Positions 1 to 64,000 of a stretch of DNA of 64,000 bases are shown one piece after another (positions within the stretch are counted from its first letter, which is position 1; every line of letters begins with the position of its first letter). The stretch is taken from positions 717-64,716 of the forward strand of contig CALKRM010000028.1 in assembly GCA_937989565.1 (NCBI GenBank), in the 5' to 3' direction. Source of the stretch: an uncultured Candidatus Saccharibacteria bacterium. GTDB taxonomy: Bacteria; Patescibacteriota; Saccharimonadia; Saccharimonadales; Saccharimonadaceae. Position numbers and translations under genes: made by a program. Under the pieces are notes generated by a model. That model saw only the letters and a program-made list of their open reading frames with translations. It did not search any database and was not told where the DNA came from.

Positions 1-522
1 GCACCGATTACTACGCCACTGGAGTCTCCGTTTATTGCTAATGTTGAAGTGGAGAAGCGACCGCTTGGTTCTGTTAACCAAACTATGACTAGTTCTGAGA
101 TGAATAGCGATGAAGATATGTCTATGTCTGCTGATTCTGAGGATGTAAAATTGGAACATCAATATAATACCAATTTATCTAATTACAACATGAGCGAAAA
201 TTCTTTGGGCGACGTGCCTGACTCGCCAATGGATTTGAGTCCAGAAATTATAGCAATTGAGGAGGCTGGCGTTCCTGAAGATTCAGACGATAAAATGTCC
301 ACCGATATTGACAGTTCTTTGATCGAATCTTCCGAATTATCCGAAAAAGAAGCTATGGATTCTGAGCCGGCACCGATGTTTGCAGCCGTATCTACAGAGG
401 TCAAGCCTTCAGTCGACAAAGAAAAGAAAAAATCTGGATTATTAATAGCGTTGCTTATTGTTCTATTTTTGGCAATTGGTATGGCTGGCGGCGCTGTTTC
501 GTACTTTTTGCTGATAAAATAG
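1..522 (+). CDS. hypothetical acidic Ser/Asp/Glu-rich protein with a C-terminal TM anchor; the 5' end may lie upstream of the window
   Basis: Frame 1 is open from nt 1 (ORF track 49..522, GTG). Low-complexity acidic body, hydrophobic tail LLIALLIVLFLAIGMAGGAVSYFLL, TAG stop at 520-522. Confidence 0.45.
   Translation, partial: APITTPLESPFIANVEVEKRPLGSVNQTMTSSEMNSDEDMSMSADSEDVKLEHQYNTNLSNYNMSENSLGDVPDSPMDLSPEIIAIEEAGVPEDSDDKMSTDIDSSLIESSELSEKEAMDSEPAPMFAAVSTEVKPSVDKEKKKSGLLIALLIVLFLAIGMAGGAVSYFLLIK
512..520 (+). promoter_or_regulatory. extended -10 (TGaTAAAAT) 6 nt upstream of the pcrA ATG
   Basis: ctGATAAAATagatatATG; no Shine-Dalgarno sequence between the box and the ATG at 527. Confidence 0.5.
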
Positions 523-526
523 ATAT

Positions 527-2629
527 ATGTCTAATTTTACTGACGGATTAAATAGCGAGCAGGCTCGAGCGGTGACACACGCTGATGGGCCACTGTTGAT
601 TTTGGCTGGAGCTGGATCTGGAAAGACTAAAACTCTAACCCATAGAATTGCCTATTTGATTGGCGAGTTGAAAATATTTCCTAGTCGAATATTGGCGGTT
701 ACATTTACTAATAAAGCCGCGAAGGAAATGCGTCAGCGATTGGCGCAAATACTGGGTGAAGATTCTGAAAATCGGCAATTTATGCCGTGGATGGGAACTT
801 TTCACAGTATTTGCGTGCGAATGTTGCGGATGGATGGTGAAAATATTGGCCTGAACAAGCGATTCTTAATTTACGATACCGACGATCAAATAAGCTTGAT
901 GAAGCAAATTATGAAGGCTCGCGGCTTGACGGATAAAGATATTAAACCTCGAGCTGTACTTTCGGCTATTTCGAACGCTAAAAATGAGATGAGAAATGCT
1001 GAGGATTTTTCGGCTTCGACTCGCGGTCCAAGAGAACAGAAAATAGCTGAATTATTTTTTGCTTACGAAAAAGCCTTGAAAGATGCTTCGGCGTTGGATT
1101 TTGATGATTTATTGATAAAAACTGTGGAATTATTGAGAAATAAGCCAGATATTCGTCATAAATGGCAGCAGCAATTCGAACATATTCTGATTGACGAGTA
1201 TCAGGACACGAATGCGGTGCAGTATGCGCTAATTAAGCTGTTGGTTAATTCGCGCCGCAATTTATGTGTGGTTGGCGATGACGCTCAGTCGATTTATAGT
1301 TTTCGCGGGGCTGATTATACTAATATTCTCAATTTTGAGCGTGATTTTCCGGGCACGACGGTGGTCAAGCTGGAGCAAAATTATCGTTCGACTGGCGCGA
1401 TTTTGAATATGGCAAATGCGCTGATTAGTCATAATATTCATAGAACTGATAAAAATTTATGGACGGCGAATGGCGACGGTGTTGAGCCGAAATTATGGCA
1501 ATTATACAATGAATCTGAGGAGGCTTTGGCGATTGCGAATGAGATTCAGGCGCAAATTGCGAACGGTCGTCAATATGGCGACGTGGCGGTGTTGTACCGA
1601 ACGAATGCGCAAAGTTACGCAATTGAGCGAGCCTTGCGTCAGAGTTATATTCCGTATAAAATCGTCGGCGGTTTGCGATTTTTGGATCGAGCGGTCGTTA
1701 AGGATTTATTGGCATATCTGCGATTGTTGTATCAGCCGAGTGATCGAGTTAGTTTTTTGCGAATTGTGAATACGCCAAAACGTGGCGTTGGCGCGGTGAG
1801 TATTTCTAAGTTTCTGGACTGGAATGACGCGTCAGGGAAGGACATAATTAGCGGGTTACTGGCGGTTGAGGAGGCGGATACTTTGACGGCGCGCGCGAAA
1901 CGCCCATTGCTAGAGTTTGGTCAAAAACTGCACGATTTGCAGCAGGAAATTGACGGATCTCCAGCCGAACTGATTGAAAAAATCATGAAAAGGACTGGCT
2001 ATGAAGATTTTATAAACGACGGAACGCCGCAAGCTGAGGAGCGAATGGAAAATATCGGCGTGCTTTTGTCAGAGGCGAAGGCTTACGTTGACGTGGCAAC
2101 GTTTTTGGAAGAGATGGCTTTGATGTCTTCGACGGATACGACTGCCGATCAGCAAGTAACGCTCATGACACTTCATGCGGCTAAAGGTTTGGAGTTTCCG
2201 GTGGTTTTTCTGGCGGGACTGGAAGAGGGGATTCTGCCGCATGCGAGAGTGTTTGATAGCGGCAACGCTGATGACGTCGAAGAGGAGCGTAGGTTGTGCT
2301 ACGTTGGTGTGACTCGGGCGAGGGAAGAATTATTCGTTAGTTGTGCTAGTTCTCGGACGCAATTTGGTCAGATTGGCTATAATATGCCATCGAGGTTTTT
2401 GGACGAGATGGGTTTGATGGCTGGTGGGGTTGATAGGCCAGCTCAGCCGATGGTAGAACCTGATTTTTATTCGGAAGATATTGGTTTGGAAGTTGGCGAT
2501 CGAGTTCGCAGTCCGAGTTTTGGTTCGGGGGAAATTATTGATAGCGAAGGGCTGAGTGTTACGGTTCAGTTTGACAATGGAAATATTAAGAAATTGAACG
2601 TCGAGTTCGCGCGCTTGGAGAAAATTTGA
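527..2629 (+). CDS. pcrA: ATP-dependent DNA helicase, PcrA/UvrD family
   Basis: 700 aa. Walker A GAGSGKTKTL; SF1 motifs DEYQDTN, VGDDAQSIYSFRGA, QNYRS, TLHAAKGLEF, YVGVTRA. Confidence 0.93.
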   Translation: MSNFTDGLNSEQARAVTHADGPLLILAGAGSGKTKTLTHRIAYLIGELKIFPSRILAVTFTNKAAKEMRQRLAQILGEDSENRQFMPWMGTFHSICVRMLRMDGENIGLNKRFLIYDTDDQISLMKQIMKARGLTDKDIKPRAVLSAISNAKNEMRNAEDFSASTRGPREQKIAELFFAYEKALKDASALDFDDLLIKTVELLRNKPDIRHKWQQQFEHILIDEYQDTNAVQYALIKLLVNSRRNLCVVGDDAQSIYSFRGADYTNILNFERDFPGTTVVKLEQNYRSTGAILNMANALISHNIHRTDKNLWTANGDGVEPKLWQLYNESEEALAIANEIQAQIANGRQYGDVAVLYRTNAQSYAIERALRQSYIPYKIVGGLRFLDRAVVKDLLAYLRLLYQPSDRVSFLRIVNTPKRGVGAVSISKFLDWNDASGKDIISGLLAVEEADTLTARAKRPLLEFGQKLHDLQQEIDGSPAELIEKIMKRTGYEDFINDGTPQAEERMENIGVLLSEAKAYVDVATFLEEMALMSSTDTTADQQVTLMTLHAAKGLEFPVVFLAGLEEGILPHARVFDSGNADDVEEERRLCYVGVTRAREELFVSCASSRTQFGQIGYNMPSRFLDEMGLMAGGVDRPAQPMVEPDFYSEDIGLEVGDRVRSPSFGSGEIIDSEGLSVTVQFDNGNIKKLNVEFARLEKI

Positions 2630-2664
2630 TATAATAAGAATACCTACGTTGTGGGTGTGAACTT

Positions 2665-3855
2665 ATGGGTATAAGATTACAAGCAAAACACTATTCTAAG
2701 AAAATTACGTTCGTTTCTGGCGCGATATTGATGCTGGTTGGCGGTTTGTTTTTTGTCAATCAAGCATTGGCTGACGCTACTAAGCCAGCCGCCAAGGCTG
2801 GTGAAAAGTTGGTGACGATTTACGACAGGGGCGCAGAAAAGACGATCGTTACAAAAGCGAGAACGATTCGCGAGGCTTTGAAATTGGCTAAGTTTTCTAT
2901 TGATGAACGCCAAGACGTAGTCGAGCCGAGTCTTGATTCGGAGATGGTGGCGGAGAAGTACAATATTAATATTTTCCGCGCTCGTCCAATAACAATTGTC
3001 GACGAAAATAAGCGCCTAAAGGTAACTACTGCCGAGCAGACGCCAGCTTTGATTGCGAAGGCCGCTGGAATCGAAGTTTTTGAAGAGGATAAAACTACTC
3101 TGTCTAATTCCGATAATATGGCGGTTGATGGCGCAAACATGGTGATGAAAATTGACAGAGCTTCAATGGTTAATTTTGTACTTTACGGCAAAGAATCTGT
3201 CATTCGTACACACGCTAAGACGGTTGGCGAGTTATTGAAAGAGAAGAATATAGACCCAAAGAAAGATGATACGCTATCTGTGGATCGTTCGGCAAAAATT
3301 ATTCCTGGAATGAAAATTGAACTTTGGCGTAATGGCAAGCAAACTATAACCGCAGAAGAAGATGTGAAATTTGAGGTTGAAAAAGTTCAAGACGCGAATC
3401 GAGATTCGGGATATCGCGAAGTAAAACAGGCGGGCGAGAACGGCAAGAAGAACGTTACTTATGAAATCGAAATGAAGAACGGCGTGGAGGTGAGCCGTAA
3501 GGAAATCGCTAGTGTTGTAGCAAAAGAGCCAAAGAAGCAGATTGAGATTGTGGGGACGAAAGTTAGTTTACCTTCTGGATCTCATTCGGATTGGATGTCT
3601 GCGGCTGGCATTAGCCCTGATGATTATGGCTATGTGAATTTCATTTTTACGAAAGAGTCAACTTGGCGAACGACGGCTAGGAATGGACAATATGCTGGGC
3701 TCGGTCAGACGAATATAAATAAGCTTTCTCAGGCTTGTCCAAACTGGCAAAGTGATCCAGTTTGTCAGATTAGAGTTTTCAATAATTATGCCGTAAGTAG
3801 ATATGGTAGTTGGGCTGGGGCTTACAATGCATGGAATCGCCAAAAATGGTGGTAG
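2665..3855 (+). CDS. membrane-anchored DUF348/G5 peptidoglycan hydrolase with a C-terminal lysozyme-like module (RpfB-type domain order)
   Basis: 396 aa. N-terminal TM, DUF348-like repeats, G5 domain (TITAEEDVKFEVEKV...IEIVGTK). C-terminus carries TKEST...YAGLGQ...RYGSWAGAYNAWNRQKWW. Confidence 0.8.
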   Translation: MGIRLQAKHYSKKITFVSGAILMLVGGLFFVNQALADATKPAAKAGEKLVTIYDRGAEKTIVTKARTIREALKLAKFSIDERQDVVEPSLDSEMVAEKYNINIFRARPITIVDENKRLKVTTAEQTPALIAKAAGIEVFEEDKTTLSNSDNMAVDGANMVMKIDRASMVNFVLYGKESVIRTHAKTVGELLKEKNIDPKKDDTLSVDRSAKIIPGMKIELWRNGKQTITAEEDVKFEVEKVQDANRDSGYREVKQAGENGKKNVTYEIEMKNGVEVSRKEIASVVAKEPKKQIEIVGTKVSLPSGSHSDWMSAAGISPDDYGYVNFIFTKESTWRTTARNGQYAGLGQTNINKLSQACPNWQSDPVCQIRVFNNYAVSRYGSWAGAYNAWNRQKWW

Positions 3856-3952
3856 ACTAACGCTGGTGGCGTAAGTTGGTTGTAGTCTATAGATAAAAAG
3901 CGCTTAATCTGATATAATTTTTCTAACACATTGTGTGAATTGTCAAATTATT

Positions 3953-4972
3953 ATGCGCGCAAAAGGTTTATTTTTTGGAAAAATTATTGGATTGGCTGTG
4001 TTGGTTGCGATTGCGACTCCAATGATTTCGTTTGCTGACGGAAATACTTCTGGTGAGCATTTGGTTCGTATTTATGATCGCGGTGAAGAAAAGACGATTA
4101 TCACAAACGCATTGACCGTTCGGCAGGCTTTGCGTGCAGCTAAGATTACGATTGACGAAAAGATTGATGCGGTTGAACCAAATATTGATATGGAATTGAC
4201 TGGCGCGAAATACCAGGTCAATATTTTCCGCGCTCGTCCAATAACAATCGTCGATGGAAATAAACGCTTGAAAATAACCACAGCTGAACAAACACCAGCT
4301 TTGATTGCGAAGGCCGCTGGGCTGACTTTGTATCGTGAAGATAAGACGCATTTTACGAATTCCGACGATCTTTTGGTGAACGGTGTGGGTCTGGTAATGA
4401 AGATTGAACGATCAAAACAGCGAACGATAACTGAAGAAGTTGATATTAATTTTGATATTGAGCAGATTAAGGACGGTTCTCAGCCGATTGGATTTAAGAG
4501 TGTTAAGCAGCTTGGGGAAAAAGGTGTGCGGAAGGTGACTTATCAGGTTGAGGTAGAGAACGAGCGCGAGATTAGTCGTAAGGAAGTTGCTAGCGAAATT
4601 ATAAAGCAGCCGAAGAAGCAGATTGAAATAATTGGCACGAAGCCTAAAAATCCATTGACGAAAAGTAAGGGCGCGCAGATATTTACCGACTCCAAGGGTG
4701 TAGCACATCGCGAGACGTATTATGACTTGCCGATGAATATTGTGATAAAAGCTTGTGGTAGCGGCGGTACTTATACAGTGCGGGCGGACGGCGCGAAGGT
4801 TGATAAAGATGGTTATATTTTGGTGGCGGCTAATTATGGTAATTATCCGCGATGTTCGGTGGTTGAGACCAGTATGGGTCCAGGCAAGGTTTACGATACC
4901 GGTGGATTTGCAGCTAAGCATCCGCACGGATTCGACTTGGCGACTGACTGGACGAATGGAGATGGGCGCTAA
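3953..4972 (+). CDS. membrane-anchored DUF348/G5/3D-domain protein (YabE-like)
   Basis: 339 aa from ATG 3953 (track start is GTG 3935). TM, DUF348 repeats, G5. C-terminal 3D/DPBB-like module (YYDLP..GYILVAAN..VVETSMGPGKVYDTGG). About 60% identical to the upstream paralogue over the N-terminal two thirds. Confidence 0.8.
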   Translation: MRAKGLFFGKIIGLAVLVAIATPMISFADGNTSGEHLVRIYDRGEEKTIITNALTVRQALRAAKITIDEKIDAVEPNIDMELTGAKYQVNIFRARPITIVDGNKRLKITTAEQTPALIAKAAGLTLYREDKTHFTNSDDLLVNGVGLVMKIERSKQRTITEEVDINFDIEQIKDGSQPIGFKSVKQLGEKGVRKVTYQVEVENEREISRKEVASEIIKQPKKQIEIIGTKPKNPLTKSKGAQIFTDSKGVAHRETYYDLPMNIVIKACGSGGTYTVRADGAKVDKDGYILVAANYGNYPRCSVVETSMGPGKVYDTGGFAAKHPHGFDLATDWTNGDGR

Positions 4973-5761
4973 ATGGTTTCTTCTCATGGACCAAAAAAAT
5001 CGCTTGGGCAGCACTGGCTGAAAGATCCAGAGATTTTAGCGGATATTGCTGAAGCGGCCGAATTGACGGGTGATGATGTTGTGTTGGAGATCGGACCAGG
5101 GTTAGGCACTTTGACTAGTCGCTTGTTGGCTCGAGCTAATTCGGTGACCGCCGTGGAATTTGACGCGGATTTGGCGCGAAAACTACCAGGGCAATTTCCT
5201 GGGAAAAAATTAACTGTCGTAAATCAAGATATATTGCAATTTGATCTGAATCAATTGCCAAAAAATTACAAAGTCGTAGCTAATGTCCCATATTACATTA
5301 CTAGCAAAATTGTTGAAAAATTGATGACTGCGGAAAATAAGCCGAGCATTGCGGTACTGTTGGTACAAAAAGAAGTTGCCGAGCGAATTGCGGGAGAGGC
5401 TGGGAGTATGAGCATTCTATCTGTGAGCGTTCAGATTTTTGCTGAGGCGGAGCTAGATATTGAAGTGCCGCGGCAATTCTTCACGCCGCCGCCAAAAGTT
5501 GACTCGCAGGTTGTAGTTTTGAGGACTCGTAATAATCCGTTAATTACTCCAGAAGATCAGAGAGATTTTTTCCGCATTGTTAAGGCTGGATTCTCTGCAA
5601 AGCGCAAGAAGTTGCGTTCTAGTTTGAGCGGTGGGCTGGGAATTGACAAGAGTGTGGCGGAAGAATTGCTGAAAAATGCAGGAATTTCACCAGATGCTCG
5701 CGCTGAAGATTTGGCGATTGAAGATTGGCGGCGGCTGCTCAAAGAATGGCGGGCGCGATGA
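4973..5761 (+). CDS. rsmA: 16S rRNA (adenine1518/1519-N6)-dimethyltransferase
   Basis: 262 aa. GQHWL N-terminus, SAM motif LEIGPGLGTLT, NVPYYITS. The ATG directly abuts the upstream TAA. Confidence 0.93.
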   Translation: MVSSHGPKKSLGQHWLKDPEILADIAEAAELTGDDVVLEIGPGLGTLTSRLLARANSVTAVEFDADLARKLPGQFPGKKLTVVNQDILQFDLNQLPKNYKVVANVPYYITSKIVEKLMTAENKPSIAVLLVQKEVAERIAGEAGSMSILSVSVQIFAEAELDIEVPRQFFTPPPKVDSQVVVLRTRNNPLITPEDQRDFFRIVKAGFSAKRKKLRSSLSGGLGIDKSVAEELLKNAGISPDARAEDLAIEDWRRLLKEWRAR

Positions 5762-6498
5762 TTGTGGCAGATCAGCCGACGTGTTTTCCATCTGATCTAT
5801 TGGTTGCGGTCTCGTCGAAAGATGACGGCACTATGCTCAATCGTATTCGCGGTCGCCACGTAGCTGAGGTGCTGGAAAATCGGCGGCGGTTTTGTGACCA
5901 AATTGGTGTTAAGTATGACGACGTTGTCTATCACGTGATTTCATACGACCAAGGACAAACGTTTGATAATATCGCCGAAGTTACTGAAGCTGACACGACC
6001 CGACATAACAACGAGGGGATTTTTGCTGATGCGCTATATACCGAAGCGGCTGGCATCGGTTTATTTTTACCAGTGGCGGACTGTATCGCCACCGTTATAT
6101 ATGATCCAAAGCGTCGGGTGCTGATGCTGGCGCATTTGGGTCGGCATTCGACAGTTGCGCAGTTGATGTCTCAGGCCGTTCAGTATTTTGTCGAGCGCGG
6201 TAGCCAGGAAAAAGATTTACAAATTTGGATGTCACCAAGTATTACGCAGAAAAATTATCGTATGGATTATTTTGATCATACAAATGATACGAATTGGCAC
6301 AATTTCTGCCGTCAAACAGCTGATGGAATTTATCTAGACATGCAAGGGTTCAATCGTTCGCTAGCCATCCAGGCGGGCGTTCCTGCTGAAAATATTTTCA
6401 TCTCGCCAATTGATACGGCGGACAATCCAAATTATTTTTCGCACTCATCGGGTGATATTGGCGGTAGGTTTGTTGTCGTTGCGTGTATGCGATATTGA
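5758..6498 (+). CDS. pgeF: YfiH/PgeF (DUF152) family purine-nucleoside-phosphorylase/peptidoglycan-editing-factor-like protein
   Basis: 246 aa from ATG 5758, an ATGA overlap with the rsmA stop (track start 5725 would overlap rsmA by 37 nt). Motifs LPVADCIA, LAHLGRHS, SPSI, YFSHSSGDIGGRF. Confidence 0.75.
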   Translation: MIVADQPTCFPSDLLVAVSSKDDGTMLNRIRGRHVAEVLENRRRFCDQIGVKYDDVVYHVISYDQGQTFDNIAEVTEADTTRHNNEGIFADALYTEAAGIGLFLPVADCIATVIYDPKRRVLMLAHLGRHSTVAQLMSQAVQYFVERGSQEKDLQIWMSPSITQKNYRMDYFDHTNDTNWHNFCRQTADGIYLDMQGFNRSLAIQAGVPAENIFISPIDTADNPNYFSHSSGDIGGRFVVVACMRY

Positions 6499-6520
6499 CC
6501 GTCGACAGTTGTTTGTAATA

Positions 6521-6556
6521 AAAAGCAACTCAGTATTTTAAGGCTGAGTTGCTTTT
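6521..6556. terminator. bidirectional rho-independent terminator between convergent genes
   Basis: Perfect 13-bp stem aaaagcaactcag / ctgagttgctttt around a 10-nt loop, with A-run and T-run flanks. Confidence 0.8.
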
Positions 6557-6571
6557 GTGATTAAAGGTTAA

Positions 6572-7208
6572 TTAATCAATCAGATTTTCGTGTTTTAAAT
6601 CCTTAACGGCGTTGGTAGCTTCTTCTTCAGCGAACTTCCAATAGTTGGTAAGAGTTTTTATCAAGTTACTTCTACTATATTTTCCATTTTTCAGAATATC
6701 TATAGCTCGTAGTCGTGCTCGCTCAGTGTAGTTGATGCTATATTCTTCGATAACCTCCTCTACGTCCGATCTTTCAAATCCTTCAAGACCATTAGGGTCG
6801 CTCAGCACTTCAATTAAATGTTGCTTAGAATGCCAAGGATACCATACATTATTGGGATATCCTTTATCTTTGTTGTAGTCACTCTCAATGCAGTGATATT
6901 CAATAGCTCTACGTAGGTTTACTTTAAAATCATGATTTAGGAGATCGACTCCCTTTTCTGCCTCTTCCTTAGTAAATTTTCCACCATGCACTAGTAGATA
7001 TATAATATTACGTCTTGAATCTCCGGTTTCTTTCAATAAAATTTTTTTAGCTTCTTGTTGAGCTTGATCGATATAATCAATTTCTACAATATCAAGAGCT
7101 TTTTTTAGCTTCTTCCTTGGTGAATTTATTATAGACTAAACGATCTATAAGCATGTTTTTAGAGAACACACAGTCGTGCCGGTCGCCGCAGTGCTTGACA
7201 TCAATAGC
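6572..7208 (-). pseudogene. Ltp-type (host cell surface-exposed lipoprotein, PF07553-like) repeat region, cut off from the upstream CDS by an in-frame TAG and an A7 frameshift
   Basis: The frame of 7209..7856 continues past TAG 7209-7211 as AIDVKHCGDRHDCVFSKNMLIDRLVYNKFTKEEAKKSS*. One nt fewer in the T7 run at 7100-7106 joins it to ...KKALDIVEIDYIDQAQQEAKKILLKETGDS..., which is the 154-aa ORF 6572..7036 (TTG start). Repeated S..LI..L....FT.EEA..AV motifs. Confidence 0.55.
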
Positions 7209-7856
7209 CTACATTAGTGTCTTGATACTCAGCTTCGCATTATTTACATAGTTGTAATTTGGATAGAGCACGTCCATCAGTGCGATGACTGTGTCGTAAT
7301 TAGTCTTATGGCTTTGTGAGAACAATTCAGCTGTAGTCCTCTTAGAGATATTGGATCGGGTTGGGTTAATATATAGTATTGCTTTTTCTGCTAATTCTCT
7401 TGAAAACCTTTTGTCCCATTTTCCGTCGCTTCCAACTACATAGTTGTCTAGTGTGACGGTACTCTTTAACATATCACCATCTTTACCGACGTAGTAGTCG
7501 CCTACCCATTGATTTAATAGCATATGACCTTTAGTATCGAAGTAGTACCATTTATCTCCAATCATTTCCCAGGCGTTTTCTGTCATGTGTCCGCTGGTAT
7601 TAAAGTAGTACCAATAATCCTTTATATGTTCCCATTTGCTATGTGTGATATATCCGCGTCCATCAAAGTAATACCATTTGCCATCTATTCGTTGCCAATC
7701 ATTCTTTGGGTAACTTCCATTGGAATTTTTGTACCACCATCCAACTGAATCCCTCTGCCAGCTTCCTCCGTTGGCGCTTGCTGTTGCTGGTGTGTAGACG
7801 CCGATTATAGCAATGCTAATAGCTGCGGCTACGGCTAATTCTTCGTCATTAGTCAT
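7209..7856 (-). CDS. secreted protein with cell-wall/choline-binding repeats (CW_binding_1 type)
   Basis: 215 aa. Signal-like N-terminus ...IIGVYTPATASA. About 5 repeats of type GWWYKNSNG..W..IDGKWYYFD.RGY / DKWYYFDTKGHM. C-terminal Ltp-like repeat. Ends at a TAG that is in frame with further coding sequence. Confidence 0.75.
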   Translation of the reverse strand: MTNDEELAVAAAISIAIIGVYTPATASANGGSWQRDSVGWWYKNSNGSYPKNDWQRIDGKWYYFDGRGYITHSKWEHIKDYWYYFNTSGHMTENAWEMIGDKWYYFDTKGHMLLNQWVGDYYVGKDGDMLKSTVTLDNYVVGSDGKWDKRFSRELAEKAILYINPTRSNISKRTTAELFSQSHKTNYDTVIALMDVLYPNYNYVNNAKLSIKTLM

Positions 7857-7869
7857 GATCTGCTGAATT

Positions 7870-7878
7870 TGCTATAAT
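7870..7878 (+). promoter_or_regulatory. extended -10 (TGcTATAAT) 6 nt upstream of the metG ATG
   Basis: tTGCTATAATttacctATG; no SD. Confidence 0.6.
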
Positions 7879-7884
7879 TTACCT

Positions 7885-9396
7885 ATGACTAAGAAACACG
7901 CTTACATCACTACCGCTATTCCTTACGTAAACGGCTTGCCGCACATTGGGCATGCTATGGATTATATGTTGGCAGACGTGTGGGCACGTTATTCTAGACA
8001 AAACGGTCGTGAAGTTCGTTTTCAGGCGGGCGTGGATGAGCATGGCAATAAAATTGCTGCTAAAGCCGCCAGTCAAAATCAAACACCTAAAGAATACGTC
8101 GACCAAACGCATATCAATTTTAAGAAGATGATTGCTGAGCTGAATATTTCAGTGACAGATTTTATTCGAACAACTGACGCGCATCACGTTGCTGCGGTGC
8201 AATATATTTGGCAAAAACTCGTTGAGGCTGGTTACATTTACAAAGGCTCGTATGAAGGCTGGTATTGTCAGGGGTGCGAAGCTTTCGTTACGGATAAAGA
8301 AGCTGCCGATAATAATGGGGTTTGTCCAGATCACCAAACTCCGTATCAGCGCTTGAGTGAGGAAAATTATTATTTTAAAACCAGTGCTTTTTCGGACAAT
8401 ATTCGTCAGGCGATTGAGTCAAATAAAATGAGAATCGTGCCTGAATTCCGTAAAAAAGAGTTTTTGGAATTGATGAAAGATGGCTTGAAAGATGTGTCGG
8501 TTTCTCGTCCGCGTAAAAATCTTAGCTGGGGCGTGCCGGTTCCTGGTGATGATAATCAAGTCATGTACGTTTGGCTAGATGCTCTGAGTAATTACATTAC
8601 GGTTATCGGTTATCCTGATCGTCCAGAAGAGTGGCAATCTTTTTGGCCAGCTGACGTACAAGTCATCGGTAAGGACATTCTCCGTTTCCACGCCGGTATT
8701 TGGCCAGCAATGCTCATGGCACTAGATTTACCGCTTCCGAAGATCTTGCTTGTTCATGGATTTATTAATTCTGGCGGAATGAAAATGTCAAAGAGCCTTG
8801 GAAATGGTGTTGGTCCGACTGACATTATTCCAAATTACGGCGCCGAGGCGTTTCGATATTACTTCTTGCGCCACGTACCAACGCAAGATGACGGAGACTT
8901 TACTTGGGAAAAGTTTGAAGCTGCGTATAATGGTGAGCTTGGTAATGATTTGGGCAATTTGGTTCAGCGAGTCGCTAAAATGGTGCAAAGTTATCAAGCT
9001 GGCGTTATTGGCGATGCTCCACAATCAGAACACGATATGGGACCGTATCGTCAGGCGATGGAAAGTTATATGTTTGACCAAGCAATGGACGAAATTTGGC
9101 TAATTGTTCGCTCTCTGAATCAATATATTGAGCGAGTTCAGCCTTGGCAAGTTGCTAAAAATCGTGATAAAGACCCAGAAGCAGAGTCGCATTTGAGCGA
9201 GATCTTGGCGTATGCTTGCGGTACGTTGTTGCAAGTGTCCGACATGTTGCGCCCATTTATGCCGCAAACTGCCGAGAAAATTCACAATATGTTTGCTAGT
9301 GGTGTTGTGTCGTCAGAATTGACACCTTTGTTTCCGCGCAAGTATATTCACACGCCAGATCCACGTGCTCCGAAAACAGAATCTCAGGTTAAATAG
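7885..9396 (+). CDS. metG: methionyl-tRNA synthetase (short form, no C-terminal tRNA-binding domain)
   Basis: 503 aa. HIGH motif (PHIGHAM), KMSKS, class I anticodon-binding helices. Confidence 0.95.
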   Translation: MTKKHAYITTAIPYVNGLPHIGHAMDYMLADVWARYSRQNGREVRFQAGVDEHGNKIAAKAASQNQTPKEYVDQTHINFKKMIAELNISVTDFIRTTDAHHVAAVQYIWQKLVEAGYIYKGSYEGWYCQGCEAFVTDKEAADNNGVCPDHQTPYQRLSEENYYFKTSAFSDNIRQAIESNKMRIVPEFRKKEFLELMKDGLKDVSVSRPRKNLSWGVPVPGDDNQVMYVWLDALSNYITVIGYPDRPEEWQSFWPADVQVIGKDILRFHAGIWPAMLMALDLPLPKILLVHGFINSGGMKMSKSLGNGVGPTDIIPNYGAEAFRYYFLRHVPTQDDGDFTWEKFEAAYNGELGNDLGNLVQRVAKMVQSYQAGVIGDAPQSEHDMGPYRQAMESYMFDQAMDEIWLIVRSLNQYIERVQPWQVAKNRDKDPEAESHLSEILAYACGTLLQVSDMLRPFMPQTAEKIHNMFASGVVSSELTPLFPRKYIHTPDPRAPKTESQVK

Positions 9397-9399
9397 TTT

Positions 9400-10218
9400 A
9401 TGATTGAGTCTGATAAGAAAAGTGCGACTGAGGGTTTAGGTCTGATAGATTCGCATTGTCATTTGCACGATACGGAATTTTTTACGGACAATCGCGAGCA
9501 ATTTTACAAAGAAACGGTCGAGGCGAATATTGGCATGATTTGTGTCGGTACTGACCAGAGAAGTAGCCGCCAAGCTGTGGAATTTGCCGCGAATCATGAG
9601 TCTACTTGGGCGGCAATTGGCGTTCATCCACACGATACGAAAGATGGCTGGGGAGATGTCAAAACTTTACTGGAGAATAAGACGGAAAACTCTCCGATTG
9701 TGGCAATTGGTGAAATTGGGCTTGATTATTATTACAATAACAGTCCGCGGGAAACGCAAATTGAGGGCTTGGAAGCGCAACTTCAAATGGCGATTGATTA
9801 CAATTTGCCGGTAAGTTTTCATGTTCGCGATGGTGCCGCAGGTCAGCCGTCGGTTTGGGATGATTTTTGGCCAATTTTTGACAATTTTCACGGGCTTCGC
9901 GGCGTGCTGCATAGTTTTACCGATACGAGTGATAATTTAGAAAAAGGTTTTTCGCGAAATTTATACGTTGGGCTTAATGGAATTAGTACGTTCACAAAAG
10001 ATCAATTGCAGAAAGAATTGTTCGCTTCAGTTCCGCTGGAGAGATTATTGCTAGAAACTGACGCGCCGTTCTTGACACCAGCGCCGTTTCGTGGTAATAT
10101 AAACAAGCCAGAATATGTGAGATTGGTGGCTGAATATTGGGCGAAGCAGCGAAATATTGATTTTGATGTTTTAAGCCAAGCTACTCTTCACAATACAAAA
10201 GAACTTTTTGGCATTTGA
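9400..10218 (+). CDS. tatD: TatD-family metal-dependent hydrolase/DNase
   Basis: 272 aa. DSHCHL, GEIGLDYYY, SFHVRD, HSFTD, LLETDAPFL. metG-tatD adjacency as in Firmicutes. Confidence 0.9.
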   Translation: MIESDKKSATEGLGLIDSHCHLHDTEFFTDNREQFYKETVEANIGMICVGTDQRSSRQAVEFAANHESTWAAIGVHPHDTKDGWGDVKTLLENKTENSPIVAIGEIGLDYYYNNSPRETQIEGLEAQLQMAIDYNLPVSFHVRDGAAGQPSVWDDFWPIFDNFHGLRGVLHSFTDTSDNLEKGFSRNLYVGLNGISTFTKDQLQKELFASVPLERLLLETDAPFLTPAPFRGNINKPEYVRLVAEYWAKQRNIDFDVLSQATLHNTKELFGI

Positions 10219-10230
10219 AAGTGGAGAATA

Positions 10231-10521
10231 ATGAGTAGTACGCCGAAATGTGTTACAGAAACACTTGAATTAGATGCCACACGCGAAGAACTTGCCGTGA
10301 TTTTTTCTGACGCCAAGAGATACGATGATAATTCTGGGGTAAAGCCTGAATTGGGAAAGACTGCGTTTGACGTAGCGAATATCCCTAATAACGAGGCGGT
10401 TGATTTTTGTAAACAGGTGCTTGGTGAAAAAAAGAAGCCTACCGATCCTGTTGAGTCTGTGAAAGAAATTGGCTATATGTTAACAGATCTTCGAAAAACT
10501 AAAGCTAACGAGGTGCAATAA
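10231..10521 (+). CDS. hypothetical acidic protein
   Basis: 96-aa ORF preceded by GGAGAATA-type SD (aagtggagaataATG). No recognisable motif. Confidence 0.45.
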   Translation: MSSTPKCVTETLELDATREELAVIFSDAKRYDDNSGVKPELGKTAFDVANIPNNEAVDFCKQVLGEKKKPTDPVESVKEIGYMLTDLRKTKANEVQ

Positions 10522-10959
10522 GTGACTAAGTTTTTGAAAAAAGTACGAAGTTTGGTTTTTGCTGATGATAGCGACGCGGTGTCTTTATTGAAATTCCGTA
10601 AAAAAGATCGTCCATTAAAGAAATTTACCGAGCGCGAGCTAATCCAATTGGAAAGTGAAATTGGCGCAACAATTTTTGGCGAGAAGCCGGCGTATGTTGC
10701 GCGACGAGAATTTTTTAATTTAGATAAAGATACTTGGATTTGGTATGAAGAAGTTGCTGACGGTAAGGGTGGTCGGCAAGAATTGACGACGCGTTATGAA
10801 GTGCAACCAAAGGGAATTTTGAAGATTCAACCGAATTATCGCTATAGTTACTTGGAGGGCGACGAGCTTCAGAATTTTGTCTTGGCAACTAAGGAATATT
10901 ACGAGCGAGTTTCTCGGCAATTATATAAGAAAGATCCGCAAACCGGTCGGCCGCTTTGA
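10522..10959 (+). CDS. hypothetical protein
   Basis: 145-aa ORF. Its GTG start directly abuts the TAA of the upstream ORF, suggesting translational coupling. No recognisable motif. Confidence 0.45.
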   Translation: MTKFLKKVRSLVFADDSDAVSLLKFRKKDRPLKKFTERELIQLESEIGATIFGEKPAYVARREFFNLDKDTWIWYEEVADGKGGRQELTTRYEVQPKGILKIQPNYRYSYLEGDELQNFVLATKEYYERVSRQLYKKDPQTGRPL

Positions 10960-10965
10960 TATAAT
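10957..10965 (+). promoter_or_regulatory. extended -10 (TGaTATAAT) 6 nt upstream of a GTG start
   Basis: tTGATATAATaaaaaaGTG; overlaps the TGA stop of the upstream ORF. Confidence 0.55.
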
Positions 10966-10971
10966 AAAAAA

Positions 10972-12129
10972 GTGAATAAAGACTATATCTATCTTGATCA
11001 TGCTGCTGCTACGCCAATGGATCCGTTGGTGATTGAGGCGATGTTGCCATATTTTTCTGAAAAGTTTTTCAATCCGTCTAGTCCGTACGCTCCAGCAATA
11101 TTTACAAAGCGTGAGTATCAAGATGCGAAGGCTCGACTGGCGCGCTGCTTGGGTGTGATGGCTGATGAATTGATAATGACAGCTGGAGCAACTGAGTCTG
11201 TTAATTTGGCGTTCAATGCAGTAAATGGAGTAAGCCTAATTTCGGCAATTGAGCATGACTCGGTGATTAATTCCGCAAAAGCGCGTTCGGAAGTGAAGCT
11301 AATTCCGCCAACGAAAAATGGACGAATAGACCCGAACACGGTTAAAAAAATGTTAACGCCAGATGTTGGATTTGTTAGTGTTGCGCTGGTGAATCATGAG
11401 CTGGGCTACATTCAACCGATTGAAGAAATTGCGGAAATTGTAAAAGCTGAGCGGCTCAGGCGTCAAGAAAATGGCGAATCTTTACCATTGATTTTTCACA
11501 CTGATGCTTCGCAGGCGGCGGCTCTAATTGATGTGAAAATTAAAAGGCTGGGTGTTGATTTATTGACATTATCTGCGGCGAAAGTTTACGGTCCAAAGCA
11601 AGTTGGTTTACTGTGGGTGCGACCTGGCGTTACATTGAAAGCGAATATTTTTGGTGGCGGTCAAGAATTGGGGCTGCGCAGCGGAACTGAAAACGTTGCT
11701 GGCGTGGTTGGGTTCGCGACTGCTTTGGAATTGGCGCAAAAACGACGTTCTGCTGAAGTGAAGCGACTGCGAAAGCTGCGAGAAAATTTGGCAAAAGATT
11801 TGAGGCAGGCTTTTCCTGAGATGTTGATATCATCAGATATGAAAAAAAGTTTGGTGAGTTTTTTGAATATATCATTTTCTGGAATTGACGCTGAAAGATT
11901 GGTGTTTTTATTGGAATCTCGTGGGGTTTTAGTGGCTACGGGGAGTGCTTGCGCGGCTAATTCCGGAACGCGTTCTCATGTACTGGCAAGTATTGGTCTG
12001 AGCGAATCAGAGATTGACGGAAGTCTAAGGCTTACCTTAGGCAAGTTGAACGATGATGAGAATATAAAGCGAGCTGGCGAATTTATCGTTGAGGTTGTGC
12101 AAGCGGAAATGGAGAGGACTCGTCGATGA
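10972..12129 (+). CDS. cysteine desulfurase (class V aminotransferase, NifS/IscS type)
   Basis: 385 aa. LDHAAATP, HTDASQA, PLP lysine in SAAKVYGPKQVG, catalytic Cys in ATGSACAA. Confidence 0.9.
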   Translation: MNKDYIYLDHAAATPMDPLVIEAMLPYFSEKFFNPSSPYAPAIFTKREYQDAKARLARCLGVMADELIMTAGATESVNLAFNAVNGVSLISAIEHDSVINSAKARSEVKLIPPTKNGRIDPNTVKKMLTPDVGFVSVALVNHELGYIQPIEEIAEIVKAERLRRQENGESLPLIFHTDASQAAALIDVKIKRLGVDLLTLSAAKVYGPKQVGLLWVRPGVTLKANIFGGGQELGLRSGTENVAGVVGFATALELAQKRRSAEVKRLRKLRENLAKDLRQAFPEMLISSDMKKSLVSFLNISFSGIDAERLVFLLESRGVLVATGSACAANSGTRSHVLASIGLSESEIDGSLRLTLGKLNDDENIKRAGEFIVEVVQAEMERTRR

Positions 12130-12722
12130 TTCATAAACTAGTTGGCTTGATTATTTTTGCTGCTTTGGTGATTTTTGGACTTAGCGCATATTTGTCGCCG
12201 AATGATTTGGGGAAATGTCAAGGCGTGGGCGAAGGCGATTGCCGTAAGGCTGATGCAATAGTTGTTGTCAGCGGCGGCGATACGAATGCGCGAACTGACG
12301 AGGCTATTAAACTGTATAAAGAAGGCTGGGCGCCGTTGATTGTTGTGTCGGGCGCGGCGGCTGATAAAACTGGCCCGTCCAACGCTAAGGCCATGTATCA
12401 GCGAGCAATTAATAGCGGCGTTCCCGAGAAAGCCATTGTTATGGACGAATCTTCCGAGACGACCAGGCAAAACGCTACTGAGGTGAAGAAAATTGTCGAT
12501 TCGCGAAAAATTGAAGATGTGATTTTGGTGACGAGTGGTTATCATATGCGTCGGGCGCAACTCGAATTTTCAGCACAATTTAACGACGTGAAGATTCGAA
12601 GTCATCCTGTCGCTTCTGATAAAAACTGGAGCTCGTGGTGGTGGTTGACCCCGTGGGGTTGGTGGTTGGCAATGGGTGAATTAATGAGAATTGGGCTATT
12701 CGCTCTGGGGTTGTCCAGATGA
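12126..12722 (+). CDS. DUF218 (YdcF/ElyC/SanA) family membrane-anchored protein
   Basis: 198 aa. N-terminal TM, IVVVSGG, LVTSGYHMRRA. ATGA overlap with the upstream gene. Confidence 0.8.
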   Translation: MIHKLVGLIIFAALVIFGLSAYLSPNDLGKCQGVGEGDCRKADAIVVVSGGDTNARTDEAIKLYKEGWAPLIVVSGAAADKTGPSNAKAMYQRAINSGVPEKAIVMDESSETTRQNATEVKKIVDSRKIEDVILVTSGYHMRRAQLEFSAQFNDVKIRSHPVASDKNWSSWWWLTPWGWWLAMGELMRIGLFALGLSR

Positions 12723-13771
12723 GTAAGAAAGTTTTTGTTGGAATGTCGGGTGGCGTGGATTCCTCTGTGGCTGCGGCGCTTTTGGTAGAGCAGGGCTATG
12801 ACGTAACGGGTGTTTATATGAAAAACTGGTCGGAAGATCTTCCCGGAATGCATTGTCCTTGGGCGGAAGATGTTGCTGACGCCAAGCGTGTGGCGGTTGG
12901 CTTGGGTATTGATTTTCGAGTTTTTGATTTTCAGAAAGAATATAAGCAAAACGTCGTTGATTATATGATTCGTGAATATCAAGCGGGTCGCACGCCAAAT
13001 CCGGATATTATGTGTAATCAAGAAGTGAAGTTTAAGATATTTTTGGAGGCTTCGTTGGCGGCTGGAGCGGATTATATCGCGACAGGGCATTATGCGCGTA
13101 TTGCTCATGAATCGTCTTCGTCAGCCAAATTGTTACGCGCTCGTGATGATAATAAAGACCAAACCTACTTCTTATATCGAGTGACTTCGGAGGCTTTGTC
13201 AAAAACCATATTTCCGTTGGGCGATTTCACGAAAGCTGAAGTTCGCGAAATGGCGAAAGAACGTGGTTTGTGGACGGCTAGTAAAAAGGAGTCGATGGGA
13301 ATTTGTTTTGTTGGGCAAGTTGGAATTCGCGAGTTTTTGTCGGAGTATATTAAAACTGCGCCAGGAAATATCATTGATCAGCAGACGGGATCTGTCGTCG
13401 GTAAACATGACGGCGCAATTTTCTATACGCTCGGTCAACGTCATGGGCTGAATGTTGGTGGCGGATTACCTTATTATGTTGTGGGCAAGGATATGGAGAA
13501 AAATGAGGTTTACGTGTCGCGGTCAATTGATAATGAAAGTTTGTGGCGAAAAGAACTTAGGCTGGCGGATATCCATTGGATTAACCAAGCGCCGCATAAA
13601 GATAAGAAAGTGCAGGTTCGACTGCGTCATCGAGGTGCTTTATTCGACGCGAAAATTGACGGAGATGTTGTACACCTTTCTGCTTCGGAGCGTGCCGTAG
13701 CCGCGGGTCAATCTGCGGTAATATATGACGGCGATGAATGTTTGGGTGGCGGAATCGTGAAAACAGATTGA
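12719..13771 (+). CDS. mnmA: tRNA-specific 2-thiouridylase
   Basis: 350 aa. PP-loop VGMSGGVDSSVAA, NPDIMCN, ATGHYAR. ATGA overlap; sits next to the cysteine desulfurase. Confidence 0.93.
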   Translation: MSKKVFVGMSGGVDSSVAAALLVEQGYDVTGVYMKNWSEDLPGMHCPWAEDVADAKRVAVGLGIDFRVFDFQKEYKQNVVDYMIREYQAGRTPNPDIMCNQEVKFKIFLEASLAAGADYIATGHYARIAHESSSSAKLLRARDDNKDQTYFLYRVTSEALSKTIFPLGDFTKAEVREMAKERGLWTASKKESMGICFVGQVGIREFLSEYIKTAPGNIIDQQTGSVVGKHDGAIFYTLGQRHGLNVGGGLPYYVVGKDMEKNEVYVSRSIDNESLWRKELRLADIHWINQAPHKDKKVQVRLRHRGALFDAKIDGDVVHLSASERAVAAGQSAVIYDGDECLGGGIVKTD

Positions 13772-13847
13772 CGTTATGGGAAAAATAGTGTAAACTGTTC
13801 TAAAGTAAGGAATAATAAAACGTAGAGTTAAAGGAAGAATTAATTTT

Positions 13848-14195
13848 ATGCTAGCAATTCGTTTGCAACGTTTGGGTCGCAAAGGTTATCCAGTATATCG
13901 CTTGGCGGTACAAGAAGCACATCGTCATCCATCAAGCGGTCGTGTAGTCGCTTATGTCGGTAGCTACAACCCACACACTAAAGAATCAAATATCCAAGTT
14001 GAATTGGCTCAGAAATATTTGGACAATGGCGCACAGCCAACACCACGCGTAGTTAAGCTATTGAAAGAAGCTGGTGTTAAGTTGCCAAAGTGGGTTAAGG
14101 AAGTCTCAGCTGACAAGCACAAAGCCATCCGCAATCCAGAAAAACTTCGCAAGAATCAACCAAAAGAAGAGTCAGCTGAAGAAGTAGCTGAATAA
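13848..14195 (+). CDS. rpsP: 30S ribosomal protein S16 with a Lys/Glu-rich C-terminal extension
   Basis: 115 aa. MLAIRLQRLGRKGYPVYRLAV..., SD aaaggaag upstream. Confidence 0.93.
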   Translation: MLAIRLQRLGRKGYPVYRLAVQEAHRHPSSGRVVAYVGSYNPHTKESNIQVELAQKYLDNGAQPTPRVVKLLKEAGVKLPKWVKEVSADKHKAIRNPEKLRKNQPKEESAEEVAE

Positions 14196-14223
14196 TCTGT
14201 TGAGATTGACGATTTGATCTATA

Positions 14224-14253
14224 AACCCCATCTGTAAGGTGGGGTTATTTTAT
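14224..14253 (+). terminator. rho-independent terminator after rpsP
   Basis: Stem aacccca / tggggtt (14224-14230 / 14240-14246) followed by attttat. Confidence 0.7.
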
Positions 14254-14261
14254 GGTATAAT
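14253..14261 (+). promoter_or_regulatory. extended -10 (TGgTATAAT) 7 nt upstream of the alaS ATG
   Basis: aTGGTATAATaatactcATG. Confidence 0.6.
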
Positions 14262-14268
14262 AATACTC

Positions 14269-16152
14269 ATGAATGCTCAAAAAATACGTAGTAAATATCT
14301 TGAATTTTATAAAAAACAAGGTCACGCCGTCGTTGAGCGTGCGCCGTTGATTTTAACTAATGACCCGACGACTTTATTTACAGGCGCCGGAATGCAACCG
14401 ATGATTCCGTATCTACTTGGTGAGGCGCACCCTGAAGGTAAGAGAATTGCCGATTCTCAAACGTGTTTGCGAGCGCAGGACATTGACGACATTGGTGATA
14501 ATCGACATACAACGTTTTTTGAGATGCTTGGAAACTGGAGTTTGGGCGACTATTTTAAGGAAGAGCAAATTGGCTGGATGTGGACATTCTTGACTGAGGA
14601 AATTGGTCTTGATCCGCAGAGATTGTATGTAACGTGTTTTATTGGTGCACCGGAATATAATATTGAGAAAGATGTTGAAGCGGCTAAGTTGTGGCAGAAA
14701 AAATTTGCAGAAAAGGGCATTGATGTAAAAATGGCGGATATCGGCAGTGAAGAGCAGGGCGCGGCGCGTGGTGTAAATCCAGGTGAAAGAATTTTCTTTT
14801 ATGACGGCAGTAAAAACTGGTGGAGTCGTAATGGCGGTCCAGAAACTACTCCGGTTGGTGATCCGTGCGGTCCGGATAGTGAGATGTTTTATGAGTTTGA
14901 TTTCATTGAGCATGATCCAAAATTTGGTGAAAATTGTCATCCGAACTGCGATTGTGGTCGATTTATGGAGATTGGTAATAACGTATTTATGGCGTATAAA
15001 AAAGTTGCTGAGGAGCAATTTAAGCCGCTTGATAAGCCAAATATTGACCATGGATCTGGACTTGAGCGAATTGCGGCTGCAGTAAATAATGATCCTGACG
15101 TCTTTAAGATTAGCTTGCTTTGGCCGATTATTGAAAAGCTGCAAGATCTGAGTGGCAAGGATTACGCTTCACATACCGAAAGTATGCGAGTGATTGCTGA
15201 TCATTTGAGGGCTGCGACGTTTATGGCGGTTGATGGGTGTGTGCCAAGTAATAAAGAGCAGGGCTATGTGATGCGTCGTCTGCTCCGTCGGGCAATTCGT
15301 TATAGTTTTGACTTGGGGATTGAGCAGAATTTCCTGCAAGAAGTTGTGCCGACGATTGCTGATTTGTACGAAGCTGATTTTCCAGAGGTGAAGAATAATC
15401 GCGACAATATAATTGCTGTCCTCGTTAAGGAAGAAAAAGCTTTTCGTCAGACTTTGAGAAAAGGCTTGCGACAAATGCAACGCTACATTGACGATGGCTT
15501 GACTGGTGAAGAATTGTTCACTTTGTACGACACTTTCGGTTTCCCAGTGGAACTCGGTACGGAAGAGGCATATAAACAAGGAATTAAGCTTTCGGACAAT
15601 TGGCGCGAGGAATTTACCGCGAAAATGAATGAGCAGCGACAACGCTCTAAGACGGCTCGCAAGGGGCAATTTAGCGGCGGCTTGGAAGGTCATGACTCTA
15701 TTCATCTGAAATATCACACGGCGACACATTTGTTGGGTGCAGCGTTACGCAAGGTTTTGAATGCGCCAGATTTACAGCAACACGGAAGTAATATTACCGC
15801 CGATCGATTGCGCTTTGATTTTAATCACGATAAATTGACGCCAGAAGAAAAACAGGCGGTCGAAGATCAGGTTAACGCTTGGATTGATGAAGATTTGCCA
15901 GTTAGCTTTGCTGTATATCCGACCGATGAGGCATTGAGCATGGGCGCAATTGGTGCGTTCGGTGAGCGTTACGGCGACGAGGTTAAAGTGTATTCTATTG
16001 GCAAGGATGACAATGTCGTCAGCTTTGAAGTTTGCGGCGGTCCACACGTCGAGCATACTGGAGTTTTGGCTGAAGATGGCAAGCGATTTAAAATCACCAA
16101 AGAAGAATCTAGCTCGGCTGGAATTCGTCGAATCAAGGCTGTTTTAAGATAG
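14269..16152 (+). CDS. alaS: alanyl-tRNA synthetase, minimal form (no C-Ala domain; editing-domain beta-barrel apparently absent)
   Basis: 627 aa from ATG 14269 (track start 14239 lies inside the rpsP terminator). Class II catalytic core, HTATHLL and CGGPHV editing motifs. Ends at ...AGIRRIKAVLR. Confidence 0.9.
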   Translation: MNAQKIRSKYLEFYKKQGHAVVERAPLILTNDPTTLFTGAGMQPMIPYLLGEAHPEGKRIADSQTCLRAQDIDDIGDNRHTTFFEMLGNWSLGDYFKEEQIGWMWTFLTEEIGLDPQRLYVTCFIGAPEYNIEKDVEAAKLWQKKFAEKGIDVKMADIGSEEQGAARGVNPGERIFFYDGSKNWWSRNGGPETTPVGDPCGPDSEMFYEFDFIEHDPKFGENCHPNCDCGRFMEIGNNVFMAYKKVAEEQFKPLDKPNIDHGSGLERIAAAVNNDPDVFKISLLWPIIEKLQDLSGKDYASHTESMRVIADHLRAATFMAVDGCVPSNKEQGYVMRRLLRRAIRYSFDLGIEQNFLQEVVPTIADLYEADFPEVKNNRDNIIAVLVKEEKAFRQTLRKGLRQMQRYIDDGLTGEELFTLYDTFGFPVELGTEEAYKQGIKLSDNWREEFTAKMNEQRQRSKTARKGQFSGGLEGHDSIHLKYHTATHLLGAALRKVLNAPDLQQHGSNITADRLRFDFNHDKLTPEEKQAVEDQVNAWIDEDLPVSFAVYPTDEALSMGAIGAFGERYGDEVKVYSIGKDDNVVSFEVCGGPHVEHTGVLAEDGKRFKITKEESSSAGIRRIKAVLR

Positions 16153-16201
16153 ATAATTAACTGTTGCTCTAAAATCACAAGCGTTATATAATATTTCTTA
16201 T

Positions 16202-17464
16202 ATGGCATTGAAAGACATGTTGAAGAAGTCTGATAAAGATAGTCGAGAACTATTGGTTAGCTTAGATATTGGTACGGAGGTGGTTAAGGCGTTAATCGCT
16301 GAAGTCAAAGACGACGAGCTGAAGATTATTGGCGTTGGTCGAAAACAGCAGGAAATGGGCGATATGCACAGTGGTGCGATTGCTGATATTGCTGGGGTTG
16401 TGGCGAATTGCGAAGAGGCTCTGTCTGAAGCTGAGGATCAAGCTGGCGTTCAGGGTAAGCGGGTTGTTATCGGCATTGCAGGTGAACTAGTCAAAGGTGT
16501 GACTAACACTATTCGTTATCGCAGGCCGCAGCCGAATAAGCCATTAGACATTGCCGAGATGGAATTTATCATCGAGAAAGTTCAGGAGCGAGCTCAAGGA
16601 AAGGCTCAGGCTCAAATTGCGCTGGAAACTGGCAATGAAGATGTTGAGGTGAAGCTGGTTAACTCGGCGTTGGTGAGTATTCATATTGATGGCTATAAAG
16701 TTTCGAACCCGATTAGTTTTCAGGGGCGAGACGTGGCGGTGCAGATTTACACGGCGTTTGCTCCGATGGTTCATATCGGCGCGTTAGAGAAGGTTGCGGA
16801 CGAGCTTGCGCTGGATCTAGTGGCTGTGGCTGCTGAGCCATTTGCGGTGAGTAGGAGCGTTTTGGGATCGGATACAGATAGCAATTTCACGGCGATTCTA
16901 GCGGACATTGGTGGTGGCACGACAGATATTGCAGTTGTTAATGACGGCGGAGTCGAAGGCACGAAGATGTTTGGTATTGGTGGACGAAGTTTCACTAGAA
17001 CTATTGCGGCTGACCTGGATTTAAGCTTCAAAGATGCAGAAAAACTGAAGTTGAATATTGATAATGAGAATTTGAAGCCTAGCGTAAAGAAAAAAGTTGA
17101 CGCGGCGATCGACAAGACCTTGGAAGTTTGGCTATCGGGCGTTGAATTAGCGCTGAGCGATTTTGATAATGTTGACTATTTGCCTAATAGGATTTTACTG
17201 TGTGGTGGCGGATCGAGCCTACAGAAAATTACTGAAGCTCTAAAAACTCGACGCTGGCCAGAGGATTTGCCTTTTACTAAGAAACCTGTGGTTCAATATA
17301 TCAATCCGAGTGATATTACAGGGATAGTCGATGAAACTGGAGATATTAGCGATCACACATTTGTAACTGCAATGGGTTTGTTGCGAGTTGGATATGATAC
17401 AATTATCGGTAGTCAAGACGGTAATAGTTTAGTTGAAAAAGTAAATAGGTTGTTAAAGATTTAA
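16202..17464 (+). CDS. ftsA: actin-like ATPase, FtsA family
   Basis: 420 aa. LDIGTEVVKAL, ADIGGGTTDIAVV, LCGGGSSL phosphate/adenosine motifs, with an inserted subdomain as in FtsA. Confidence 0.72.
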   Translation: MALKDMLKKSDKDSRELLVSLDIGTEVVKALIAEVKDDELKIIGVGRKQQEMGDMHSGAIADIAGVVANCEEALSEAEDQAGVQGKRVVIGIAGELVKGVTNTIRYRRPQPNKPLDIAEMEFIIEKVQERAQGKAQAQIALETGNEDVEVKLVNSALVSIHIDGYKVSNPISFQGRDVAVQIYTAFAPMVHIGALEKVADELALDLVAVAAEPFAVSRSVLGSDTDSNFTAILADIGGGTTDIAVVNDGGVEGTKMFGIGGRSFTRTIAADLDLSFKDAEKLKLNIDNENLKPSVKKKVDAAIDKTLEVWLSGVELALSDFDNVDYLPNRILLCGGGSSLQKITEALKTRRWPEDLPFTKKPVVQYINPSDITGIVDETGDISDHTFVTAMGLLRVGYDTIIGSQDGNSLVEKVNRLLKI

Positions 17465-17465
17465 A

Positions 17466-19097
17466 ATGAATAAAGACGTTATTTATATCGATGTAGAAGA
17501 CGACATTACGACGATAATTAGCAAAATTAAGGCGTCGAAAGAGAGGATCATTGCGTTAGTGCCGCCTCGAAGAATTGGCGTTTTACAGAGTGCGGTCAAT
17601 ATTCGATTACTGGCTCGGGCGGCAACTTCGGCGGATAAGAGAATTGTATTAATCACGAATGATTCGGTTTTGGCTGGATTGGCGGCAACGGCGAAAATTC
17701 CTATTGCAAAAACGCTTCAGAGCAAGCCGGAAATTGCGGAGATTCCAGTTCTGAAAGTTGATGACGACAATGATGTGATTGATGGCGGCAAGCTGGCGGT
17801 TGGAGATATGGCGGATTCCGCGAAAAGATCAAAGAAATCTGATGAAGATTCTGCTGTAGATAATGTTATAGCTGACGCAAACAAGAAGGAGCCTAAGGGG
17901 CTAGACTCTCTGAAAAAGATGGTTAAAAAACCGAAAGTCCCTGATTTTAATACATTTCGTAAGAAGTTCTTATTGATAGGCGGCGGAGCCTTGCTTTTGA
18001 TCGTATTTTTGGTTTGGGCAATTTGGTTCGCGCCACACGCTACGGTTGTTATTTCAGCAAAGACGACCAGTGTGACAGTCAGTGATACCGTCAGCTTGAA
18101 TGAAACAGCTACTACAAGCGCAAAATCTAATGTCATTAAGCCTGTAAAGAAAGAATTAGCAAAGGAAGTTAGTGTTGAATTTTCTGCTACGGGTAAGAAG
18201 AATGTCGGAGAAAAAGCTACTGGAGTGGTGGTTTTTAAGAATGTTTCCCCAGATAGTGTTACTATTGCAGCTGGTACAATTTTAAAGAATAGTGGATTAT
18301 CTTACACTTTAAATTCTTCTGTAACTGTTCCAGGCGGCTCTTATCAGCGTAATTGCCCTGGGTATATTTGTCCGGGATCTGCTTCTGGGGTTATTACCGC
18401 CAGTGAGGGCGGAGCTCAGTATAATGCGGCCACTGGCAGTATGAGTATTTCGGTTGATGACATTTCCGCGTCGCTACGGTCCGCTACCAGTGGCGGCACC
18501 GATAAAACTGCGACGGTCGTGACGGCTAGCGATATAGAATCGGCAAAAAGCAAGCTGAGCGAAAAGAAGATTGATGGATTAAAGGAGCAATTGTTGTCGT
18601 CATTCGGCGATTCGGCAACGGTTATAACTGAAAGCTACGTTGAAAATCGATCAGATCCTAGCTCAAGCGTAGCGGTAGACGGCGAAGCGACTGGAGCTGT
18701 AACTCTGAAATCGACAATTACCGCCAGCGCATTAGCTATTGATAAGAGTGAGTTAAAAAACTTTGTGGAAGCAAAGCTTAAAGAGGAGATTTCTGGTAAG
18801 AAATCACAGAGAATTTATGATAATGGAGTAAGCAAGGTTGCGTTCTCACAATTTTCTAAGGCGCATAATGCACAGACTGTTCGCTTAACTACGAATGGCA
18901 AGGTTGGCCCAGATATTAAAGAAGCGAACGTAAAGGATCAAGCCAAAGGCAAGAGCTACGGAGAGGTTCAGTCTGCTATTGAATCTATCGAAGGTGTTGA
19001 AGATGTCGATGTTAAATTCTCACCATTCTGGGTTAAATCTGTTCCAAAAGATATCAATAAGATTAATGTCGAATTTAAGATAAAAGATGTCAAGTAA
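17466..19097 (+). CDS. hypothetical bitopic membrane protein (cytoplasmic N-domain, one TM, large Ser/Thr/Val-rich extracytoplasmic domain)
   Basis: 543 aa. Start is 1 nt after the ftsA stop. TM is FLLIGGGALLLIVFLVWAIWFA. No catalytic motif recognised. Confidence 0.55.
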   Translation: MNKDVIYIDVEDDITTIISKIKASKERIIALVPPRRIGVLQSAVNIRLLARAATSADKRIVLITNDSVLAGLAATAKIPIAKTLQSKPEIAEIPVLKVDDDNDVIDGGKLAVGDMADSAKRSKKSDEDSAVDNVIADANKKEPKGLDSLKKMVKKPKVPDFNTFRKKFLLIGGGALLLIVFLVWAIWFAPHATVVISAKTTSVTVSDTVSLNETATTSAKSNVIKPVKKELAKEVSVEFSATGKKNVGEKATGVVVFKNVSPDSVTIAAGTILKNSGLSYTLNSSVTVPGGSYQRNCPGYICPGSASGVITASEGGAQYNAATGSMSISVDDISASLRSATSGGTDKTATVVTASDIESAKSKLSEKKIDGLKEQLLSSFGDSATVITESYVENRSDPSSSVAVDGEATGAVTLKSTITASALAIDKSELKNFVEAKLKEEISGKKSQRIYDNGVSKVAFSQFSKAHNAQTVRLTTNGKVGPDIKEANVKDQAKGKSYGEVQSAIESIEGVEDVDVKFSPFWVKSVPKDINKINVEFKIKDVK

Positions 19098-19500
19098 AAA
19101 CTTTTTAGCGCTGGATGTTGGGTCGCGGCGAATTGGCTTGGCTATGGCGGATTCGCAAGTGAAGATCGCTGTGCCGTTCGGTTGGTTGGAGAATAATGAA
19201 AATATTGTCCAGGAAATAACAGAGCTAGTATTGAGGCATGACATTGATACAATCGTAGTGGGCTATCCGCGAAATCAATCCGGTGAACCAACGAAGCAGA
19301 CGGAATTTGTGGAAGAATTTGTTAAGCAATTTGAAGACATTGAGCTTGATACAGAGATTGTTTTTCAGGACGAATCTTTAACAAGTGTGCAGGCTGAGCA
19401 GAGATTGGGAAATAAAATTAAGGACAAGGGCGAGATTGATGCGGAGGCTGCTAGCATAATTTTGCAGGATTTTTTGGAGGAGAATTATGAAAATTCGTAA
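19087..19500 (+). CDS. ruvX: Holliday-junction-resolvase-like pre-16S rRNA nuclease YqgF/RuvX
   Basis: 137 aa. LALDVGSRRIGLAMAD, VVGYPRN..G, DESLTS. Confidence 0.88.
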   Translation: MSSKNFLALDVGSRRIGLAMADSQVKIAVPFGWLENNENIVQEITELVLRHDIDTIVVGYPRNQSGEPTKQTEFVEEFVKQFEDIELDTEIVFQDESLTSVQAEQRLGNKIKDKGEIDAEAASIILQDFLEENYENS

Positions 19501-20563
19501 ACGACGTATTTGGCTATTAGTGTTGTCAATAGTTGTGGCTATCGCTGGAATCGGCGCCCTTGGGGCAACAGTGTGGTATAAGCAGATGCTTTCTCCTGTC
19601 GATGTAAATAGTCAGCAAGCTTTCAGAATTAATATTAAAGAAGGCATGGGGTCTAGTGATATAGCTAAGACTCTAGAGTATAATAAAATTATCAAAAACT
19701 CTTTAGCATTTTCTATTTACACAAGGCTCCATAATTCAGCGAGTAAATTTAAGGCTGGCGTTTATTCTGTAAAAGCTTCACAATCTGTCGATGAGATAAT
19801 TAATCATTTGACTAGCGGTAAAACTGATGAGATTGCTATAACATTTTATCCTGGATCGACTTTGAATAAAAAAATGAAGAATTCTGACGACAGAGAAGTT
19901 GAATCCGTGTTGATTAAGGCGGGATTCTCGGATGATCAGATAAAAAAGGCATTTGCCGCTAAGTATGACAGTCTAGTTTTTGCGGGTAGACCGGAAAATG
20001 CTGGGCTTGAAGGGTATATTTACGGTGAAACATTCTATATTTCCCCAGATGAAACTGCAGAACGGGTTTTGCAGCGCTCAATTGATCATCTGGAGAAGAT
20101 TGTTAAGAAATATAATTTGGATGGTAAATTTAAGGCTCGAGGGCTAACTTTGTATCAAGGGATAACTCTAGCGTCGATTATCCAGCGCGAGTCGATCGGC
20201 TGTGGGTCTGGTGTGGAAACTTGCGAGGATCAGCGTAAGATTGCTAGTGTATTCTACAATCGCCTGAAAGCTAATATGCCGTTGGGCTCTGATGTAACAT
20301 ATCAATATATTGCTGACAAAACAGGGGTAGAACGCTCACCGAACCTTAAGTCGCCATATAATACACGCATTCAAAAAGGCTTAACTCCTGGACCAATCGC
20401 TTCACCTGGTTTGAGCGCGTTGAACGCCGCTGCCGACCCGATAAACTCTGATTATCTATATTTCCTGAGCGGCGACGATGATATTACGTATTTTGCAAAA
20501 ACCAACGAAGAGCACGAGGCTAATGTCAAGGCTCACTGTCAAAAGAAGTGCCAGATTTCTTGA
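19487..20563 (+). CDS. mltG: endolytic murein transglycosylase MltG (YceG family)
   Basis: 358 aa. N-terminal TM, LASIIQRE, FYNRL, SPYNTR...GLTPGPIASPG, YLYF. Confidence 0.9.
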   Translation: MKIRKRRIWLLVLSIVVAIAGIGALGATVWYKQMLSPVDVNSQQAFRINIKEGMGSSDIAKTLEYNKIIKNSLAFSIYTRLHNSASKFKAGVYSVKASQSVDEIINHLTSGKTDEIAITFYPGSTLNKKMKNSDDREVESVLIKAGFSDDQIKKAFAAKYDSLVFAGRPENAGLEGYIYGETFYISPDETAERVLQRSIDHLEKIVKKYNLDGKFKARGLTLYQGITLASIIQRESIGCGSGVETCEDQRKIASVFYNRLKANMPLGSDVTYQYIADKTGVERSPNLKSPYNTRIQKGLTPGPIASPGLSALNAAADPINSDYLYFLSGDDDITYFAKTNEEHEANVKAHCQKKCQIS

Positions 20564-20587
20564 CAAAAACGCATTTTATAAAATTTA

Positions 20588-20616
20588 TTGACTTTATTGT
20601 CAATGTTGTGTAAAAT
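20588..20616 (+). promoter_or_regulatory. sigma70-like promoter TTGACT-17-TAAAAT
   Basis: ttgact ttattgtcaatgttgtg taaaat. The -35 lies inside the palindrome TTGACtttattGTCAA. It is about 135 nt upstream of the LysM-CHAP ORF. Confidence 0.55.
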
Positions 20617-20752
20617 AGATGTTAGATCATTTGTCTAATTTATCAACAGAGGTGAATTACGATAAATGACCTGCCAAAATTGTCGCTACGGATATAGCAA
20701 AACTAATGTAGAATAATAATAATCAATTAGGTCGACAACATATCCTGTTCTA

Positions 20753-21949
20753 TTGCGAGAAGAAAGACAATTTGGTAGAGGTGCTAGTGGTAACATTGGC
20801 GCAAGGAGAACGATTATTCGTAACCATTTTACATCTCTTCGGAGTAAAAAACGTAAACTGCAATCATTTGCAATCTACGGTGGAATATTTTTATTGACTA
20901 TATCATTTTTGATCTACGGCAATAGTGGTAGTAATGTATCCGCTGAAAGATCAAAAACTTTGGCATCATCTGAAACTACTGGTGTTTCATCGGCATCTAA
21001 GTCTACTAAGTCTAAAACAGCTTCAGTAGATGAATTAGCAGCAGCTAATGCTGTAACTAACTTGGCGGAAACGGCGGAATTGCCTTCGGCTGGTGATTTA
21101 CGCGAGTCTGAAACTTCACTAACAATTAAGAAGAGTCTTTCTCAGAATGATGCAGAAGTTATAACAAAACCTGATATCGTTAAGCCGGACACTTCGGCGG
21201 CTCGTGGTATTTCGTCTTACGTGACCAAAGAGGGTGATACAATGGAGTCTATTGCTAAGAAGTTTAAGATTTCATCTCAGACGCTTCGTTGGGCTAATAA
21301 TACAACTTCGGACGCTGTAGAGCCGAATAAGACTCTAGTCGTGCCTCTTGTTGACGGTGTTGTTTATACTGTTAAAGACGGCGATACTGCCCAATCTCTG
21401 GCAGAAAAGTATAAGACGAGCGCTGAGCGTGTTGTCCTATACAATGACATCGATGACGGCGCTAAGTTGTCTACTGGCTCTAGGATTGTGTTGCCTGGAG
21501 GTGAGCTTCCAGAAAATGAGCGACCTGGTTATGTTGCTTCGCGAAGTAGGTCATATGGCAATCGATATTCTTCGTCGTCGACTACCACGAGTGCAAGTCG
21601 AAGTTGGTTGACCGCTTCTGTCGGTAACCGCTATGCGGCTGGTAACTGTACTTGGTATGCATACGAGCGTCGTTTGCAGTTGGGTCGTCCAATTGGTAGT
21701 TTCTGGGGTCATGCTAAGGCTTGGAGTGCTAGTGCTCGTGCTGCTGGGCTCGTGGTTAACAATGTTCCAGCGCCGGGTGCTATTATACAGAATGTTTGGG
21801 GTGGCTATGGCTATGGACACGTCGGTATCGTGGAGCGAGTAGATGGTCAGAATATCTATGTTTCAGATATGAATTATGCGGGTTATAATATTATCTCTTC
21901 TCGCATCGTACCGCTTGCTGAGGCTGGTCGCTATAATTTCATTCACTAA
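20753..21949 (+). CDS. secreted peptidoglycan hydrolase, 2x LysM + C-terminal CHAP domain
   Basis: 398 aa; the TTG start in the track is uncertain. TM at FAIYGGIFLLTISFLIYG. LysM repeats YVTKEGDTMESIAKKF... and YTVKDGDTAQSLAEKY.... CHAP motifs GNCTWYAYERR and GHVGIVE. Confidence 0.85.
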   Translation: MREERQFGRGASGNIGARRTIIRNHFTSLRSKKRKLQSFAIYGGIFLLTISFLIYGNSGSNVSAERSKTLASSETTGVSSASKSTKSKTASVDELAAANAVTNLAETAELPSAGDLRESETSLTIKKSLSQNDAEVITKPDIVKPDTSAARGISSYVTKEGDTMESIAKKFKISSQTLRWANNTTSDAVEPNKTLVVPLVDGVVYTVKDGDTAQSLAEKYKTSAERVVLYNDIDDGAKLSTGSRIVLPGGELPENERPGYVASRSRSYGNRYSSSSTTTSASRSWLTASVGNRYAAGNCTWYAYERRLQLGRPIGSFWGHAKAWSASARAAGLVVNNVPAPGAIIQNVWGGYGYGHVGIVERVDGQNIYVSDMNYAGYNIISSRIVPLAEAGRYNFIH

Positions 21950-21972
21950 AATTTAAAATGACACCAGAGTAA

Positions 21973-23337
<1,365 letters not shown>

Positions 23338-23368
23338 ATTCTGTTGGTGTAAATTAGCGTGAGCTTGA

Positions 23369-23377
23369 TGGTATAAT
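23369..23377 (+). promoter_or_regulatory. extended -10 (TGgTATAAT) 6 nt upstream of the sbcB ATG
   Basis: aTGGTATAATataaatATG. Confidence 0.6.
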
Positions 23378-23383
23378 ATAAAT

Positions 23384-24802
23384 ATGGCGCAAACATTTTT
23401 CTTCTACGATCTTGAAACTAGCGGTCTTAATCCCAGGCAAGATCGAATTATGCAATTTGCCGGTCAGCGAACCGATATGGATTTGCAGCCGATTGGTGAA
23501 CCGTACAATATTCTCGTGACACTAAATGACGATACCCTGCCGAGTCCTGATGCGTTGATGGTGACGGGCATAACGCCGCAAAAAACTGTCGAAGAAGGCT
23601 ATACTGAGGCTCAATTTGCGCGTATGTTAAGCGAGGAAATATTTACACCTGATACGATTGCTGTTGGATTTAATAATATCCGTTTTGACGACGAGTTTAT
23701 TCGTCATTTGTTCTGGCGAAATTTTTACGATCCATATGAGTGGACTTGGAAAGACGGTCGATCCAGATGGGATCTATTGGATGTAGTGCGCTTAACTAGG
23801 GCGCTTCGACCTGAGGGAATTGAGTGGCCAATTGACGATAAAGGTGAGCCGAGCAATCGCTTGGAACTCATCACGAAAGCTAACGGGATAGAGCATGAAA
23901 ATGCCCATGACGCGCTAGCAGACGTGACGGCGTTGATTGCTGTGACTAAATTGATTAAGCAGAACCAGCCGCAAATGTACGACTATTTGCTGAAAATGCG
24001 CGATAAGAAATTGGTGCAGAAACTGGTGAATGTCGATGATAAAAAACCTTTTGTTTATGCGAGTGGTCGTTATGATAAAGAATTCGCCAAAACGACCGTG
24101 GCTTTTCCGCTAACCACGAGCCGAAATGGTGGCGTGATTGTTTATGATTTGCGTTATGATCCGACGTCGTTTGTTGATCTGAGTGTTGAGGAATTGTCGG
24201 CGAAGATATTTGCAACATGGGAAGAAAGGCAAGCTGAAGATTTCGTTAAATTGCCAGTTAAGGAATTGCAATATAATCGTTGTCCGGCAGTTTCGCCGCT
24301 TGGCGTGTTGACTCAGGGTGATGGCTGGCAGAAGATTTCTCTGAATGCGGAAACTGTACAAAAGCACCAAGATATTTTACTTTCTCATCCAGATTTTGCT
24401 GAAAGGTTGCGTAGTATATTTGAGAATAAGCCAGAGTTTAAGAAAATGACCGATCCAGAAGCGCAATTATACGATGGATTTTTGGATAATAGCGATCGAG
24501 TTCGCGTTGAAGCCGTACGTAATGCTGGCGAGCGCGAATTGGCTGATTTTCATCCGGATTTTCAGGATGAACGATTGTCGCCACTATTGTTGCATTATAA
24601 GGCGCGAAGTTTCCCTAATTTGCTTAGTGAAGATGAGCTGCGACAATGGGAAGAGTGGCGAACTGGACATTTACAGGCGCAAATGCCGCAATTTATGAAA
24701 TCTTTGCAACGATTGGCGCCTAATGCGACTGATGAACAGCAGTTTATTTTGCAAGAATTGCAATTATGGCTGGAATCGGTTCTGCCTTCTGTTGATAGTT
24801 GA
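23384..24802 (+). CDS. sbcB: exodeoxyribonuclease I (DEDDh 3'-5' ssDNA exonuclease)
   Basis: 472 aa. FFFYDLETSGLNP, GFNNIRFDDEF, HDALADV. ExoI-type C-terminal helical domain. Confidence 0.85.
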   Translation: MAQTFFFYDLETSGLNPRQDRIMQFAGQRTDMDLQPIGEPYNILVTLNDDTLPSPDALMVTGITPQKTVEEGYTEAQFARMLSEEIFTPDTIAVGFNNIRFDDEFIRHLFWRNFYDPYEWTWKDGRSRWDLLDVVRLTRALRPEGIEWPIDDKGEPSNRLELITKANGIEHENAHDALADVTALIAVTKLIKQNQPQMYDYLLKMRDKKLVQKLVNVDDKKPFVYASGRYDKEFAKTTVAFPLTTSRNGGVIVYDLRYDPTSFVDLSVEELSAKIFATWEERQAEDFVKLPVKELQYNRCPAVSPLGVLTQGDGWQKISLNAETVQKHQDILLSHPDFAERLRSIFENKPEFKKMTDPEAQLYDGFLDNSDRVRVEAVRNAGERELADFHPDFQDERLSPLLLHYKARSFPNLLSEDELRQWEEWRTGHLQAQMPQFMKSLQRLAPNATDEQQFILQELQLWLESVLPSVDS

Positions 24803-24889
24803 AGTCTGATTTTATCATAGTTGTTTGCATAAATGAGGATATCTGTTTGATAGGTTGAGCGATAGATAAGTTTTAAGGATGATTAAAAA

Positions 24890-25276
24890 TTAACTCATAG
24901 ACGGAGCGAGCTTTTGGGATTCGACTTCATGATCAGGCTCGCTCTTTTTCATATTGGAGAGTAGATAAATTGATAATAAAATAAGTTCGCTTTTTTGATT
25001 TGGTGTAAAGTAACGGATTTTTCTGTTGATTCGTCGTTGTGCGATTTCGCTAGCAACGTCAATAGACTTCCAAAACAGAACAGAAAGTGATTTTCTGAGG
25101 ATAATTGCTGATGGTACGATAATTGCCCAGAAAATAACCATTAAAATTGCGGGTAGGCTGATGTTCGTGAAGGGGATTTTTCCTAGGAAAAAGAAGAAAA
25201 ATAGCTGGTCAATAACAAAAGGCGCGAGTATTATCGCTCCGAGTGTTATAACTAAGTAAATGCCCAGCTTTCTCAT
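24890..25276 (-). CDS. hypothetical small membrane protein
   Basis: 128 aa from ATG 25276 (MRKLGIYLVITLG...); 3 predicted TM segments; no motif. Confidence 0.4.
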   Translation of the reverse strand: MRKLGIYLVITLGAIILAPFVIDQLFFFFFLGKIPFTNISLPAILMVIFWAIIVPSAIILRKSLSVLFWKSIDVASEIAQRRINRKIRYFTPNQKSELILLSIYLLSNMKKSEPDHEVESQKLAPSMS

Positions 25277-25397
25277 AGATTTAACTGTAGCAAATAAGAT
25301 ATTGACTTGCAATCATAAGCGTAATGTGTTCTAACTCTGATTTGCGTCGATATTTGGACTGGAAAAAATAGTTAAAAACCTGTATAATATAGCGGTT

Positions 25398-28211
25398 ATG
25401 ACAGAGGTAATTCGTGTTAAAGGTGCTCGTGAGCACAATTTGAAAAATGTAGATATTGAGATTCCGAGAGATCAGCTGGTGGTGATTACTGGGCTTAGTG
25501 GATCTGGGAAATCCAGCCTGGCATTTGACACGATTTACGCCGAGGGTCAGCGCCGTTATATGGAGAGTCTTAACTCCTATGCGCGCCAATTCTTGGGTAC
25601 GATGGATAAGCCTGATGTTGATTCGATTGAAGGGCTTAGTCCAGCGATTTCGATTGACCAGAAGTCGACCAGCCGCAATCCGCGTTCGACCGTGGCTACG
25701 GTAACAGAAATTTATGATTATCTGAGGCTTTTGTTTGCGCGAATTGGTGTGCCGCATTGTCCGATTTGTGGCAATGAAGTGACGCGTCGCACGACCGAGG
25801 TGATTATTGACGAGATTCTGCGACAATTTGTTGATAAGCGAATTTTGCTATTGGCGCCAATTATTAAGAATAAAAAAGGCGAGTTTGCTCATATTCCGGA
25901 GCAATATCAGCGGCTTGGTTATGCCAGGGTTCGCGTGGACGGCGTAGTGTACGCGCTGGATGAATTTCCAGAGTTACAAAAAAGCTACAAGCATAACATC
26001 GAGTTGGTTGTTGATAGGTTGGCGTTGGCGGCGGAAATGCGATCTCGACTAAGTCAGAGCGTTGAGCAGGCGCTGGATTTGGGTCAGGGAGTTATCGAGG
26101 TTTTGGACGCGGATAGCGACGAAGTGAAGACATTTTCGCAGAGATATGCTTGTGTTGATCACCCTGATGTCGATATTCCAGAGCTGGAGCCGCGACTGTT
26201 TAGTTTTAACGCGCCGCAAGGAGCTTGTCCTGTGTGTACGGGTTTGGGGTCGAGGCTGGAGGTTGATCCAGAATTGGTCTTTAATAACAATTTGACAATT
26301 TCCGAAGGCGCGATTCGACCTTATAATCGAATGAATTCTGACGCTTGGAACATGAAGCGATTGGCATCTGTTGCCGAAGCCCACGGATTTAGTTTGAAAG
26401 TTCCCGTAGGCAAGCTTTCTGATGATGCTAAACATAAAATATTATACGGAACTGGCGACCAAAAATATCGCGTTGACTTGGGCGGCGGTCGACATTACGA
26501 TACGACTTATGAGGGCGTTATTCCTAATCTGGAGCGGCGCTGGAAAGAAACCGATAGCGATTTTATGCGACGAGATATTGAGCGATTTATGCGCGAGAGG
26601 GACTGTTATGCCTGTAAGGGTGCGCGCTTGAAACCTGTGGTTTTGGCGGTGACGGTTCATGAATTGAATATCGTTGACGTGTGCGATTTGAGTGTTGATG
26701 ACGCGTTGGATTTGTTTGACAATAAGCTTCAATTGACCGAGCAAGAAATGACGATTGCTCGTTTGATTGTGAAGGAAATTAAATCTCGTTTGGCGTTTAT
26801 GAGTAATGTTGGGCTGAACTACTTGGAGCTAAGTCGAGCGGCCAACACGCTTAGTGGTGGCGAGGCGCAGCGAATTCGCTTGGCGACGCAAATTGGCGCT
26901 GGACTTCAGGGCGTGCTTTATGTACTGGACGAGCCGTCGATTGGGCTTCATCAGCGCGACAACGATAAGTTGATTGATATGCTGAAGCGCCTTCGTGATT
27001 TGGGCAATTCTGTGCTGGTGGTTGAGCACGACGAGGACACGATTCGTCAGAGTGATTTTCTGGTTGATATGGGACCGGGAGCTGGTGTGAATGGCGGTCA
27101 AGCAGTGGCGATGGGGACGCCTGAAATTGTTGCGAAAAATGAGAATAGTATAACGGGCCGCTATTTATCTGGGGCGGAAAAAATTGCCGTTCCGAAAAAG
27201 CGTCGCAAAGTCGTGAAAGACAGGAAATTGATTGTTCGTGGTGCTCGCGAAAATAATCTTAAGAACATTGATGTGGAGTTCCCTTTGGGTTTGATGACTG
27301 TAGTGTCTGGTGTTTCTGGTAGCGGAAAGTCGACGCTTGTGAATGATATTGTGGCGCGGGAACTAGCGGCGGAACTTAATCGCGCAACGACAGCGCCAGG
27401 GTTGCACGACACTATAGAAGGTGTGAATTTGCTTGATAAGGCGATTGTCATAGATCAGTCGCCAATTGGTCGAACACCGCGCTCTAATCCAGCAACATAT
27501 ACTGGGATTTTTACGCCGATTCGCGAGCTTTTTGCTAGCACGCCCGAGGCTAACGTTAGAGGCTACAAATCTGGGCGCTTTAGCTTTAATGTTAAGGGTG
27601 GTCGCTGTGAAAATTGTCAGGGTGATGGTGTGATAAAAATTGAAATGCACTTTTTGCCAGATGTTTATGTTCAGTGTGACGAATGTCACGGCAAACGTTA
27701 TAATCGCGAGGCGTTGGAAATTAAGTATAAAGACAAGACGATTGCTGATGTTCTGGATATGACGATTGATCAAGCGGCGGAGTTTTTTGACAGTGTGCCG
27801 AATATTGCACGTAAACTTCAGACGTTGGTTGAGGTTGGGCTTGGCTATATTAAACTTGGTCAGCCAGCAACTACTTTTTCAGGCGGTGAGGCGCAGCGAA
27901 TTAAATTGGCAACAGAGCTCTCCAAGCGTTCCACTGGAAAAACTATGTACATTCTGGACGAGCCGACCACTGGGCTTCATTCTGCTGACGTAAAGCGACT
28001 GTTGGGGATTTTACAGCAATTGGTTGAGGGCGGTAATAGTATGATTATCATTGAGCATAATTTGGACGTCATAAAGTCAGCCGACTGGATAATTGATATG
28101 GGTCCAGAGGGCGGAATCGGTGGCGGTACCGTTGTGGCTTGCGGTACGCCTGAAGATATCGCCAAGGTACCAAATTCGTTCACTGGCAAATATCTGAAAA
28201 AGATGCTTTAA
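25398..28211 (+). CDS. uvrA: excinuclease ABC subunit A
   Basis: 937 aa. Two ABC modules (GLSGSGKSSLAFDT, GVSGSGKSTL; LSGGEAQR twice); zinc modules CPICG and CENCQGDG...CDECHG. Confidence 0.97.
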   Translation: MTEVIRVKGAREHNLKNVDIEIPRDQLVVITGLSGSGKSSLAFDTIYAEGQRRYMESLNSYARQFLGTMDKPDVDSIEGLSPAISIDQKSTSRNPRSTVATVTEIYDYLRLLFARIGVPHCPICGNEVTRRTTEVIIDEILRQFVDKRILLLAPIIKNKKGEFAHIPEQYQRLGYARVRVDGVVYALDEFPELQKSYKHNIELVVDRLALAAEMRSRLSQSVEQALDLGQGVIEVLDADSDEVKTFSQRYACVDHPDVDIPELEPRLFSFNAPQGACPVCTGLGSRLEVDPELVFNNNLTISEGAIRPYNRMNSDAWNMKRLASVAEAHGFSLKVPVGKLSDDAKHKILYGTGDQKYRVDLGGGRHYDTTYEGVIPNLERRWKETDSDFMRRDIERFMRERDCYACKGARLKPVVLAVTVHELNIVDVCDLSVDDALDLFDNKLQLTEQEMTIARLIVKEIKSRLAFMSNVGLNYLELSRAANTLSGGEAQRIRLATQIGAGLQGVLYVLDEPSIGLHQRDNDKLIDMLKRLRDLGNSVLVVEHDEDTIRQSDFLVDMGPGAGVNGGQAVAMGTPEIVAKNENSITGRYLSGAEKIAVPKKRRKVVKDRKLIVRGARENNLKNIDVEFPLGLMTVVSGVSGSGKSTLVNDIVARELAAELNRATTAPGLHDTIEGVNLLDKAIVIDQSPIGRTPRSNPATYTGIFTPIRELFASTPEANVRGYKSGRFSFNVKGGRCENCQGDGVIKIEMHFLPDVYVQCDECHGKRYNREALEIKYKDKTIADVLDMTIDQAAEFFDSVPNIARKLQTLVEVGLGYIKLGQPATTFSGGEAQRIKLATELSKRSTGKTMYILDEPTTGLHSADVKRLLGILQQLVEGGNSMIIIEHNLDVIKSADWIIDMGPEGGIGGGTVVACGTPEDIAKVPNSFTGKYLKKML

Positions 28212-28213
28212 GA

Positions 28214-28864
28214 TTATTTTTTACGCTTGGTTTTCGAGAGGAGAACCGACAATTGTTTTCTTAACAAAGCGCGAGTATTTGGTTGTTTCAAAGCATGAAT
28301 AACCATTGGTGAGACAGACAGGAAGATGATGAGGATTGCTGCAACTTCAATGTTTACGCCCGCTTTGGTCAAAAACTCGCCAGCATAGAAACCTAGATAA
28401 ACAAAGGCTGACGACCAAAGAAATCCACCGATAAGATTGAAAGTTAAGAACGTTTTATAGTGCATTTTACTAGCGCCGGCAACGATTGGGGCGAAAGTTC
28501 TTACAATTGGTACAAACCGAGCCAGGACGATTGTCGCTGAGCCGTGCTTGTCATAAAACTTTTCTGTTTGCTCCAAATATTTTTTCTTGAAGAATCGGGA
28601 ATTTTCTTTTTCAAACAACTTGCGTCCAACTTTATGGCCAAAACTATAGCCAACACTGTCGCCCAGCACTGCCGCCGCAAAAACCAAAAGCGCAAAAATG
28701 TGAATGTCAATGTGTAGAATGTTTTGCTGAACCATATATCCAGCAGTGAAAAGCAGACTGTCGCCAGGTAAGACGAAGCCGATTAGTAGGCCAGATTCTG
28801 CGAAAACTACTAATAAAATTGCCAATACGCCAAAGCTAGTTATCAAGTGAATAAAAGATTCCAT
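28214..28864 (-). CDS. dedA: DedA/VTT-domain membrane protein
   Basis: 216 aa. LPGDSLLF.AG, G.S.GY..G, ARF.P.VRTFAP..AG pattern. Confidence 0.88.
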   Translation of the reverse strand: MESFIHLITSFGVLAILLVVFAESGLLIGFVLPGDSLLFTAGYMVQQNILHIDIHIFALLVFAAAVLGDSVGYSFGHKVGRKLFEKENSRFFKKKYLEQTEKFYDKHGSATIVLARFVPIVRTFAPIVAGASKMHYKTFLTFNLIGGFLWSSAFVYLGFYAGEFLTKAGVNIEVAAILIIFLSVSPMVIHALKQPNTRALLRKQLSVLLSKTKRKK

Positions 28865-28901
28865 ATATTAATTATAACATAATTAGCGTATGCAGATTGA
28901 G

Positions 28902-30716
28902 CTATTCTTCAATAAATCCGCCAGATTGCCGCGCCCATAATTTCGCGTAAACACCGCGTTTTTTATTGATGAGTTCGTCGTGTGACCCGTCCTCGACAAT
29001 TTTTCCATCCTTCAGGACAATTATACGGTCCAACTTAGCAATTGTAGATAAGCGATGGGCAATGACAATTGAGGTTCGATTCTTCATCAACGTTTCCAGA
29101 GATTTTTGGATCAACGCTTCTGACTCAGAATCTAGCGCTGAAGTCGCCTCGTCGAGGACTAGAATTGGCGCATCTTTCAGGATTGCCCTAGCAATTGCAA
29201 CTCGTTGTCGCTGTCCGCCAGATAATTTAATTCCGCGCTCGCCAACCATTGTGTCAAAACCGTCTTTAAGTCCAACGATAAAATCGTAAGCGCCAGCTTT
29301 TTTGGCGGCTTCTTCAATTTCTGCGTCTGTTGCATCGGGTCGACCGTAAGCGATGTTTTCGCGTACGGAGCGGTGGAATAGCAATGGCTCTTGCGGTACG
29401 TAAGCGATTTTTGCGCGCAGGCTTGCTTGAGTGACTTCGGAAATATCTTGTCCGTCGATGGTGATTTTTCCCGAGTCAATATCAGCGAAGCGTAATAGCA
29501 ATTTAGTGAGCGTCGTTTTTCCAGAACCGCTCGCTCCGACTAAACCTATTTTTTCACCCGGTTTAATCTCCAGAGAAAAGTCGTGGAATAGAGTGTCGCC
29601 TTGACCTTCGTCGTGCGTGAAAGTTATTTTATCCATAGAAATTTCGCCGTTTGTAACTTTTAGTTTTGAATCGCTTTTATCAATCAATGTTGTTGGTGTT
29701 TGTAAGATTTCTACCATGTCATTTGCGTTGCCGATAATTCGGTTGTAATTGCGCATAATTCCGTTCATGTTCCACAACTCACGAGTGACGCTACTGGTAT
29801 ATGTAATAATAAGATAAACCGCCGCTACTGATATTAAATTATTTTGAGCTGCATATACTGCGAAAGCGGCTGCACTAACTTTCATAGTCATACTAATAGA
29901 GGAATATACAGTGCTAATCTTCAGGAATCCACGCATTACGTCGAGGCTCGAGTTTCGCCAAGAACTGACGGTTTTTGTGAAAAATTTCTGTTCTGTAGAT
30001 TCGGCACCAGACGACTTGACCGCTAGAATGTTTGAGATTACGTCGGCTAATTGTCCGTTCAATTTATTGCTGGCTTTGGCTTCTTTTTTTGTCAATTTCG
30101 CCATTGGCTTGGATCCGTAATAAACAACGAGGCTGAAAACGATTGAGAAAATAAGCAAGAATAATGCGTATTGCCAAAGAAGGGTTGACAGGACAATTAT
30201 TGAACCTACTAGTGAAATAATTAGTGGCAAGATTGACCAAATTATCGTGTCCCAAAAACTTTCTACCGCGCCAACTAATTTATTTGTTTGACTAACGAGC
30301 GACCCGCCGAATTTATTTGAGTGAAAGAATAGTGTTTGGTTGGTCAGTTTGCTAAAGCATCGAGCGTACAAATCTCGTTGCATGGCGGTTTCAAATGTCC
30401 ATACTATATATGTAATTAACCTATTGCCAATAACAGACGTCCATAATTCACTGGCGCCGTATAGGGCGATTAATGTCCATAGGTTTTTTGCGTCGTGTAG
30501 CTGATTGTGCTGAATAATACTAAGAAGCTGGGCAATTATAAGGGGTCCTGCAAAAAGATTCATTGCTACTGTGAGTATTGCAAAAAATATTGCCAAGTTT
30601 CGGCGATGTTTGTACGGCTCTGACGTCTTCCAGAATAGACGAAATATTTCTTTGCTGTTCGGTTTACTTTTCAAATCAATTCCTTTCAATAATAAATTAA
30701 TATTTATAAGCTGCAC
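28902..30716 (-). CDS. ABC exporter, fused permease/ATPase (MsbA/type I exporter family)
   Basis: 604 aa. 6 TM, then Walker A GASGSGKTT, signature LSGGQRQR, Walker B ILVLDEATSALD, H-loop AHRL. Confidence 0.9.
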   Translation of the reverse strand: MQLININLLLKGIDLKSKPNSKEIFRLFWKTSEPYKHRRNLAIFFAILTVAMNLFAGPLIIAQLLSIIQHNQLHDAKNLWTLIALYGASELWTSVIGNRLITYIVWTFETAMQRDLYARCFSKLTNQTLFFHSNKFGGSLVSQTNKLVGAVESFWDTIIWSILPLIISLVGSIIVLSTLLWQYALFLLIFSIVFSLVVYYGSKPMAKLTKKEAKASNKLNGQLADVISNILAVKSSGAESTEQKFFTKTVSSWRNSSLDVMRGFLKISTVYSSISMTMKVSAAAFAVYAAQNNLISVAAVYLIITYTSSVTRELWNMNGIMRNYNRIIGNANDMVEILQTPTTLIDKSDSKLKVTNGEISMDKITFTHDEGQGDTLFHDFSLEIKPGEKIGLVGASGSGKTTLTKLLLRFADIDSGKITIDGQDISEVTQASLRAKIAYVPQEPLLFHRSVRENIAYGRPDATDAEIEEAAKKAGAYDFIVGLKDGFDTMVGERGIKLSGGQRQRVAIARAILKDAPILVLDEATSALDSESEALIQKSLETLMKNRTSIVIAHRLSTIAKLDRIIVLKDGKIVEDGSHDELINKKRGVYAKLWARQSGGFIEE

Positions 30717-30847
30717 AGAAAACTGAGCGTTCTTAATTATTCAAAATTATATATTAGAGGAACTCGTCGTCGGGAGTTCATAGACTTTGGTTATTATAGG
30801 GAATATATAGATATAAGTCAATTTGTGGAGCAAAAGCCTTGTTTATT

Positions 30848-30868
30848 TATTGTAAATACTTTACAATA
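30848..30868. promoter_or_regulatory. perfect 9-3-9 palindrome TATTGTAAAtacTTTACAATA overlapping the -10 of the Fur-family gene; candidate autoregulatory operator
   Basis: Inverted repeat read directly from the sequence. TACAAT (30862-30867) sits 6 nt before ATG 30874. Confidence 0.55.
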
Positions 30869-30873
30869 GGAAC

Positions 30874-31266
30874 ATGACGCAAATTGTTAGGCGATCAACA
30901 AAATACACGAATGACGTGATGGCGATTTTAAAGAGTAAGTATCATGCGACGAATGCGGAGATTGCTCAGGAATTGCGGAACATTCATCCTGAAGTCAGCG
31001 ACACGACGGTGCATCGAATAACTCAGCGCCTATGTGGTGACGGGGTGATTGGTTTGGCGCCATCGACCAAAAAGGGCTGCTTGCGATATGATATTCGTAA
31101 GGACGATCACGATCATTTTGTGTGTAGCGACTGCGATGGCTTGATGGATATTAAAATTGCCGATGAAATGAGAAAGCAGATTGCGCATAAAATTAGCGAT
31201 TGCTATATTGACGGTCCGTTGGTTGTGACGGGAGTTTGTAAAAAATGCCAGAAAAGGAGGAAATAA
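30874..31266 (+). CDS. Fur-family metalloregulator (PerR/Zur-like)
   Basis: 130 aa. Winged-helix N-domain (SDTTVHRITQRL), HDHFVCSDCDG and VTGVCKKCQ Cys pairs. Confidence 0.82.
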   Translation: MTQIVRRSTKYTNDVMAILKSKYHATNAEIAQELRNIHPEVSDTTVHRITQRLCGDGVIGLAPSTKKGCLRYDIRKDDHDHFVCSDCDGLMDIKIADEMRKQIAHKISDCYIDGPLVVTGVCKKCQKRRK

Positions 31267-31595
31267 TGGCTTTATATGAAATTACAACAAAGCAAGAATT
31301 CGAAGATAAGGTGCTAAAAAGTGACGGTCCTGTACTAGTTGATTTTTGGGCGCCGTGGTGTCCACCATGTCGTGCAATGGCGCCGCTTTTGCATCAAATT
31401 GCTGAAGAAACAGAGTTTGATATTGTTAAGGTTGACACTGAAGCGAGTCAGGAAAATGCGCAATTGGCTATGGAATATCGCGTGCAGGGAATTCCAAACA
31501 TGAAGATTTTTGTTGGCGGCGAGGAAGTTGCTGAAATGATTGGCATGAAGCCAAAGCAGACGTTGATTGACGCTTTGGAAAAAGCTGCGAAATAA
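31266..31595 (+). CDS. trxA: thioredoxin (active site WCPPC)
   Basis: 109 aa from ATG 31266 (TAATG overlap with the fur-family stop; AGGAGG SD inside the fur 3' end). VDFWAPWCPPCR, GIPNMKIF. Confidence 0.9.
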   Translation: MALYEITTKQEFEDKVLKSDGPVLVDFWAPWCPPCRAMAPLLHQIAEETEFDIVKVDTEASQENAQLAMEYRVQGIPNMKIFVGGEEVAEMIGMKPKQTLIDALEKAAK

Positions 31596-31613
31596 AAAAT
31601 AGAAGGGGGATTT

Positions 31614-32009
31614 ATGAAGGGTTTTAGTGGAAATATCGAAGAGCTTACATTGGCAAATAATAATTTTCGTCAAGTTCTATATACTGCGAAGCATTGTCAA
31701 TTGGTATTGATGAGTTTGCCTGTTGGCGGGGAAATTGGTTCGGAGATTCACGAGGAAAATGATCAGTTTTTCAGATTTGAGTCTGGCGAAGGTAAGGTTT
31801 TGATTGATGGCAATGAATATGTTGTTTCCGACGGTAGTGCGATTATTGTGCCGGCGGGCGCTGAGCATAATGTGATAAATACTGGCGAAGAGCCGCTTAA
31901 GCTTTATACTATTTATAGTCCAGCACATCATAAAGATGGAATCGTTCGGGCAACGCGTGAAGAAGCGGAGGCTAACGAAGAAGATTTTGACGGCGTAACT
32001 ACGGAATAA
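31614..32009 (+). CDS. cupin-domain protein
   Basis: 131 aa. G.EIGSEIHEENDQFF and VPAGAEHNVINTG cupin motifs; SD aaggggg. Confidence 0.8.
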   Translation: MKGFSGNIEELTLANNNFRQVLYTAKHCQLVLMSLPVGGEIGSEIHEENDQFFRFESGEGKVLIDGNEYVVSDGSAIIVPAGAEHNVINTGEEPLKLYTIYSPAHHKDGIVRATREEAEANEEDFDGVTTE

Positions 32010-32041
32010 ACTGTCGACAAAGGAGAAAGTTTCTACTAATT

Positions 32042-32500
32042 ATGTCTCGCAAAGGATCGATAGTTGGCGAGGTGTTTAGCTCATTCGGGCGGGCGATTTT
32101 TCGTGGAATTGCGTGTGTCGTATCGCTAATTTTTAGGATTGCACCGAAGAAGGACCGCGTGCGGGTAATTGTTTATCGTGATGATGGTAAGATTTTATTA
32201 GTTAGAAGTCACTTTAGCCGCCAAAAGTGGGCTCTACCGGGAGGCGGGGTGAAGCATAATGAGAGTTATGAACAGGCTGCCGTTAGAGAAACCTTGGAAG
32301 AAATTGGATTAAAGATACATAATCTGCGATATCTCGGAAAAGCTAATTCTTATGAATCGTATGCCAAATTTTCAGTTCGAGTTTTTGTGGCGCACGCGTC
32401 TGATTACGACATAAAATGCAACTTTGAAATAATGGAAGCCCGGTGGCTTAATATGAATTATCTTCCTGAAGAATACACTTTACTAACTAACGCTTTATGA
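32042..32500 (+). CDS. NUDIX hydrolase
   Basis: 152 aa. Nudix box GGGVKHNESYEQAAVRETLEEIGL. Confidence 0.85.
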   Translation: MSRKGSIVGEVFSSFGRAIFRGIACVVSLIFRIAPKKDRVRVIVYRDDGKILLVRSHFSRQKWALPGGGVKHNESYEQAAVRETLEEIGLKIHNLRYLGKANSYESYAKFSVRVFVAHASDYDIKCNFEIMEARWLNMNYLPEEYTLLTNAL

Positions 32501-32610
32501 CATAATTGTAATATGGAGAATATATTTGATATTATTGAGAAAAGTAACAATTAATTTACTTTATCAGTGTTGATAATATAGTAAAATTGATTAACATAAG
32601 AAGGTGTTTT

Positions 32611-32979
32611 ATGAAGTATGAAGATATTAGATTAAATGTTTCAAATGATACTATTAGTGATTATAAAGTATTCAAAGGAATAAAATTATATTCTGAAATG
32701 TTTAAAGCAGAAGATGGAGAAAAACTCATTAATAAAAGAGTGTTTGTAACTCCAAAAAGAAATTATGTATATTATGAAAGGGCAGATATAAATTGGAATT
32801 ATTGGTCAGATAAAACAAAATATGACTCGAGTTTTGATTTAAGTGATAAAAATCATAATATAATATTTGAAGTAACATCTGAATTGGATGATTTCTCAAA
32901 ATACTTAGATGAAGAAGTAATCAAAAAAATTATAATGAAAGAAAAAAGAGAAGAGATAGTAGAAGTACTAGATATTTGA
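32611..32979 (+). CDS. EXLDI-family protein (uncharacterised), inside a very AT-rich insertion
   Basis: 122 aa from ATG 32611 (SD aaggtg). Ends ...EEIVEVLDI, matching the C-terminal E-x-L-D-I signature and about-130-aa size of the TIGRFAM 'EXLDI protein' family as I recall it. Local GC looks near 25%. Confidence 0.5.
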   Translation: MKYEDIRLNVSNDTISDYKVFKGIKLYSEMFKAEDGEKLINKRVFVTPKRNYVYYERADINWNYWSDKTKYDSSFDLSDKNHNIIFEVTSELDDFSKYLDEEVIKKIIMKEKREEIVEVLDI

Positions 32980-33006
32980 GACTGTGTAAAATTCTGTGTA
33001 TAGAAA

Positions 33007-33050
33007 CCTCCTGATTATGGTTAAGAAAAACTAATCAGGAGGAATTTTTA
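33007..33050 (+). terminator. rho-independent terminator after the EXLDI gene
   Basis: 11-bp stem cctcctgatta / taatcaggagg followed by aattttta. Confidence 0.75.
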
Positions 33051-33151
33051 TGCCATAAGAAAGCGATCAGAAATAAAATCTCTAAGATGTTAATTGAAGA
33101 ATATGAAAATGCATTAGTTTTAAATAAAATGTTAAAAGAATTTAGAAATAA

Positions 33152-33481
33152 TTGAGAATAAACATATGCCCATATACGAGGCTTGTGGATTTGCCGCCAC
33201 GTCTGGACTTTGCTAGAAAATGGCATCCGCGTTTGTTGGCTCAAATGCCGAATGTGCGATTGATTATATTGGTCGGGTCTTATGCTCAGAAATACTATTT
33301 GAACCATCGCGTTGAACGTACCTTAACGGCAACTGTATCTAATTTCGACGCATATTTACCAGATTATTTTCCGTTGGTTCATCCATCGCCGCTTAACATT
33401 GGCTGGCGTAAGCGTAATCCATGGTTTGAAATAGATGTTGTGCCGGTTTTGCAGTCTATAGTTAGGGAATCGTTGTTGTGA
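33152..33481 (+). pseudogene. 5'-truncated uracil-DNA glycosylase superfamily gene (C-terminal half only)
   Basis: Retains ...DLPPRLDFARKWHPRLLAQMPNVRLIILVGSYAQKYYL...PLVHPSPLNIGWRKRNPWFE (HPSP.N motif B). The N-terminal half with motif A is missing. The AT-rich segment abuts at about 33165. Confidence 0.6.
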
Positions 33482-33511
33482 CGCGACTCCGCTTTTATGT
33501 ATAATATGAGT

Positions 33512-34234
33512 ATGAATGATCGACAAATTTCCCAACTTGAAATAGTAAAGGCTAAAGTTCGGCAGTTACTGGGCGGCGATACTTCGGGGCATGCTGACGA
33601 TCATGTCGAGCGAGTGGCGTTGCTGGCAGAGCGTTTTGCTAACGAATGTAGCGAATCGGTGAACCTGCAAGAAGTGCTGTTGACGGCTTGGCTGCATGAT
33701 GTTGATGATTATAAATTAGTCGGTAAAACGCAGGCGGAAAAATTGACGAACGCGGTAAATATTATGGCGCAGGCAGAAATAGCTGATGATTTAAGTCAGG
33801 TTGTGCTGGAAAATATTGCGGCGATTGGTTATAGCAAACGGCTGAACGGCAAGCAGCCGCAGCGGCTGGCGGGGAAATTGGCGTCTGACGCTGATATGTG
33901 TGATGCTATTGGTGCGGTCGGCATTGAGCGGGCGTTGACTTATGCTTGTCATCACGGCGGTCGGATTTTTGATCCTAAAGTCTGGCCGAATGTCAATCTG
34001 GCGGCGCACGAATATAACGCTGATGGCAATACGCATGATACCGACGGATTCATTAATCACTTCTTTGAGAAACTGCTGAAATTGAAAGGTTTGATGTTGA
34101 CTGAGCCGGGGCGAATAGAAGCGGAGAATCGTCATCAAATTATGGTTGATTTTCTTCGCGCTTACTTCCGCGAGAAGAATGTATCTGACTGGAGTGAGTT
34201 TTTGGAGGAATATTTACGTAGTATCGATGTCTAG
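33512..34234 (+). CDS. HD-domain phosphohydrolase (YpgQ/YedJ-like)
   Basis: 240 aa from ATG 33512 (track ATG 33497 overlaps the TATAAT box at 33500-33505). GHADDHVERV, WLHDVDD, SDADMCDAIG. Confidence 0.85.
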   Translation: MNDRQISQLEIVKAKVRQLLGGDTSGHADDHVERVALLAERFANECSESVNLQEVLLTAWLHDVDDYKLVGKTQAEKLTNAVNIMAQAEIADDLSQVVLENIAAIGYSKRLNGKQPQRLAGKLASDADMCDAIGAVGIERALTYACHHGGRIFDPKVWPNVNLAAHEYNADGNTHDTDGFINHFFEKLLKLKGLMLTEPGRIEAENRHQIMVDFLRAYFREKNVSDWSEFLEEYLRSIDV

Positions 34235-34273
34235 GATAGACTAAACTTAGTATATTAGATATTATAGTCTAGT

Positions 34274-35293
34274 ATGGAAAAGATTTTGAAGATACTTAAT
34301 GCTCGTTTTTGTAAGTTAACTAAAAATAGTGCTATCGAGAAGCGCACGCACCGATATTCTCAAAAATCGCTAAGACGAGGCAATAAAGCCGAAGGTGATA
34401 AATATCAAAGACTATTTGTAAAGAAATCATTACAATATTTACCGCATCATCTATTATTGGCGGTTTCTCATAAAATGCGATTGCGATGGGCTGAAAAAAT
34501 ATTAGACAAATTTGCCAGAAAATACATAATCAAGCCAAAATCAATACGCCAGTTTAAAGAGTCTGAAATAAAAGAATATCAAAAACTGACGAAAGGTACT
34601 CAGTTTTGGCATGGTACCGGCCGCTGGCAGCATGGTGAGCACGGTATAACTGATGTCCTGAAAAGTTTTTGTGATGCTGCCGGACTTAAGCCAGTACGTG
34701 ATGTGTATGCAGTTTTTGGCGGGAGCAATCAACGTGTTGTGTATTCGGTTTCACTGTGTCGGAGCAGAATGATCGCGCGATCGTATGCTGATATGCATAG
34801 GCTTGGGTGGAAAGAAGAAAATCGTTACGGTGATGCGCTTACGTGGGTGTCGTATTATTATAGTATGTTTTATGCTCGTCTATTTATAACTAGCGGTTTT
34901 AAAATGATGCGTCGCTGGAAAGCATGGCGAGCATTATCTAACGATAATAATGGTGATAATACTTGGGGCAAAAAAGTAAATATCCAAGCGCGAAATGTAT
35001 GGGACGTTTTTTGCTTAGGTAGTGACATATCTGGAAATTATCCGATATTAATTGGTGTGAAAAATATTGATTCACAGATAAAACTAGATAAGCCAATGTG
35101 TCAATACGAAGTTCGTGCTAGTAAACTGATAAATATTGTAAATATTTCACATGTGGAAGTACCGTATGACAAGCAAGATGAAGTGCGAAAGTTATTACAT
35201 GAACACGACGTTAAATTGCCAGTAACGAGTATAGAATTAGGCGAATATGTTAGCTCAAAAGAGCGTTTTATTGACCTGATCAGCGCTTTGTAG
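34274..35293 (+). CDS. hypothetical protein, basic N-terminus, no assignable family
   Basis: 339 aa. Contains FWHGTGRW (H113), DVYAVFGG (Y145), VVYSVSL (Y157), CQYEVRA (E279); see findings. Confidence 0.55.
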   Translation: MEKILKILNARFCKLTKNSAIEKRTHRYSQKSLRRGNKAEGDKYQRLFVKKSLQYLPHHLLLAVSHKMRLRWAEKILDKFARKYIIKPKSIRQFKESEIKEYQKLTKGTQFWHGTGRWQHGEHGITDVLKSFCDAAGLKPVRDVYAVFGGSNQRVVYSVSLCRSRMIARSYADMHRLGWKEENRYGDALTWVSYYYSMFYARLFITSGFKMMRRWKAWRALSNDNNGDNTWGKKVNIQARNVWDVFCLGSDISGNYPILIGVKNIDSQIKLDKPMCQYEVRASKLINIVNISHVEVPYDKQDEVRKLLHEHDVKLPVTSIELGEYVSSKERFIDLISAL

Positions 35294-35305
35294 TTATATG
35301 AAATT

Positions 35306-35653
35306 ATGACAAAGTATAAAATTGAACGGATTTATGTGTCGACTGCATTAGACGGTAGCTATCGTGTGCTGGTTGATCGATTGTGGCCGCGCGGAATTAG
35401 CAAAGAACGAGCTGCATTGGACGAGTGGAATAAAGAAATTGCCCCGACCGATGAATTACGCAAATGGTTTAATCACGATCCAGAAAAATTCCCGGAATTT
35501 TCTCGCCGCTATGTGAAGGAGCTGGATAATAATCCTGCGGCAGCCGAGGCGAAGAATAATTGGGGTAAACAATCTACAGTTACGCTGTTATATGGCGCCA
35601 AAGATACGGAACATAATCAGGCAGTAGTTCTCAAAAAGTGGCTAGAAGATTAG
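35306..35653 (+). CDS. yeaO: DUF488 family protein (YeaO-like)
   Basis: 115 aa. YRVLVDRLWPRGISKERAALDEWNKEIAPTDELRKWF closely parallels E. coli YeaO as recalled, and the length is the same. Confidence 0.85.
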   Translation: MTKYKIERIYVSTALDGSYRVLVDRLWPRGISKERAALDEWNKEIAPTDELRKWFNHDPEKFPEFSRRYVKELDNNPAAAEAKNNWGKQSTVTLLYGAKDTEHNQAVVLKKWLED

Positions 35654-35708
35654 TCAATCGCCAGAAGAATGCTTGCATAATTGGCGTATTTAGATTGTAA
35701 TATATTTA

Positions 35709-37286
35709 ATGAATCAAGCATTGCAAGCCAAGCTAAAAACTTTGCCGCGAACGCCCGGTGTTTATTTTCATAAGTCGGCGAGCGGCGAGGTAATTTATGT
35801 TGGCAAGGCGGCGGTTCTTAAAAATCGCGTACGTCAGTATTTTCAAGATTCGCGCGGGCGAGACAATAAAACTATGGCGCTGGTGGCAGAGATTTTTGAT
35901 ACTGATTGGATTGAAACTGAGAGCGAGGTTGATGCGCTGTTTTTGGAAAGCGAGATGATCAAGCGTTATATGCCGCGATATAACGTTCTGTTACGCGATG
36001 ACAAATCTCAGATGTATGTTCGGATTGATATGAAAAGCGATTGGCCGACGGTCAGTTTTACGCGAAATCCTGCCGATGATGGCGCGGATTATTTTGGTCC
36101 ATTCTATAATGGTTTTGCGCTGAAAAAAGCGTTGCGTTATTTGAGGCGAATTTTTCCATATCTCACTCATCAAAGACGGCCTGGGCAATCAAAGTTGGAT
36201 GAGGATTTGGGTCTAAGTCCGAAAATAAGTGATGGTTCGGACGCGTATAAAGCTAGTTTGCGTAAATTGATAAGTTATATCAAGGGAAATCGCAAGGCTA
36301 TTGCTGTGGAGTTGGAGCGTGATATGAAAACGGCTGCGGGGCTTCACGATTTTGAGCGGGCGGCGAGTATGAGGAATAAGTTGCGCGCCATGCAAGAGCT
36401 TCAGCGACGCGTTATGTTTGGTGATAAGGAATTTTTGGATATTTCAAAAGACAAGGCGCTAGCTGATTTAGCAAAGCTGCTTGGCTTGAAGAATATTCCA
36501 GTGCGAATTGAGGGTTATGATATTTCGCATATGAGCGGACGCCAAGTCGTGGCGAGTATGGTAGTCTTTACGAATGGTGCGAGCGATCGTGCGGAATATC
36601 GCAAATTTAAGGTGGGTGAAAAAAACGACGACACTGGAAATATGTACGAGGTGATTTTTAGGCGACTTGGCGAGCGAAATGTCAAAAGTTGGGGTCGTCC
36701 GGATTTGTTGTTGATTGACGGCGGAAAAGGTCAACTCTCGGCGGCGATTAAGGCGAGGGATGAGCGCGGAATAAAATTGCCGATTATTAGCATCGCTAAG
36801 CGCGAGGAAGAAATTATTATTCATAAAACTGGCTCGCAAATTGACGTAACGCGTATTGAAGAGTTGCAAAAATCTATTTATCAGGATGTCGCTATTCACG
36901 AAGATAATGATGTGTATGTAGTGAATTTGCATCCTGCTCAGCGCAACGCAGGCTCGCATTCAAAGAATCTACGAGGCTCTGCTATTGATGATGATTCCAG
37001 TCGGGACAATTTTACAAAAAGTTCTATTGCGACGACGGACATTGTTAAGCTTTTCCAGCGGATTCGTGACGAGTCGCACCGATTTGCTGTGAGCTATCAT
37101 ACGGCGTTGAAGCGCCAAAATCAGACGAAAAATCAGCTGGAAGAAATTCCGGGAATTGGCCCAAAGACACGCGCGAAATTGTTGAGGAAGTTTGGTAGTG
37201 TGAAAAAAATTATTGAGGCAGATTATGCGGAATTACAGGCGGAAGTTGGCACGAAAAAGGCAGATTTGATTAAACGCTTGTCTTAA
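35709..37286 (+). CDS. uvrC: excinuclease ABC subunit C (short form)
   Basis: 525 aa. GIY-YIG (GVYFHKSASGEVIYVGKA), UVR domain (FERAASMRNKLRAM), RNase-H-like endonuclease domain, C-terminal HhH (IPGIGPKTRAKLL). Confidence 0.93.
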   Translation: MNQALQAKLKTLPRTPGVYFHKSASGEVIYVGKAAVLKNRVRQYFQDSRGRDNKTMALVAEIFDTDWIETESEVDALFLESEMIKRYMPRYNVLLRDDKSQMYVRIDMKSDWPTVSFTRNPADDGADYFGPFYNGFALKKALRYLRRIFPYLTHQRRPGQSKLDEDLGLSPKISDGSDAYKASLRKLISYIKGNRKAIAVELERDMKTAAGLHDFERAASMRNKLRAMQELQRRVMFGDKEFLDISKDKALADLAKLLGLKNIPVRIEGYDISHMSGRQVVASMVVFTNGASDRAEYRKFKVGEKNDDTGNMYEVIFRRLGERNVKSWGRPDLLLIDGGKGQLSAAIKARDERGIKLPIISIAKREEEIIIHKTGSQIDVTRIEELQKSIYQDVAIHEDNDVYVVNLHPAQRNAGSHSKNLRGSAIDDDSSRDNFTKSSIATTDIVKLFQRIRDESHRFAVSYHTALKRQNQTKNQLEEIPGIGPKTRAKLLRKFGSVKKIIEADYAELQAEVGTKKADLIKRLS

Positions 37287-37336
37287 GTTTGGGCGACCAA
37301 TCGACAATAAAGCATAAATTATATATAATAAGACTA

Positions 37337-37711
37337 ATGAAAAGACAATTTGCAACGTTTTTGATTCGGCTAATTCTTAACTCGGTAGGTATTTGGGTTG
37401 CGGTGCGGCTACTTGGAAATGAAACTCCGGGCGCAACTTCTGCGTGGACGTTTATGATGGCGGGGTTGATATTTTCGGTAGTGAATAGTGTATTGAAACC
37501 AATTGTTACAATTCTAGCCCTGCCAGCAATTCTATTGACCTTAGGACTGTTTACCTTAATTGTAAATGGTTTTATGGTTTACATTTCATTAGCTTTGGCG
37601 CCAGGAATTTCTATGACTTTTGCGCATTCAATTGTTGCCGGGATTATATTGAGTTTGGTAAACTATATTATAAGTAGCGCGCTGGTTTTGCAGCGGGAAG
37701 AAAAGGAGTAA
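37337..37711 (+). CDS. Phage_holin_4_2 / YvlD-type small membrane protein
   Basis: 124 aa from ATG 37337 (TATAAT 37324-37329, 7 nt gap). 4 TM; LKPIVTILALPAILLTLGLFTLIVNGFM. Confidence 0.65.
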   Translation: MKRQFATFLIRLILNSVGIWVAVRLLGNETPGATSAWTFMMAGLIFSVVNSVLKPIVTILALPAILLTLGLFTLIVNGFMVYISLALAPGISMTFAHSIVAGIILSLVNYIISSALVLQREEKE

Positions 37712-37712
37712 T

Positions 37713-37949
37713 ATGTCAATTGATACAATTTTACCGTACGTGACGCTTGGATCTGCCGTACTGATGATTATCGCAATTTTGTTGCAACAACGAGGCGCAA
37801 GTTTGGGCGCAGGATTCGGTTCGTCTGGGGAATTATTCACTACTCGTCGCGGATTTGATAAAAACTTGTTCGACGTAACTATTGTTTTTGCGGTGATTTT
37901 TGTGCTATCGATTTTGGCAAGTATGATTTTGCCGGGATTACAAAAATAG
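37713..37949 (+). CDS. secG: preprotein translocase subunit SecG
   Basis: 78 aa. 2 TM with the LLQQRGASLGAGFGSSG loop typical of SecG. Confidence 0.75.
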   Translation: MSIDTILPYVTLGSAVLMIIAILLQQRGASLGAGFGSSGELFTTRRGFDKNLFDVTIVFAVIFVLSILASMILPGLQK

Positions 37950-37959
37950 GAGAATAGAT

Positions 37960-39750
37960 TTGAGCTCGGATAATTCGTCATGGAATCGTTTTGCGCGGCT
38001 AAAAGTTTCCAGTAAAGATGTTAATAAGCGTCTGCGTAAGATTGAAAAGGGAAGCTTGCGCCATGCGCATAAATTCGTGACATCCAGGTTAGACCGTTTG
38101 TCTAATGTGCGACGTCGGGTTTCTGTTTGGATTGTTTTAGTGTTGGTGATGATTGGTGCCAGTGCGGTGCAGTGGCATATTTCTCGCAATTCTTTCACGA
38201 CAATGGCGTACACTTCTGGCGGATCATATTCTGAGGGGGTACTAGGTCCTTTGGAAAACTTAAATCCGATTTTTGCAAAAACCAATGCTGAAAAATCCGC
38301 CGCGAAGTTGCTATTTTCAAGTTTGTACCGATATGACTCAACAGGCAATATAAAGGCTGATATGGCGGATAGCGTCAGCGTAAACGATAAAGAAACTGAA
38401 TATACAGTTAAGCTGAAAAAGGGTTTGAAGTGGTCAGACGGACAAGATTTAACGGCGGACGATGTAATTTTTACATTGAAACTATTAGCGAATCCAGAAG
38501 TTGGAGCTGAAATATCAGGCTGGAAATCCATAAAATTTGAGAAAGTGTCTGATGATTCGGTGAAGTTTATCTTGCCGTCGTCATATTCGCCGTTTGTCCA
38601 TGCTTTGACATTCCCGATTATTCCTAAACATATATTAAAAGATGTTAAACCGTCGAATTTACGTGAACATGATTTTAATAAGTCGCCTATATCCAGCGGT
38701 CCATTCGCCTTTAGATTGTTGCAGAATGTAACTAGTGATGGCAGTAAAAAAGTGCTATATTTGCAGTCGAATAGCAATTATTATGGCAGCACGCCTAAGT
38801 TAGAACGATTCCAGCTGTACGCGTATCCGACGCAGGATGATATTGCGAAAAGTTTGCGTACGCGAGAAATTACAGGAACTCCAGAATTGATTTATAACGA
38901 TCAATCCGCCGAGGTAAAATCTATGTACGCCGCAGAAGCACACTCTTTGAATAACGGAGTTTACGCGCTGTTTAATAACAACAGTCAGTTCTTGCGATCA
39001 AAAGCTGTTCGCCAAGCTTTGTCGCTCAGTGTCGACACATCCAAATTGCGCCAATCTTTGTCATTGTCTACAGAGGAATTATCTGGCCCAACGCTTAACA
39101 AATTCCTAGGAAAGAATTCGAATTCGTCTAGTTATGACGTCAAGAAAGCGAAATCTCTACTTGACGCCGAGGGCTGGAAGAACGTAAATAATGTTCGCCA
39201 GAAGGGAAATGATAAGCTAAAACTCAACGTGGTCGTTTTGAAGAATAGCAATTACGAAAAGGTCGCCAGGTATTTGGCTCAAGTTTGGTATGATGAGCTG
39301 AATATAGAATCGGATATTAAAGTTGTCGATCCGAACGATGCTACTCAAAATATCCTTCAGACAGTTTTGCAGCCGCGCAATTTTGACGTGCTGGTTTACG
39401 AACTCTCCTTGGGTGGCGACCCCGATGTTTATGCCTATTGGCATTCTTCGCAGGCGACCAACAATGGTTTGAATTTCTCCAATTACAATAACGCGATAGC
39501 GGACGATGCTTTGGAGAGTGGTCGATCTAAAATCTCGGCGAAGCAACGCGCTGATCGCTATGCGAAGTTCACCGCTATTTGGCAAGCGGACGCCCCAGCG
39601 ATTGCCTTGTATCAGCCGAAGTTCGACTATATCCATATTCGGAACGTTAAGGCTCTCGACGCAAGTACCGAAGTTGTCAATCCCGTCGATCGCTATGTTG
39701 ATGTTCAATATTGGGCGACAGAGAAAAAGTCCGTTTACAAAACCCCGTAA
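37960..39750 (+). CDS. membrane-anchored ABC-type substrate-binding protein, family 5 (peptide/nickel type), with no cognate permease nearby
   Basis: 596 aa. TTG start 6 nt after AGGAGA. Basic cytoplasmic N-tail and TM (VSVWIVLVLVMIGASAV), then an SBP_bac_5-like body. Confidence 0.75.
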   Translation: MSSDNSSWNRFARLKVSSKDVNKRLRKIEKGSLRHAHKFVTSRLDRLSNVRRRVSVWIVLVLVMIGASAVQWHISRNSFTTMAYTSGGSYSEGVLGPLENLNPIFAKTNAEKSAAKLLFSSLYRYDSTGNIKADMADSVSVNDKETEYTVKLKKGLKWSDGQDLTADDVIFTLKLLANPEVGAEISGWKSIKFEKVSDDSVKFILPSSYSPFVHALTFPIIPKHILKDVKPSNLREHDFNKSPISSGPFAFRLLQNVTSDGSKKVLYLQSNSNYYGSTPKLERFQLYAYPTQDDIAKSLRTREITGTPELIYNDQSAEVKSMYAAEAHSLNNGVYALFNNNSQFLRSKAVRQALSLSVDTSKLRQSLSLSTEELSGPTLNKFLGKNSNSSSYDVKKAKSLLDAEGWKNVNNVRQKGNDKLKLNVVVLKNSNYEKVARYLAQVWYDELNIESDIKVVDPNDATQNILQTVLQPRNFDVLVYELSLGGDPDVYAYWHSSQATNNGLNFSNYNNAIADDALESGRSKISAKQRADRYAKFTAIWQADAPAIALYQPKFDYIHIRNVKALDASTEVVNPVDRYVDVQYWATEKKSVYKTP

Positions 39751-39774
39751 TCGGGTATAATGGTAAGTGGTTAT

Positions 39775-39862
39775 GCGGGCGTGGCGGAATTGGTAGACGC
39801 GCTAGCTTGAGGGGCTAGTGAGCATTGCGCTCGTGGAAGTTCAAGTCTTCTCGCTCGCACCA
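39775..39862 (+). tRNA. tRNA-Leu (anticodon GAG), CCA encoded
   Basis: 88 nt. Manual cloverleaf: acceptor GCGGGCG/CGCTCGC, anticodon stem ctagc/gctag, loop ttGAGgg, long variable arm, T-loop ttcaagt. TATAAT at 39756-39761. Confidence 0.9.
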
Positions 39863-39930
39863 AACATATTGCAATTATTAGATGAATTGTTTGTGATATG
39901 TTTTGTAAAATCTGATATAATAAAAGCGGT

Positions 39931-40004
39931 GGCGCGTTGGCGGAGCGGTTACGCAGAGGTCTGCAAAACCTTTTAGACGAGTTCGATTCTCGTACGTGCC
40001 TCCA
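39931..40004 (+). tRNA. tRNA-Cys (anticodon GCA), CCA encoded
   Basis: 74 nt. Acceptor GGCGCGT/ACGTGCC, loop ctGCAaa, discriminator U73 as expected for Cys. TGaTATAAT at 39913-39921, 9 nt upstream. Confidence 0.9.
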
Positions 40005-40015
40005 ATTTTTGATAA

Positions 40016-40042
40016 ATAGTCCCGAATATTGGGCTATTTTTT
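40016..40042 (+). terminator. rho-independent terminator after tRNA-Cys
   Basis: atagtccc gaatatt gggctat with one bulge, followed by a T6 run. Confidence 0.6.
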
Positions 40043-40128
40043 ATTTTGCGAAATTGTACAATTTACTTAGCAAATATAGTATAATATAAGTAGTCTGGCG
40101 CGCGGGCGTCTGGATTGTATATAAATAA

Positions 40129-40214
40129 GCGCGAGTGGCGGAATTGGTAGACGCGAGGGACTTAAAATCCCTTGACCAAAAGTCGTGCGGGTTCGATTCC
40201 CGCCTTGCGCACCA
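40129..40214 (+). tRNA. tRNA-Leu (anticodon TAA), CCA encoded
   Basis: 86 nt. Acceptor GCGCGAG/CTTGCGC, anticodon stem aggga/tccct, loop ctTAAaa, long variable arm, T-loop ttcgatt. Confidence 0.9.
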
Positions 40215-40261
40215 AAGTTGTAAAGAAAGTAATATTGAATAGGAAAGGGACAAGGTAAGAA

Positions 40262-40831
40262 ATGAGTCCATTGGTAATTGTACTTATTGTTACAGTAGTA
40301 GTTTTATTAGTGCTCGTAGGAGTTGTAATTGGTGCATACAACGGTTTGGTTGTATTGCGTAACCGCGTAGAAGAAGCGTGGAGTGATATTACTGTCCAGT
40401 TAAAGCGCCGAACTGATCTAATTCCAAATTTGGTAAACTCAGTAAAAGGCTATGCTACACACGAAAAAGAAGTGTTTGAGAAGGTTGCAGAAGCTCGTTC
40501 GGCAATTATGAATGCCGGCAGCGTGGCTGAAACCGCCAAGGCTGAAAATGCTTTGGAAGGCGCTTTGAAGAGCTTGTTCGCCGTATCTGAGGCTTACCCA
40601 GAATTGAAAGCAAACCAGAACTTCTTGCAATTGCAGCAGGAATTGGTTGACACTGAGGATAAAATCCAAGCAGCTCGCCGATTCTACAACGGTGGCGTTC
40701 GCGACCTGAATACGAAGATTCAGACTTTCCCAACAAACATCATCGCGGGAATGTTTGGCTTCCAAGCTAAGGAATTCTTCGACGTTGAGGATCGCGCAAG
40801 CATCGAAAATCCAGTTGAAGTAAAGTTCTAA
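40262..40831 (+). CDS. lemA: LemA family protein
   Basis: 189 aa. N-terminal [36 protein letters not shown]. Confidence 0.9.
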
Positions 40832-40846
40832 TTGAACCCTGAAATG

Positions 40847-40880
40847 AAAATCGCTCGTCTATTTTTAGCGGGCGATTTTT
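40847..40880 (+). terminator. rho-independent terminator after lemA
   Basis: 11-bp stem aaaatcgctcg / cgggcgatttt (one G-U pair), 11-nt loop. Confidence 0.7.
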
Positions 40881-40888
40881 GGTATAAT
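40880..40888 (+). promoter_or_regulatory. extended -10 (TGgTATAAT) 6 nt upstream of the htpX ATG
   Basis: tTGGTATAATtaacatATG. Confidence 0.6.
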
Positions 40889-40894
40889 TAACAT

Positions 40895-41770
40895 ATGTAC
40901 AATGCAGTTTCTCAAAACAAACGCAACACAATATTAATTATGTCTGTGTTTGTGATAATTATTGGAGTCATCGGTCTGTTTATCGGAGCGGCGACTGATA
41001 GCTATTCGTTGGCGCTCATCATTTTCATATGTGCGATATTGTATGCTTGGTTGCAATATTTTATAGCTGGCAAGTTGGCTATGATGATGACTGGCGCTCA
41101 GGAAATTAGTAAAAATGACGCTCCTGAACTTTGGCGAGTGGTGGAAAATCTGTCTATCGCTTCTGGTATGCCGATGCCGAAAGTTTATATTATTGACGAT
41201 CCAGCTCCGAACGCTTTTGCGACTGGTCGCGACCCAAATCATGCTATTGTTGGTGCAACCACTGGGCTTTTAGATATTATGGACAAGCGTGAGCTGGAGG
41301 CTGTTATGGCGCATGAAATGAGCCACGTGCGAAATTACGACATTCGCGTGAGTATGATTGCTTTTGGTTTGGTTAGTGCAATTGGACTGTTTGCGGATTT
41401 GGCGCTTAGAATGATGTTTTATAGCGATGACCGTGATAGGGATGTTAATCCTATTGTCTATGCTCTCGGGCTAATCGTGGTTATATTGGCGCCGCTTTTG
41501 GCAACGATAACCCAGCTGGCAGTTAGTAGGCAGCGTGAATATCTGGCGGATGCTTCGGGTGTATTATTGACACGAGATACTGAAGGATTAGCAAGCGCGC
41601 TGGAAAAATTGCGCCAATACGGCAGACCAATGCAAAAACAAAGTTCTTCCACTGCCAATTTGTTCATGAATAATCCTTTGAAGCCCGGATTTTTCTCGAA
41701 ACTATTTAGTACTCATCCACCGCTAGAAGACAGAATTGCAAGGTTGAGAAATAACGCAACAAAGATGTAA
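40895..41770 (+). CDS. htpX: zinc metalloprotease HtpX (M48)
   Basis: 291 aa. 4 TM, HEMSHV zinc motif, REYLADA, STHPPLEDRI. Confidence 0.92.
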   Translation: MYNAVSQNKRNTILIMSVFVIIIGVIGLFIGAATDSYSLALIIFICAILYAWLQYFIAGKLAMMMTGAQEISKNDAPELWRVVENLSIASGMPMPKVYIIDDPAPNAFATGRDPNHAIVGATTGLLDIMDKRELEAVMAHEMSHVRNYDIRVSMIAFGLVSAIGLFADLALRMMFYSDDRDRDVNPIVYALGLIVVILAPLLATITQLAVSRQREYLADASGVLLTRDTEGLASALEKLRQYGRPMQKQSSSTANLFMNNPLKPGFFSKLFSTHPPLEDRIARLRNNATKM

Positions 41771-41772
41771 TT

Positions 41773-44863
<3,091 letters not shown>

Positions 44864-44882
44864 ATTAATGTATAATTTACGC

Positions 44883-45581
44883 ATGGATAAGATTAAAAAA
44901 CCGAGACTCTACTGTTTTTCTCCAGCAGTAATGCTGGCGACGTTGACAATTGAAATTATTCTGGCGATATATACTTTTTGGAAGTATAAATTGAATGCCG
45001 TGACAAAGATTGTGATCATGCTGTTGATCTGTTTGGCGCTGTTTCAATGGGCTGAATATAACGTTTGTGAAGGTGCGATTATTCTGGATAATCTAGGCTG
45101 GGCTAAACTTGGCTATATTGCAATTACTATGCTTCCGCCTCTGGGTATTCATTTGATATATAAAATTTCTGGCGATAAGAGACGGTGGATTCCTGTGCTT
45201 GGTTACACTTTTGCCGCAGTGTTTATTAGCTATTTTCTATTGGAGGCTAACGGAATTAAGTCTGGGGCTTGCCTGGGTAATTATGTGATTTTTGAAAATC
45301 AGCCGGGTGTCGGAATGTGGTATGGTTTGTATTATTACGGCCTATTATTTGCGGCAATTGCTTATGCGTATGTTAGGAGTAAAACCTCCAGTAAACATAT
45401 TCGGCGTTCTCTAGGTTCGTTGATTGTGGGATATGTTTTATTTATGGCGCCTACGACGTTTGTTAATATTATCGATCCATCGACTATTATCGGAATTCCG
45501 TCAATTATGTGTGGATTTGCAGTTTTGATGGCGGTAGTTTTAGCTGGGAAAGTTTTGCCAGAATGTGTAAATGAGAAATGA
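44883..45581 (+). CDS. hypothetical 7-TM membrane protein
   Basis: 232 aa from ATG 44883. The track ATG 44868 reads ATG TAT AAT, i.e. it lies on the -10 box (TATAAT 44871-44876, 6 nt gap). Confidence 0.5.
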   Translation: MDKIKKPRLYCFSPAVMLATLTIEIILAIYTFWKYKLNAVTKIVIMLLICLALFQWAEYNVCEGAIILDNLGWAKLGYIAITMLPPLGIHLIYKISGDKRRWIPVLGYTFAAVFISYFLLEANGIKSGACLGNYVIFENQPGVGMWYGLYYYGLLFAAIAYAYVRSKTSSKHIRRSLGSLIVGYVLFMAPTTFVNIIDPSTIIGIPSIMCGFAVLMAVVLAGKVLPECVNEK

Positions 45582-45740
45582 TGCTTGTGTTTTTTTGTGC
45601 GATAATGCATAATTAAACATGAGCTGGTACGCATAGGGGCATTCTCCTATGCTTGCCAATTGAAAGACAAACACATATTCAAATATGCCCCGGGTGGGCG
45701 CGTAGCAGCTCTTCTATAATGCTTATGGTATTATATAGTT

Positions 45741-47030
45741 ATGGTTACTGTTTCAAAAAAGAGGGAAGAAAAACTAGCAAAATTAGTGCGAGAATTTTTT
45801 GCTGTTCATCCAGACGTGAAGCTTGTGGCGATAACTGGTAGCGCTGGAAAGGCTAGTGCGAAAATAGCTATCGGTACGGTTTTGGCGCAACAATTTGATA
45901 TTCAACTTCGCAATGAAGAGCCGAAGACGAAAGCTGACGTTTTCCTTCAGATGATGGGTGTGAAAATGCCTGAAAAAGGCTTGTTCAAATGGTGGAAAGT
46001 GATGCGCGCCGTAAAGAAGAGAATTAAGGCAGAAAAACCGGAAGTTCAAGTGATTGTTCAGGAATTTAATCCAAAAGAGCTTGGTTATAACGATTGGTTT
46101 AAGGCTTATGTTGTGCCGGATATTACGGTTGTAACTTCTGTGACAAATGGTCGAATGCAGGTTGAATATTCCTTGGAAGAAGTGGCGAATGAGATGATTT
46201 CGCTGGCGAATTTCTCGCGAATGGCGATGATAAATCGTGATGACATTGACGGGCGTTTTGCTAGCTTTTTGACAAATCCTAATATCACTACTTACGGAAG
46301 TGATCCAGTGGCGGAGTATAATTTTGACGATCGTAATTTTTCCCTGAAAGATGGGCATCACGGCTTTATTATGTCGCCAGAAAATCCTAACGGATTAGAG
46401 GTCAACGTTAAGCTAATTGGCGAGCATAATATTCGTCCAGCGATCGTGGCGGCAGCTATTGGGTATGCGTTTGGTGAAACTGAGGAGAACATAAAAAAGG
46501 GCATAGAGAATTTGCGTCCACTGCCTGGCAGGATGAATTTACTGAAGGGTGCGGATAATACTTGGTTGATTGATGATAGCTATAGTTCGACGCCGTTGAC
46601 TGCTTTGGCGGCTTTACAATCTTTGTATCGAATTGAGACTCCGCAGCGCATTACTGTACTTGGCAATATGAATGGCTTAAAGGGAATTTTCGAGCAAGCT
46701 CACGCCGAACTTGGTTCTCATTGTAGTCCTGATTTGTTGGATTGGGTTGTGACGGTTGGCGAGAAAGCTAATCAATATTTGGCGCCGGCTGCACGTCAAA
46801 GAGGTTGTCAGGTGAAGGAATGCAAGAATGCCATCGAGGCTGGATCTTTCGTGCGCGACAAATTGAAATCTGAAGGCGTCGCTCTGTTTAAGGGTTCAAG
46901 CGGCGGCGTATGGCTAGAGGAATCTATAAAAATCAACCTTCATAGCACTGAGGACGATAAATACTTAGTCAGGCAAACGCCGGAGTGGATTGCTAGGAAA
47001 AACCAATTTTTCTCACAATTTAAAGATTAA
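45741..47030 (+). CDS. Mur ligase family protein, MurF-like but divergent
   Basis: 429 aa. P-loop ITGSAGKASAK, GRMN, DDSYSSTP, VLGNMNGLKG, KGS. The central TN.G.AH-type motif reads TSVTNGRMQ, with no His. Confidence 0.7.
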   Translation: MVTVSKKREEKLAKLVREFFAVHPDVKLVAITGSAGKASAKIAIGTVLAQQFDIQLRNEEPKTKADVFLQMMGVKMPEKGLFKWWKVMRAVKKRIKAEKPEVQVIVQEFNPKELGYNDWFKAYVVPDITVVTSVTNGRMQVEYSLEEVANEMISLANFSRMAMINRDDIDGRFASFLTNPNITTYGSDPVAEYNFDDRNFSLKDGHHGFIMSPENPNGLEVNVKLIGEHNIRPAIVAAAIGYAFGETEENIKKGIENLRPLPGRMNLLKGADNTWLIDDSYSSTPLTALAALQSLYRIETPQRITVLGNMNGLKGIFEQAHAELGSHCSPDLLDWVVTVGEKANQYLAPAARQRGCQVKECKNAIEAGSFVRDKLKSEGVALFKGSSGGVWLEESIKINLHSTEDDKYLVRQTPEWIARKNQFFSQFKD

Positions 47031-47069
47031 TGTGATATATTAAATTCAAGGTATATAAAACAAGGGGGA

Positions 47070-48158
47070 ATGATGGATCAAGGTAATCAACCTGCACCGC
47101 AGTCGCAATATAACGGCGTGCCGATGCAACCAAAAAAGAAGAAAACGGGATTGATAATTGGCATAGTGCTGGGAGTTATAGCTCTTATTGCTATTATTTC
47201 TGCTGTGCTAGTTTATTTCTTGTGGTGGCAGAATCCAGAAAAGATGGTTACGGATGCTGTGTCTAATGCCATTATGGCAAAGAAGATGACTGCCGACGGT
47301 AAGGTATTTATTGACATGCGCGACCAAGGAAAAATAGAGCTAAACGTAAAGACTGCTACTGATTCGGGAAAATCAAAGGCGAATATTGACGCTAAGCTTA
47401 ATATCAAAGGGGTCGAAAAGAGTATTCCACTAGACGGTGATATGGTTCTTGGCGATGATGGGACGATATATGTGAAGATAAATAACTTTAAGGACTTGTA
47501 TGGCACTTTGCTTGAAATAGTTATGGAGTCTTCGTCTGGCGGCAAGGCATCAAGGTCTCAAATAGAAACTTACCGTGATCAAACTTTGAGAAAGATGAGC
47601 TCTGAGATAGATAAAATGAATAATACATGGATGAAAGTATCTCCAGATGAAATTGGTGATGAATATAAGTGTGGAATTAATGCTCTAAAGAAAATTCAAA
47701 GTGACGAAAGTGTCCGCAAGGAAGTAGTTCAACTTTATCAAAAGAATAGCTTCTTCACTATAAAAGACTCAAAGATTAGCGATCGTAATGGTGGGCGTGG
47801 TTTTGAACTAAAGGGTGATAACAGTAAATTGTCGAAATTTAATGATGAGTTTAAAGATTCATCAGCAGGCAAGGCGCTCAGTAAGTGTGGAAAAAATAAT
47901 AGCTACAAGAGTAGTGAATCGTCATCTATCGACACGGCTTCATTGAAGGTGTGGGTTGATAGGTCATCTCATGAACTGAAGGCCTTGGAGTTGAAAGGTG
48001 ATGGCAAGAAGGCTTCTGTAGAAATTTCATTTGACATTAATATGAACAAGTCTGAGGAAATTAAGGCGCCGTCGGACGCTGAAAGCTTGAAAGAGTTTGT
48101 AGAAGGTTTTATGAGCGGATATTCGAGCGGATTGTCATCAACCTCGACTAGACGATAG
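47070..48158 (+). CDS. hypothetical membrane-anchored extracytoplasmic protein
   Basis: 362 aa. SD aaggggg. Pro/Gln-rich N-tail, TM (LIIGIVLGVIALIAIISAVLVYFLWW), Lys/Ser-rich body. Confidence 0.55.
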   Translation: MMDQGNQPAPQSQYNGVPMQPKKKKTGLIIGIVLGVIALIAIISAVLVYFLWWQNPEKMVTDAVSNAIMAKKMTADGKVFIDMRDQGKIELNVKTATDSGKSKANIDAKLNIKGVEKSIPLDGDMVLGDDGTIYVKINNFKDLYGTLLEIVMESSSGGKASRSQIETYRDQTLRKMSSEIDKMNNTWMKVSPDEIGDEYKCGINALKKIQSDESVRKEVVQLYQKNSFFTIKDSKISDRNGGRGFELKGDNSKLSKFNDEFKDSSAGKALSKCGKNNSYKSSESSSIDTASLKVWVDRSSHELKALELKGDGKKASVEISFDINMNKSEEIKAPSDAESLKEFVEGFMSGYSSGLSSTSTRR

Positions 48159-48175
48159 TTTAATTGCTTAATAAT

Positions 48176-48204
48176 AATCCCGTTCGTAATGAGCGGGATT
48201 ATTT
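48176..48204 (+). terminator. rho-independent terminator
   Basis: aatcccg ttcgtaatgag cgggatt followed by attt. Confidence 0.7.
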
Positions 48205-48212
48205 GCTATAAT
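48204..48212 (+). promoter_or_regulatory. extended -10 (TGcTATAAT) 7 nt upstream of the leuS ATG
   Basis: tTGCTATAATtacagatATG. Confidence 0.6.
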
Positions 48213-48219
48213 TACAGAT

Positions 48220-50727
48220 ATGAAACGCTATAATCCGACAGAAATTGAACAAAAATGGCAAAACAAATGGGAGACTGACGGCACTTACGCGGTCGATTTT
48301 AATGACACGACTCGGCCGAAATATTACAGTTTGAGTATGCTTCCGGGGATTACAGGGGCGGGAATTCACATTGGTCACGGTCGTACTTTTCAATTTGCCG
48401 ACATCAAGGCACGATTCAAGCGTCAGCAGGGCTATAATGTCTATCATCCAATCGGCTGGGACAGCTTTGGTCTGCCGGTTGAAAATTACGCTATTAAAGT
48501 CGGAAAAACGCCGCGCGTAGCGCACGACGAAGCGAAGGTTCATTTTAAGGAGCAATTGAAGCGACTTGGGTTTAGTTATGATTGGACAAAAGAAATTTCT
48601 ACAGCTGATCCAGAATATTACAAATGGACTCAGTGGATTTTTGCGCAATTATACAAGCACGATTTGGCATATCAAAAAGAGCAGCCGCAATGGTGGTGCG
48701 AAACTGATAACACAGTGCTTGCTAACGAACAGGTTGAAGGTGGCAAATGTTGGCGCTGTGGTAATCCTGTAACCAAGCGAAATCTCAAGCAGTGGTTTTT
48801 CCGAATTACGGCGTATGCAGATGAAATTTTAGAGGCAACCGATGCGCTTGATTGGACGGAAATGGTTAAAACCATGCAGAAGAATTGGATTGGTCGATCA
48901 GTTGGTACGGAAGTTGAGTTTGCGGTTAGCGGTCAAAATTCCAAGATTACAGTTTTCACAACTCGTCCTGACACGTTGTTTGGCGCGACGTATGTAGCTT
49001 TGGCACCGGAGCATCCTCTGATTTCTCAGTTGGTCAATTCTGACACGCGCGAGAAGGTTGAAGCGTATATCCAAGCTTCGCAACAGAAATCTGATGTTGA
49101 ACGCCAAGAGAATAAAGAGAAGACAGGTGTATTTACTGGCAGTTATGTCATAAATCCAGTTAATGGTCAAAAATTGCCAATCTGGGTGGCGGATTATGTT
49201 TTGGGCGGCTATGGAACCGGCGCAGTCATGGCAGTGCCAGCGCACGACGAGCGCGATTTTGCGTTTGCCGAGAAGTTTGACTTGCCGATTATCCAGGTTA
49301 TTGATAAGCCTGAGCATTCAGCCGACGCCGGCTGTTATTCTGGTGAAGGTGAGCTGATAAATTCCGGACAATTTAACGGGACCAGGAGTGAGGATGCTCG
49401 CGAGCAAATTGTTGCGTGGCTGGAGCAGCAGAATTCTGGGCGAAGCAAAACCACGTATAAAATGCGCGATTGGTTGATTTCTCGTCAGCGTTATTGGGGT
49501 GCTCCGATTCCAATTGTTCATGTTGACGGCCGTGTGCCAATTGCCGTGGCTGATGAATGCTTGCCAGTGATTTTGCCAGAGGTGGAGAACTTTAAGCCAA
49601 CGGGCGGTAATACTTCCGTTTTGGCCCAGGTTGATGATTGGGTGCGAGTCTGGGTGGATGTTGAAACTGGAAAAACTGTGCCGATTACAGAAAACAAGCC
49701 TGATGGCGACAATTGGGTGGAAGGTCGGCGCGAGACTGACACTTTGGATGGCTATGCTTGCTCTAGCTGGTATTTCTTGCGATATCTCGACCCGCACAAC
49801 GATAATGAGGCATGGAATCCTGAGAGAATTAACCATTGGATGCCGGTTGATTATTACAATGGTGCCGATCACGCCGTGGCTCATTTGCTATACAGTCGTT
49901 TTTGGATGCGATTTTTCTATAAGCTCGGCCTCGTTCCAACTCCAGAACCTTTCAAGCGAATGATGTACAATGCATACATTATGGCTCCAGACGGTCAGAA
50001 AATGTCCAAGTCTAAGGGTAATGTCATTGATCCAATGGAAATTATGGACAGTGGATACGGCGCTGATGCGCTGCGAGTTTACGAAATGTTCATCGCGCCT
50101 TATGATATGGACGCACCATGGGATCCACGTGGCGTTCCGGGAACTTACAGGTTCTTAAATCGAGCATGGAACTTGGTTCAGGAGTTCGTTGATAAGAATA
50201 ACAATCCAAGTGATTCTCCTGAGATGGATGAAAAAACAACCCAAGAACTATTGCGATTAACTCACTCGACAATTAAAAAAGTTACTCGCGATATTGAAGA
50301 TGAGAAGTTTAATACAGCCGTGGCTTCGATGATGGAAATGGTCAATGGTCTGTATAAAATAAAAGAATCGCATGGGATTGACATGTCGGACGAGTGGCGA
50401 TTTGCATTAGAAAGTTTGATTCAAATTTTGGCGCCTTTTGCTCCGCATATCACAGAGGAATCGTGGCATGAAATGGGTCATGATGATACGGTTCACGTTG
50501 GTCACTGGCCGAAGTGGGGCGAAAAATATCTAAAGAGCGATACGATGACTATTATAGTTCAAGTGAACGGCAAGCTTCGTGCGAAACTTGAACTGCCGAG
50601 TGATATGGACAAGCAGGGTGTTGAAGAGGCTGCTCTGGCTGATGAAAATGTCCAGAAATTCACAAACAATAAACCGCCTAAAAAGATGGTTTATGCTCCA
50701 GGCAAGCTGGTGAATATCGTGGTCTAG
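48220..50727 (+). CDS. leuS: leucyl-tRNA synthetase
   Basis: 835 aa. HIGH-type HIGHGRT, KMSKS, CP1 editing domain, Zn motif CWRCGNPV. Confidence 0.96.
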   Translation: MKRYNPTEIEQKWQNKWETDGTYAVDFNDTTRPKYYSLSMLPGITGAGIHIGHGRTFQFADIKARFKRQQGYNVYHPIGWDSFGLPVENYAIKVGKTPRVAHDEAKVHFKEQLKRLGFSYDWTKEISTADPEYYKWTQWIFAQLYKHDLAYQKEQPQWWCETDNTVLANEQVEGGKCWRCGNPVTKRNLKQWFFRITAYADEILEATDALDWTEMVKTMQKNWIGRSVGTEVEFAVSGQNSKITVFTTRPDTLFGATYVALAPEHPLISQLVNSDTREKVEAYIQASQQKSDVERQENKEKTGVFTGSYVINPVNGQKLPIWVADYVLGGYGTGAVMAVPAHDERDFAFAEKFDLPIIQVIDKPEHSADAGCYSGEGELINSGQFNGTRSEDAREQIVAWLEQQNSGRSKTTYKMRDWLISRQRYWGAPIPIVHVDGRVPIAVADECLPVILPEVENFKPTGGNTSVLAQVDDWVRVWVDVETGKTVPITENKPDGDNWVEGRRETDTLDGYACSSWYFLRYLDPHNDNEAWNPERINHWMPVDYYNGADHAVAHLLYSRFWMRFFYKLGLVPTPEPFKRMMYNAYIMAPDGQKMSKSKGNVIDPMEIMDSGYGADALRVYEMFIAPYDMDAPWDPRGVPGTYRFLNRAWNLVQEFVDKNNNPSDSPEMDEKTTQELLRLTHSTIKKVTRDIEDEKFNTAVASMMEMVNGLYKIKESHGIDMSDEWRFALESLIQILAPFAPHITEESWHEMGHDDTVHVGHWPKWGEKYLKSDTMTIIVQVNGKLRAKLELPSDMDKQGVEEAALADENVQKFTNNKPPKKMVYAPGKLVNIVV

Positions 50728-50871
50728 GAAATAATTTACCTCGGTTTACCTTTTATTATTGTAAAAAGTTAGTATCATTATCTAATTTGCGGGCAAGCTC
50801 TTGAGATTGTCTAATAAAAAAGGTATAATGGTACGTAAGTTTTATGACAACCTAAAAGAGGAGAATAAATT

Positions 50872-51018
50872 ATGGCACAACCTAAGAAACAGAGTAGCCC
50901 ACGTAAAACTGGTCTTCGTCGCAGCCACTTGGTATTAAAATTGGCACGTCGCGTTAACGCAACTTCACCAGTTAAGGTGAAGACAACCAAGCGTGAAACT
51001 GGTAAAACAACAAAATAA
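50872..51018 (+). CDS. rpmF: 50S ribosomal protein L32 (not in the ORF track; below its size cut-off)
   Basis: 48 aa: MAQPKKQSSPRKTGLRRSHLVLKLARRVN.... SD agaggag 8 nt upstream. TATAAT at about 50824. Confidence 0.85.
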   Translation: MAQPKKQSSPRKTGLRRSHLVLKLARRVNATSPVKVKTTKRETGKTTK

Positions 51019-51042
51019 TAATTACGAACAGGACGCTTAATA

Positions 51043-51501
51043 ATGGCATCAAACCGTCATTTGGGACGAATTGTCGCACTGCAAACACTTTATGAACATG
51101 AATTTCGCAAAGAGGTTGGTGATAGCGATGTTGATTATAAGACTATTTTGAAGCGTAATTTGGCTGAATATAAATCATCGGTTGATGATATTGAATTTAT
51201 CGATAATTTGATTAGCGGCGTACTTTCGACGCAGAGTCAATTGGACGAGAAATTGCAGCCATTGGCGCCAGAATGGCCCATTAGTCAGTTGCCGCGAATT
51301 GATCGGGCGGTACTTAGAATCGGTTTATATGAATTGCTATATTGTGCAGATACCGTTCCGCCGAAAGTGGTGATTAATGAAGCGGTAGAGTTAGCGAAAG
51401 CGTTCGGTTCGGATAACTCGGGTAAGTTTGTGAATGGCGTGCTTGGCACGGCACTCCGTACTCTCGTGGAGGAGTCCGACAGTGAGAACAAGCAACTTTG
51501 A
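51043..51501 (+). CDS. nusB: transcription antitermination factor NusB
   Basis: 152 aa. R..ALQ.LYE, RIDRAVLRIGLYELLY, VVINEAVELAK. Confidence 0.9.
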   Translation: MASNRHLGRIVALQTLYEHEFRKEVGDSDVDYKTILKRNLAEYKSSVDDIEFIDNLISGVLSTQSQLDEKLQPLAPEWPISQLPRIDRAVLRIGLYELLYCADTVPPKVVINEAVELAKAFGSDNSGKFVNGVLGTALRTLVEESDSENKQL

Positions 51502-51979
51502 TAAGATAAAAAAATATTTTGGTGGCAGCAAGAAGCCATTGATTCAGGAAATTGTACGCGAGCCAACTGCTGGTGGCGTGATTTTTCGTCGTAATAAAAA
51601 GGGCGAGGCAGAGTTTTTGCTTTATCAGGACGCTCGCGATCGCTGGACAATTCCGAAAGGGCACATTGAGCCGGGTGAAACAGCTCAAGTGACGGCTCGT
51701 AGGGAAATTGGTGAAGAAACTGGGCTGAAGAAAATTGAGCTACACGGCTGGCTAGGAAAGGTGAATTTTCGTTATCGTCGAATCGATAAATTGGTATTGA
51801 TGACAACGCAAGTTTATCTAGTTAAGGCGCTGGATCCTAACGAGAAACTCCAAAAGGAGGAATGGATGAATGGTCTTAAATGGTTCAGTTTTCATGAGGC
51901 GCTGGATGAAGTTGAATATGAAGATATTGGCAAGCTGATTCTTTTGGCAATGAAACGAATTAGACAGGAGAACTTATAA
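51482..51979 (+). CDS. NUDIX hydrolase
   Basis: About 165 aa from GTG 51482 (GGAGGAG 7 nt upstream; start uncertain; overlaps the nusB end). Nudix box GHIEPGETAQVTARREIGEETGL. Confidence 0.75.
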   Translation: MRTSNFDKIKKYFGGSKKPLIQEIVREPTAGGVIFRRNKKGEAEFLLYQDARDRWTIPKGHIEPGETAQVTARREIGEETGLKKIELHGWLGKVNFRYRRIDKLVLMTTQVYLVKALDPNEKLQKEEWMNGLKWFSFHEALDEVEYEDIGKLILLAMKRIRQENL

Positions 51980-52696
51980 ATGAACGGAATGAACACTGCG
52001 CCATATCAAGATTTTGCGCGCGAAAAATTAGGTTTTGAATTTACGAATTTGGATTTGCTAATTACAGCTTTGACTCACCGTAGTTATGTGAATGAGCACC
52101 GAAAATCCGTCCATCACCACAACGAGCGCTTGGAATTCTTAGGTGATGCGGTTTTGGAATTAGCGGTAACAGAATATTTGTTTACGCATTTTTCTGAGCC
52201 AGAGGGAATTTTGACTGCTTGGCGGGCAGCTTTGGTGCGAACAGAAAGTATTGGTGACGCTGGCGATAAGTTGGGCTATGGTCCGCTGATTCGTATGTCA
52301 AAGGGCGAGAAGAACGGCTCAGAGCGAGCGCATTTACAGATTTTAGCCAATGCATTTGAGGCGGTAATCGGCGCTATTTATTTGGAACGTGGCTTTGACG
52401 ATGCTCGCGATTTTATTCACAAGCATATAATTGTTAAGCTGGACGGAATTTTGGAGTCTGGCAGTTGGCGTGATCCGAAGTCGTATTTACAGGAGATTTC
52501 TCAGCGGGTTGACAATCAAACGCCAGTATATAAAGTCCTGAGCGAAGAAGGTCCAGATCATGATAAAGTCTTTACCCTTGGGGTTTTTGTTGGCGATAAT
52601 ATGATGGGGCGAGGCATTGGTCCATCTAAGCAAGTTGCCCAACAGCAGGCTGCTCGTGCTGCAATTGCTAAATATAAAGAATCTGGCGAGAAATAA
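51980..52696 (+). CDS. rnc: ribonuclease III
   Basis: 238 aa. ERLEFLGDAVLEL signature, C-terminal dsRBD (KS.LQE....GPDH.K.F). Confidence 0.93.
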   Translation: MNGMNTAPYQDFAREKLGFEFTNLDLLITALTHRSYVNEHRKSVHHHNERLEFLGDAVLELAVTEYLFTHFSEPEGILTAWRAALVRTESIGDAGDKLGYGPLIRMSKGEKNGSERAHLQILANAFEAVIGAIYLERGFDDARDFIHKHIIVKLDGILESGSWRDPKSYLQEISQRVDNQTPVYKVLSEEGPDHDKVFTLGVFVGDNMMGRGIGPSKQVAQQQAARAAIAKYKESGEK

Positions 52697-52766
52697 TTAA
52701 AGTTTGCACGGCGTAAACTGCTCGTGTATAATGAAAATACAGTTTAATTCCAGGAGGAGGGGCAGA

Positions 52767-53156
52767 ATGTCAACAATAGATCAGCAGTTTGTAGAATATA
52801 CTGTAAAGGCGTTGGTTGGACATCCAGAAGACGTCGTAGTAGACCGAACGATTGATGAAAAGGGTGTTTTACTAACATTGACAGTTAATCCAGCAGATTT
52901 GGGTCGAGTTATTGGTAAGCGCGGTAGTACGGCGCAGAGCTTGCGCACGCTTCTACGAGCTTTGGGCGCAAAGAATGACGCTCGATATAACTTGAAGATC
53001 GTTAACAATGATGGTTTTTCTGGTGAGCGTGAGAGCAATAGCTATAACGATCATGCTTCTGTGGATAACTCAACAGATGAAACTGTGGAAAATGGATCAT
53101 CTTACGCAGAAAACACCAGAAAAGAGCTTGCAGAACTCGACGACCTTGATATATAA
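52767..53156 (+). CDS. KH-domain RNA-binding protein (YlqC/UPF0109 type) with an acidic C-terminal extension
   Basis: 129 aa from ATG 52767 (GGAGGAGG SD). KALVGHPEDVVVD...LTVNPADLGRVIGKRGSTAQSLRTLL. Confidence 0.85.
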   Translation: MSTIDQQFVEYTVKALVGHPEDVVVDRTIDEKGVLLTLTVNPADLGRVIGKRGSTAQSLRTLLRALGAKNDARYNLKIVNNDGFSGERESNSYNDHASVDNSTDETVENGSSYAENTRKELAELDDLDI

Positions 53157-53240
53157 TTAGAACCAGTTCAAGCACAGACATTATGCGAGAACAGCTCTAT
53201 GCGAGACAATGGGAAACCATTGAGAGCCTTATTTGTGCTA

Positions 53241-53269
53241 AAAAACCGTCCTTAGTGGGGCGGTTTTTT
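53241..53269 (+). terminator. rho-independent terminator after the KH gene
   Basis: aaaaaccgtcc ttagtg gggcggtttttt (one bulge). Confidence 0.7.
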
Positions 53270-53298
53270 GGTGGGAAATAATTTCTGTAAAAAGACAT

Positions 53299-53365
53299 GA
53301 AAATAGCCCGCCGAAAACGTACTCAAGTCGAGACTTGATGTCTCAACGAGCTATTTTCGGCGGGC
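53299..53365 (-). terminator. long-stem terminator of the minus-strand island gene
   Basis: 12-bp outer stem gcccgccgaaaa (53306-53317) / ttttcggcgggc (53354-53365) encloses an inner 6-bp hairpin tcaagt-cgag-acttga. The minus strand continues TATTTTC. It abuts the stop codon at 53367-53369. Confidence 0.65.
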
Positions 53366-53366
53366 G

Positions 53367-53816
53367 TTAGAAAACCCTTTTAATCGACCAATGTCCTCCG
53401 TCCCAGAACAGGACGTAGGGTTCGTCTAGCTTGGCGATTATCTCGAAAGCGCTTGCAAGTCGCTTAGATTCGGTTACCTGTTCTACAACAGGCCAGATCT
53501 CGACTCCTATTCCGGTTTTGGCGGGTTTCCCCTTACTCCATGACCGTGGTACTACCTTGAGCACCATGGTGTCTCCGGCGTAGACTGCGAAGCCGGTAAC
53601 TTCATCGAAATCAGACTTCAGAGTTTCAATTCGGTTAATATCTCCGGAGTCGGAGTAGGGGGTGAGATGTTCCCGTACTAAGTCCTCGATGTGATTTTTG
53701 TAACCACGACGAGGTATGGTGCACGCGTTTATTTCCAGAGTGTGCTCCTCCATTTTGATGGAGAGATTAGAACCTTCCGCGGACCAGTTAGTGTTTTTCT
53801 CGGTGATACAAGACAT
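53367..53816 (-). CDS. hypothetical cytoplasmic protein, orphan, compositionally atypical
   Basis: 149 aa. SD-like GAGGAAGAGAGA upstream. Sampled stretches are about 48-52% GC against about 42% in neighbours. No motif recognised. Confidence 0.6.
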   Translation of the reverse strand: MSCITEKNTNWSAEGSNLSIKMEEHTLEINACTIPRRGYKNHIEDLVREHLTPYSDSGDINRIETLKSDFDEVTGFAVYAGDTMVLKVVPRSWSKGKPAKTGIGVEIWPVVEQVTESKRLASAFEIIAKLDEPYVLFWDGGHWSIKRVF

Positions 53817-53842
53817 GACGTCTCTCTCTTCCTCTAAGGGCT

Positions 53843-53866
53843 ACTTCTACTCGGTTGAGTAGAAGT
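53843..53866. promoter_or_regulatory. perfect 10-bp inverted repeat ACTTCTACTC-ggtt-GAGTAGAAGT in the divergent intergenic region
   Basis: Read directly from the sequence. Lies 26 nt upstream of the minus-strand ATG (53816) and 44 nt upstream of the trmD -10. No U-tract on either strand. Confidence 0.5.
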
Positions 53867-53906
53867 TAATATATACATATCATACCTGGACAAAAAAGTC
53901 AACACT

Positions 53907-53915
53907 TGCTACACT
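53907..53915 (+). promoter_or_regulatory. extended -10 (TGcTACACT) 7 nt upstream of the trmD ATG
   Basis: tTGCTACACTgtaacagATG. Confidence 0.5.
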
Positions 53916-53922
53916 GTAACAG

Positions 53923-54591
53923 ATGAGAAAGTTTCAAGTAATTACGCTTTTCCCAGAAATGACAACGGGAGTTTTTAATAATTCCATGATGTGGAAGGCG
54001 CAGAAAGACGGTATCGTGGAGCTCACTACGGTGAATTTGCGGGAGTTTGGTTTGGGGCCGCGGCGTCAGGTGGATGATACGCCGTATGGTGGTGGTGACG
54101 GAATGCTTCTTATGGTTGAGCCGTTATGGAAAGCGGTAGAATTTGCGAAATCTCAGGATGAAACAGCGAAGGTGGTGTTAATGAGTCCGCGCGGGCAGCG
54201 CTGGAAGCAGGCTAAAGCCCAGGAAGAAGCCGATGATAACAGAGGTGTGATATTTATTTGCGGGCGATACGAGGGTGTTGATGAGCGAATTTTAGAACTA
54301 GTTGATGAGCAATGGAGTATTGGCGATTTTGTACTGACGGGCGGAGAGCTGGCGGCAATGATGATGATTGATTCTATTGTTAGGTTGATTCCTGGCGTTT
54401 TGGGCGGCGAAAAGTCTGCGGAAATTGAAAGTTTTTCAGATGGAGAAACGTTGGAATTTCCACAATATACACGACCTGAGGAGTTTAAAGGTTTACGTGT
54501 GCCGGATGTTTTATTGAGCGGACACCACGGAAAAATTGCCGAGTGGCGCGCTGAACAATCGCGGATATTGACAAAGAAAAATACCCCATAG
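53923..54591 (+). CDS. trmD: tRNA (guanine37-N1)-methyltransferase
   Basis: 222 aa. VITLFPEM, DDTPYGGGDGM, ICGRYEGVDERI, SIGDFVLTGGE, SGHH..I..WR. Confidence 0.93.
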   Translation: MRKFQVITLFPEMTTGVFNNSMMWKAQKDGIVELTTVNLREFGLGPRRQVDDTPYGGGDGMLLMVEPLWKAVEFAKSQDETAKVVLMSPRGQRWKQAKAQEEADDNRGVIFICGRYEGVDERILELVDEQWSIGDFVLTGGELAAMMMIDSIVRLIPGVLGGEKSAEIESFSDGETLEFPQYTRPEEFKGLRVPDVLLSGHHGKIAEWRAEQSRILTKKNTP

Positions 54592-54606
54592 AGCGGGGTA
54601 TTTTTA
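54581..54606 (+). terminator. rho-independent terminator overlapping the trmD stop
   Basis: atacccc atagagc ggggtat followed by tttt. Confidence 0.7.
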
Positions 54607-54770
54607 AAATTGTGGTGGATTTGTCGTAGAGCGAAAGATACGATTTTGTGGTGTTTATTTTTGTAACGTTCGCTGATTTAACTTTATGACGTTTTTATAA
54701 AAAGTGCAAGTGCTTTCGTAAAAAATACAACAAGCTTGAGCTTTTTTGACGCGCAAGCTATACTGAAATT

Positions 54771-55190
54771 ATGTCTAGAAAAGTGAATAAAATTGTTAAA
54801 TTGATTACAGGAATATTAATAATTGTGCCATTATTATGTCAATTATTTACGTTTGAGAAGTTTTCTGCGACTCTTACTTCTACGGGGGTTCCGTCATCTT
54901 TAAGTCTTCCGATTGCGATAATATTGGTGGTTGTTGAGCTGATGTCGTTGCCGTTTTTAATTGATATGAATATGCCAAAAAGAATTACTCTGGCGAGCAG
55001 AACGGCTGGTTTTTTGAGTTTGGGGATTATGACGGCAATTGGTTTTTTGGCGTTTGCGAATGGTCATGCGGCGGTGATGTTTGGTGCAACGATAAAGAAT
55101 GTGAATAATGTGACTGCGATTTTTCTGGTATTCGTGATGTGGGCTTTGCTGATTTGTACAAATTTATCGACGAAAAAAACAGCCAAATAA
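54771..55190 (+). CDS. hypothetical 4-TM membrane protein
   Basis: 139 aa. TATACT at 54759-54764, 6 nt before the ATG. No motif. Confidence 0.5.
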   Translation: MSRKVNKIVKLITGILIIVPLLCQLFTFEKFSATLTSTGVPSSLSLPIAIILVVVELMSLPFLIDMNMPKRITLASRTAGFLSLGIMTAIGFLAFANGHAAVMFGATIKNVNNVTAIFLVFVMWALLICTNLSTKKTAK

Positions 55191-55211
55191 TTGGCTGCTA
55201 AATTTCAAACT

Positions 55212-55286
55212 TGGCTGGGATGGAGGGATTCGAACCCCCGAATGGCGGGACCAGAACCCGCTGCCTTACCACTTGGCGACATCCCA
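55212..55286 (-). tRNA. tRNA-Gln (anticodon CTG), CCA encoded
   Basis: 75 nt. Reverse complement is tgggatg tc gcc aagtggtaa ggc a gcggg ttCTGgt cccgc cattc ggggg ttcgaat ccctc catccca g cca. U1-A72 and G73 as expected for bacterial Gln. Confidence 0.9.
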
Positions 55287-55365
55287 ACGGCAAACATAAT
55301 TGTACTATAGAAAAATGATTTCCGCAAGCGTTTACTGACCAGCGTTGTCGCGATATACTGGTAAT

Positions 55366-55848
55366 ATGGATTTGCAATGGATCGTAAAGCTAATTGCTGA
55401 CGGACTAGTGGTACCGGTCGTGCTAATTGGTGCGTACGCGCTGATAAAATTGGTTCCAAATAAAGAGAAGTATCAAGTTTATAGCCAAGTTTTGATGGCT
55501 GGTTTGACTGCTTACGTGGCGGCAAAAATTATCGGGTCAATTTATCAACCAGATCAGATGCGTCCGTTCGAGATTCTGGGCGTATCGGCCGGCGCGTCAT
55601 TCCTTAATAATCCGGGTTTTCCGTCTGATCACGCGCTATTTACAATGGCAATTACTTTGGCGGTATTTTTCGGAGCAAAGAGTTGGCGGCTGGCTGTTGT
55701 TTGTTTGGTTATGACGATCTTAATATGTGTCGGTCGGGTTATTGCATTGGTGCATACGCCACTTGACGTTGTTGGCGGATTATTGATTGCTTGCGTAGGG
55801 ATTGTTTGGTATAAACCGATGAATCTCCTGAAAAAGCATAATATTTAA
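55366..55848 (+). CDS. PAP2-family membrane phosphatase (undecaprenyl-diphosphatase-like)
   Basis: 160 aa from ATG 55366 (TATACT 55354-55359, 6 nt gap; track TTG 55345 rejected). Motifs RPF, PSDH, GRVIALVHTPLDV. Confidence 0.82.
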   Translation: MDLQWIVKLIADGLVVPVVLIGAYALIKLVPNKEKYQVYSQVLMAGLTAYVAAKIIGSIYQPDQMRPFEILGVSAGASFLNNPGFPSDHALFTMAITLAVFFGAKSWRLAVVCLVMTILICVGRVIALVHTPLDVVGGLLIACVGIVWYKPMNLLKKHNI

Positions 55849-55893
55849 GCATATACATTTGCAATATTGACAAGTTTACGTTACAATTTACGT

Positions 55894-56388
55894 ATGAAAT
55901 TATTGTCAGCTATTTTCCGTGAAGAAATATCAGATTACACATATCCATTTTCAAGGCGAGTTTTCTTGAGGATTTTGGCGATTTTAGTCGCTAGCGGCGT
56001 GGCCATCTGGTTGCTGGCGCTTGCGTTTGATAAATTTATGATTACACCCGTATTTTGCGCGAACGCTGAGCATATTTCTATTTGTGCAAACAGCACAAGC
56101 ATTGCATCTTACGTTGCGTTAGTTTTGGCGGGAATTATGTTGGTGCCGGTGTTGGCGGTATTTGGTATTAAGCGACCTCTGCTAGTGGTAATCGCGGCAA
56201 CTGTGTCATTGTGGGGCGCTACATTATGGGCTGGCGGATCTTGGATTTTGTCATTGCTATGGGTAGTTTTGGCGACAGTTTTGGTATATTTGTCGTTAAT
56301 CTGGTTGAACAGAATTCGTGGCAATGGCGCAGCGATTTTATTTATGACTTTATTCGCGATCTTAGCACGAGTTGTCTTGGCGCTATAA
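55894..56388 (+). CDS. hypothetical 4-5 TM membrane protein
   Basis: 164 aa from ATG 55894 (TACAAT 55882-55887, 6 nt gap). Confidence 0.45.
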   Translation: MKLLSAIFREEISDYTYPFSRRVFLRILAILVASGVAIWLLALAFDKFMITPVFCANAEHISICANSTSIASYVALVLAGIMLVPVLAVFGIKRPLLVVIAATVSLWGATLWAGGSWILSLLWVVLATVLVYLSLIWLNRIRGNGAAILFMTLFAILARVVLAL

Positions 56389-56406
56389 TCACTGTACACT
56401 AAGTGT

Positions 56407-57477
56407 ATGGAAATCATTATCATTATTCTCTTAATTGTTATTACTATTGGTTTGGGCGCGACATTATTTGTCCTGCAATCAAAAATCAGCGAGCTAAAAA
56501 ATCAATCATCCGTCGAGCTAATTAAAACCGATGTCGTGGAATTGGGGCGGACTATTGCGAAACTGAATGAATCCGTTAGCGATAAGTTAGAGCGAAGCAA
56601 TGCGCAAGTCCAGACTTCCGTGCAGAAACAATTGTCAGAAAGCGCGAAGTTGGTGGCTGACGTGACGCAGCGATTGGCAAAATTGGATGAGACTAATAAG
56701 CGCGTGGTTGATGTGGCAACCGATCTGAAAACCTTGCAAAACGTGTTACAAAATCCAAAGCAGCGTGGCGTTTTTGGTGAGTTTTATTTGGAGAGTGTGT
56801 TGGACAACGTTTTGCCAGCCAAGCAATATCAAATGCAATATCGTTTCAAGGATGGCGAAATTGTTGACGCAGTTATTTTTCTGGATAAGGGGCAGATATT
56901 GCCGGTGGACAGTAAGTTTTCTTTGGAGAATTACAATCGCATGATTAACGCTGAGACAAAATCTGAGCGTGAAATGTGGCTGAATAAGGTGAAGGCTGAC
57001 CTTAAGGGGCGAATTGACGAAACTAGTAAATATATTCGTCCGCGCGAAAACACCATGGACTTTGCCTTTATGTTTATTCCTAGCGAATCTTTGTATTACG
57101 ATCTTCTGATTAACAATGTCGGTCAGGGTGGTTCGAGTCGCGATTTGATTGAATATGCGTTCCGAGATAAACGAGTGATTATTGTTAGTCCGACTAGTTT
57201 TCTGGCGTACCTGCAGACCGTTCTTCAGGGACTTCGTAGTTTGCAGATTGAAGAGCAGGCCAAAGACATTCAAGTTCGAGTTGGTCAATTGGGCGTTCAT
57301 ATTAAAAAGTTTGACGAGTTGATGACGAAAATGGGCAAGAGTTTAAGTACGACCGTTGGTCATTATAACAATACATACAAGGAGTTGGGGAAGATCGATA
57401 AGGATGTTGTGCGAATTTCTGGTGGCGATAACCAAGCGCAGCCGGAGCTGATTGATCGGCCGACTCAGGAAGATTGA
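56407..57477 (+). CDS. rmuC: DNA recombination protein RmuC
   Basis: 356 aa. N-terminal TM, coiled coil, GEFYLESVL, PVDSKF, MFIPSE, VSPTSF. Confidence 0.9.
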   Translation: MEIIIIILLIVITIGLGATLFVLQSKISELKNQSSVELIKTDVVELGRTIAKLNESVSDKLERSNAQVQTSVQKQLSESAKLVADVTQRLAKLDETNKRVVDVATDLKTLQNVLQNPKQRGVFGEFYLESVLDNVLPAKQYQMQYRFKDGEIVDAVIFLDKGQILPVDSKFSLENYNRMINAETKSEREMWLNKVKADLKGRIDETSKYIRPRENTMDFAFMFIPSESLYYDLLINNVGQGGSSRDLIEYAFRDKRVIIVSPTSFLAYLQTVLQGLRSLQIEEQAKDIQVRVGQLGVHIKKFDELMTKMGKSLSTTVGHYNNTYKELGKIDKDVVRISGGDNQAQPELIDRPTQED

Positions 57478-57480
57478 CAT

Positions 57481-57514
57481 AAAAAATACCCCGCCGATTA
57501 AGCGGGATATTTTA
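57481..57514. terminator. probable bidirectional terminator between convergent rmuC and the aquaporin gene
   Basis: A-run, ccccgc cgattaa gcggg(a), T-run. The stem is short. Confidence 0.5.
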
Positions 57515-57529
57515 TTGTGAAGTTACAAT

Positions 57530-58465
57530 CTATTCTTCGTCTTTGTTTCGGTAATTGACGAGTAGAAATAGGTTGCCACCTAATGCTGCACCGATTAGGG
57601 TAGCGGCAATTACTTCCAGGCTAAAGCGTGAATAGCTCTTTTCACCTTCAGCTGGCAATACTCCGTTGCTACGTAGTTGAGAGTCGGTTTTCTCTGTAAC
57701 AGCCAAAGAAACTGCTGGGTTCAAAGTTGCGCCTGAGATGTAGATTTCGCGTGGGTAAGTGCGGCCGTTTTTCTCAGTTTGAGTAGTGCTTTGATCTTTT
57801 TGGATTTTTGCAATAGCAGTACTTTTAATGTACGAAGAGATTGAGCCAGATACGACTAGGCCAATCATCAACGCTAAGCCAATTCCAAAAGCTTGACCAG
57901 CTGCTTTGATTTCTTTGCGCTGCAAAACTGCGGCGACGCCAAATACAAATACAGCGGTACCGACTAATTCCATCGCGAAGATGTTCCAAGAGAACGCGGT
58001 GAATTGGTCAAAGCTTAGGGCAAATCCGCCGTTTGTTAATGAGCCAACAAGTACGATAGCGGCCATTGCACCGAGGAATTGTGCGCCCCAGTAAAATGGA
58101 ACAAGTACGGTCTTTAGCTTACGCATTGTCCATAGACCAAATGTGACAGCTGGGTTTACGTGTGCGCCAGAAATGTTGCCGATAATTGCAACGATGAACA
58201 TCAATGCAAAACCGACATACATTGATGACAAAATGTCTGATGCGAATAATGCGGCAAGTGTCAAAATGAACGTACCGATAACTTCCGCAATAACGATGTT
58301 AATTAAGTTGTTTGGTAATTTAGAATCTAGTTTGACACGCTTGCTTTTAGCGGTAGATTCAGCAACGACGCGCTTGACGGTCGTTTTGGTTTCAGTCTTA
58401 GCGGCAGCGGTTTTCTTTTCTGCGGCTTTAACTGGGGCTTTCTTTGAAGTTTTCTTCGTAGCCAT
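57530..58465 (-). CDS. MIP-family channel (aquaporin/glycerol facilitator) with a Lys/Ala/Thr-rich N-terminal tail
   Basis: 311 aa. NPA boxes HVNPAVTF and TLNPAVSLA. About 50-aa tail MATKKTSKKAPVKAAEKKTAAAKTETK.... Confidence 0.9.
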   Translation of the reverse strand: MATKKTSKKAPVKAAEKKTAAAKTETKTTVKRVVAESTAKSKRVKLDSKLPNNLINIVIAEVIGTFILTLAALFASDILSSMYVGFALMFIVAIIGNISGAHVNPAVTFGLWTMRKLKTVLVPFYWGAQFLGAMAAIVLVGSLTNGGFALSFDQFTAFSWNIFAMELVGTAVFVFGVAAVLQRKEIKAAGQAFGIGLALMIGLVVSGSISSYIKSTAIAKIQKDQSTTQTEKNGRTYPREIYISGATLNPAVSLAVTEKTDSQLRSNGVLPAEGEKSYSRFSLEVIAATLIGAALGGNLFLLVNYRNKDEE

Positions 58466-58522
58466 ATTCCCTCCTTAAAGTAATATCACGACTATTATAA
58501 CATAATTTGCTATACTGTAGTT

Positions 58523-58759
58523 ATGGGATTATTTGTAAATCAACAGGATCAGCGCAGTGAATTGCAAGAGCGAATTGCGGCGGAATTAAGAGAGAAGGCG
58601 AAGGCTTCGAGTTTGCAAGAAAAGGCAACTATGGACGGCGTCGACGACATAAAATATTTGGAAGGCACGAAACAGACGACGACTTTGGCGTGGGCGTGGA
58701 TTTTAATTGCTATTATGGTTGGTGCGGTGATTGTAATGTTTTTAATGCAAGGACGATAA
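58523..58759 (+). CDS. hypothetical tail-anchored small protein
   Basis: 78 aa. TGcTATACT 6 nt before the ATG. C-terminal TM is LAWAWILIAIMVGAVIVMFLM. Its stop is 1 nt before the pheS ATG. Confidence 0.45.
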   Translation: MGLFVNQQDQRSELQERIAAELREKAKASSLQEKATMDGVDDIKYLEGTKQTTTLAWAWILIAIMVGAVIVMFLMQGR

Positions 58760-58760
58760 A

Positions 58761-59804
58761 ATGGTTGACTTAGACGAATTGAGAAGAGAAATAGTTTTGG
58801 CGGTTTCGCAATCCAAGTCTCCGCGTGAGTTTTTACGTGATCGACGACTCAGGGAATTGTATGATCAAATCAAGTCATTACCGCCAGTTGAGCGTGGTCC
58901 GTTCGGCAAGCGAATTAACGAGCTGAAGCAAGCTGTTGAACAGGCTATTGCTGTGCGACTGGAAGAGCTGGAAAAAGTTGACTTGAAGCCGATTGACGTT
59001 ACGGCGCCGATGGATGTGAATTCGCCAAAGCCCGAACTTTTGCCGAGCGAACAAGGCACGATTCATCCGCTGAGCGCTGAAATCGAGCGCATTTCTGAGA
59101 TCTTTAATCGCATGGGTTTTGTCACGGAAGAATCCAGAGAAATTGACGATCAATTCCATATGTTCGAGAGTCTGAATTTTCCAAAAGGTCATCCAGCGCG
59201 CGACGATTACGATACGTTTATGACCGAGGAAACTGATTCTAATGGTGATCGTTTGATTGCTCCGGCGCATACGTCGACTATGCAAAATCGTGTGCTAATG
59301 AAATATCGCGACAATTTGGAAAAAGGCGAGGCTATTGCCGCTATCGTTCCTGATCGCGTCTTTCGCAACGAGGATTTGGACGCGCGCCACGAGCATACGT
59401 TTTATCAAGTCGAGGGTGTGTACGTTTCACGCCGAGTTAATGTTGGTAATTTGATTGCTACATTGCAAGAATTTTTGCAGGAATATTACGGCAAGAAACT
59501 TGACGTTCGCGTTAATCCATTTTACTTTCCGTTCACCGAGCCGAGTTTTGAATTTGCGTTAAGCTGTCCGTTTTGTGAAGGAAAAAATCCTGATTGTAAA
59601 GTCTGTTCTGGTGAGGGTTGGATTGAGCTATTGGGCTGTGGAATGATTCATCCAAATGTTCTTCGCGCGGCGCAAATTGACCCGAATGAATATACGGGAT
59701 TTGCTTTTGGTTGCGGAATCGACCGCTTGGTTATGATGAAATATGGAATCGAAGATGTCCGTCATTTTGAAAGTGGCAAGTTGGACTTTTTGGAACAATT
59801 TTAG
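58761..59804 (+). CDS. pheS: phenylalanyl-tRNA synthetase alpha subunit
   Basis: 347 aa. Class II motifs (HP...., FRNE, GFAFGCGIDRL). No pheT downstream. Confidence 0.95.
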   Translation: MVDLDELRREIVLAVSQSKSPREFLRDRRLRELYDQIKSLPPVERGPFGKRINELKQAVEQAIAVRLEELEKVDLKPIDVTAPMDVNSPKPELLPSEQGTIHPLSAEIERISEIFNRMGFVTEESREIDDQFHMFESLNFPKGHPARDDYDTFMTEETDSNGDRLIAPAHTSTMQNRVLMKYRDNLEKGEAIAAIVPDRVFRNEDLDARHEHTFYQVEGVYVSRRVNVGNLIATLQEFLQEYYGKKLDVRVNPFYFPFTEPSFEFALSCPFCEGKNPDCKVCSGEGWIELLGCGMIHPNVLRAAQIDPNEYTGFAFGCGIDRLVMMKYGIEDVRHFESGKLDFLEQF

Positions 59805-59808
59805 CAAT

Positions 59809-60441
59809 ATGAAACTCCGACGGATTAAGGATTTTTTATACAAGAATCGCCTTCAGGTGCTCTGTATTCTTAATGGTGTCGTTTTGGCTGTGGGCTTGGT
59901 TGTGGCGATGCTGCTTTCTGATGATACTCGGTGGACGAACTGGAGCTTGAGTAGATTGGGCGAAACCACCTCGAACCGTTTGTCTGCATTTTCGTTCAAC
60001 TCGGGAGTATTCTTATCTGGTTTGATTATGGCGACGATTGGGTTTTTTATAAATCGTGGTTATCTTAAACTTGGCCAAATTCGCTCTGCTCGAATATCCG
60101 GCTGGATACTTTCATTGTTTGCGATTTGTATGATAGGAGTGGCGCTTTGTCCGAACGATACAATGCACGCGGCGCATTTTGTTTTCTCGCGTGGCATCGT
60201 GATATTGATGGTGCTTTTGATGTTTCTTTTGCCGTCGAGTTTGAGCTATTTAACTCATCGTGAGCGAATATCATCTTTCAGTTTTCCGATTTTTGCGGCA
60301 ATTATAGCGGCGCAAGGTTACGCGATGGGCAAGTTTTGGTTTGTGATAGTAGAAGTTTTATTGGGGATTTTTGCGACAATGTGGCTAGTCCTGGTTTGCC
60401 GTAGAATGGAACTTAAATTGCTCGACCTGAAAACTTCATAA
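59809..60441 (+). CDS. hypothetical 6-TM membrane protein (possibly DUF998-like)
   Basis: 210 aa from ATG 59809, 4 nt after the pheS TAG (track start 59743 overlaps pheS). WSLSRLGE motif. Confidence 0.5.
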   Translation: MKLRRIKDFLYKNRLQVLCILNGVVLAVGLVVAMLLSDDTRWTNWSLSRLGETTSNRLSAFSFNSGVFLSGLIMATIGFFINRGYLKLGQIRSARISGWILSLFAICMIGVALCPNDTMHAAHFVFSRGIVILMVLLMFLLPSSLSYLTHRERISSFSFPIFAAIIAAQGYAMGKFWFVIVEVLLGIFATMWLVLVCRRMELKLLDLKTS

Positions 60442-60459
60442 AATGCTATAATTACTTCA

Positions 60460-60693
60460 AAAGGAGTAATTATGAATCACACAATTTTTGACGACATCGT
60501 ATCTGGAAAAATGAAATCTTGGAAGATTTGGGAAGATGAGAAATTCCTAGCATTTTTAACACCGTTTCCGAATACGCCAGGTTTTACTGTGGTGATTCCG
60601 AAGCAGAATCCAGGCGATTACGTATTTTCTTTGGATGACAATTTATATTCCGAAATGATGCTGGCAGTGAAAAAAGTTGCTGGTATTTTAGAA
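60460..60693 (+). repeat. direct repeat copy 1 (HIT gene SD plus first 222 nt)
   Basis: 229/234 identical to 62169..62402. The 5 mismatches (60612, 60636, 60639, 60666, 60690) are all synonymous third positions. Confidence 0.95.
60472..60693 (+). pseudogene. 5' fragment of a HIT-family gene (74 codons) fused out of context; the track ORF 60472..60846 is a chimera
   Basis: Protein is identical to the intact HIT copy through ...KKVAGILE. It then reads through the pheS-remnant and rclA-upstream sequence. Own promoter TGcTATAAT at 60444-60452 plus an AAGGAG SD. Confidence 0.85.
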
Positions 60694-60695
60694 GC

Positions 60696-60725
60696 GGTAA
60701 GTTGGACTTTTTGGAACAGTTTTAA
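60696..60725 (+). other. remnant of a pheS 3' end (last 9 codons plus stop)
   Basis: ggtaagttggactttttggaacagttttaa versus pheS 59775-59804 ggcaagttggactttttggaacaattttag. 27/30 identical; the differences are synonymous or change the stop type. Confidence 0.85.
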
Positions 60726-60847
60726 GGAGCTATTACACACGATAATAGTAGTAGCTCAAAAACTTGTAATAAAAGAGGCAGTTCTGTGTGCCGATAGAGA
60801 ATTTGTTGCAGCGAGAGAGATCGCTAAAAAAGATAGGAGGAGGTAAA

Positions 60848-62170
60848 ATGGATACACAACAATTTGACGCACTCATCATTGGTTTTGGCAAAGCTGGCAA
60901 AACATTGGCGGTAGCGCTGGCAAATGCGGAAAAAAAGGTAGCGCTAGTGGAGCGGTCGCCAAAGATGTATGGCGGCACCTGTATTAATATTGCTTGTATT
61001 CCTACTAAGGTGCTAGTCAATGCAGCCGAACATCATCAAAGTTTTGATGAGGCGATGGCACATAAGACAACAGTGGTAGCGCGGTTGAATGAGAAGAACT
61101 ATCATATGCTTGCGGATCGTGAAACAGTGAGCGTCATTGAGGGTGAGGCATCGTTCGTAGATGATCGTACTGTGAAGGTTGTGGCGGGTAGCGACGAGCT
61201 AGTAGTTAGTGCACCGCAGATTTTTATTAACACCGGTGCGGAATCAATCATCCCAGATATTCCAGGTGTTGATAAGCCGTTTGTGTATACCAGTACTGAA
61301 TTGCTGGATAGAATGACGCAGCCAAAACAGCTAGCTATCATTGGTGGCGGTTATATTGGGTTAGAATTTGCCTCAACTTATGCTAAACTTGGTACAAAAG
61401 TAACGGTGTTTGAGCGGGGTGATGCCTTACTTACGCGTGAAGATCCGGCAATTGCTCGGGCTGCTACTGAAGCATTGCAGGCACAGGGTATTGAGATTGT
61501 GTTTAGTGTGGATGTGACAGCGATTGAGGGTGAGTCTACCGCGACGATTCGCACAGTAAATCATGATGATTACGCTGGTTATGATGCGGTTTTGATGGCT
61601 ACGGGCCGTCGCCCGGCAACGATGAGCTTGAATTTACCAGCTGCTGGTGTAGCGACGGATGAGCGCGGGGCAATTGTGGTTGATGAAACACTTCGCACTA
61701 GTCGGTCACATATTTGGGCAATGGGCGATGTAACGGGCGGGCCACAATTTACCTATGCGTCGCTGGACGATTTTCGGATTGTGAGAAGCCAGTTGCTGGG
61801 TGACGGTCTGTACACTCGCGCCAAACAAAAAACCTTGCCGTACACGGTCTTTATGCAAACGCCGCTAGGTCGGGTGGGTATGACAGAGGCTGAGGCGCGT
61901 GCGACGGGGTGCGAAATTATCGTAAAAGAGCTGCCTGCTATGGCGATTCCACGCCTGCATGTTGATAATGCTACAACAGGATTGCTGCGTGCGGTGATTG
62001 ATGCAAACACTGAACAAATTTTGGGTGCTAGTTTATTGTGCCGTAACTCACCAGAAGTCATTAATATTATCAAAACTGTAATGGATAATGGCCTGCCATA
62101 TACTGTGCTGCGTGACCAAATATTCACTCATCCAACGGTGAGTGAGGCATTAAACGATTTATTTGCATAA
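60848..62170 (+). CDS. rclA: class I pyridine nucleotide-disulfide oxidoreductase, RclA (YkgC)-like
   Basis: 440 aa from ATG 60848 (AGGAGGAGG SD). IIGFGKAGKTLA, redox motif MYGGTCINIACIPTK, GGGYIGLEFAS, WAMGDVTGG.QFTY, FTHPT.SE. Near-colinear with E. coli RclA as I recall it. Confidence 0.8.
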   Translation: MDTQQFDALIIGFGKAGKTLAVALANAEKKVALVERSPKMYGGTCINIACIPTKVLVNAAEHHQSFDEAMAHKTTVVARLNEKNYHMLADRETVSVIEGEASFVDDRTVKVVAGSDELVVSAPQIFINTGAESIIPDIPGVDKPFVYTSTELLDRMTQPKQLAIIGGGYIGLEFASTYAKLGTKVTVFERGDALLTREDPAIARAATEALQAQGIEIVFSVDVTAIEGESTATIRTVNHDDYAGYDAVLMATGRRPATMSLNLPAAGVATDERGAIVVDETLRTSRSHIWAMGDVTGGPQFTYASLDDFRIVRSQLLGDGLYTRAKQKTLPYTVFMQTPLGRVGMTEAEARATGCEIIVKELPAMAIPRLHVDNATTGLLRAVIDANTEQILGASLLCRNSPEVINIIKTVMDNGLPYTVLRDQIFTHPTVSEALNDLFA

Positions 62171-62402
62171 AGGAGTAATTATGAATCACACAATTTTTGA
62201 CGACATCGTATCTGGAAAAATGAAATCTTGGAAGATTTGGGAAGATGAGAAATTCCTAGCATTTTTAACACCGTTTCCGAATACGCCAGGTTTTACTGTG
62301 GTGATTCCGAAGCAGAATCCGGGCGATTACGTATTTTCTTTGGACGATAATTTATATTCCGAAATGATGCTGGCGGTGAAAAAAGTTGCTGGTATTTTGG
62401 AA
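62169..62402 (+). repeat. direct repeat copy 2 (inside the intact HIT gene)
   Basis: See copy 1; offset 1709 nt. Confidence 0.95.
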
Positions 62403-62642
62403 AAAGCATTTGATACCCCACGAGTAGCGCTGATTTTTGAGGGCACGGGCGTGGCGCATGTGCACGCCAAATTGATGCCGCTTCATGGCGATTTGGCAAA
62501 GGGAATTGGTTCGCCAGTGTCACACGAGCAAGCGTTTTATGAGGAATATCCTGGCTGGTTAACCACGGCTGACGGTCCAAAAATGGACGATGCTCAGCTG
62601 GATGAAATTCAGGCGCGAATCTTAGCTGCGCAAGGTAAATAG
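62181..62642 (+). CDS. HIT-family nucleotide hydrolase/transferase (variant triad HVHAK)
   Basis: 153 aa from ATG 62181. The SD AAGGAG overlaps the rclA TAA. FLAFLTPFPNTPGFTVVIPK, GTGVAHVHAKLMP. Confidence 0.88.
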   Translation: MNHTIFDDIVSGKMKSWKIWEDEKFLAFLTPFPNTPGFTVVIPKQNPGDYVFSLDDNLYSEMMLAVKKVAGILEKAFDTPRVALIFEGTGVAHVHAKLMPLHGDLAKGIGSPVSHEQAFYEEYPGWLTTADGPKMDDAQLDEIQARILAAQGK

Positions 62643-62649
62643 TGATTTT

Positions 62650-63645
62650 CTATTTTGATTCTAATTTTACGTCTTTTCCTTCGTACATATCCAAATAGAA
62701 CGGATATAATTTGTCAGCGTGCTTTTTAACCTCGTCTTGGTTTAAGGCTACAATGTCGTGACCGATGCCAAATGAGGCCGGAATCGAATAATATTGGAAT
62801 TTGGCGCCAGAAGCTGCAGCCATTTGCTTAGGTATGTTGACCGCGAGATTTTTATCAATTGCGGTGTCGTTTTCGCTCGTTACAACCCCTACATATTTTA
62901 GCCCTGGAGCTTTTAGGTCGGATTTATAGTTCTTAGCGATTATTATATATTTTCCAAGAGCGCGATATGACAAATTGCTACCCGTGAACGAATCTGGAAG
63001 AATATTCCGTCCGTAAAGATTTCGTAAAAGCGGAATTTTCCAGGAAGGGGTTTCTGACGCTGAAGGCTGATAAAAAGGTGATAAAAGTAGTGCTCGTGAT
63101 ATGGTTTGGCTGTTGTACTGAGTAATCCAGGTAGCCATATTTGCGCCGCCAGAAAGTCCGATAACTCCCGTTTCATCGCCCAAACCACTAATTATGCTGG
63201 TGCTGGAGTTCATAAATTGCGCCATTGCTGGAATGGTGATTTCTCCGTGTCGTTTGTTGTCCGTCAGACCGTGGCTGGGGACGCGGGGAATATAGACGTT
63301 ATAGCCGGCGTTGAAAAAGGTGTCGCCCAAGTCTGCGAATTGCTGTGGGCATGCGCTTACGCCATGAATCATCATGACGGCTTTGGCGGTTTTTTTGCCG
63401 TGGGTTTTAATAATCGATCGACATTCTGGTCTAACGTCGGTATTTGAAGTGTCTTCGCTAACAGTACGATTTGCAGCGGCGATGGCGTCGTCGTAGCTCA
63501 ATTTTTCAGAACTTGAAGATTGCAATTGCTTGGATGTTGCTGGCCAAAAGAAAGCTGCGGCGACTAGTAAGGCAGTTATAATGACAATTGAGCAGACTAC
63601 CCAAATAGTAATTTTTATAATGCGATTTTTTCGTGAAGTGTCCAT
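62650..63645 (-). CDS. membrane-anchored alpha/beta hydrolase (esterase/lipase-like)
   Basis: 331 aa. N-terminal TM, oxyanion MMIHGV, nucleophile elbow GLSGGA, C-terminal GHD. Confidence 0.78.
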   Translation of the reverse strand: MDTSRKNRIIKITIWVVCSIVIITALLVAAAFFWPATSKQLQSSSSEKLSYDDAIAAANRTVSEDTSNTDVRPECRSIIKTHGKKTAKAVMMIHGVSACPQQFADLGDTFFNAGYNVYIPRVPSHGLTDNKRHGEITIPAMAQFMNSSTSIISGLGDETGVIGLSGGANMATWITQYNSQTISRALLLSPFYQPSASETPSWKIPLLRNLYGRNILPDSFTGSNLSYRALGKYIIIAKNYKSDLKAPGLKYVGVVTSENDTAIDKNLAVNIPKQMAAASGAKFQYYSIPASFGIGHDIVALNQDEVKKHADKLYPFYLDMYEGKDVKLESK

Positions 63646-63697
63646 GAGTATATTATATTGGTTGCGAGTGGAGTTGTGAAGTTTTGTGGCGATCTTC

Positions 63698-64000
63698 TTA
63701 ATAGTCCATACAAATATCTCTATAAGGTCGCGTCACAATTTCCATTGAATTCAGACCGAGTTTGGCCTCAACTTCACTAATCGTCATCAGCGCACTGGCC
63801 TCATCATCCGACAAAACCTCAACTTCCACGAAAGTCCCAGAGTCTTTGATTTCGTCGATGGCTACCGTTGCTTGCGGAAAGTCAGAGGACTGAAACGAGC
63901 GACGATATTTGTTGACCTCGACCAGTTGTATCATACCGAGGTTTGCCAGTAGCTGCTTGGCGATTGCCGCATCTTCGGGCTGAATTGGCAGGTTCGTCTC
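63698..64000 (-). CDS. CYTH-domain protein (class IV adenylate cyclase/triphosphatase family), 5' end beyond the window
   Basis: The frame stays open from 63934 to nt 64000 (ETNLPIQPEDAAIAKQLLANLG-MIQLVEVNKYRR...). IDEIKDSGTFVEVEV and TRPYRDI are typical of the CYTH C-terminal half. Confidence 0.65.
   Translation of the reverse strand, partial: ETNLPIQPEDAAIAKQLLANLGMIQLVEVNKYRRSFQSSDFPQATVAIDEIKDSGTFVEVEVLSDDEASALMTISEVEAKLGLNSMEIVTRPYRDICMDY

Follow-up and report, generated by a model that had tools for sequence, protein, structure and literature searches.

In the window, by which we mean the whole 64,000-nt stretch of DNA analysed, an rclA-like gene lies between pheS and a gene of the HIT family, and the question is how it came to lie among fragments of these two genes. 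All features discussed here are on the forward strand, and pairwise comparison found the HIT and pheS repeat features where the first-pass annotation had placed them, confirming that the observation is real. The interval opens with an intact resident pheS (phenylalanine-tRNA ligase alpha; 58761..59804; TIGR00468, 245 bits, above cutoff), whose last 41 nt (59764-59804) are the resident copy of a short repeat. It is followed by a gene for a 210-aa multi-pass membrane protein (TM; 59809..60441), the ancestral occupant of the pheS-HIT slot; the window copy gave no match in a Pfam search, and some TM orthologues match DUF998 (PF06197 is listed for L003 and L008). Next comes HIT' (60460..60693), which consists of the recipient-side HIT ribosome-binding site and codons 1-74 and is a 234-nt repeat of 62169-62402 with 98% identity; the HxHxH active-site region is absent from it, and its Pfam HIT match spans profile positions 4-64 only. 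HIT' is joined to a donor-derived pheS 3' remnant (60694..60725), made up of the last codons and a TAA stop, then to a 122-nt leader that travels with rclA and ends in the ribosome-binding site GGAGGAGG (60726..60847), and then to the RclA-like flavoprotein disulfide reductase gene itself (60848..62170), the cargo. The second HIT 5' repeat copy (62169..62402) is part of the intact 153-aa HIT-family gene (62181..62642; PF01230), which bounds the slot on its conserved right side and is the presumed homologous anchor. A repeat search of the region returned the HIT and pheS repeats only. The fusion creates a chimeric 124-aa open reading frame (60472..60846), in which 74 HIT codons are followed by the pheS remnant and leader read out of frame, with the stop 1 nt upstream of the rclA ATG.

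Alignment of 60460-60693 with 62169-62402 gave 5 mismatches over 234 nt, the first 152 nt being identical. The mismatches (60612, 60636, 60639, 60666 and 60690) fall in third codon positions in 5/5 cases, and the translations of the two copies are identical over 74 codons. On the pheS side, 60696-60725 matches 59775-59804 at 27/30 positions, where 0 such matches are expected (100 shuffles), and the ungapped match reaches 40 nt (60685-60724 against 59764-59803, 35/40). The three changes described earlier for the remnant stand, but its start is better set at 60693/60694, which makes it 33 nt long and adds a fourth change, AGT to AGC, likewise synonymous. The illegitimate joint lies within the microhomology that had been proposed: HIT reads ATTTTGGAA, pheS ATTTTGAAA and the window ATTTTAGAA, with the parents matching at 8/9 positions. 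At 9 nt (60685-60693), this overlap falls within the short microhomology (about 3-12 nt) of homology-facilitated illegitimate recombination (HFIR), which is defined by one homologous end and one illegitimate end (PMC3240628). Among 51 joints, the junction occurs as GGAAG (23), GAAAG(C) (21), GAAAG(T) (4) and AGAAG (3).

Both predicted parental gene orders were found in a survey of relatives. The order pheS-TM-HIT occurs in L016, L017, L093, L096-98, L104 and others, as well as in sister-clade L126-L130, and the order pheS-leader-rclA-HIT occurs in the sister clade (L046-L062, L065, L071-73). In the latter genomes, the donor-type pheS end AGCGGTAAGTTGGACTTTTTGGAGCAGTTTTAA and the leader match the window remnant and leader almost base for base, and the remnant is of donor type, not resident type, at 4/33 sites. 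It had been suggested that the newcomer could not be decided from the window, but comparison with relatives decides it: against the sister clade, pheS shows about 77% nucleotide identity (range 76-86%), and the value rises exactly at the joint to 92-99% from 60694 to about 62197, and drops to about 83% at the HIT start. Because of this jump and fall, the rclA block is the newcomer, and the identity profile sets the imported block (pheS remnant, leader and rclA) at 60694..62180. Since this block is 92-99%, not 100%, identical to the sampled sister-clade genomes, either the true donor is missing from the sample or the event did not happen very recently.

The reading that we favour, with a probability of roughly 0.7, is that the rclA block was gained beside TM through one illegitimate microhomology joint plus homologous exchange, likely by transformation. 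The joint, the parents and the newcomer tract support the original proposal of recombination between two gene orders with a microhomology joint and a homologous anchor, and the present sequences fit one joint of each kind. The window comes from a human oral Nanosynbacter (Saccharibacteria/TM7), a genus whose pheS-HIT interval is a slot holding different cassettes in different lineages; the lineage of the window would at first have had pheS-TM-HIT. DNA of a pheS-leader-rclA-HIT lineage would then have been taken up, and we infer that natural transformation was the most likely route; Saccharibacteria have been shown in culture to be naturally transformable through ComEC (PMC10633639). On the right side, the donor DNA may have recombined homologously through HIT, and on the left side its end, 33-41 nt before the pheS stop, would have been joined illegitimately to recipient HIT codons 72-74 via the 9-nt microhomology, the order of these two steps being presumed. 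Without any deletion, TM would have been kept and rclA gained, leaving as a by-product a shortened copy of HIT that runs into a pheS tail. The composite allele would then have spread through the clade and would now be subject to erosion in part of its lineages and to reuse in others; as the HIT'::'pheS linker would recreate both flanking homologies, later cassettes could be added or swapped by ordinary recombination.

One point against this model is the type of the HIT copies. At the 21 clade-diagnostic HIT sites, the intact HIT of the window is of clade-1 type in 21/21, and both window copies are of clade-1 type at all or nearly all of them. If HIT was the anchor, the sister-clade donor tract would have been overwritten, or the crossover would have fallen no more than about 20 nt from where HIT begins. 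Painting with the same 21 sites revealed inter-clade tracts in HIT copies of both kinds, full and truncated, as well as in one TM-only genome; sister-clade tracts lie at the rclA-proximal HIT end in some strains, and such tracts occur elsewhere in HIT too. The synonymous differences had been read as divergence that predates the joining, which was not borne out: in other strains, the number of sites that distinguish HIT' from HIT is anything from 0 to 27, and because of this range the five differences do not go back to the event and were rejected as a clock for it. All but 2 of the HIT' variants are common to the functional HIT allele pool, and this shows ongoing exchange or conversion.

The geometry of the event allows a second route. 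Compared with the TM-only genomes, the composite lacks no recipient sequence, in place of the deletion expected of HFIR, and 234 nt are duplicated; thus, the geometry is that of a zero-deletion HFIR variant or of a circularised fragment that integrated by one crossover. In the latter case, donor DNA extending from the tail of pheS as far as HIT codon 74 would have been circularised by the microhomology joint and integrated by a single crossover in the HIT 5' region, in the manner of a Campbell-type insertion. The 234-nt direct repeats flanking the insert are the signature of single-crossover integration, and the product class has experimental precedent, as E. coli duplications of this kind were traced to single crossovers of circular molecules and not to true HFIR (PMC3240628). 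However, DNA enters by transformation as single strands, from which a double-stranded circle could be made only through further steps, and other joints at the slot keep only 20-31 nt of HIT, a poor crossover substrate. The present sequences fit the circular and the linear routes alike, and we consider the circular one rather unlikely.

The polarity could also be reversed. A pheS-leader-rclA-HIT recipient would have received pheS-TM-HIT(1-222), with TM-HIT' as the newcomer, anchored in pheS and joined at its right end, through the same microhomology, to a point 33 nt upstream of the stop of the recipient pheS. This would give an identical final structure by the textbook linear HFIR geometry with only a 33-nt duplication, and the joints of L057 and L051 can be read with a left anchor. 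Nevertheless, TM, which lies at the same position in the sister clade, has 67-69% amino acid identity to it and diverges in step with the backbone, pheS having about 74-75% nucleotide identity in that comparison, whereas rclA does not (96-98% amino acid identity between clades). The window also shares its flanks with the TM-only L016 (95.8% left, 96.5% right), and the composite right flank (HIT and an a/b hydrolase) has this 96.5% in common with TM-only genomes. Within the window's clade, rclA (97-99% nucleotide identity) is less diverged than pheS (94-96%) and is therefore the younger, and all genomes there with rclA and without TM derive from the composite by deletion: L069 (Minimicrobia vallesae, CP076459) retains 13 nt of HIT' and the exact joint fused to pheS. 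L031 has an ancestry switch at the joint position. The reverse polarity is already disfavoured, and we regard it as improbable.

Further, the duplication might have arisen in situ, as a tandem duplication that began in the tail of pheS and reached HIT codon 74, produced by microhomology-mediated unequal sister-chromosome exchange, one cassette being replaced later by double homologous recombination. Stress-gene duplication under selection is common, the HIT-start-to-pheS-end junction looks exactly like the join point of a tandem duplication, and both window HIT copies are of one clade type. Yet a tandem TM pair or rclA pair was seen in 0/168 loci, the donor-type sites of the pheS remnant speak for a foreign origin, and this path needs an extra step and the upkeep of an unstable duplication. 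Relatives do carry the structure widely, but the non-synonymous decay that the first-pass annotation had required of an old in-situ duplication was not seen. We hold this path, too, to be improbable.

An assembly chimera of co-existing strains or a site-specific mobile element insertion can practically be dismissed: the sole point in favour is that the window species has many co-existing strains, while the same joint recurs in independent assemblies and closed genomes, the 9-nt overlap is too short to mislead an assembler, and no integrase, transposase or attC-like repeat lies nearby. The exact 124-aa chimeric open reading frame is present in 118 blocks of public assemblies, and closed genomes with the joint include those of Nanosynbacter (L067 = CP157587, L022 = OX335598), which excludes the strain-mixture mis-assembly that had been raised earlier. 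The window structure was found in 17 GTDB species representatives, closed genomes included, and in 15 independent metagenome contigs. The chimeric frame is frameshifted in L022 and destroyed in alleles with HIT' cut to 31 nt. For these shorter alleles, slippage in the window-type structure at GTAT/TGGA and an independent joint were both considered and rejected, as neither yields CATCGTAT joined to AGCGG. Among Pfam-listed genes within 6 kb on either side, there was no integrase or transposase, and no attC-like inverted repeats were found flanking the cassettes, which sets the locus apart from an integron cassette array.

The slot holds more than these two cassettes. Its contents are TM, rclA, TM+rclA, NUDIX+CPBP+rclA, TM+adenosine deaminase, rclA+adenosine deaminase and TM+X-Y(+rclA), and clean alternation of TM and rclA is confined to the sister clade. 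Further joints of HIT starts to pheS ends or to cassettes occur in the same slot in L037, L057, L051/L133 and L100/L118, and some genomes, L118 among them, have three modules stacked. The L037 and L057 joints come from one assembly each, with no second locus among those searched; L100 confirmed the X-Y linker, and several species confirmed the joint next to adenosine deaminase. We speculate, at somewhat less than even odds, that pheS-HIT may be a recombinase-free stacking site, in which rare joints make HIT'::'pheS linkers that allow up to three modules, and through which the RclA-type gene swept dozens of species-level lineages of oral Saccharibacteria.

The cargo is likely a hypothiocyanite/hypochlorite reductase. 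NCBIfam RclA (NF040477) is its best-scoring family (601 bits, below the 740 equivalog cutoff), ahead of Har/MerA (538 bits), and the Pyr_redox_2, Pyr_redox and Pyr_redox_dim domains place it in the class I pyridine nucleotide-disulfide oxidoreductase fold. It shares the three-domain architecture and CxxxxC redox motif of E. coli RclA and S. pneumoniae Har (here CINIAC, residues 45-50) and differs from Citrobacter RclA, to which it has about 54-55% identity; among solved structures, 6KGY/6KYY match it best (E=1e-140). HOSCN, which occurs as an oxidant in saliva and in the airways, is reduced by RclA and Har (PMC9335216, PMC9483559). The protein is 96-100% identical across >50 Saccharibacteria species, and the leader is 92-100% identical across clades. 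The leader had no Rfam match at E up to 1, its consensus fold was weak with no covariation or compensatory changes, and counts of promoters and terminators were not above shuffled expectation. Selection for RclA-type hypothiocyanite/hypochlorite defence in saliva may have driven the spread.

The locus adds a clear new case to those known for this process. Natural competence of Saccharibacteria has been shown only recently and only in culture, and here we see a fixed, widespread natural allele, whose anatomy records gene gain without a mobile element and whose parental arrangements, donor-type sequence and several decay products are all still in the population. The locus further suggests that a likely hypothiocyanite/hypochlorite reductase went through a gene-specific sweep in human oral TM7, which would make sense in saliva, where lactoperoxidase produces hypothiocyanite. 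If the stacking-site reading is true, gene gain driven by transformation would here be traced at population scale for the first time in the candidate phyla radiation. With a defined donor and recipient and a selectable stress, the locus is a ready system for illegitimate versus homologous integration in an ultrasmall epibiont.

Among known systems, HFIR in S. pneumoniae, Acinetobacter baylyi and Pseudomonas stutzeri has one homologous and one illegitimate microhomology end, as is probable for the window event; it too involves no recombinase gene, and the host phylum here is also naturally competent. It differs in that no recipient DNA was lost here and 234 nt of the anchor gene were duplicated, and its laboratory products contrast with a fixed natural allele for which both parents are identified. 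Tandem-duplication joins and Campbell-type insertions also link the downstream HIT to the upstream pheS and flank the insert with direct repeats, but here the two units differ in the gene they carry, and the type of the pheS remnant is foreign. HFIR has been proposed for the orphan module arrays of T6SS effector-immunity, Rhs and CDI systems (PMC5361080), in which new modules also lie beside old ones and leftover fragments of conserved genes can be reused; those arrays hold toxin-immunity pairs, whereas the cargo here is of housekeeping or stress type and the fragments that recur are pieces of both flank genes in head-to-tail fusion. The minimal mobile elements of Neisseria, first noted at pheS/pheT, share a conserved flank pair with strain-variable whole-gene cassettes, the absence of mobility genes and repeats, and probable spread by transformation with homology in the flanks; here, too, one of the flanks is pheS, and a variable island separates pheS and pheT. 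However, homologous exchange does not extend to both flanks of our locus, because the left end of the window event is illegitimate. Minimal mobile elements undergo clean double homologous exchange, whereas here an illegitimate joint stacked two cassettes (three in L118) and fragments of the flank genes remain as linkers.

The locus opens with pheS (58761-59804), the gene of a 210-aa multi-pass membrane protein, here TM (59809-60441), and HIT', a truncated copy of the HIT-family gene that comprises its ribosome-binding site and codons 1-74 (60460-60693). HIT' is fused to a 33-nt match to the pheS end, stop codon included (60694-60725), which is followed by a 122-nt leader (60726-60847), the RclA-like reductase gene, here rclA (60848-62170), and the intact HIT gene (62181-62642), whose start forms the second repeat copy. 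The two HIT copies (60460-60693 vs 62169-62402) mismatch at 5 of 234 positions, every one beyond nt 152 and at a third codon position, and their translation is identical across 74 codons. The pheS-end copy agrees with the resident pheS end at 27 of 30 positions, where 0 such matches are expected by chance, and at 35 of 40 in an ungapped alignment. The repeat comparison thus reproduced the structure that the first-pass annotation had described as a recombination scar (59775-62402). Where the part from HIT meets the part from pheS, the two share 9 nt of microhomology (HIT, ATTTTGGAA; pheS, ATTTTGAAA), and their fusion, the joint, creates a chimeric ORF of 124 aa (60472-60846).

The joint is genuine and not an assembly artefact. 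Exact copies of the 124-aa chimeric protein occur in 118 blocks of public assemblies, the gene order is identical in all 10 contigs examined (69-772 kb), and 30 of the first 88 loci retrieved contain the joint sequence GCTGGTATTTTRRAAGCGGTAAG, among them the closed genome of Candidatus Nanosynbacter sp. TM7-008 (CP157587, L067). The gene order of the window also recurs in the closed chromosome OX335598 (L022), but with a frameshifted HIT'. The 9-nt overlap is itself too short and cannot mislead an assembler.

The close relatives of the window are all Candidatus Nanosynbacter/Saccharibacteria (TM7), including human oral taxa 352 and 348 and cultured TM7 strains. We grouped their loci (L-numbers) by pheS similarity, and in the window's clade, where pheS is ~94-96% identical in nucleotides, four arrangements were found: type A, the window's own structure; type B, which differs from A by the loss of 190 nt from HIT'; type C, pheS-TM-HIT without rclA; and pheS-leader-rclA-HIT, in two genomes. 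Types A, B, and C were counted 15, 10, and 12 times in a sample that was ascertained through TM and is therefore unbiased for rclA. In a sister clade, whose pheS is ~74-75% identical to that of the window and 86-92% identical within the clade, the pheS-HIT interval, or slot, contains either TM (L126-L130; 67-69% aa identity to the window's TM) or leader-rclA (L046-L062, L065, L071-73). The donor-type sequence reads ...CATTTTGA(A/G)AGCGGTAAGTTGGACTTTTTGGAGCAGTTTTAAGGAGCT..., followed by the same leader and then rclA, and it matches the window almost base for base from 60694 on. Both parental orders predicted by the first-pass annotation, pheS-TM-HIT and pheS-leader-rclA-HIT, therefore exist among the relatives surveyed.

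HIT' has decayed in several ways, by frameshift (L022), by truncation to 31 nt (type B), and by loss along with TM (L069, L031). In the B-type loci (L014, L018, L021, L030, L032, L033, L036, L037, L039, L043, L068), the 31-nt remnant sits ~220 nt upstream of rclA, and the 190-nt deletion extends rightward precisely to the right-hand boundary of the original joint, without microhomology. The chimeric ORF spans the entire leader and stops 1 nt 5' of the rclA start codon (window 60472-60848). Its translational coupling to rclA is conceivable, although the B-type allele is without this ORF. The leader (60726-60847) is 92-100% conserved between clades, and for it an Rfam search gave no match and no covariation was seen.

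The first-pass annotation held that the newcomer could not be decided from the window, and the relatives now change this, as five lines of evidence point to the rclA block. The window and the C-type locus L016 are collinear on both sides, with 95.8% identity up to 60693 and 96.5% from 62169. Compared with sister-clade genomes, identity is 76-86% across the last 600 nt of pheS, 92-99% from 60694 to the end of rclA, and ~83% in HIT; this jump at 60694 and drop in HIT place the limits of the horizontally shared block exactly around the pheS remnant, leader, and rclA. TM divergence keeps step with the backbone, and inside the window's clade rclA is less diverged (97-99%) than pheS (94-96%) at the nucleotide level. 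The rclA product is 96-100% identical among >50 Saccharibacteria species representatives (window 60848-62170; L021-L075), whose flanking genes are only ~75-85% identical, and which include an oral taxon 348 genome with an aquaporin next door that is only 34% identical; these sequence comparisons suggest a gene-specific sweep of the RclA-like gene. The two rclA-only genomes of the window's clade (L069, L031) are, judged by their junctions, descendants of the composite TM-plus-rclA arrangement. L069 (Ca. Minimicrobia vallesae IHU2, CP076459) reads ...GGAATCGAAGACGT directly followed by GCTGGTATTTTGGAAGCGGTAAG..., where a deletion has brought pheS up against the final 13 nt of HIT' and the original joint (L069:4800-4870) and replaces the last 14 PheS residues, single-base details being uncertain because this genome shows many apparent frameshifts. 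L031 switches from resident-type to block-type sequence at the joint position, the outcome that recombination between the two pheS-end repeats would give.

The first-pass model of recombination between two strains is supported by the parental orders and by the recurrence of the joint in many genomes, and it is extended here. The defining step would be a single illegitimate joint at the microhomology plus homologous exchange via the shared HIT gene, a combination known as homology-facilitated illegitimate recombination (HFIR; PMC3240628). Natural transformation of Saccharibacteria via ComEC has been reported (PMC10633639). No recombinase or mobile-element genes were found among the genes around the locus, and an integron identity of the slot was rejected on this ground. 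The geometry is unusual because 0 nt were deleted and 234 nt duplicated, and two topologies both fit the present sequences. A linear donor strand may have paired its terminal 9 nt with HIT codons 72-74, with the homologous anchor starting immediately downstream, so that the pheS tail, rclA, and the HIT 5' segment would form an insertion loop. Alternatively, a circularised donor fragment may have entered by a single crossover within the 5' part of HIT; in E. coli, circle integration by a single crossover yields exactly such a duplication (PMC3240628).

The five synonymous differences between the HIT copies had been read as a sign that each copy had a history as a working gene in its own lineage before the two were joined. 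The variants do stem from functional alleles, since private HIT' variants number only 2, both non-synonymous and one within the joint, but the difference count per strain ranges from 0 (L008) to 27 (L009) and hence reflects ongoing gene conversion or exchange between alleles and does not go back to the founding event. When HIT copies were compared at 21 clade-diagnostic sites, both window copies proved to be of the clade-1 type; sister-clade tracts adjoin rclA in L009, L103, L094, and L023, and like tracts occur in truncated HIT copies and one TM-only genome, a distribution that fits either topology.

There are signs in these sequences that the same site is used recurrently. Two further joints come from one assembly each: in L037, a ~170-nt HIT fragment of sister-clade type lies 3' of rclA and is linked, through GATGAT..AA, to the terminal 75 nt of a pheS, with genes X and Y behind it; in L057, the first 21 nt of HIT run in-frame into rclA codon 6 through TTTGACG, which swaps the rclA N-terminus for the first 5-7 HIT codons (MNHTIFD...; L057:960-2360), and a NUDIX gene and a CPBP-type protease gene precede this joint. 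An adenosine deaminase cassette (L051:6330-7480; L133:1710-2890) always has a 20-nt HIT-start copy in front, after rclA and after TM alike; the stop codon of the cassette and the ATG of HIT overlap. Neither X (309 aa) nor Y (148 aa, a membrane protein) has a Pfam match, and both also stand behind the window's HIT'::'pheS linker, the fused fragments, in L100 (4030-5830) and L118 (4660-8570), and L118 carries three modules in series, TM, X-Y, and rclA, with two linker copies between them. The linker restores homology to HIT over 222 nt and to pheS over 33-40 nt and can therefore act as a substrate for further additions.

Variation extends beyond the slot. The genes pheS and pheT are not adjacent (L001-L020; window 62650-64000), and between them lies a 5-7 kb strain-variable island with a/b hydrolase, CYTH, ASCH, GNAT-ASCH, and NUDIX genes, an OLD-type TOPRIM/AAA nuclease, and a QueC and thymidylate-synthase-like block. 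Another variable slot is found 3' of HIT, where two a/b-hydrolase genes, ~47% identical and on opposite strands, alternate by lineage (L046, L051-L060, L069 vs window 62650-63645).

The cargo is ecologically suggestive. The RclA-like protein combines the three-domain architecture of class I pyridine nucleotide-disulfide oxidoreductases with a CINIAC redox motif; it scores best against the RclA family (601 bits, below the 740-bit cutoff) and lower against the hypothiocyanous acid reductase model, and its closest solved structures are 6KGY/6KYY. Saliva is rich in hypothiocyanite. Researchers have found that RclA and pneumococcal Har reduce hypothiocyanite (PMC9335216, PMC9483559). It is plausible that this cargo would be advantageous in the mouth. 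Our literature search for RclA in Saccharibacteria found no paper linking the two.

The locus is a new and unusually well-documented natural case of a known process, and it comes from a phylum that has been little studied. The event resembles HFIR in how it works, although HFIR typically deletes recipient DNA and no such deletion occurred here. The slot behaves similarly to a minimal mobile element site of Neisseria, and the variable pheS-pheT island of TM7 resembles the Neisseria pheS/pheT cassette site, where these elements were first noted; however, the Neisseria elements move by clean double-homologous exchange, from which the window's event differs. The stacked arrays of the slot, with their flank-gene fragments, are also similar to the arrays of orphan modules in T6SS, Rhs, and CDI loci; for those arrays, too, HFIR is a proposed mechanism (PMC5361080).
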